DNA of 19,214 nucleotides from Candidatus Thorarchaeota archaeon (lineage in GTDB: Archaea; Asgardarchaeota; Thorarchaeia; Thorarchaeales; Thorarchaeaceae), in NCBI GenBank assembly GCA_011364985.1, contig RDOC01000013.1:1-19214 (forward strand), read 5' to 3'. The translations under genes and the position numbers were made by a program. Shown here piece after piece: positions 1 through 19,214 of the stretch (the first letter of the stretch is position 1; every line of letters starts with the position of its first letter). The notes beneath the pieces were generated by a model that worked only from the letters and a program-made list of their open reading frames with translations, made no database searches and had not been told where the DNA came from.

Positions 1-1047
1 GATTAGATTCCTGTTTCTTCTGATAACAGATTCATCTTTCTCCCTATTATCTTGGTCCTCCAAATTGTTGTATTGCATCCCTCGCAATCCTTCTATTGTT
101 GCCCGAATACAAGTTCCTAACATGAGGGGATTATAGCCACCTTCTAACACCCAGAAAGAGCCTTTCATACCAAAGGAACTCACTAGTTCATCTATCGACT
201 TGGCTATGAACCAATACGTCTCTGAGTCAATATTCATGTCTCCAATTGGGTCCGCATAATGTGCGTCATACCCCGCAGAAACAGCAATGATGTCTGGCCC
301 AAAACTCTCAATGGCTGGGATTACTATTTTCTTCATTGCAGCCCTATATGATGCATCTGGTGATTCTTCCATCAGTGGAACATTGATGTTTGTTCCAGTG
401 CCTTTTCCTCTTCCAATTTCGGCATAGTGACCTATCCCAAGGCCTCCATAATTGTATTCATGAAGTGAGATGAACTGAACTGCAGGGTCAGCATAGAAAA
501 TCTCTGCAGTGCCATTCCCGAAATGGTCGTCAATATCGAGAATCGATACTCGTTTCGCCTCCTCTTCGGCTAGAATGCTTCGAGTTGCAATGGCCACATT
601 GTTGAAGAAACACAACCCCATGGATGAGGACGACGTTGCATGATGCCCTGGGGGTCTGATTAACGCTAAGGCATGTCTTGATGAACCAGAGGTAACCATA
701 TCGGCGGCAAAGAGCGCTCCCCCAAGTGCGTACATTGCTGACGGCATGAGATGCGCGCTTGCATAGGCTGACTCTCCAAGCTGACCCCCTCCGAGCTCGG
801 ACATCAATTCTACGGAATGAACAAGGTATTCTGAGTGTACTAGCAATGCATCATCTCGATTTGCCTGGGGCGTTTTGAAACGCTGAATTCCTTCGAGCAC
901 TCCGTTCTCCTCAAGGTACTGAAGAGCCATTTGAATTCGAAGCGGATTCTCAAAGCCCTCCATGTGTGGCTTGGGAAATGGTGCCACATGTCTGTCTAGT
1001 CCACTTTGGTCAACTAGCGTAAATGCATCTTGTCCCAATTTGGCCAC
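1..1047 (-). CDS. Zn-dependent deacetylase, HDAC class II-like / acetylpolyamine amidohydrolase family (3' end runs off the window)
   Basis: Not in the ORF track. My translation from GTG at 1047 is open to base 1 and contains RPPGHHA, GLCFFNN, LDIDDHFGNG, SLHE, NINVPL, SAGYDAHYADP and LEGGY. Confidence 0.93.
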   Translation of the reverse strand, partial: MAKLGQDAFTLVDQSGLDRHVAPFPKPHMEGFENPLRIQMALQYLEENGVLEGIQRFKTPQANRDDALLVHSEYLVHSVELMSELGGGQLGESAYASAHLMPSAMYALGGALFAADMVTSGSSRHALALIRPPGHHATSSSSMGLCFFNNVAIATRSILAEEEAKRVSILDIDDHFGNGTAEIFYADPAVQFISLHEYNYGGLGIGHYAEIGRGKGTGTNINVPLMEESPDASYRAAMKKIVIPAIESFGPDIIAVSAGYDAHYADPIGDMNIDSETYWFIAKSIDELVSSFGMKGSFWVLEGGYNPLMLGTCIRATIEGLRGMQYNNLEDQDNREKDESVIRRNRNLI

Positions 1048-1217
1048 AGTCAGAATTGATGTTCTTCTCCTTATACTCTTTCAGTGGGTGAACAACGAGT
1101 TCCAATTTCGCTTCTCGGTCTGCGAATCCACGACTAGGGCTAGTCTGCGATGTGATTATTCATTCTAGGCATTAGGTGTACTTTCTGACTAGGTTCTCAT
1201 ACCGTTAGACAGGAATG

Positions 1218-1757
1218 CTAGCCCATTATTCCAGTAAACTTTGCATCAAAGTCACTTGCCTTTTCCTCAAGGCCGTACTTCTTCTAAGCTTTAGCAGCTG
1301 CACGATATAGTATCCTAGCAAGCTCCAAATATTGTTGATATCCAAATCTAATCCAAGCCTTAATCAGGAGTTCTAAGAGCGGACTTGCCATCATTGCAAC
1401 TTCATAATCATACTTGATGGCGTCATGGATAGCAATAGTGTTCAAAACAGGAACTTGGTCCACTATTCTTTCCAGCGAATCATTATCGATTACATCCGCA
1501 GCAAGCGTAGCATGATATCTCATCGAGATAATATCGTCCCTACACACTATCCCATACTCCAATGAGTTCGCTGACGAACACAGTGCCAGAGAGTATCTCA
1601 AGGAACAATGGAAGAACATGGAAACACTCTCAATCTAAGAATAATGGGTCTCATTCTATCGGGCGCGGATACAAAATGCAGATGCCAGAGTAACACCTGC
1701 GAGCAGCATCACTATATCCAAAATCAGCATTAGGTACTTCATTCGATGCTTCTTCAT
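1218..1757 (-). pseudogene. Probable pseudogene of a secreted or membrane-anchored protein; includes track ORF 1284..1619
   Basis: ATG at 1757 begins a signal-peptide-like MKKHRMKYLMLILDIVMLLAGVTLASAFCI in the same frame as ORF 1284..1619. In-frame TAGs lie at 1656-1658, 1635-1637, 1284-1286 and 1218-1220. Confidence 0.5.
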
Positions 1758-1855
1758 ATGCAAGATTTCCTATGGCAGAGCTATAATGGCTTTAGTATTG
1801 AACGAGGTGTTTTCTCTGCACGTCAATCAGAAGCATGAAACGGAGAATTCTATAT

Positions 1856-3061
1856 TTACAACCCATGAATGGGAAAGATCAGATCCCTGATCTTCTTGAT
1901 TGTTTCATCCAGTGCTCTCATGATTTTGGGATAGTGCTCTTCCTCTGTACGAATTGGTCTATCTGTCCACCCGCCTCGTTTCATCTCGAGCCCATACTTC
2001 TGGCACAGCTTGATCCAATCTAGTGGAGGCGTTGGAGGAAGGGGAACATCCGCTATGTTTGACAGGACTACCATCCATATCTTTGCTGTTGCCACTGGAT
2101 CGTATCCGCCACCGCCCACAACTACCAAGCCACTGTTCATTAGATGAGTCAGCTGCTTTACCGTCGCTGCCATCCGCTGATAAGTGTCATAAGTAAGCAT
2201 CAGGTCTGCAAGCGGGTCCTTCATGTGAGCATCCCCACCAACCTCCCAAAATACCAAATCCGGCTTATAGGCAAGCCATATTGGAACCACTACGTCTTCA
2301 AAGGCGCCCCAGAACTCCACATCTCCAGTCAGAGGAGGCAAAGGGATGTTTACAGAGTACCCTTTTCCTTCGCCTTCACCAGTCTCTTCAGGCTGTCCTG
2401 TACCCGGAAAGAACCCCATGCTCAGTTCGTGCATCGAGATTGTTAGTACATTCGGGTCCGAATAGAACGCATCCTGCGTGCCATCTCCATGATGAACATC
2501 GGTGTCAAGGTAAAGCACCCTCTTGTTAGGAAATCTCTCTCGGAATCTCTTTATTGCCACGACGCAATCGTTGTAGTAGCAGAACCCGGCTGCTTTGTCC
2601 TCCATGGCATGGTGTAATCCGCCATAGAAGGACACGGCATTTCTGAACCTACCCTCGGCAACACCCATGACTGCGTCAATGCTTGCACCTACAGGGTAAG
2701 ATGCATACCTGTGGACATCTTGAAACACTGGGCATTCGTCAGTATCCAGTCCAAAGCGCGAAGAAAAAGCAGACCCTGTGTTTCCAAATAACTCCAGAGT
2801 CTCAATGTAGGAGATATCATGGTAGGAAAGAAGCTCATCTCTTGTTGCCAAACGCATGGGCTCCAGAGTTATGTGGCGCTGTTCTAGAAACCCACTTTGA
2901 ACTGGAAGTTGCCATGTCACTTCAAGTCTTGGCCGGTTCCAAAAGGGATTAGGTTCAGCCCGCATTCTCCTGAGTTCATCAATACCGTCCATACGAAGTA
3001 ATTCTTCAGGATTAAACAGCGCCGTCTTCTGCACCAATATAACATCTCCAAAATCGTACAA
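1856..3061 (-). CDS. Zn-dependent deacetylase, HDAC class I / AcuC-like
   Basis: GGLHHA, GFCYYND, DTDVHHGDG, SMHE, FFPGTG, NIPLP, GGDAHMKDPL and GGGGY motifs. Confidence 0.93.
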   Translation of the reverse strand: MYDFGDVILVQKTALFNPEELLRMDGIDELRRMRAEPNPFWNRPRLEVTWQLPVQSGFLEQRHITLEPMRLATRDELLSYHDISYIETLELFGNTGSAFSSRFGLDTDECPVFQDVHRYASYPVGASIDAVMGVAEGRFRNAVSFYGGLHHAMEDKAAGFCYYNDCVVAIKRFRERFPNKRVLYLDTDVHHGDGTQDAFYSDPNVLTISMHELSMGFFPGTGQPEETGEGEGKGYSVNIPLPPLTGDVEFWGAFEDVVVPIWLAYKPDLVFWEVGGDAHMKDPLADLMLTYDTYQRMAATVKQLTHLMNSGLVVVGGGGYDPVATAKIWMVVLSNIADVPLPPTPPLDWIKLCQKYGLEMKRGGWTDRPIRTEEEHYPKIMRALDETIKKIRDLIFPIHGL

Positions 3062-3165
3062 TTGAGTTGCTCATCTCTTGGCTGATATTACTTCTGGTGG
3101 GTCAATAGACTTAGAAATGCACTACTTCGAAACGCTCATTATTACTCGACGCACAGGATTGAACC

Positions 3166-4194
3166 ATGTCCAAATTTGACCTTATCGAACAGACTTTCCT
3201 AGGTAATCTTGATGAGCTGATTCCAATCTCTTTATGGAAACATTATCCAGAGATTGATCGCACTCCTGAGGGGTTGGCCGCTGAAGAAATCAAGTTTCAC
3301 AAAGAATTCGATCACGATTTGCTGAAGATCTCATTTCATGGACGATACCCTGTTGTCGATTGGGGATGTGAAGTAGTCTATGACGGAGCCATTTCCGGCT
3401 CAACAACATGCACGAGCTTTGCAATCACTCAATCCAGTGACTGGGAAACTCTTGAGCCTCTTGACGTCAATGATGGTGAGTTCGGAAGGCAAATTCGAGC
3501 AGTTGAATTGATACAGGAGTATGCTGACGGAAGAGTCCCTACACTTGCTACTGTGTTTGATTCTCCGATGGTGGCTGATAAGCTGTCTAAGAGGTCGCTT
3601 ACTGATCACTTGGATGAATCGCCTGAGGTCATGGAGAATGCTCTGGACATAATAACAGATGTTATGGTCGACTTCGGCAGAGCCACACTCGAGGCTGGGG
3701 CAGATGGGATCTTCCTTGCATCACAGCATTCAACTCGTGCCTCAATTAGTGATGAACATTACGAGCAATTTGTCTATCCCTTTGACAAGAAACTAATTTC
3801 CAAGCTGAGAAGCAAGGCAAAATTCATTGTGATGCATTTACATGCAAGAGAGGAAGGAGAGGAGATCCGATTTGATAGAATTGCTAAGACTCCCGGTATT
3901 GATGCAATAAACTGGGAAGATCAGAGTGCAAACTTGAGTCTTCTTGATGGGAAGAAACGATTTGGTAAGGGTGTTCTTGGCGGCATTGATCACAAGGGTG
4001 TGTTTCGCACAGGTTCCGCTGATGAGGCTGTGGAACAAGTCCTATCAGCCGTACAGGAGGCAAAGATGAGGCGTTTAGTTGTCGCCCCTGGCTGTGTAAT
4101 CACTATTGACACACCTCCAGAGAATATCCGAATAGTAGTGGATTCAATACGAGGCATTAATCCATGGGCTAAGGAATGGGAGGGTTTCAGTTGA
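3166..4194 (+). CDS. Uroporphyrinogen decarboxylase (URO-D)/MtaA-superfamily protein, probably not true HemE
   Basis: LWKHY, EAGADGIF, MHLH, AINW, LGGID and VAPGC pattern of the URO-D fold. The HemE RQAGRY motif is absent. Confidence 0.8.
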   Translation: MSKFDLIEQTFLGNLDELIPISLWKHYPEIDRTPEGLAAEEIKFHKEFDHDLLKISFHGRYPVVDWGCEVVYDGAISGSTTCTSFAITQSSDWETLEPLDVNDGEFGRQIRAVELIQEYADGRVPTLATVFDSPMVADKLSKRSLTDHLDESPEVMENALDIITDVMVDFGRATLEAGADGIFLASQHSTRASISDEHYEQFVYPFDKKLISKLRSKAKFIVMHLHAREEGEEIRFDRIAKTPGIDAINWEDQSANLSLLDGKKRFGKGVLGGIDHKGVFRTGSADEAVEQVLSAVQEAKMRRLVVAPGCVITIDTPPENIRIVVDSIRGINPWAKEWEGFS

Positions 4195-5906
4195 CAAAGA
4201 ACCGTGAAGTGGCACAAGCTCTGGAGGAAATATCCCTCCTTCTGCAGATTGAGGGAAAGGACAAGTTCAAGTCTCTTTCTTATGCCAGAGCCGCAAGGTC
4301 TATCACTGGATTGGGAGAGGACATCGAGAACATTCGAGATAGGGGCGAACTCACGAACGTTCCCGGGATTGGCAAGGCCATTGCAGATAAGATAGAGTCT
4401 TTTCTTGACACAGGAGAGATCAAGCTTCTAGTCGAGTTGAGGGAACGTGTTCCAGTTAAGGTGTGGGAGCTAGAGGCCATTCCCGATGTTGGGCCAAAGA
4501 CGATCAGTCTGCTTTACAGAGAACTGGGAGTGACGGACTTGGTGTCTCTTGAAGAGGCCCTGGATGCAGGTAAGCTTGAAGGTCTCAAAGGGATGGGGAA
4601 GAAGACAATAAGTAAGATAGCAGATGGCATAAAGATTGCAAGAGCTGGGGCTTCTCGTACTCTACTAGCTGAGGCAATGCCCATTGCTAACAGACTAGTT
4701 GAACGCCTGAGCAGAATCTCTGATGTGAATCAGGCTGTTGTGGCAGGATCTCTTCGTCGGCGAAGAGAAACCATCGGCGACATCGATATTCTAGTGGATG
4801 CATCCAAGGCCTCCAAGATAATGGACGCCTTTGTTGGTATGGAAGATATTGCGGATGTGTTGGTCAAAGGTCCAACGAAGTCATCCGTACGGACAAAAGA
4901 TGGACTGCGAATTGACCTGCGTGTGCTTCCGACAGAGAGCTACGGCGCAGGGCTCCAATACTTCACGGGGAACATCGATCACAATGTTAAGCTTCGAGCT
5001 ATTGCTAAGACGAAGGGCCTACTTCTGAACGAGTATGGCCTGTTTCGGAATGATGAGCAAGTTGCAGGGCAGGGCGAAGAAGGAATCTACGATGCACTTG
5101 GTCTGGATTACATTCCACCTGAACTTAGAGAAGATATGGGTGAGATTGAAGCTGCGCAAGAGGGGAAGCTTCCCAAGCTCATCAAGTTGGAAGACATTCG
5201 TGGTGACCTGCATACTCATACCGACCAATCAGATGGCAAAAACACGATTGATGAAATGCTAGATGCAGCTGTTGAAAAGGACTACGAATACTACTGCGTT
5301 TCTGACCACACACAGAGTCTAACAATTGCCAATGGAATGGATGAGGCACATGTACTGAAGCGCATTGAGGAGATAGACGAGCTCAATGCATCTGGAAGAT
5401 GGAAAATGAAGATTCTCAAAGGAGCAGAGGTCGATATCCTGGCCCATGGAGAACTCGACCTTGATGACTCCGTCTTGGATCAACTGGACATTATCACTCT
5501 TTCAATTCATAGCAGAATGAAGGACACCAAACAGGTAATGACTGAGAGGGTATGCCATGCATTGGAAAGTAAGTATGCTCATATTCTTGGACATCCCACC
5601 GGACGTCTTTTACTAAAGCGTCCTGAGTTTGAGATTGACATGGAAAAGGTGTTTGAAACCGCAAGGCACAACAATGTTGTGATGGAACTCAATGCTCATC
5701 CTCAACGGCTCGATTTGAATGTGGGGAATCTTCGGGCAGCAAAAAGATGGGGACTTAGGATTGCCATAAACACTGATGCACATAGAACTGGCGAACTTGA
5801 CTACATGCAATATGGTATATTTCAGGCGCGGCGCGGGTGGGTCGAAAAATACGACGTCATCAACACGCTTCCTCCAAAGGAACTTATGAAATCACTTAGA
5901 AAATAA
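4191..5906 (+). CDS. polX: DNA polymerase X family with C-terminal PHP (3'-5' exonuclease) domain
   Basis: HhH motif VPGIG, GSLRRRRETIGDIDIL, IDLR, YFTG, and PHP motifs DLHTHT..SDG, SDH, GAEVDI, HPTGR, NTDAH. The likely start is TTG 4191 (GGAGG upstream, overlapping the previous TGA); the track starts at 4176. Confidence 0.95.
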   Translation: MTKNREVAQALEEISLLLQIEGKDKFKSLSYARAARSITGLGEDIENIRDRGELTNVPGIGKAIADKIESFLDTGEIKLLVELRERVPVKVWELEAIPDVGPKTISLLYRELGVTDLVSLEEALDAGKLEGLKGMGKKTISKIADGIKIARAGASRTLLAEAMPIANRLVERLSRISDVNQAVVAGSLRRRRETIGDIDILVDASKASKIMDAFVGMEDIADVLVKGPTKSSVRTKDGLRIDLRVLPTESYGAGLQYFTGNIDHNVKLRAIAKTKGLLLNEYGLFRNDEQVAGQGEEGIYDALGLDYIPPELREDMGEIEAAQEGKLPKLIKLEDIRGDLHTHTDQSDGKNTIDEMLDAAVEKDYEYYCVSDHTQSLTIANGMDEAHVLKRIEEIDELNASGRWKMKILKGAEVDILAHGELDLDDSVLDQLDIITLSIHSRMKDTKQVMTERVCHALESKYAHILGHPTGRLLLKRPEFEIDMEKVFETARHNNVVMELNAHPQRLDLNVGNLRAAKRWGLRIAINTDAHRTGELDYMQYGIFQARRGWVEKYDVINTLPPKELMKSLRK

Positions 5907-5927
5907 ACTATGCATGCCTTTTCGAAT

Positions 5928-5982
5928 AGTCACATATTGTGACTTCAACGTGTGACCCTACATTGTGGCTTCGCTATATATA
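5928..5982 (+). promoter_or_regulatory. Operator array plus TATA box for the small-ORF cassette
   Basis: Palindrome AGTCACA-TAT-TGTGACT (5928-5944). TGTGRC occurs at 5938, 5951 and 5964 (13-bp spacing). TATATATA at 5975-5982. Confidence 0.6.
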
Positions 5983-6014
5983 CTAATTCTGAGCAGTATC
6001 TTTTGTGAACTATT

Positions 6015-6116
6015 ATGGCTCCAGCAATAAATTCCTTCGTTTTATCCACGAAGAAGAACACCACCAAGGTCGCTTCGACCGATGCCCTTTACCAAGCATA
6101 CCTGTACCGGAGGTGA
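6015..6116 (+). CDS. Small peptide, 33 aa (MAPAINSFVLSTKKNTTKVASTDALYQAYLYRR)
   Basis: ATG lies about 33 nt after the TATA box. Its C-terminus resembles that of the next peptide, and its last codons form the SD of the next ORF. Confidence 0.6.
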   Translation: MAPAINSFVLSTKKNTTKVASTDALYQAYLYRR

Positions 6117-6122
6117 AGAATC

Positions 6123-6218
6123 ATGGCACTGGCTAAGAACGACAAGACTCGCAAGATTGAGGCTCACCGAGTCAAGATTTCCACCCAGGCAATTACTCGT
6201 GCCTTTTTCGCGAGGTAG
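6123..6218 (+). CDS. Small peptide, 31 aa (MALAKNDKTRKIEAHRVKISTQAITRAFFAR)
   Basis: Strong SD GGAGGTGA at 6109-6116, 6 nt before the ATG. Shares the ST-x-A-h-x-x-A-aromatic-x-x-R motif with ORF 6015. Confidence 0.65.
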   Translation: MALAKNDKTRKIEAHRVKISTQAITRAFFAR

Positions 6219-6223
6219 TTCCA

Positions 6224-6367
6224 ATGAATCAGCATTCTGAAGAACTGCCAAAACCTCCATCGACAAGGTCGAAGACTAAGGAGAACCAACCTAGTGCTGG
6301 TAGCACCATGACGCTAGGCGAAATGCTTGCGTTGGAAGCAATAAAGGCATCTCTTTCTTTTCTCTGA
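6224..6367 (+). CDS. Small peptide, 47 aa (MNQHSEELPKPPSTRSKTKENQPSAGSTMTLGEMLALEAIKASLSFL)
   Basis: SD GAGGT at 6212-6216 before the ATG. Disordered N-terminus and a hydrophobic/amphipathic C-terminal helix. Confidence 0.55.
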   Translation: MNQHSEELPKPPSTRSKTKENQPSAGSTMTLGEMLALEAIKASLSFL

Positions 6368-6426
6368 ATTATCTCTGCGACAGTGAAATCACTAAGAAGT
6401 AAAAGTAATGGTGCCGAGAATGGGAT

Positions 6427-6456
6427 TTGTTCCAATTATGCGAAGTGCATAACCGC
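6427..6456 (-). other. 30-nt BHB tRNA intron at non-canonical T-loop position 58/59
   Basis: Central helix GTTC/GAAC, bulges GA|G and AA|A, and a 9-bp intron stem CGGTTATGC/GCATAATTG. Confidence 0.88.
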
Positions 6457-6486
6457 TCGAACCCATGAACTCCTACAAGAGTGGAT

Positions 6487-6519
6487 TTCTTCTCGGAGTC
6501 AAGCCAATGGCTTTGCGAT
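6487..6519 (-). other. 33-nt tRNA intron at canonical position 37/38
   Basis: Insertion between G37 and A38. Intron stems TCG/CGA and AAGCC/GGCTT. The BHB central helix is imperfect (CTCA/GAAG). Confidence 0.85.
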
Positions 6520-6720
6520 CTTGAGTCCACCGCCTTTGACCGGGCTTGGCTATCTCGGCTTTCTGGCCTAAAGATTCAGACAGTAGCTATTTAGCAGTTT
6601 TGGCCTTTTTCCTTATCGCATGAAACCTACTCCTTTCACCAAGGAATCTATGTGCTAGAACAAATCCGACAGGCTTATCGGTAGGAATCGCTCTCAGTAA
6701 TCCTTTGAGGTGGCCATTGA

Positions 6721-7512
6721 TTGCCGAGGTTCAAGCATGAAGATCTCTTGATGTTCTACAAAGTTGTCGGAAACGGAGAGCCCCTTCTCTTAATACATGG
6801 ACTCGGTTCTGATCACAGAGGGTGGGAGTTCCAAGAAGAGGCATTGGCAGCCCACTTCCAGCTAATTATCCCAGACTTGAGAGGCCACGGACAAACAGAG
6901 GTTGATGAGTTGGGTATGATGATACCCGCAGCAGTATTTGCCGATGACCTTGCTGCTCTTCTTCAGCATTTGAAACATCCAAAGGTACACGTAGTCGGGC
7001 ATTCCTTGGGAGGAATTGTAGCACAGAGTTTTGTACTACGATACCCAGACCGAGTACGAAAACTGGTACTCATGGGAACCACACCTAAGGTCACCGACGA
7101 CTTGATTGACGTTGTGTATGGCTGGCGGGAGGTTCAGGTTGAGGGTGGTCAAGAGGCATACTTCTGGACATCATTGCGAAGTGGATTCAGTGATGAATGG
7201 ATAGAAAACAACCCTGACATTGTTCAGCATCTAAAGGAGCTGTCTGAAGAGGCCAATGAGGAAGGGATCGTTGCAGCTGGTCTTGGTCTTGCATCAACGG
7301 ACTTCACAGGAAGATTGGGCGAGATCAAAGCGGAAACCATGATTATTCATGGAGATGAAGATCGAATCATCAAGCCGGAAATGGGTGTCCTTCTTCATCA
7401 GGGCATTCAAGGCTCAGTCATGAAGGTCTTCAAGAAATGTGGTCATTCACCTACTGTCCAAGAACAAGATAGGCTAAATGGAGTCCTAATTGAATTCTTT
7501 AAGGATGAATAG
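6721..7512 (+). CDS. Alpha/beta hydrolase (PcaD/enol-lactonase-like fold)
   Basis: HGLG oxyanion loop, DLRGHG, GHSLGG nucleophile elbow, HGDED acid and GH catalytic His. GAGGTG SD upstream. Confidence 0.9.
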   Translation: MPRFKHEDLLMFYKVVGNGEPLLLIHGLGSDHRGWEFQEEALAAHFQLIIPDLRGHGQTEVDELGMMIPAAVFADDLAALLQHLKHPKVHVVGHSLGGIVAQSFVLRYPDRVRKLVLMGTTPKVTDDLIDVVYGWREVQVEGGQEAYFWTSLRSGFSDEWIENNPDIVQHLKELSEEANEEGIVAAGLGLASTDFTGRLGEIKAETMIIHGDEDRIIKPEMGVLLHQGIQGSVMKVFKKCGHSPTVQEQDRLNGVLIEFFKDE

Positions 7513-7517
7513 GGCGC

Positions 7518-7826
7518 CTACTCTTCGTTGGGAAGCTCCTCAAGATGTGGCCTAATCAGATTGTAGAAGTCTGAGATAATCCTGCTCTTCGGGTCCTCTG
7601 TTTCTAGGATGAAGAGGCGTATCTGTTGACCCACCTTGATTTCTTTGACAAGACCCATATCAACCAAAGGCTGCATGACACGATGAATTGTTGAGTGTGC
7701 CAGACCGGTTTCCTTGGCAATTCTGCTCAGATTGAAGAATTCCTTCGGTCTATCCAGAAAATGCTGAACCACCCTGGTCTGAGCACGAGATGCAAACACC
7801 TTTTCCAGCAACTTCTTCACTTCCAT
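7518..7826 (-). CDS. Winged helix-turn-helix transcriptional regulator
   Basis: FNLSRIAKETGLAHSTIHRVMQPLVDMGLV HTH followed by a wing. Confidence 0.85.
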   Translation of the reverse strand: MEVKKLLEKVFASRAQTRVVQHFLDRPKEFFNLSRIAKETGLAHSTIHRVMQPLVDMGLVKEIKVGQQIRLFILETEDPKSRIISDFYNLIRPHLEELPNEE

Positions 7827-7838
7827 GTCCCCATTCAG

Positions 7839-8534
7839 TTATTTGTTCGGGTGATGCACTATCCTCGTCCCAACTTTCTCTCCTTTAAGGAGACGAATGA
7901 CTGCTGTCAGGTCATTGCCATTGAAAATGACGGTTGGTATCTTTGACCTACCCACGACTCTGATCGCCACCGGATCGAAGAGCTTGTACTCTCCTGCTCT
8001 GGTTCCAGACCCAGATAGGATATTATCAAGCTGATCAACATTCACCTCATCCAACTTGACCGCACCCGCTTCTTTCGGGTTGCGGTCATATACCCCATCA
8101 ACGTTTGTAGCATTCAGAAGCATCTCCGCCCTAACGCTCTCTGCTGCAAGAGCAGCAACAGCATTCGTAGATTGACCTGGATTCAATCCTCCCATGAGGA
8201 CGACTTTTTCCTGAGCTATGGTTGTCTCAAGCTCATCTAGAGATTCGACAACCTTTGGATACGCCAGATTTCCCAATGCAGCACATAAGAGCTCAGCATT
8301 ATTGCGAGCAACCTTGATTCCAAGCCAATCACATTGCGTTTCAGTCGCTCCCAAATCTCTTGCTGCTGAGATAAACAAACGAGCTGGTTTTCCGCCTCCA
8401 ACGACAATAACTAATTCGTGACCGTTCCCAACGACATCAGTTACAACCTTAGAGTACTTTCTTATCCTGACTAGGTTGATTTCACCTTTGCCGTTATACA
8501 GGAGTGAGCCTCCTAGTTTCAGAACAACACGCAT
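7839..8534 (-). CDS. pyrH: UMP kinase, archaeal type
   Basis: VLKLGGS, VVGGG, PGQSTNAVAA, TNVDGVYD.NPK and GEKVGT. Confidence 0.93.
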   Translation of the reverse strand: MRVVLKLGGSLLYNGKGEINLVRIRKYSKVVTDVVGNGHELVIVVGGGKPARLFISAARDLGATETQCDWLGIKVARNNAELLCAALGNLAYPKVVESLDELETTIAQEKVVLMGGLNPGQSTNAVAALAAESVRAEMLLNATNVDGVYDRNPKEAGAVKLDEVNVDQLDNILSGSGTRAGEYKLFDPVAIRVVGRSKIPTVIFNGNDLTAVIRLLKGEKVGTRIVHHPNK

Positions 8535-8730
8535 TTGTTATGACCCCTAAGTAATTACCGAACAGGTATCTCTCACTGATGCGCTTAAAGAAGATTTCTT
8601 GAATGGGCAGGTTTGCCGAAATCTCGATCACATCAGATACGATTGCTGCAAACTACTGGTCAAGAGGTCTTGCCCATAATCCTTTTAGGGAATGTGCCAT
8701 CCTCGCGACCGAATCAGCACTAGCTGACCC

Positions 8731-11229
8731 TTGCTGACATCAAGGAGATTGAATGTTTTGGCGAAGAAGTTCACACCTGCAATTACATCAAAACGATGGA
8801 AATCAGAATCTGAGAAAGAGATTCTGGACCAGTGGTTCAAGGAAGACCTGTATGCGTTCAATCCTAAGTCAGGGAAAAAAATCTACACCGTTGACACCCC
8901 TCCCCCCTATCTGTCAGGCCCTATGCATATTGGACAGGTTGTACATTACACTCAGATTGACATCAATGCCCGATACCGTCGAATGCAAGGCTTTGAAGTG
9001 AATTTTCCTTTGGGAATTGATCGAAACGGACTTCCGGTTGAGGTGAGAGTGGAAAAGGATTTGGGCTTGAGTATGCATGAAACGCCGCGTGATCTCTTCA
9101 TCCAAAAATGCAAAGAGCGGCTGGATCAAGATGAAATCATCGCAGTGGAAGGGTTCAAACGGCTTGGGGTTGGTTTTAATACCTACGAAGATGAGGGAAG
9201 CTATCGCACCGATAGTCCTCGATATCGTGCTGTGACTCAATCCACCTTTATTGATATTTGGAACAAAGGTCTCGTATACAGCACATATCGTCCAAACAAC
9301 TGGTGTTTTGACTGTGGAACCACTATTGCAGATGCTGAGGTGGAATATTCGGAACGTCCTACGAAGCTTAGCTATCTCTATTTCCATGTGGATGGGATGG
9401 ATCCAATTGAAATCGCCACAACCCGACCTGAGCTTCTTTGTGCCTGTGGAGCTGTATTTATCCATCCAGATGATGAACGATACAGAGAATATGCAGGGAA
9501 GAAGGCCAAAGTTCCGCTGTTCGACTTCGAAGTTCCAATCATTGAAAGCCCTACAGCTCAGATGGAGTTTGGCACAGGTGCTTTGATGGTTTGTAGTTAT
9601 GGTGACCAAGCTGACGTAATGGCCTTTCGTGATTTCGCCCTTGAACCTGTGGCAGCTATTGCACCAAATGGTAGGATGACAGATGCAGCCGGTGAGTATT
9701 CAGGAATGAAGATTGCTGATGCGCGGGAGAAAATGCTGACCGATCTCAAAGAAAAGAAGCTGCTCTTCAAGCAGGAGGACACCATGCAGCGGGTGCCTCT
9801 TTGCTGGCGATCCCGCACTCCCATTGAATTCATTGCAATGGATGAGTATTATGTGAAACAAACAGAATTTGTCGATGCCCTTATGAAAATCGCAAAAGAT
9901 ACTCCATTCTTCCCAGCACATCACAGGCAAATACTCATTGACTGGCTCAATAGGGTATCCGTGGATTGGCCCATAAGCAGACGAAGATACTATGGTACGG
10001 AGATACCAATTTGGTATTGTAATTCCTGCAATGAGGCAATCGTTCCTAACAATGACAAGCTCACCTACTACCAACCATGGAAGGATGACCCTCCCTTCAA
10101 GACATGTCCGAAATGTGGGGCCGAGAAAGGATTCAAGGGCGAAGAGCGAACCTTTGACACCTGGATGGACTCATCAATCAGTGGACTCTATGTTGCAGGA
10201 TATGGATATGACAAGCCCCTTTTCGAGAAAGCTTTCGGAAATGTTATGCGCCCACAAGGAAAGGATATAGTGAGAACTTGGCTATACTACTCTCTTCTTA
10301 GAGTCTATCAGCTTCTAAAGATGCCAGCATTCAGCGAAATCTGGGTCTCAGGACATGTCGTGGATGAAAAGGGTGAAACTATGAGCAAATCGAAGGGCAA
10401 TTCTCCCCCTCCTATGCCTTTCGTAGAGAAGTACGGTGCAGATGCAATCCGCATCTTCGGCATTTTGGAAGCCGGACTGGGAAGTGATATTCGCTTTTCA
10501 GAGGAGCGTCTGGCAGGGGTATCCAAATTCATCACCAAACTCTGGAATGTTTCTCGTTTCATCTCGATGTTTCCCACTCTAAGTTCTATCAAATTCAAGG
10601 ACCTCACTCAGGTTGACCAGTGGATTCTCGCAGAGGTCAACAGCATGGTGGAGAAGATACTCCCAGAATGCAATATTCTGGACTTCCACAAACCTGCTAT
10701 TGAAATTCGGGGATTTACTTGGAACCTCTTTGCAGATCATGTTATTGAATTAGTGAAAGGGAGGTGCTTCAATACTGACGGCAGTTTCAGCGAGAGCGAA
10801 CAAAAGGCTGCCTGGCATACTTTGCATGAAGTCCTCAAAATTGTACTTAAGACCTTGGCCCCGATAACACCGTTTGTTACTGATAAGATCTACAGAGAAC
10901 TCTACAACAAGAACGGAATTCATCATGAGCAATATCCCAAAGTAATCAAGGAATGGAAGTCAGATTTGACAACACAGACAGACCTGCTAATGAAGACAAA
11001 CGGCGGTTTCTGGAAATTCAAGCGCGAGAACAACTTGTCCCTGCGACATAGTATTCCTGAGGCTTGGATTTCGAAGGAGCTCAAACCATGGGGAAGGGAT
11101 CTGCAGGCAATGCACGGGATCGAAAAACTTCATTTCTCAAAGCCCGCCATTAACGATGCCATTGAAGTACAGCTTCCTGAATCCGAGGAGGCTATCTTCA
11201 TTCTTCCCCCTACTCAGACAGAAGAATAG
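8731..11229 (+). CDS. valS: Valyl-tRNA synthetase, archaeal type
   Basis: DTPPPYLSGPMHIGQ (HIGH), ATTRPE, GTG, DWPISR, DTWMDSS, RPQGKDIVRTW and MSKSKGN. The true start may be TTG 8758. Confidence 0.95.
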   Translation: MLTSRRLNVLAKKFTPAITSKRWKSESEKEILDQWFKEDLYAFNPKSGKKIYTVDTPPPYLSGPMHIGQVVHYTQIDINARYRRMQGFEVNFPLGIDRNGLPVEVRVEKDLGLSMHETPRDLFIQKCKERLDQDEIIAVEGFKRLGVGFNTYEDEGSYRTDSPRYRAVTQSTFIDIWNKGLVYSTYRPNNWCFDCGTTIADAEVEYSERPTKLSYLYFHVDGMDPIEIATTRPELLCACGAVFIHPDDERYREYAGKKAKVPLFDFEVPIIESPTAQMEFGTGALMVCSYGDQADVMAFRDFALEPVAAIAPNGRMTDAAGEYSGMKIADAREKMLTDLKEKKLLFKQEDTMQRVPLCWRSRTPIEFIAMDEYYVKQTEFVDALMKIAKDTPFFPAHHRQILIDWLNRVSVDWPISRRRYYGTEIPIWYCNSCNEAIVPNNDKLTYYQPWKDDPPFKTCPKCGAEKGFKGEERTFDTWMDSSISGLYVAGYGYDKPLFEKAFGNVMRPQGKDIVRTWLYYSLLRVYQLLKMPAFSEIWVSGHVVDEKGETMSKSKGNSPPPMPFVEKYGADAIRIFGILEAGLGSDIRFSEERLAGVSKFITKLWNVSRFISMFPTLSSIKFKDLTQVDQWILAEVNSMVEKILPECNILDFHKPAIEIRGFTWNLFADHVIELVKGRCFNTDGSFSESEQKAAWHTLHEVLKIVLKTLAPITPFVTDKIYRELYNKNGIHHEQYPKVIKEWKSDLTTQTDLLMKTNGGFWKFKRENNLSLRHSIPEAWISKELKPWGRDLQAMHGIEKLHFSKPAINDAIEVQLPESEEAIFILPPTQTEE

Positions 11230-11263
11230 AGGAAAAACGGACCTGATAGACAGGATTTAGCAT

Positions 11264-11716
11264 CTATCGGGTTTCTTTCACAATAACCGTATTCTCATGT
11301 TCAGTCTGACATTTCATGCTGTTCGTAACAAGACAATACTTCCCCGCCAATTCAAGTGCCCTCTCAGCTTGGTGCCTGAGTTCTTCGGAATTCACAACTA
11401 CTCTTGTCTTCAGAACAATTCTTGTGAACTGAAATCCTTTCTCCATTCTCTCAAGCGTCCCATGTCCCTCGCAAGTAAACGATTCGAAGTCAAATCTCAT
11501 CTTCTTGGTAAAGGTTACAAAGGTAGTCAAAAGACATGAAGCTGCTGCTCCGACAAAAAGATCTTCTGGAGAAACCACTCCTTCAGGCCCTTCGAACTCT
11601 GGAGGCGTAGCAATTGCAAATCCTGGTTTACCGTCGACGTTGAATTGTCCCGATGTCCCCTCGGTCCAGTCCACAGTCACTTTGTATTCGTGTACGTCTT
11701 CAGTCAATCTACTCAC
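11264..11716 (-). CDS. OsmC/Ohr family protein
   Basis: SPEDLFVGAAASC...KYCLVTNSM, with both conserved Cys. Confidence 0.9.
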   Translation of the reverse strand: MSRLTEDVHEYKVTVDWTEGTSGQFNVDGKPGFAIATPPEFEGPEGVVSPEDLFVGAAASCLLTTFVTFTKKMRFDFESFTCEGHGTLERMEKGFQFTRIVLKTRVVVNSEELRHQAERALELAGKYCLVTNSMKCQTEHENTVIVKETR

Positions 11717-11773
11717 TAATCTGTGCTAAAATCAACCTTAGGAAAAGGGTTTGGGTTCTGGCGATTTGGAACG

Positions 11774-12208
11774 TTACTTCACAACGATCTCATTCTCATG
11801 GGTGACCTGACATTTCATACTGTTTGCTACAAAGCAGTATTTTGCTCCCAACTCAAGTGCTCGTTCAGATTTCTGACGAAGGTTCTCCGATTCTATGACA
11901 AGATGAGACTTGGTTGATATCCTAGTGACTTCAAAACTTCTATCCACTTGCTCTAAGATGCCTGTTGCCGAACACTCGAAAGATTTGAATTCGATATGCA
12001 TTCTTTGAGTGAAGTAGATGAAGGAATTCATGAAACAGACAGTAGCAGCCGCCACAAAGAGATGCTCTGGAGTGTATAATTCCGGAGTGCTTCCCTCGTC
12101 CCTTGGTTTCGCGACCCGTAAATCTGGCATGCCCTCAACATGAACGGTTCCTCCGTCATCTTGGTCCCAAGTGACTCTTACATCATATCCTCTCGTTTCG
12201 CCAGCCAA
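11774..12208 (-). CDS. OsmC/Ohr family protein (paralog of 11264..11716)
   Basis: TPEHLFVAAATVC...KYCFVANSM. Confidence 0.9.
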   Translation of the reverse strand: MAGETRGYDVRVTWDQDDGGTVHVEGMPDLRVAKPRDEGSTPELYTPEHLFVAAATVCFMNSFIYFTQRMHIEFKSFECSATGILEQVDRSFEVTRISTKSHLVIESENLRQKSERALELGAKYCFVANSMKCQVTHENEIVVK

Positions 12209-12225
12209 TCAAAACTCCTCCACAG

Positions 12226-13110
12226 TTAGAGTTCTGACATCATTTTGGTCAGTTTCTTTGTTATTGATAAAGCATCATCCCATCTTCGCTGCCACAAATT
12301 ACGGCCGAAAAGCAAGCCCGCAGCCCCCTCTTCAAGGCACACTCTTGCTCGGTAAACCAAGTCCTCATCGCTCAGCATACTCCCTCCCGAAAAGAAAACC
12401 AGAGTCTTTCCTGCAGACCTGATGACTTTCCTGACCCTCTCTTCATAGCTCAGCTCAAGAGTATCATAAGGCGCTGGTTGTTCCGTCCGTCTCTTGGGGT
12501 CATCACCAGGAACATTCAATTTTACACCTTCAACACCGAGTTCATTGGCAACTCTGGCAGCATAGTCTATGGCATAGAGCGAGTTCTTTCCACCTTTCTT
12601 GTCCACAGCTTCTCCTCGGGGATAGGACCATAGAATAATGGGCATTCCATATCGGTCTGCATCAGCCTTTACCCTCCTGAATTGATTCATGTCTTCTACC
12701 TGTCTGGGACTTCCTACATAGAGCGTATACCCAATTGCATCTGCTCCAATCCGTACTGCATCCTCCACTGAGGCAGTCATGGGTGACATTGCATGGCTGT
12801 CTGATGGAATCCTTGTTTTTCCATTCACTTTGAGAACGATAGGCACCTCTCCAGCATAGCTCAATCCATACTTCTCAGCAAGGCCAAGGTGCAGGGCAAT
12901 CCCGGAGAAGTTGCCTTCGTTTGCAAGTTTGAATTGAAAATCTGGGTTCTCACTCTCTGGATTTGCAAAGAACGTTGATGGACCATGCTCCAAGCCTTGA
13001 TCGATTGGCAGTATCAGCATTCTTCCATTTCCCGGACCGTATTTGTACATTAGGCGGCGAAGTCTCGTTCTTTTTCCAATGTTGAGATGGTTCATCTCAT
13101 CGAGGGTCAA
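12226..13110 (-). CDS. fbaB: Class I fructose-bisphosphate aldolase (DhnA/FbaB family)
   Basis: LPIDQGLEHGP, YTLYVGS, WSYPRG, YAARVANELG...VK (Schiff-base Lys), FSGG and FGRNLWQ. Confidence 0.9.
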   Translation of the reverse strand: MTLDEMNHLNIGKRTRLRRLMYKYGPGNGRMLILPIDQGLEHGPSTFFANPESENPDFQFKLANEGNFSGIALHLGLAEKYGLSYAGEVPIVLKVNGKTRIPSDSHAMSPMTASVEDAVRIGADAIGYTLYVGSPRQVEDMNQFRRVKADADRYGMPIILWSYPRGEAVDKKGGKNSLYAIDYAARVANELGVEGVKLNVPGDDPKRRTEQPAPYDTLELSYEERVRKVIRSAGKTLVFFSGGSMLSDEDLVYRARVCLEEGAAGLLFGRNLWQRRWDDALSITKKLTKMMSEL

Positions 13111-13187
13111 TGTCGTCTTCTCCTATCTCTTGGATGAATAGTTGCGTTCACATGATTTAGTTCGTTATCAAATCTTTCCCCGACATG

Positions 13188-13952
13188 TCAAGGCTTCTTC
13201 GCTTTTACTACCATAAAGAATGGTATTCTCCGTTCTCTGTCGAAGAAATCATCATCGCTAACTGGCTGCGGCTCATCGATTTCTAGAATATCAAGCCCCG
13301 TCTCTACTACAGCATTCGCATAGGTTGAGATTGTTCTGTGGAAGAAACTAATGGGCACCGGGAACTTCTCACCTTGGCGTGTCCTCCAATATCTTTGGTA
13401 TTCATGTTCATCGAAGTAATTATCAACCTTGAAGAAGAGCCCCCTTCTTCTTCTGGTTTCAGGGTCTTTTTTTCCCATCTCCCAAGTTCCTGGTCCGTAG
13501 AAGTTGAATGCTGGATGCACTACCGAGAACACAAGTATACCGTTTTCACGCAATACTCTATGAAATCCCTTCAATGCATCATCCAAGCAGGGAACATTAA
13601 GGAGAACAAGGTTACAGAGAGCAATATCGAAGGAACTCTCATAGCTCTCATCGAGGGCGCATATATTTCCAACGTGATATCTTGCATTTCCGATTGTATG
13701 AAAGTTGCAGAGTTTAATCAGCTTCCTAGAAATGTCCACTCCGGTGACACTGGCTCCTTTCTTAGCATACCTGCGGGACAGATAGCCTTCTCCACAGCCT
13801 GCATCTAGGAGATCCTTTCCGGTAACATCTCCTATCATTCTATCCAAACAGGGAACAAGGATTTCTTGATGATGAGGTGTGCCTGTTCCTCCAATCAGCT
13901 CTGCAAATGCCTCTGAATTCACTTGCCACTGCTCTTCTATCGGATCGCCCAT
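13188..13952 (-). CDS. Class I SAM-dependent methyltransferase
   Basis: LLDAGCGEG, GVDIS, RVLRENG and VVHP. Start placed at ATG 13952; the track extends to TTG 14000. Confidence 0.88.
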   Translation of the reverse strand: MGDPIEEQWQVNSEAFAELIGGTGTPHHQEILVPCLDRMIGDVTGKDLLDAGCGEGYLSRRYAKKGASVTGVDISRKLIKLCNFHTIGNARYHVGNICALDESYESSFDIALCNLVLLNVPCLDDALKGFHRVLRENGILVFSVVHPAFNFYGPGTWEMGKKDPETRRRRGLFFKVDNYFDEHEYQRYWRTRQGEKFPVPISFFHRTISTYANAVVETGLDILEIDEPQPVSDDDFFDRERRIPFFMVVKAKKP

Positions 13953-14016
13953 GAGGGACTTAGTAACAGACTCTCTTGTGAAGCTTTCGCAAAAAGACAA
14001 GACTCATAGAGTCCTG

Positions 14017-14412
14017 CTAGATTCGGTTCCATATCTTACTGACACGTTTTCCAGTTTCTTCAATCACCGGCTGCATTTTGTCTGAGGGTGCCAATCCAAG
14101 CTCGACACCAGCCTTCATTATGGAAAGGTGGGCCACGCTGATCTTTCCGTTTCTCTCAAAGACTGCAACGCTGCAGGGCATGAGCAGAACCATATTCATT
14201 GACGCATCCAAAGCCATCTTGGCTAGAGGCCCTGAGCATCCGAGTACAAATGCTACTTTGGGGTAATTCTCGATGCCCATCTTCTCTTTGAATATCTTAT
14301 GAATCTCCTTAGTAAGAAAAACAGAGAATCCCTCTACTTCGAATGCTTCCTGAACCCTCTTCACAGCTTCATCAAAGCTATATGGCACATCTTTTTCTAA
14401 AATATCAATCAT
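14017..14412 (-). CDS. DUF302 family protein
   Basis: FDEAVKRV..AF...GF, LGC..LA..AL, LLMPCSVAVFE pattern. The true start is ATG 14412 (GGTG upstream); the track extension runs through tRNA-Ala. Confidence 0.85.
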   Translation of the reverse strand: MIDILEKDVPYSFDEAVKRVQEAFEVEGFSVFLTKEIHKIFKEKMGIENYPKVAFVLGCSGPLAKMALDASMNMVLLMPCSVAVFERNGKISVAHLSIMKAGVELGLAPSDKMQPVIEETGKRVSKIWNRI

Positions 14413-14496
14413 AGCACCCTTGTCCACTCGTTCCGTAAAATGAATTTGGATAGTGACGCTATTAGAGAAATGCATCTGATGCAATGAAATGAGAAG

Positions 14497-14574
14497 TGGT
14501 GGACCGGGGGGGATTTGAACCCCCGAACCTTCTGAATGCGAATCAGACGATCTACCAGTCTGATCTACCGGCCC
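14497..14574 (-). tRNA. tRNA-Ala(CGC), intronless, CCA encoded
   Basis: GGGCCGG/CCGGTCC acceptor stem with G3:U70, anticodon arm TCTGA-TTCGCAT-TCAGA, and GGTTCAAATCC T-arm. Confidence 0.96.
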
Positions 14575-14627
14575 ATGCTTCAGTGCTGTCCGCAATTGGA
14601 CATCTTAAAACTTTGTCTACATGAAAA

Positions 14628-14921
14628 TCATATCTCTATACCAAAGGCTTCGGAGAATCTCTCCATCTTGGCAAATTCTCTCAGGAAATCTCGTCCCTTC
14701 TCAGTTAGTCTATAGGTCTTGTTGCTGCTATTCTCATCCATCTGAACTATGAGGTCTTTTTCGATTAGCTCTTCCAAGTATTGTGTTAGCCTGTCATGAG
14801 AGAGATTGGCACTGTATAGAATCTTTGTCGGACCTGCTCCTTCTTCTCCTTCCTCTTGGATGCACTGCATCATATCTGCAAGGATACGTATCTTAGAGCG
14901 ATACGCCCGCTTTGGACTCAT
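14628..14921 (-). CDS. Winged-helix DNA-binding protein (archaeal RS..IL..IL / ArnR1-like HTH)
   Basis: RSKIRILADMM, TKILYSANLS...YLEELIEKDLI and YRLTEKG. ATGA overlap with the upstream gene. Confidence 0.88.
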   Translation of the reverse strand: MSPKRAYRSKIRILADMMQCIQEEGEEGAGPTKILYSANLSHDRLTQYLEELIEKDLIVQMDENSSNKTYRLTEKGRDFLREFAKMERFSEAFGIEI

Positions 14922-15511
14922 TCCTCTCGGCCTACCTTAAGGAGCATGACTAGTAGTGCGAGAAAGGCAAGGAGCTGCAGTATCTGACTTAGGAGATAGC
15001 CACTATTCGTCACGATCGCGGAGTGACTGAGTAGCAGAAGCACAAACCCAACTAAGACGTACAAACCATACCTACTCCTTGTCGACATGTAGTTCATCAA
15101 TGACTGCAATACAACAATGACTAGTAGTATGAGCCCTACAGTTTCAAGGTTGAAATCCACAAGCAGTGGTATTTGCATGAACATGACCAACTCGGGTGTC
15201 ATTTTCGATATTGTATGCCGGGTGGAAACCACAAACAGGACATATGCCATGATTCTCATGAAGCTCGTGGCGATGACCACAATCGTTAGAGTTTCGAGAT
15301 TGGAGGAAACGGCTGCATAGAGAATCCCCAAGACCCGCCCGTACATCCCAGCTGAGAGAACCAAGAACCCGGTCGAAAGGTCTGCTAGTCTCTTCTGCTG
15401 AGTGAATCTGAACGCCTTGTTGGAGTAGTGGGAGACTAGCAAAGCAATTGTTGCACTAATCGTTTCGAGCAATAGAATCGCTCCGAGCTGGTCTGGTGTG
15501 ATATCCTGCAT
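14918..15511 (-). CDS. Polytopic (6-7 TM) membrane protein, putative sensor
   Basis: Multiple hydrophobic segments, a GGAGGT SD, and translational coupling to the wHTH gene. Confidence 0.8.
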   Translation of the reverse strand: MQDITPDQLGAILLLETISATIALLVSHYSNKAFRFTQQKRLADLSTGFLVLSAGMYGRVLGILYAAVSSNLETLTIVVIATSFMRIMAYVLFVVSTRHTISKMTPELVMFMQIPLLVDFNLETVGLILLVIVVLQSLMNYMSTRSRYGLYVLVGFVLLLLSHSAIVTNSGYLLSQILQLLAFLALLVMLLKVGREE

Positions 15512-15546
15512 CTGCCAACCTCCTTGCCTGTCTTCCTAGTGATGTC

Positions 15547-15678
15547 TTTATTATAATAGGATGAATCATCCAGCACATTTGGATGATTCTATGATTTACT
15601 CCGACAAGACAGCTTCATCAGGCGAAAAGATTTGCTAGACGAATCATCCAGAGCTATCGTTCATTGGGTCTTTATATT
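15547..15678. promoter_or_regulatory. Divergent promoters with GGATGAWTCATCC-type operator sites
   Basis: TATA-like elements at 15547-15557 (minus) and 15671-15678 (plus). Palindrome GGATGAATCATCC at 15559-15571, GAATCATCCA-N7-TGGATGATTC at 15563-15589, and AGACGAATCATCC at 15637-15649. Confidence 0.65.
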
Positions 15679-15756
15679 CAGAGATATGATTGATTCATGT
15701 GGAAGACACCGAGAACTGCAATCAGCTGAGGATCTTGTCTGAAGCTGCTCTTGAAT

Positions 15757-15795
15757 GGCGGGGTTTTCATACTCCGCCCTTCCATCACTTTTTTG
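15757..15795 (+). terminator. GC hairpin followed by a T-run
   Basis: GGCGGGG-TTTTCATA-CTCCGCC, then TTTTTT about 10 nt later. Confidence 0.45.
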
Positions 15796-15851
15796 AGGTG
15801 ATCGCTTCAAAGCGGCAATACTCTATTCCATCGTTATACCACCAGAGATGA

Positions 15852-16283
15852 ATGTCTATGCCTCAATGTTCGATATGCGGAAAGCAAATACGTCCAAGAA
15901 TAGCTGCTCAAATACATCAAATGGCAGATGGTCCTCTTCTCTGCAGGCAATGTGCACTGAAAGCCGAATCTAGGAAGGACCCTCCTAGACCTGTATGTCA
16001 GAGTTGTGGCGAAAAGATAGAAACCCGAATATTCCAAAGGATTACGAGAGCTCGATCAAGGGGCAGGATGGCACCAATGCTCTGCAAGAGCTGTTTTCTG
16101 AAAGGTCGAAAAAGTCAATTTCCAAGTCCCCCAGCCAAAGGGAAATCGTCTGATATGAAAGAGTGGGGTTGTTCCAAATGTGGTGCTCCGCTTGAGCCAG
16201 AGGAAGTTGATCACATCAATAATGGACAGTCAATTAGCTGCGAATACTGCGGAACGACACTTACTGATGATATCTTCAAGTAG
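15852..16283 (+). CDS. Small protein with three C4 zinc-binding modules
   Basis: CSIC..CRQC, CQSC..CKSC and CSKCGAPL..CEYCG. Confidence 0.8.
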   Translation: MSMPQCSICGKQIRPRIAAQIHQMADGPLLCRQCALKAESRKDPPRPVCQSCGEKIETRIFQRITRARSRGRMAPMLCKSCFLKGRKSQFPSPPAKGKSSDMKEWGCSKCGAPLEPEEVDHINNGQSISCEYCGTTLTDDIFK

Positions 16284-16867
16284 AATCAGATGATTGCCAC
16301 TTGTCCTTGATTGTTCTAATATAGCTTTTAAAAATCTGCAGTTGAGTAGGTTATTCTACCATGAAATACCCCAAGATCGACAGACATCTCTGCAGTCCTG
16401 ATGGCGGCCTTGAGCGGCTTGATCGCAGGTATTTCGGAAGTTTCTGCCATTTCATCGACAAGAAGAAACACCGTTGACATGATTCAGGAACCATGCACCC
16501 ATCTCCTTTTCCAAGAAAATCACATCATACCTATCATTCCCAATCCCCATCATCGTCTCAACATAGGTTCTATTTCCTCCCTCTTATACCCTCTAGAAAG
16601 AGGGTCTTCTCGTATTCCCATTACAGAAATGTTCACATCGGGTCCAGCAACAGAATTGGCATTCTTCGTTCGACATTTTATCTCATTTTCTGGCGTTCTG
16701 GCTCTTTGGTAATAGATATGGTATGTCTCTTAGTCTGGCGTCGGACCAATTCAATGAATCATGACCATTCAGAATATTGAATTCGTAAAGCTTTGATAAT
16801 CTGCTCCAAGGCGAAAAATGATATTGAGTAGTTGATGCAGCTGATTACTCAAAGGCGGTATTAGAAT

Positions 16868-17665
16868 TTGATGCTTGATTCGCATATACATTTACATTAT
16901 TTCAAGGATGACTTGAAAGAAGCATTGGCTGATATATCCACCAATCACCTTCTTGTAGCCGCAGTCACTTGTGATGTTCCTGAATACAAGCACACACTTG
17001 AGACTGCAGAGAAGTCTAATCGAGTGTTACCGGCTTTTGGAGTTCATCCACTCAAAGCAGCTGATTACAAGGACAGACTGGACTTGGTGAAAGAATATGC
17101 TGATGGAGCGCTCATGCTTGGTGAGATAGGATTGGACAGGATGCATATTGAAGACCCTTCACACTTTCCGATTCAAATTCGTCTGTTCGAAACGCTTCTA
17201 GAGTCAGCTCAAGACAATAATACAATAATGACAATTCATGTAGCTGGGGCAGAGAAAGAAACACTGGATATCCTTGATTCCTACTCGGTTTCAAAAGTAA
17301 TCATACACGATTACTACGGACCCATAGAGTTTGTGAATAAGGTCGTAGATCGAGGGTATTGCTACTCCTTCGATAGAAGCTATAGAGAAGAATATGCGTC
17401 TGAAATACCCAATTGGGAAGAAAGACGGAGAATTGCTTCCACTATCCCCGATGATCTTATGCTTACAGAAACCGATGGCCCTAACAAACCTCCCAGCAGG
17501 ACACCTTCCATTTCACTTCATGAAATAATTGAGAACCTTGCTATCCTGAGAAATACAACATTTGAAGAAATTCAGGACATAGTGAAATCCAACTTTCACA
17601 GGCTTGTACGTACTGATGCACGATTATCCACGTTCGAGAATCTGTTTCATATGTTTTCAGAATAG
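16868..17665 (+). CDS. tatD: TatD family metal-dependent nuclease/hydrolase
   Basis: DSHIHL, FGVHP, GEIGLD, IH, IIH and LTETDGP. Confidence 0.9.
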   Translation: MMLDSHIHLHYFKDDLKEALADISTNHLLVAAVTCDVPEYKHTLETAEKSNRVLPAFGVHPLKAADYKDRLDLVKEYADGALMLGEIGLDRMHIEDPSHFPIQIRLFETLLESAQDNNTIMTIHVAGAEKETLDILDSYSVSKVIIHDYYGPIEFVNKVVDRGYCYSFDRSYREEYASEIPNWEERRRIASTIPDDLMLTETDGPNKPPSRTPSISLHEIIENLAILRNTTFEEIQDIVKSNFHRLVRTDARLSTFENLFHMFSE

Positions 17666-17739
17666 AATACACAAATACGATAGAAATGGCCTGAGAAACG
17701 GTTTGTCTTAATCATTAAAAGAGTATCAGAGCGTCCCTT

Positions 17740-18074
17740 GGAAAGCTTTTTATTCGAATTCCGTGGGATTGGGTCTGCCTTCGCGCTCTAACGGTGTCAG
17801 GCTGGATGCTATCGGCGATTGCCAAGCGATGATGGTTGATTGATTTCCAAGCGCGAAAACAAGATGCGGACGTGAGATAGACCGACGCCTTTTGTGTCGG
17901 AATCCCCTCAGGTCTAAGAAATGCTCAGCAGTGTGCAGGTTATTTGGGTAAGTTCACCAACTATCCCCGTTAGCCTGTACTTCATCAAGCTAAGTTCATA
18001 GTGTGCTAAAGATCGTACATCAGACCTTTTACTACTCAGGTCTACCTTGCCAAAGGTGTATGATTTATGGTTCA
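17740..18074 (+). promoter_or_regulatory. rRNA promoter and structured 5' external transcribed leader
   Basis: BRE/TATA-like GGAAAGCTTTTTATT near 17740-17754. Stems TTCGCGCT/AGCGCGAA (17780/17850), CCGACGC/GTGTCGG, GTGCAGGTTA/TAGCCTGTAC and AGACCT/AGGTCT. Confidence 0.55.

Positions 18075-19214
<1,140 letters not shown>

Follow-up and report, generated by a model that had tools for sequence, protein, structure and literature searches.

A palindrome-controlled operon for two paralogous microproteins, one copy of a multi-copy cassette in a Thorarchaeota family

The gap that follows polX in this contig of Candidatus Thorarchaeota is occupied by a genuine operon under the control of a switch, which encodes two very small, related proteins and a third small frame. 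The operon is one copy of a multi-copy cassette that is specific to one Thorarchaeota family. The Asgard archaea, to which Thorarchaeota belong, are the nearest relatives known for eukaryotes, and very few members of the group have been cultured; to our knowledge, almost nothing is known about their small proteins and gene control.

The window, by which we mean the whole stretch of 19,214 nt that was analysed, is an archaeal contig (G000:C4) whose end carries a 16S rRNA gene; its neighbouring genes around the operon include polX, tRNA-Leu and a hydrolase. Three ORFs on the plus strand occupy the gap between polX (4176-5906; Pfam matches to pol beta thumb, HHH and PHP) and tRNA-Leu (about 6409-6559), the latter visible in the sequence of the minus strand and without a call from ARAGORN or Rfam. 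ORF1 (6015-6116) encodes a basic microprotein of 33 aa belonging to a long subtype, with the C-terminus STDALYQAYLYRR and a family profile score of 54.9 bits, and ORF2 (6123-6218) encodes a basic microprotein of 31 aa belonging to a short subtype, with the C-terminus ISTQAITRAFFAR and a score of 41.4 bits. ORF3 (6224-6367), identified with a separate C-terminal profile, is a fast-evolving frame of 47 aa that has lost its canonical stop and continues for 8 additional codons. The original prediction, made from the DNA of the window, had described three tandem peptides of these lengths, separated by 6 and 5 nt, with a TATA box before the first and Shine-Dalgarno (SD) sequences built into the ends of the preceding frames. 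All of these elements were verified: the TATA box TATATATAC lies at 5975-5983 on the plus strand, 32 nt upstream of the ORF1 ATG; CGG AGG TGA (6108-6116), which closes ORF1 with two Arg codons and a stop, doubles as the SD of ORF2; and GCG AGG TAG, at the end of ORF2, forms the SD of ORF3 in the same way. This overlap of SD and stop is found in nearly all cassette copies. Gene callers missed ORF1, ORF2 and ORF3, the exact peptides of the window are all absent from the public protein collection, and their relatives in that collection are named 'hypothetical protein' at most. We regard the anatomy of the operon as very nearly certain.

The region upstream of ORF1 is conserved more strongly than the ORFs themselves. 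On the plus strand it contains a perfect palindromic operator, AGTCACA-TAT-TGTGACT (5928-5944), followed by the half-sites GTGACCC (5952-5958) and GTGGCT (5965-5970), the TATA box, and TTGTGAA at the predicted transcription start (6003-6009). Across 51 distinct cassette promoters, the positions with at least 90% conservation formed the series TAGTCACA, a gap of three nucleotides, TGTGACT, GTGACCC, GTGGCT, TATATACT, TGTGAA and ATG, and thus cover the operator, both half-sites and the start-site element. As read from the sequence, the GTGAC-like half-sites are 13 bp apart and likewise 13 bp from the right arm of the palindrome. No SD was found upstream of ORF1; given the usual TATA-to-start spacing of archaea, a TATA box 32 nt before the ATG would leave a leader of about 10 nt.

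The pattern GTCACA-N2-4-TGTGAC-N6-9-GTGAC had 95 matches in 44 of 61 family genomes, and its reversed control had none. A search with an extended operator pattern against one genome each for about 185,000 species returned 109 stretches, and the 80 matches listed among them carried Thorarchaeota, Promethearchaeota, 'uncultured archaeon' or, once, Hermodarchaeota labels. A virus origin was rejected for this pattern, as its four viral-contig matches were unrelated GC-rich chance sequence. A structured mRNA, 'lock' or riboswitch was also discarded (fold z = -1.23; no match in Rfam). Many contigs break off inside a cassette, as expected of a repeat.

A DNA search with positions 5880-6600 revealed two further copies of 5926-6146, a segment that spans the promoter, ORF1 and the first part of ORF2, elsewhere in the genome: the copy at C15:203907 has 85% identity and that at C20:42069, on the minus strand, 79%. 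A fourth, more divergent cassette was located at C18:51600-51940. Alignment of the three own-genome copies showed a near-invariant upstream module of 90 nt, then homologues of ORF1 and ORF2. Further loci, several per genome, were present in all 24 same-family genomes covered by the DNA search, and similarity is greater among the copies of one genome than among syntenic orthologues. The 28 ORF1 and ORF2 sequences of alignment A2 gave the family consensus MALAxN..KKN....STxA[LI]xYAYxxRR. Small ORFs with the STxA[LI] motif first noticed in the window recur throughout this lineage: the ORF1/ORF2 profile matched 24 of the 26 genomes of the window's Thorarchaeota family, with up to 14 matches per genome, and none of 124 genomes across 26 other families of the phylum. 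The approximately 150 profile matches listed were all open frames, free of internal stops.

Among 1.84 billion representative proteins, 45 small-protein clusters matched, nearly all with lengths of 29-38 aa, and no domain fusion was found in these 45. In the few longer cluster members examined, the extra length came from a start placed further upstream or from reading on beyond the motif, and no additional Pfam-type domain was evident. The peptides had no match in Pfam or NCBIfam, a best match of E = 0.12 in the PDB, no match at E <= 1 in Rfam and no usable match in the ESM Atlas; a search of literature full text found no description of Thorarchaeota or Asgard microproteins of this kind. The proposal that ORF1 and ORF2 are paralogous, regulated microproteins of an undescribed family is upheld, as is the statement that no known family could be recognised. 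We found no matching family or system, and the peptides may later prove to be a variant of some known kind.

The variation within the C-terminal motif is concentrated at third codon positions, showing that ORF1 and ORF2 are under coding selection. In a sample of 14 distinct motif copies ending in ..RR and a stop, the mean entropy was 0.61, 0.48 and 1.25 at codon positions 1, 2 and 3, respectively. The invariant Thr and Ala of the motif are encoded by several synonymous codons, and the five differences between the ORF1 motifs of the C4 and C15 copies are all synonymous. This codon-position test is decisive: ORF1 and ORF2 are protein-coding. In the dN/dS comparison suggested with the original prediction, the whole-ORF pN/pS values (0.3-0.7 in most pairs, above 2 in three very close pairs) did not settle the matter for N-terminal halves this short and fast-evolving. 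The whole-ORF values take this form because the N-terminal halves diverge fast, and the pattern implies that these variable halves are weakly constrained.

Modelling with AlphaFold2 and the family alignment yielded a single helix over residues 5-32 of ORF1, with the highest confidence over the conserved segment (mean pLDDT 86, residues 21-30), in agreement with the earlier claim of a helical C-terminus. The conserved T, A, L, A and Y have i, i+3/i+4 spacing, which in the predicted helix would suit packing against a partner. The peptides can be described as helical, basic and aromatic-rich, with a mean net charge of +4.6 and a mean GRAVY of -0.55; they are nearly free of Trp and Cys, hydrophilic throughout with no transmembrane helix, and have neither a signal sequence nor a double-glycine leader. 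Besides the C-terminus, the N-terminal MALAxN and a central KKN are conserved, and between 3 and 5 residues separate the A[YF] core from the stop, depending on the ORF.

Of 69 family ORFs, 49 have AGG as their final sense codon and 16 have AGA; TGA, TAA or TAG comes next, yielding GGAGGTGA or AGGAGATAG. The same terminal pattern occurs in most ORFs that have no ATG within 18 nt downstream, and several precede a TTG or GTG start. This pattern therefore justifies the earlier caution that the terminal Arg may partly reflect the SD constraint. Two of the roles first suggested for the peptides find no support in the data. A proteasome-type tag of the HbYX kind (hydrophobic-Tyr-any) requires a penultimate Tyr, and the family C-termini end in YRR, FRR, FAR or VVR, with Arg, Ala or Val in the penultimate position. 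A RiPP-like precursor is disfavoured by the first downstream genes of the cassettes, none of which is a maturase (radical SAM, YcaO or LanM-type), although one may be encoded elsewhere in the genome.

The shared promoter module precedes genes of several kinds. In the own-genome C15 copy, ORF1 and ORF2 are followed directly by an MFS_1/MFS_3 exporter, and in relatives the two peptides are followed by ORF3, an MFS_3 exporter, a second MFS_1 type, an S41 peptidase or an unknown multi-pass membrane protein. At C11:89128 the operator stands, without peptides, before a 412-aa bactofilin-like gene, with a small HTH_45 winged-helix gene (C11:88737-89093) just upstream. The regulon therefore includes MFS exporters, an S41 peptidase, membrane proteins and, through the operator alone, the bactofilin-like gene. 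The MFS_3 start lies 5-17 nt past the ORF2 stop, exactly in the place of ORF3. In the named set of 66 well-covered loci, 29 have the ORF3 hairpin described below (23 of the 29 behind two peptides) and 10 have a pump or peptidase; the hairpin accompanies a large payload in none of these 10. A large downstream gene is absent from most cassettes, including the window copy, where only ORF3 and the convergent tRNA lie directly downstream. Classification of the first large downstream ORF in about 120 loci revealed no ABC transporter. The best MFS_3 orthologues in the family are placed directly behind a cassette in 15 of 23 cases, the remainder being not checkable, and no MFS_3 orthologue at E <= 1e-40 was found in genera g3, g6, g9 and g25, which are nonetheless rich in peptide copies. 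Since many genera have the peptides without this orthologue, the pump cannot be a universal target; MFS_3 genes lie behind cassettes but the peptides occur without the pump, and the pump therefore depends on the cassette, not the reverse.

The order polX, cassette, tRNA-Leu, winged-helix gene is kept in at least 14 other genomes of several genera, where the C-terminal part of polX was found directly upstream of a cassette. The locus is thus an ancestral synteny. The alternative first considered, an islet acquired by integration at the tRNA, was rejected in view of this conservation across genera and of the lack of an integrase in the window; no att repeat had been seen in the first reading of the sequence either. 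A single copy of the winged-helix gene (7518-7826, minus strand; 101 aa; HTH_IclR and TrmB-like Pfam matches) occurs in 24 of 24 family genomes, at 71-89% identity, and in most of these it adjoins the tRNA-Leu and cassette locus. The two family genomes without a peptide match have the gene as well. It has no operator in its own upstream region, for which reason autoregulation was dismissed, and shows no relationship to the HTH_45 gene next to the operator at C11. The 101-aa gene is a candidate regulator on the grounds of its synteny, and with the HTH_45 gene there are two winged-helix candidates for this role, both put forward by their position.

ORF3 differs from the two preceding frames. The original prediction had read its end as a weaker version of the ORF1/ORF2 motif and ORF3 itself as a third paralogue, and neither view is tenable: ORF3s form a separate family that is alike only in the last eight residues, EVLALEAT-stop; this end coincides with a covarying RNA hairpin of terminator type, and the remainder evolves fast without a constant charge. 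A profile of the ORF3 end ranked the window ORF3 third among 65,834 six-frame genome segments, after the ORF3s of C18 and C20. At the DNA level, the conserved end is a perfect hairpin, GUGCUCGCGUUG-GAAG-CAACGUGAGCAC, in which the 3' arm holds the stop and a U-rich tract follows. In alignment A3, which comprises 25 copies, both sides changed in 6 of 12 pairs, with 19 compensatory cells, and none of 500 shuffles reached the covariation score of the hairpin. The changed pairs included GC/AU/GU at 5-28, CG/UA/UG at 8-25 and UA/AU/GU at 13-20. Sliding the registers of the alignment reduced pairing to 21-48%; A3 includes only rows selected to have 9 or more of 11 pairs, which biases the percentage paired but not the double changes. 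Some compensations link a codon third position with a base beyond the stop and others convert ALEAT to KWEAT while keeping the stem, which points to selection at the RNA level.

In 22 of 25 loci the frame that terminates within the hairpin stays open over 31 codons or more, with an SD and a start codon (ATG, TTG or GTG) close behind the preceding stop, which suggests that ORF3 is translated. Its body is Ser-rich, with a net charge that ranges from -7 to +5, and its pN/pS is 0.3 in very close pairs and about 1 in distant ones. The hairpin in G000, the genome of the window, is restricted to the three ORF3-bearing cassettes. Other genes in these genomes have unrelated stem-loops over or after the stop, a comparison that leads us to read the ORF3 structure as a terminator or 3'-end hairpin within a translated spacer ORF. 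The conserved 'motif' of ORF3 would consequently be a terminator-type RNA hairpin constraint and not a peptide motif. The window copy itself (6323-6350, plus strand) aligns in A3 with the 12-bp, GAAG-loop hairpin of the family, and its stem-loop appears in the minimum-free-energy fold. Its 3' arm, CAAUAAAGGCAU, has two central mismatches, by which Thr becomes Ile and the stop is lost, and the frame runs on for 8 codons through the T-rich tract (6351-6366), a putative termination signal. In this copy, then, the ORF3 end is degenerate and the hairpin weakened.

Two other origins of ORF3 were considered and rejected. The tail of the MFS pump, EVLLEVKG-stop, and that of ORF3, EVLALEAT-stop, look alike by eye, and a tail motif was unique to the pump among 1930 ORFs, a result that is circular since the motif was written after the tail had been seen. 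An ORF3-only profile ranked the pump tail 83 of 1921, and ORF3 was not retained as a free-standing copy of this acidic tail. Nor is it a constant acidic partner of the basic ORF1 and ORF2 peptides, given that, once the last nine residues are set aside, its net charge spans -7 to +5 and averages close to 0.

We tentatively propose that ORF1 and ORF2 are trans-acting helical microproteins that dock on a partner within a lineage-specific programme, a possibility to which we give slightly less than even weight. A putative DNA-binding factor would act on the palindrome and on GTGAC half-sites phased at 13 bp, which wrap around the TATA box. The resulting short-leader mRNA would encode ORF1 and ORF2 as paralogous basic microproteins of about 30 aa, and because the SD lies inside the preceding stop region, the two would be translationally coupled and expected in a fixed ratio. 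Both would be functional products, acting in trans and probably as a pair, with contact made through the conserved Ala/Leu/Tyr face of the C-terminal helix. The partner may come from the same programme, that is, from among the MFS exporters, the S41 peptidase, the bactofilin-like protein and the membrane proteins. ORF3 would be a translated, spacer-like and fast-evolving frame, its stop held in the terminator-type hairpin. Docking on a common target, as originally suggested, is plausible, and we infer the trans action, the pairing and the identities of partner and regulator from the arrangements described above.

Tandem paralogues of about 30 aa that are cationic and lack leaders would also be consistent with exported bacteriocin-like or signalling peptides, perhaps trimmed, for which the MFS, S41 peptidase and membrane proteins would provide export, processing or immunity. 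The multiple copies, with fast-diverging N-terminal halves and greatest similarity within a genome, and a promoter module common to transporters, a peptidase and unknown membrane proteins, agree with such a role. However, the peptides are hydrophilic (GRAVY -0.55) with almost no Trp or Cys, and have no signal or double-glycine leader; their first downstream genes include neither an ABC exporter nor a maturase, and several genera have them without an MFS_3 orthologue. Furthermore, we know of no MFS pump that transports peptides of 30 residues. We therefore consider export unlikely.

The coupling of the pair to a downstream gene raises the question of cis action, whereby the nascent C-termini of leader or ribosome-arrest peptides would detect a small molecule within the exit tunnel, thereby controlling reinitiation at the next cistron. 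Leader-peptide control of this sort operates on MFS and erm resistance genes of bacteria. In every case the pair is positioned 5' of a variable payload and tightly coupled to it, MFS_3 orthologues are nearly always preceded by it, and conservation is concentrated C-terminally, up to the stop; against this, the spacing of 3 to 5 residues between the A[YF] core and the stop is variable, and conservation extends to the N-terminal MALAxN and central KKN. Most cassettes, including that of the window, have no large payload to control, and no significant alternative mRNA structure was found (z = -1.23). We consider cis action quite unlikely here.

A third explanation is that the basic peptides bind nucleic acid, either the hairpin of their own transcript, in the manner of lambda N and boxB, or the operator, and so exert feedback on termination or transcription; we judge this improbable to a high degree. 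It would account for basic, helical, aromatic-rich peptides encoded on the same transcript as a conserved hairpin with a loop almost constant at GAAG, yet cassettes with a pump payload keep ORF1 and ORF2 without the hairpin (0 of 10), and the conservation of the loop can be explained by the Glu codon that it encodes. A more specific version, which we credit with only a slim chance, would have ORF1 and ORF2 act in trans as Arg/Tyr helical peptides that recognise the GAAG-loop hairpin and set termination, read-through or mRNA life. Finally, the view that the frames are no genes at all (frames open by chance in a region of promoter or non-coding RNA, or shadows of a real 74-aa antisense ORF at 6042-6266), for which one could cite the failure of gene callers on all three, the lack of the exact sequences in the protein collection and a promoter more conserved than the ORFs, is largely refuted and barely credible in the face of codon-position periodicity, open frames in all of the approximately 150 listed profile matches, an antisense frame that stays open throughout in just 8% of 48 cassettes, and the lack of an Rfam match or significant fold.

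The trans-acting, partner-docking reading is the one we carry forward, and several results matter beyond it. The analysis defines a lineage-wide, multi-copy microprotein family that annotation pipelines have mostly missed, and delimits an operator with a regulon of exporters, a peptidase of the C-terminal-processing type and a bactofilin-like cytoskeletal gene. The coding-embedded hairpin would offer an example of an apparent 'peptide motif' that is an RNA constraint. The cassette also provides reagents that can be synthesised: two peptides of 30 residues, one RNA of 28 nt and one operator of 60 bp. Hairpin recognition, if true, would amount to an Asgard-native peptide-RNA circuit of the lambda N/boxB type, with up to a dozen copies in a genome.

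Among known systems, the leaderless multi-peptide bacteriocin operons of Firmicutes, such as aureocin A70, garvicin KS and enterocin L50, share with the Thorarchaeota cassette tandem paralogous genes of approximately 30-45 codons that are cationic, without a leader and co-transcribed. They differ in the hydrophobic or Trp-containing, membrane-active character of their products, whereas the Thorarchaeota peptides are hydrophilic (GRAVY -0.55) and their cassettes have no adjoining ABC exporter or immunity gene; no sequence similarity to these bacteriocins was found in Pfam, NCBIfam, protein clusters or the PDB. The leader and arrest peptides of bacterial MFS and resistance genes (the fexA, cmlA, tet(L), mef and ermC leaders, and SpeFL and TnaC) are similar in that a small ORF immediately precedes an MFS exporter gene and is coupled to the next cistron, with C-terminally biased conservation that runs to the stop. 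In contrast, the Thorarchaeota cassette has two paralogous ORFs, a conserved N-terminus and a variable distance from motif to stop, and a large gene to be regulated is downstream in 10 of 66 well-covered loci and absent from the window copy.

Small-protein partners of transporters, including AcrZ with AcrB, KdpF, SgrT with PtsG and MntS with MntP, offer a parallel in microproteins that are co-regulated or co-operonic with a membrane transporter, although the Thorarchaeota peptides have no transmembrane segment and occur in genera without an orthologue of the pump. The ORF3 end, in turn, can be compared with intrinsic-terminator-type and stop-embracing hairpins, from which it differs in lying inside a coding sequence, where it fixes the last eight residues of ORF3, and in being nearly constant in sequence across genera. 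It resembles them in its 12-bp stem, its U-rich tract and its position at the end of a transcription unit, and the combination of a compensatory stem with a U-rich tract that characterises the terminator type was found at the ORF3 end, with T-rich tails visible in alignment A3.

A fourth cassette of the window's own genome, comprising ORF1, ORF2 and ORF3 together with the hairpin at the ORF3 end, lies on the - strand of another contig (G000 C18:51600-52200). It has a different promoter, with GTTACAAA repeats, and an additional small ORF stands ahead of the cassette, coupled to it via its own Shine-Dalgarno sequence. Within the window's genus, ORF3 copies (G000 C20 and C18; loci L017, L067 and L069) carry H-x-C-x-x-C (HKCPIC, HRCATC) or a single Cys directly before the hairpin-encoded end; the window's ORF3 has no such Cys residues before its end. 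Numerous MAG contigs end 100-700 nt past the operator (L040, L041, L044, L052, L059, L061 and others), which identifies the cassette as an assembly-breaking repeat, and cassette copy numbers are therefore underestimates.

In the window, ORF1 and ORF2 are overlapped by a 74-aa ORF on the - strand (6042-6266) and a 52-aa ORF in another frame of the + strand (6082-6240). Codon-position variation supports the ORF1/ORF2 frame, and the 74-aa antisense ORF was rejected as a gene since its conservation was absent. ARAGORN did not call the tRNA-Leu gene beside the cassette (6409-6559, - strand), and Rfam missed it even with a cutoff of E <= 1; the acceptor and anticodon-arm sequence of the gene can be read directly in the DNA. 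The missed calls fit the two introns noted for this gene in a separate observation of the original prediction.

The chromosome of another genome, G056 (L037, L038, L130), bears two single-peptide cassettes with 1.7 kb between them; downstream of one lies a 490-aa S41 peptidase of the C-terminal processing type, and an MFS_1 transporter follows the other. Locus L029 of the window's own genome (G000 C11:88737-90458) comprises, in this order, a 118-aa HTH_45 winged-helix gene, the same operator as in the cassettes and a 412-aa bactofilin-like gene. The winged-helix and bactofilin-like genes are also neighbours in genome G050 (L032), and this adjacency is absent in three other genomes.

The 3' ends of transporter genes at L043, L045, L048, L060 and L063 form unrelated stem-loops. 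These span or directly follow the stop codon, upstream of T-rich tracts, suggesting that terminators of this kind are in general use across the family.

Follow-up and report, generated by a model that had tools for sequence, protein, structure and literature searches.

A tRNA-Leu(CAA) gene interrupted by two introns lies on the reverse strand of the window, i.e., the whole 19,214-nucleotide stretch of DNA analyzed here. It is the sole copy in the assembly of a Thorarchaeota-like Asgard archaeon, and it is very probably functional. One intron occupies the anticodon loop's canonical site (37/38), and the other occupies a position in the T-loop (58/59). We infer that the gene is transcribed, that its precursor is cut at the exact bonds described below, and that its exons are ligated. 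In the proposed pathway, a BRE/TATA promoter would drive synthesis of a precursor with two protein-spliced introns, an (alpha-beta)2 EndA would cut within both 3-nt bulges of each bulge-helix-bulge (BHB) motif, and RtcB would ligate the three exons (40, 30, and 18 nt) to give an 88-nt class II tRNA with A73 and CCA. The two-intron gene is a good but ordinary instance of the multi-intron tRNA genes already described in Asgard archaea. What is modestly new is the family-wide pattern of intron presence and absence, the occurrence of a constant-length intron at three adjacent positions of one orthologous gene, and a hint of an intron-less allele among the DNA of the source sample.

Gene anatomy and splicing motifs

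Read as the reverse complement (minus strand), positions 6409-6559 of the window form the 151-nt body of a tRNA-Leu(CAA) precursor with an encoded CCA. Exon 1 (6559..6520, minus strand; 40 nt) contains the 5′ strand of the acceptor stem, the D-arm, the 5′ strand of the anticodon stem, and loop nucleotides C32-G37 with the anticodon CAA; its assignment comes from the ARAGORN cloverleaf and from BLAST with the mature sequence. Intron 1 (6519..6487, minus strand; 33 nt) follows G37, at the canonical position 37/38. Exon 2 (6486..6457, minus strand; 30 nt) contains A38, the 3′ strand of the anticodon stem, the long variable arm, the 5′ strand of the T-stem, and T-loop nucleotides 54-58 (UUCGA). 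Intron 2 (6456..6427, minus strand; 30 nt) follows A58, at T-loop position 58/59. Exon 3 (6426..6409, minus strand; 18 nt) supplies A59 and U60, the 3′ strands of the T-stem and acceptor stem, A73, and CCA. With both inserts out and the exons joined, ARAGORN draws the cloverleaf of an 88-nt class II tRNA-Leu(CAA) with A73 and CCA, in which the acceptor stem has 7 bp, the D-stem 3 bp, and the variable region 14 nt. The anticodon stem is GUGGA/UCCAC with loop CUCAAGA, and the T-stem is AUGGG/CCCAU with T-loop UUCGAAU. A long variable arm, an A73 discriminator, a CAA anticodon, and a standard cloverleaf are thus all present, as in a class II tRNA-Leu.

The gene is invisible to standard tRNA searches. 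ARAGORN found no tRNA in the full 151-nt precursor or after removal of intron 1 alone, and it mis-parsed the gene when intron 2 alone was removed. The cloverleaf therefore needs both excisions, in agreement with the first-pass annotation, which had read the locus as tRNA-Leu(CAA) with 33 nt inserted at 37/38 and 30 nt at 58/59. In its unspliced form, the gene escaped both ARAGORN run on the window and Rfam at gathering scores; at E≤10, Rfam gave no match within positions 6300-6700, and a search of the whole genome with the tRNA model RF00005 at E≤1 also missed it. The further prediction that standard tRNA finders may miss such genes thus holds for ARAGORN and for the Rfam tRNA model. It is the insert in the T-loop that hides the gene from the Rfam model, because the orthologue in a related genome, G071, whose exons are 100% identical to those of the window gene and which lacks the T-loop intron, scores 47.3 bits with RF00005 (cut-off 29). 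Since its exons are identical, the same score validates the exons of the window gene. Routine finders drop such genes, and the tRNA complements of metagenome-assembled genomes (MAGs) consequently appear incomplete.

Intron 2 is bounded by a strict BHB motif. We scanned every pair of 5′ and 3′ sites in the locus for a 4-bp central helix (H), two 3-nt bulges, and outer helices h and h′, with the bulges cut after the second base and all four pairs of H required. By far the top-scoring solution was the one at 58/59 (H 4/4, h′ 9, h 2), with H formed by GUUC/GAAC and with bulges GA↓G and AA↓A (arrows mark the cut sites). The 5′ strand of H consists of exon nucleotides G53-C56 (6459..6462, minus strand), and its partner is the intron GAAC at 6429-6432. 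The inner helix h′ has 9 bp, CGGUUAUGC/GCAUAAUUG, and closes a 5-nt loop, ACUUC; the intron is thus laid out as 1 nt, a 9-bp stem strand, the loop ACUUC, the 9 nt of the other strand, GAAC, and AA. The outer exon helix h has just 2 bp (G52-U60 and G51-C61), in a register shifted relative to the T-stem. Excision at the bulges restores the T-loop UUCGAAU and the 5-bp T-stem, and ARAGORN calls the fully spliced sequence Leu(CAA). This solution matches exactly the motif drawn in the first-pass annotation, i.e., a BHB made by refolding the T-arm, with the same two bulges and a 9-bp stem.

This BHB can form only if the T-arm refolds: G53-C56 would pair with the intron GAAC instead of building the T-loop. 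The strict BHB conformer has a predicted energy of -8.8 kcal/mol versus a minimum of -14.7 kcal/mol for the T-stem plus hairpin, and a variant with four native T-stem pairs and a 5-nt 3′ bulge comes to -12.2 kcal/mol. Neither BHB conformer is thus the fold of lowest free energy, which weighs against the proposed splicing, and the enzyme would have to select the motif. Comparison with relatives supports the pairing. Among ten orthologues with a 58/59 intron, 94.7% of pair cells are standard pairs, versus 25-41% for partners slid by 1-3 columns; the sequences are related and the register was picked by the motif, so these figures lean toward the motif. Compensatory two-sided changes occur in five of the nine h′ stem pairs of the same ten orthologues, and this hairpin covariation is independent of the choice of register. 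Covariation was counted on the 58/59 class alone because MAFFT aligned the three position classes (see below) by tRNA register rather than by BHB register.

The motif at intron 1 is relaxed. In the 37/38 register, h is the anticodon stem (5 bp), the bulges are AG↓A and AA↓A, and h′ is UCG/CGA, with an inner AAGCC/GGCUU hairpin beyond it. The central helix has two of four pairs (C32-G and U33-A), C34.A and A35.G being mismatched. The result is hBH-like, with the 5′ site within an internal loop and a good bulge at the 3′ site. H is weaker in the window gene than in any of the 16 related genes scored in the same register, all of which have three or four of the four pairs. Intron 1 differs from the near-identical intron of G071 at three positions, and one of these, a G-to-A change at window position 6491, loses the C34-G pair; the A35.G mismatch is clade-wide, and with the change at 6491, it leaves two of four central pairs. 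The BHB conformer of the anticodon arm has a predicted energy of -9.6 kcal/mol versus a minimum of -12.2 kcal/mol. A broad-specificity EndA with a lysine in its Crenarchaea-specific loop (CSL; see below) would be expected to tolerate this relaxed motif.

ATC is present at both ends of intron 1, and the sequence alone is therefore compatible with any position from 37/38 to 40/41. Homology with relatives settles the position as 37/38. No strict BHB exists for intron 1 at any of the four registers that ATC permits, and when registers 38/39, 39/40, and 40/41 were checked by hand, the central helix never beat that at 37/38. In the exhaustive scan with H 4/4, no solution for intron 1 left a tRNA behind. 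Intron 1 GACUCCGAGA can form long pairings with the variable arm, but these were dropped, since essential parts of the tRNA would be deleted.

Intron distribution among relatives and within the genome

We searched DNA for the orthologous gene in 41, and then 87, related genomes, and recovered it in many of them. The 37/38 intron is present in all Leu(CAA) orthologues examined and in two Leu(UAA) genes, with the same BHB architecture: CUCA/UGAG or CUCA/GGAG, AG↓A, and UC/GA. This shared architecture accounts for the conservation of ATC at the 5′ end of the intron. The T-loop intron is patchy, being present in 17 genomes and absent from 20, all in one family, with presence and absence mixed within two genera. 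In four genomes (G071, G073, G063, and G077), exons 2 and 3 are identical to those of the window gene and the T-loop intron is absent. Where the intron is present, it lies at 58/59 in ten genomes, at 59/60 in five (loci L016, L053, L054, L067, and L014), and at 56/57 in two (loci L009 and L068). Sixteen of the 17 genomes have a 30-nt intron, and the remaining one has a 28-nt intron. Orthologous Leu(CAA) genes thus carry, at three adjacent T-loop positions, introns of near-constant length with differing hairpin sequences, a pattern that reflects either intron sliding or repeated gain. One orthologue with a 58/59 intron (L050; G057:C305) has a 5′ end, GCTGACATAGTCCAGCC, that does not pair with its own 3′ acceptor strand; L050 may be a pseudogene or contain an additional 5′ intron.

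The same genome has at least six other tRNA genes with T-loop introns of 29-30 nt, found by a screen in which candidate BHB introns were spliced out before ARAGORN was run, and by a scan for the intron design. These introns lie in Phe(GAA) (C16:18551-18580, position 56/57), in Val(CAC) (C18:84299-84328, position 59/60), in a Val-like multi-intron gene (C16:23944-23973, position 58/59), and at C15:85579-85607, C15:208325-208354, and C15:169519-169548. The intron of the Val-like gene and intron 2 of Leu(CAA) have GCGG...ACUUC...GGAACAA in common. The majority of the six have the layout 1+9+5+9+4+2, with the loop ending in UUC in several; the intron at C15:85579-85607 has 29 nt and the layout 1+9+5+8+4+2. 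The structure-only scan for the 30-nt design gave 181 hits versus 138-164 in reversed or shuffled controls. Shape alone is therefore not significant genome-wide, and a hit carries meaning only where it restores a known RNA or reading frame. Searches with blastn-short for copies of intron 1 or intron 2 elsewhere in the genome returned chance matches of 10-15 nt only, and thus give no evidence for recent intragenomic transposition of either sequence. The design scan also picked up a 30-nt insert of this design at C15:202262-202291, which splits the reading frame of an apparent EF-1alpha gene between the codons for KDFI and KNMI.

A tentative reading, to which we give rather less than even weight, is that the T-loop intron is one copy of a stereotyped, still-turning-over class of 30-nt mini-introns in Thorarchaeia, often with an NNUUC loop. 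This reading draws on the 56/57, 58/59, and 59/60 positions and on near-identical alleles that differ by exact presence or absence of the intron, i.e., the window gene versus that of G071, and, in the source metagenome, a junction that lacks the intron (see below). If it is true, the locus could capture the gain, loss, or sliding of a BHB intron in the act. The constant 37/38 intron, the patchy T-loop intron, and identical exons with or without that intron make a compact data set on intron gain, loss, and shift. How archaeal tRNA introns are gained, lost, and shifted is an open question according to a 2026 preprint on Asgard archaea (bioRxiv 10.64898/2026.10.13.758758).

State of the gene and competing explanations

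A BRE/TATA-like promoter, CCAAAACTGCTAAATA, is located at 6603..6588 (minus strand), with its TATA at -34..-29 from the mature 5′ end. We take this sequence to be a promoter from general knowledge of archaeal promoters. A BRE/TATA-like motif occurs at a matching upstream distance in about 35 orthologues. The family-wide form of the motif, CCAAAAC/CGGAAA-N3-TAAATA/TATATA/TTTATA, 29-44 nt upstream of tRNA-Leu(CAA), offers a clean BRE/TATA consensus for the lineage. Downstream, an oligo-T run (6401..6404, minus strand), 5 nt past CCA, probably marks an archaeal transcription stop, judging from its sequence. No RNA run was found to contain positions 5400-7600, and two sets of metatranscriptome contigs from the same study had no match to positions 6300-6700; both results are neutral as evidence.

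Neither RF00005 at E≤1 nor BLAST with the mature sequence revealed another Leu(CAA) gene in the assembly, which is 74% complete. The locus is thus not a pseudogene beside an intact assembled copy, the outcome that would have counted against the original reading. Two Leu(caa) calls made by ARAGORN in intron mode (C15:37043-37144 and C11:252281-253048) are false positives, since they were not reproduced on the excised sequence and have no Rfam tRNA match at E≤1. The genome does have a Leu(TAA) gene, at C15:141814-141934, and tRNA-Leu(UAA) could serve as a reader of UUG.

It is unlikely, in our estimate, that the gene is a decaying or dispensable copy whose T-loop intron is spliceable and whose weak 37/38 BHB makes maturation inefficient, with UUG being read by an unassembled Leu(CAA) or by tRNA-Leu(UAA). 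The central helix at 37/38 is what invites this explanation: H has two of four pairs here versus three or four in 16 related genes, one pair having been lost to the G-to-A change at 6491. The incompleteness of the assembly and the presence of the Leu(TAA) gene would also accommodate it. However, the exons are perfect and match a relative's exactly, the promoter is intact, and no second Leu(CAA) gene turned up in the assembly. The 3′ bulge retains the 5-bp anticodon stem and two pairs as its flanks, with 3 bp in h′, and enzymes that bear the CSL cut bulge-helix-loop (BHL) substrates (PMC3241643). Weaker still is the case that the inserts are not EndA introns at all, i.e., that they are self-splicing elements or insertions retained in the mature RNA. 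Their lengths of 30 and 33 nt fall far short of those of group I or group II introns, whose ribozyme core spans hundreds of nucleotides, and the region has no Rfam match at E≤10. An insert kept in the T-loop or in the anticodon loop would abolish tRNA function, and both the BHB geometry and the covariation agree with EndA. We consider this explanation extremely unlikely.

The contigs of the source sample raise another issue. In both DNA runs that contain the locus, a 104-nt contig terminates precisely at 6457, i.e., at the boundary between exon 2 and intron 2. In one sample contig, CGAGAATGGGAT, the end of exon 3, stands immediately before 6457, which is the junction expected without the T-loop intron. 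The source of this junction would be an allele that co-occurs in the sample or a G071-like species whose exons are identical. These contigs, from the two DNA runs, and the four related genomes with identical exons 2 and 3 and no T-loop intron would fit a strain mosaic, in which the sediment holds alleles with and without the intron and the MAG contig joins in a neighboring strain's version, so that the two-intron form might not be that of exactly this genome. Against this, the two-intron gene is real regardless of which strain it belongs to, and the same intron is found in this gene in 16 other genomes. The intron-less contig may derive from a G071-like species in the sample, and contigs give no allele frequencies. 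We regard a mosaic as very unlikely, and retain the reading of a functional two-intron gene. A further contig, with a joint at 6433-6517, was considered as a deletion and rejected; one of its sides has 26 letters, the contig matches at 90% likeness, and we read it as another organism's orthologue.

Splicing machinery, host, and relation to known systems

The assembly is a 1.70-Mb MAG in 22 contigs, 74% complete. The nearest named relatives of the PolX gene adjoining the tRNA gene are in Thorarchaeota/Promethearchaeota MAGs (71-76% identity), which points to a Thorarchaeota-like Asgard host, as had been supposed from the window sequence.

Two EndA paralogues are encoded in the genome, each with N and C domains (PF02778 and PF01974), as is the RtcB ligase. 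EndA alpha (C11:364554-365120, minus strand; 188 aa) has the catalytic chain of the Aeropyrum pernix enzyme, 3P1Z_B, as its top solved relative (1.7e-46), and the Tyr/His/Lys residues are conserved. Its segment GQPVGIRKPKSADFDKPL aligns without gaps over the CSL with GQPLDVEKPRGADFEGPL of 3P1Z_B, K43 corresponding to K44 of the A. pernix enzyme (APE) and K45 to R46. EndA beta (C15:156010-156651, minus strand; 213 aa) has Ser in the column of the M. jannaschii EndA catalytic His. We take that His to be catalytic as a matter of established knowledge, and the H-to-A mutant entry 3AJV fits this. In the A. pernix enzyme, K44 is needed to cut relaxed BHL substrates, and the CSL confers broad specificity (PMC3241643). 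The two paralogues therefore support, at the level of homology, an (alpha-beta)2 splicing enzyme that has the CSL (L1) lysine and belongs to the broad-specificity type; classification of the EndA architecture had been proposed with the original description of the gene.

The genome's enzyme and that of A. pernix (alpha2beta2, PDB 3P1Z; PMC3241643) share the catalytic Tyr/His/Lys and the CSL Lys in the alpha subunit, and both have a non-catalytic paralogue. They differ in the beta subunit, which here is full length, with both N and C domains in its 213 aa, and most closely resembles the enzymes of M. kandleri and M. jannaschii. The eukaryotic TSEN complex (Sen2/Sen34/Sen15/Sen54) is likewise heteromeric, and EndA alpha matches the catalytic domains of Sen34 and Sen2 (E 1e-11 to 1e-7). 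Whereas TSEN works at 37/38 and measures from the body of the mature tRNA, the T-loop intron demands pure BHB recognition. The comparative data suggest that this Thorarchaeia genome relies on splicing, through a BHB, at a site in the T-loop for which the T-arm must refold.

Non-canonical and multiple tRNA introns in the Thermoproteales and other Crenarchaeota were reportedly described by Marck and Grosjean in 2003 and by Sugahara in 2007 and 2008. A passage of one review on Thermoproteales/Crenarchaeota gives T-loop BHB introns at 56/57 and 59/60 in addition to 37/38, e.g., in P. islandicum tRNA-Pro (PMC4090602). Those archaea resemble the present case in having both T-loop and 37/38 introns and a heterotetrameric EndA with the CSL. 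They belong to another phylum, however; 58/59 is absent from the positions given in that part of PMC4090602, and the introns here have a stereotyped 30-nt layout.

Closer precedents come from Asgard archaea, whose tRNA genes have several BHB introns each, in canonical as well as non-canonical places (PMC5829648; PMC11291895; bioRxiv 10.64898/2026.10.13.758758). Multiple and non-canonical introns were published in 2018 for one Thorarchaeota genome, among others, and in the same work, Kaneta et al. described the (alpha-beta)2 EndA with the L1 loop in Asgard archaea (PMC5829648). Interrupted genes make up 92-95% of the tRNA genes of Atabeyarchaeia and Freyarchaeia (Valentin-Alvarado et al. 2024, PMC11291895). 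A 2026 census of 90 genomes found that T-arm introns are frequent, mostly have a canonical BHB, and are often missed, and it treats EndA as a widespread permissive background; the main text of this preprint does not mention Thor lineages (bioRxiv 10.64898/2026.10.13.758758). The gene described here is like these published cases in its multiple BHB introns, its T-arm intron, its escape from annotators, and the (alpha-beta)2 EndA with L1/CSL in its genome. It differs in that the published papers focus on Atabeyarchaeia, Freyarchaeia/Jordiarchaeia, and single representatives, whereas the present data concern Thorarchaeia, with family-wide presence and absence. The first-pass annotation had gone on to suggest that a structure-directed EndA in an Asgard host bears on the ancestry of eukaryotic TSEN. 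The EndA type is as it supposed; the inference is not new, because Asgard introns and the (alpha-beta)2 L1/CSL EndA were already published (PMC5829648; PMC11291895; bioRxiv 10.64898/2026.10.13.758758). The locus leaves knowledge of EndA/TSEN ancestry unchanged.

Two other features of the window merit mention. A partial 16S rRNA gene occupies 18075-19214 (plus strand) and is cut by the contig end; in a hairpin at 18271-18300 (plus strand), it exceeds the Rfam archaeal SSU model by about 25 bases, an excess that the 30-nt design scan did not flag. The PolX-type DNA polymerase encoded at 4176-5906 (plus strand) has a PHP domain, and past the Thorarchaeota MAGs, the next relatives found, at about 42% identity, come from bacteria (Anaerolineae/Chloroflexi), a hint of inter-domain transfer.
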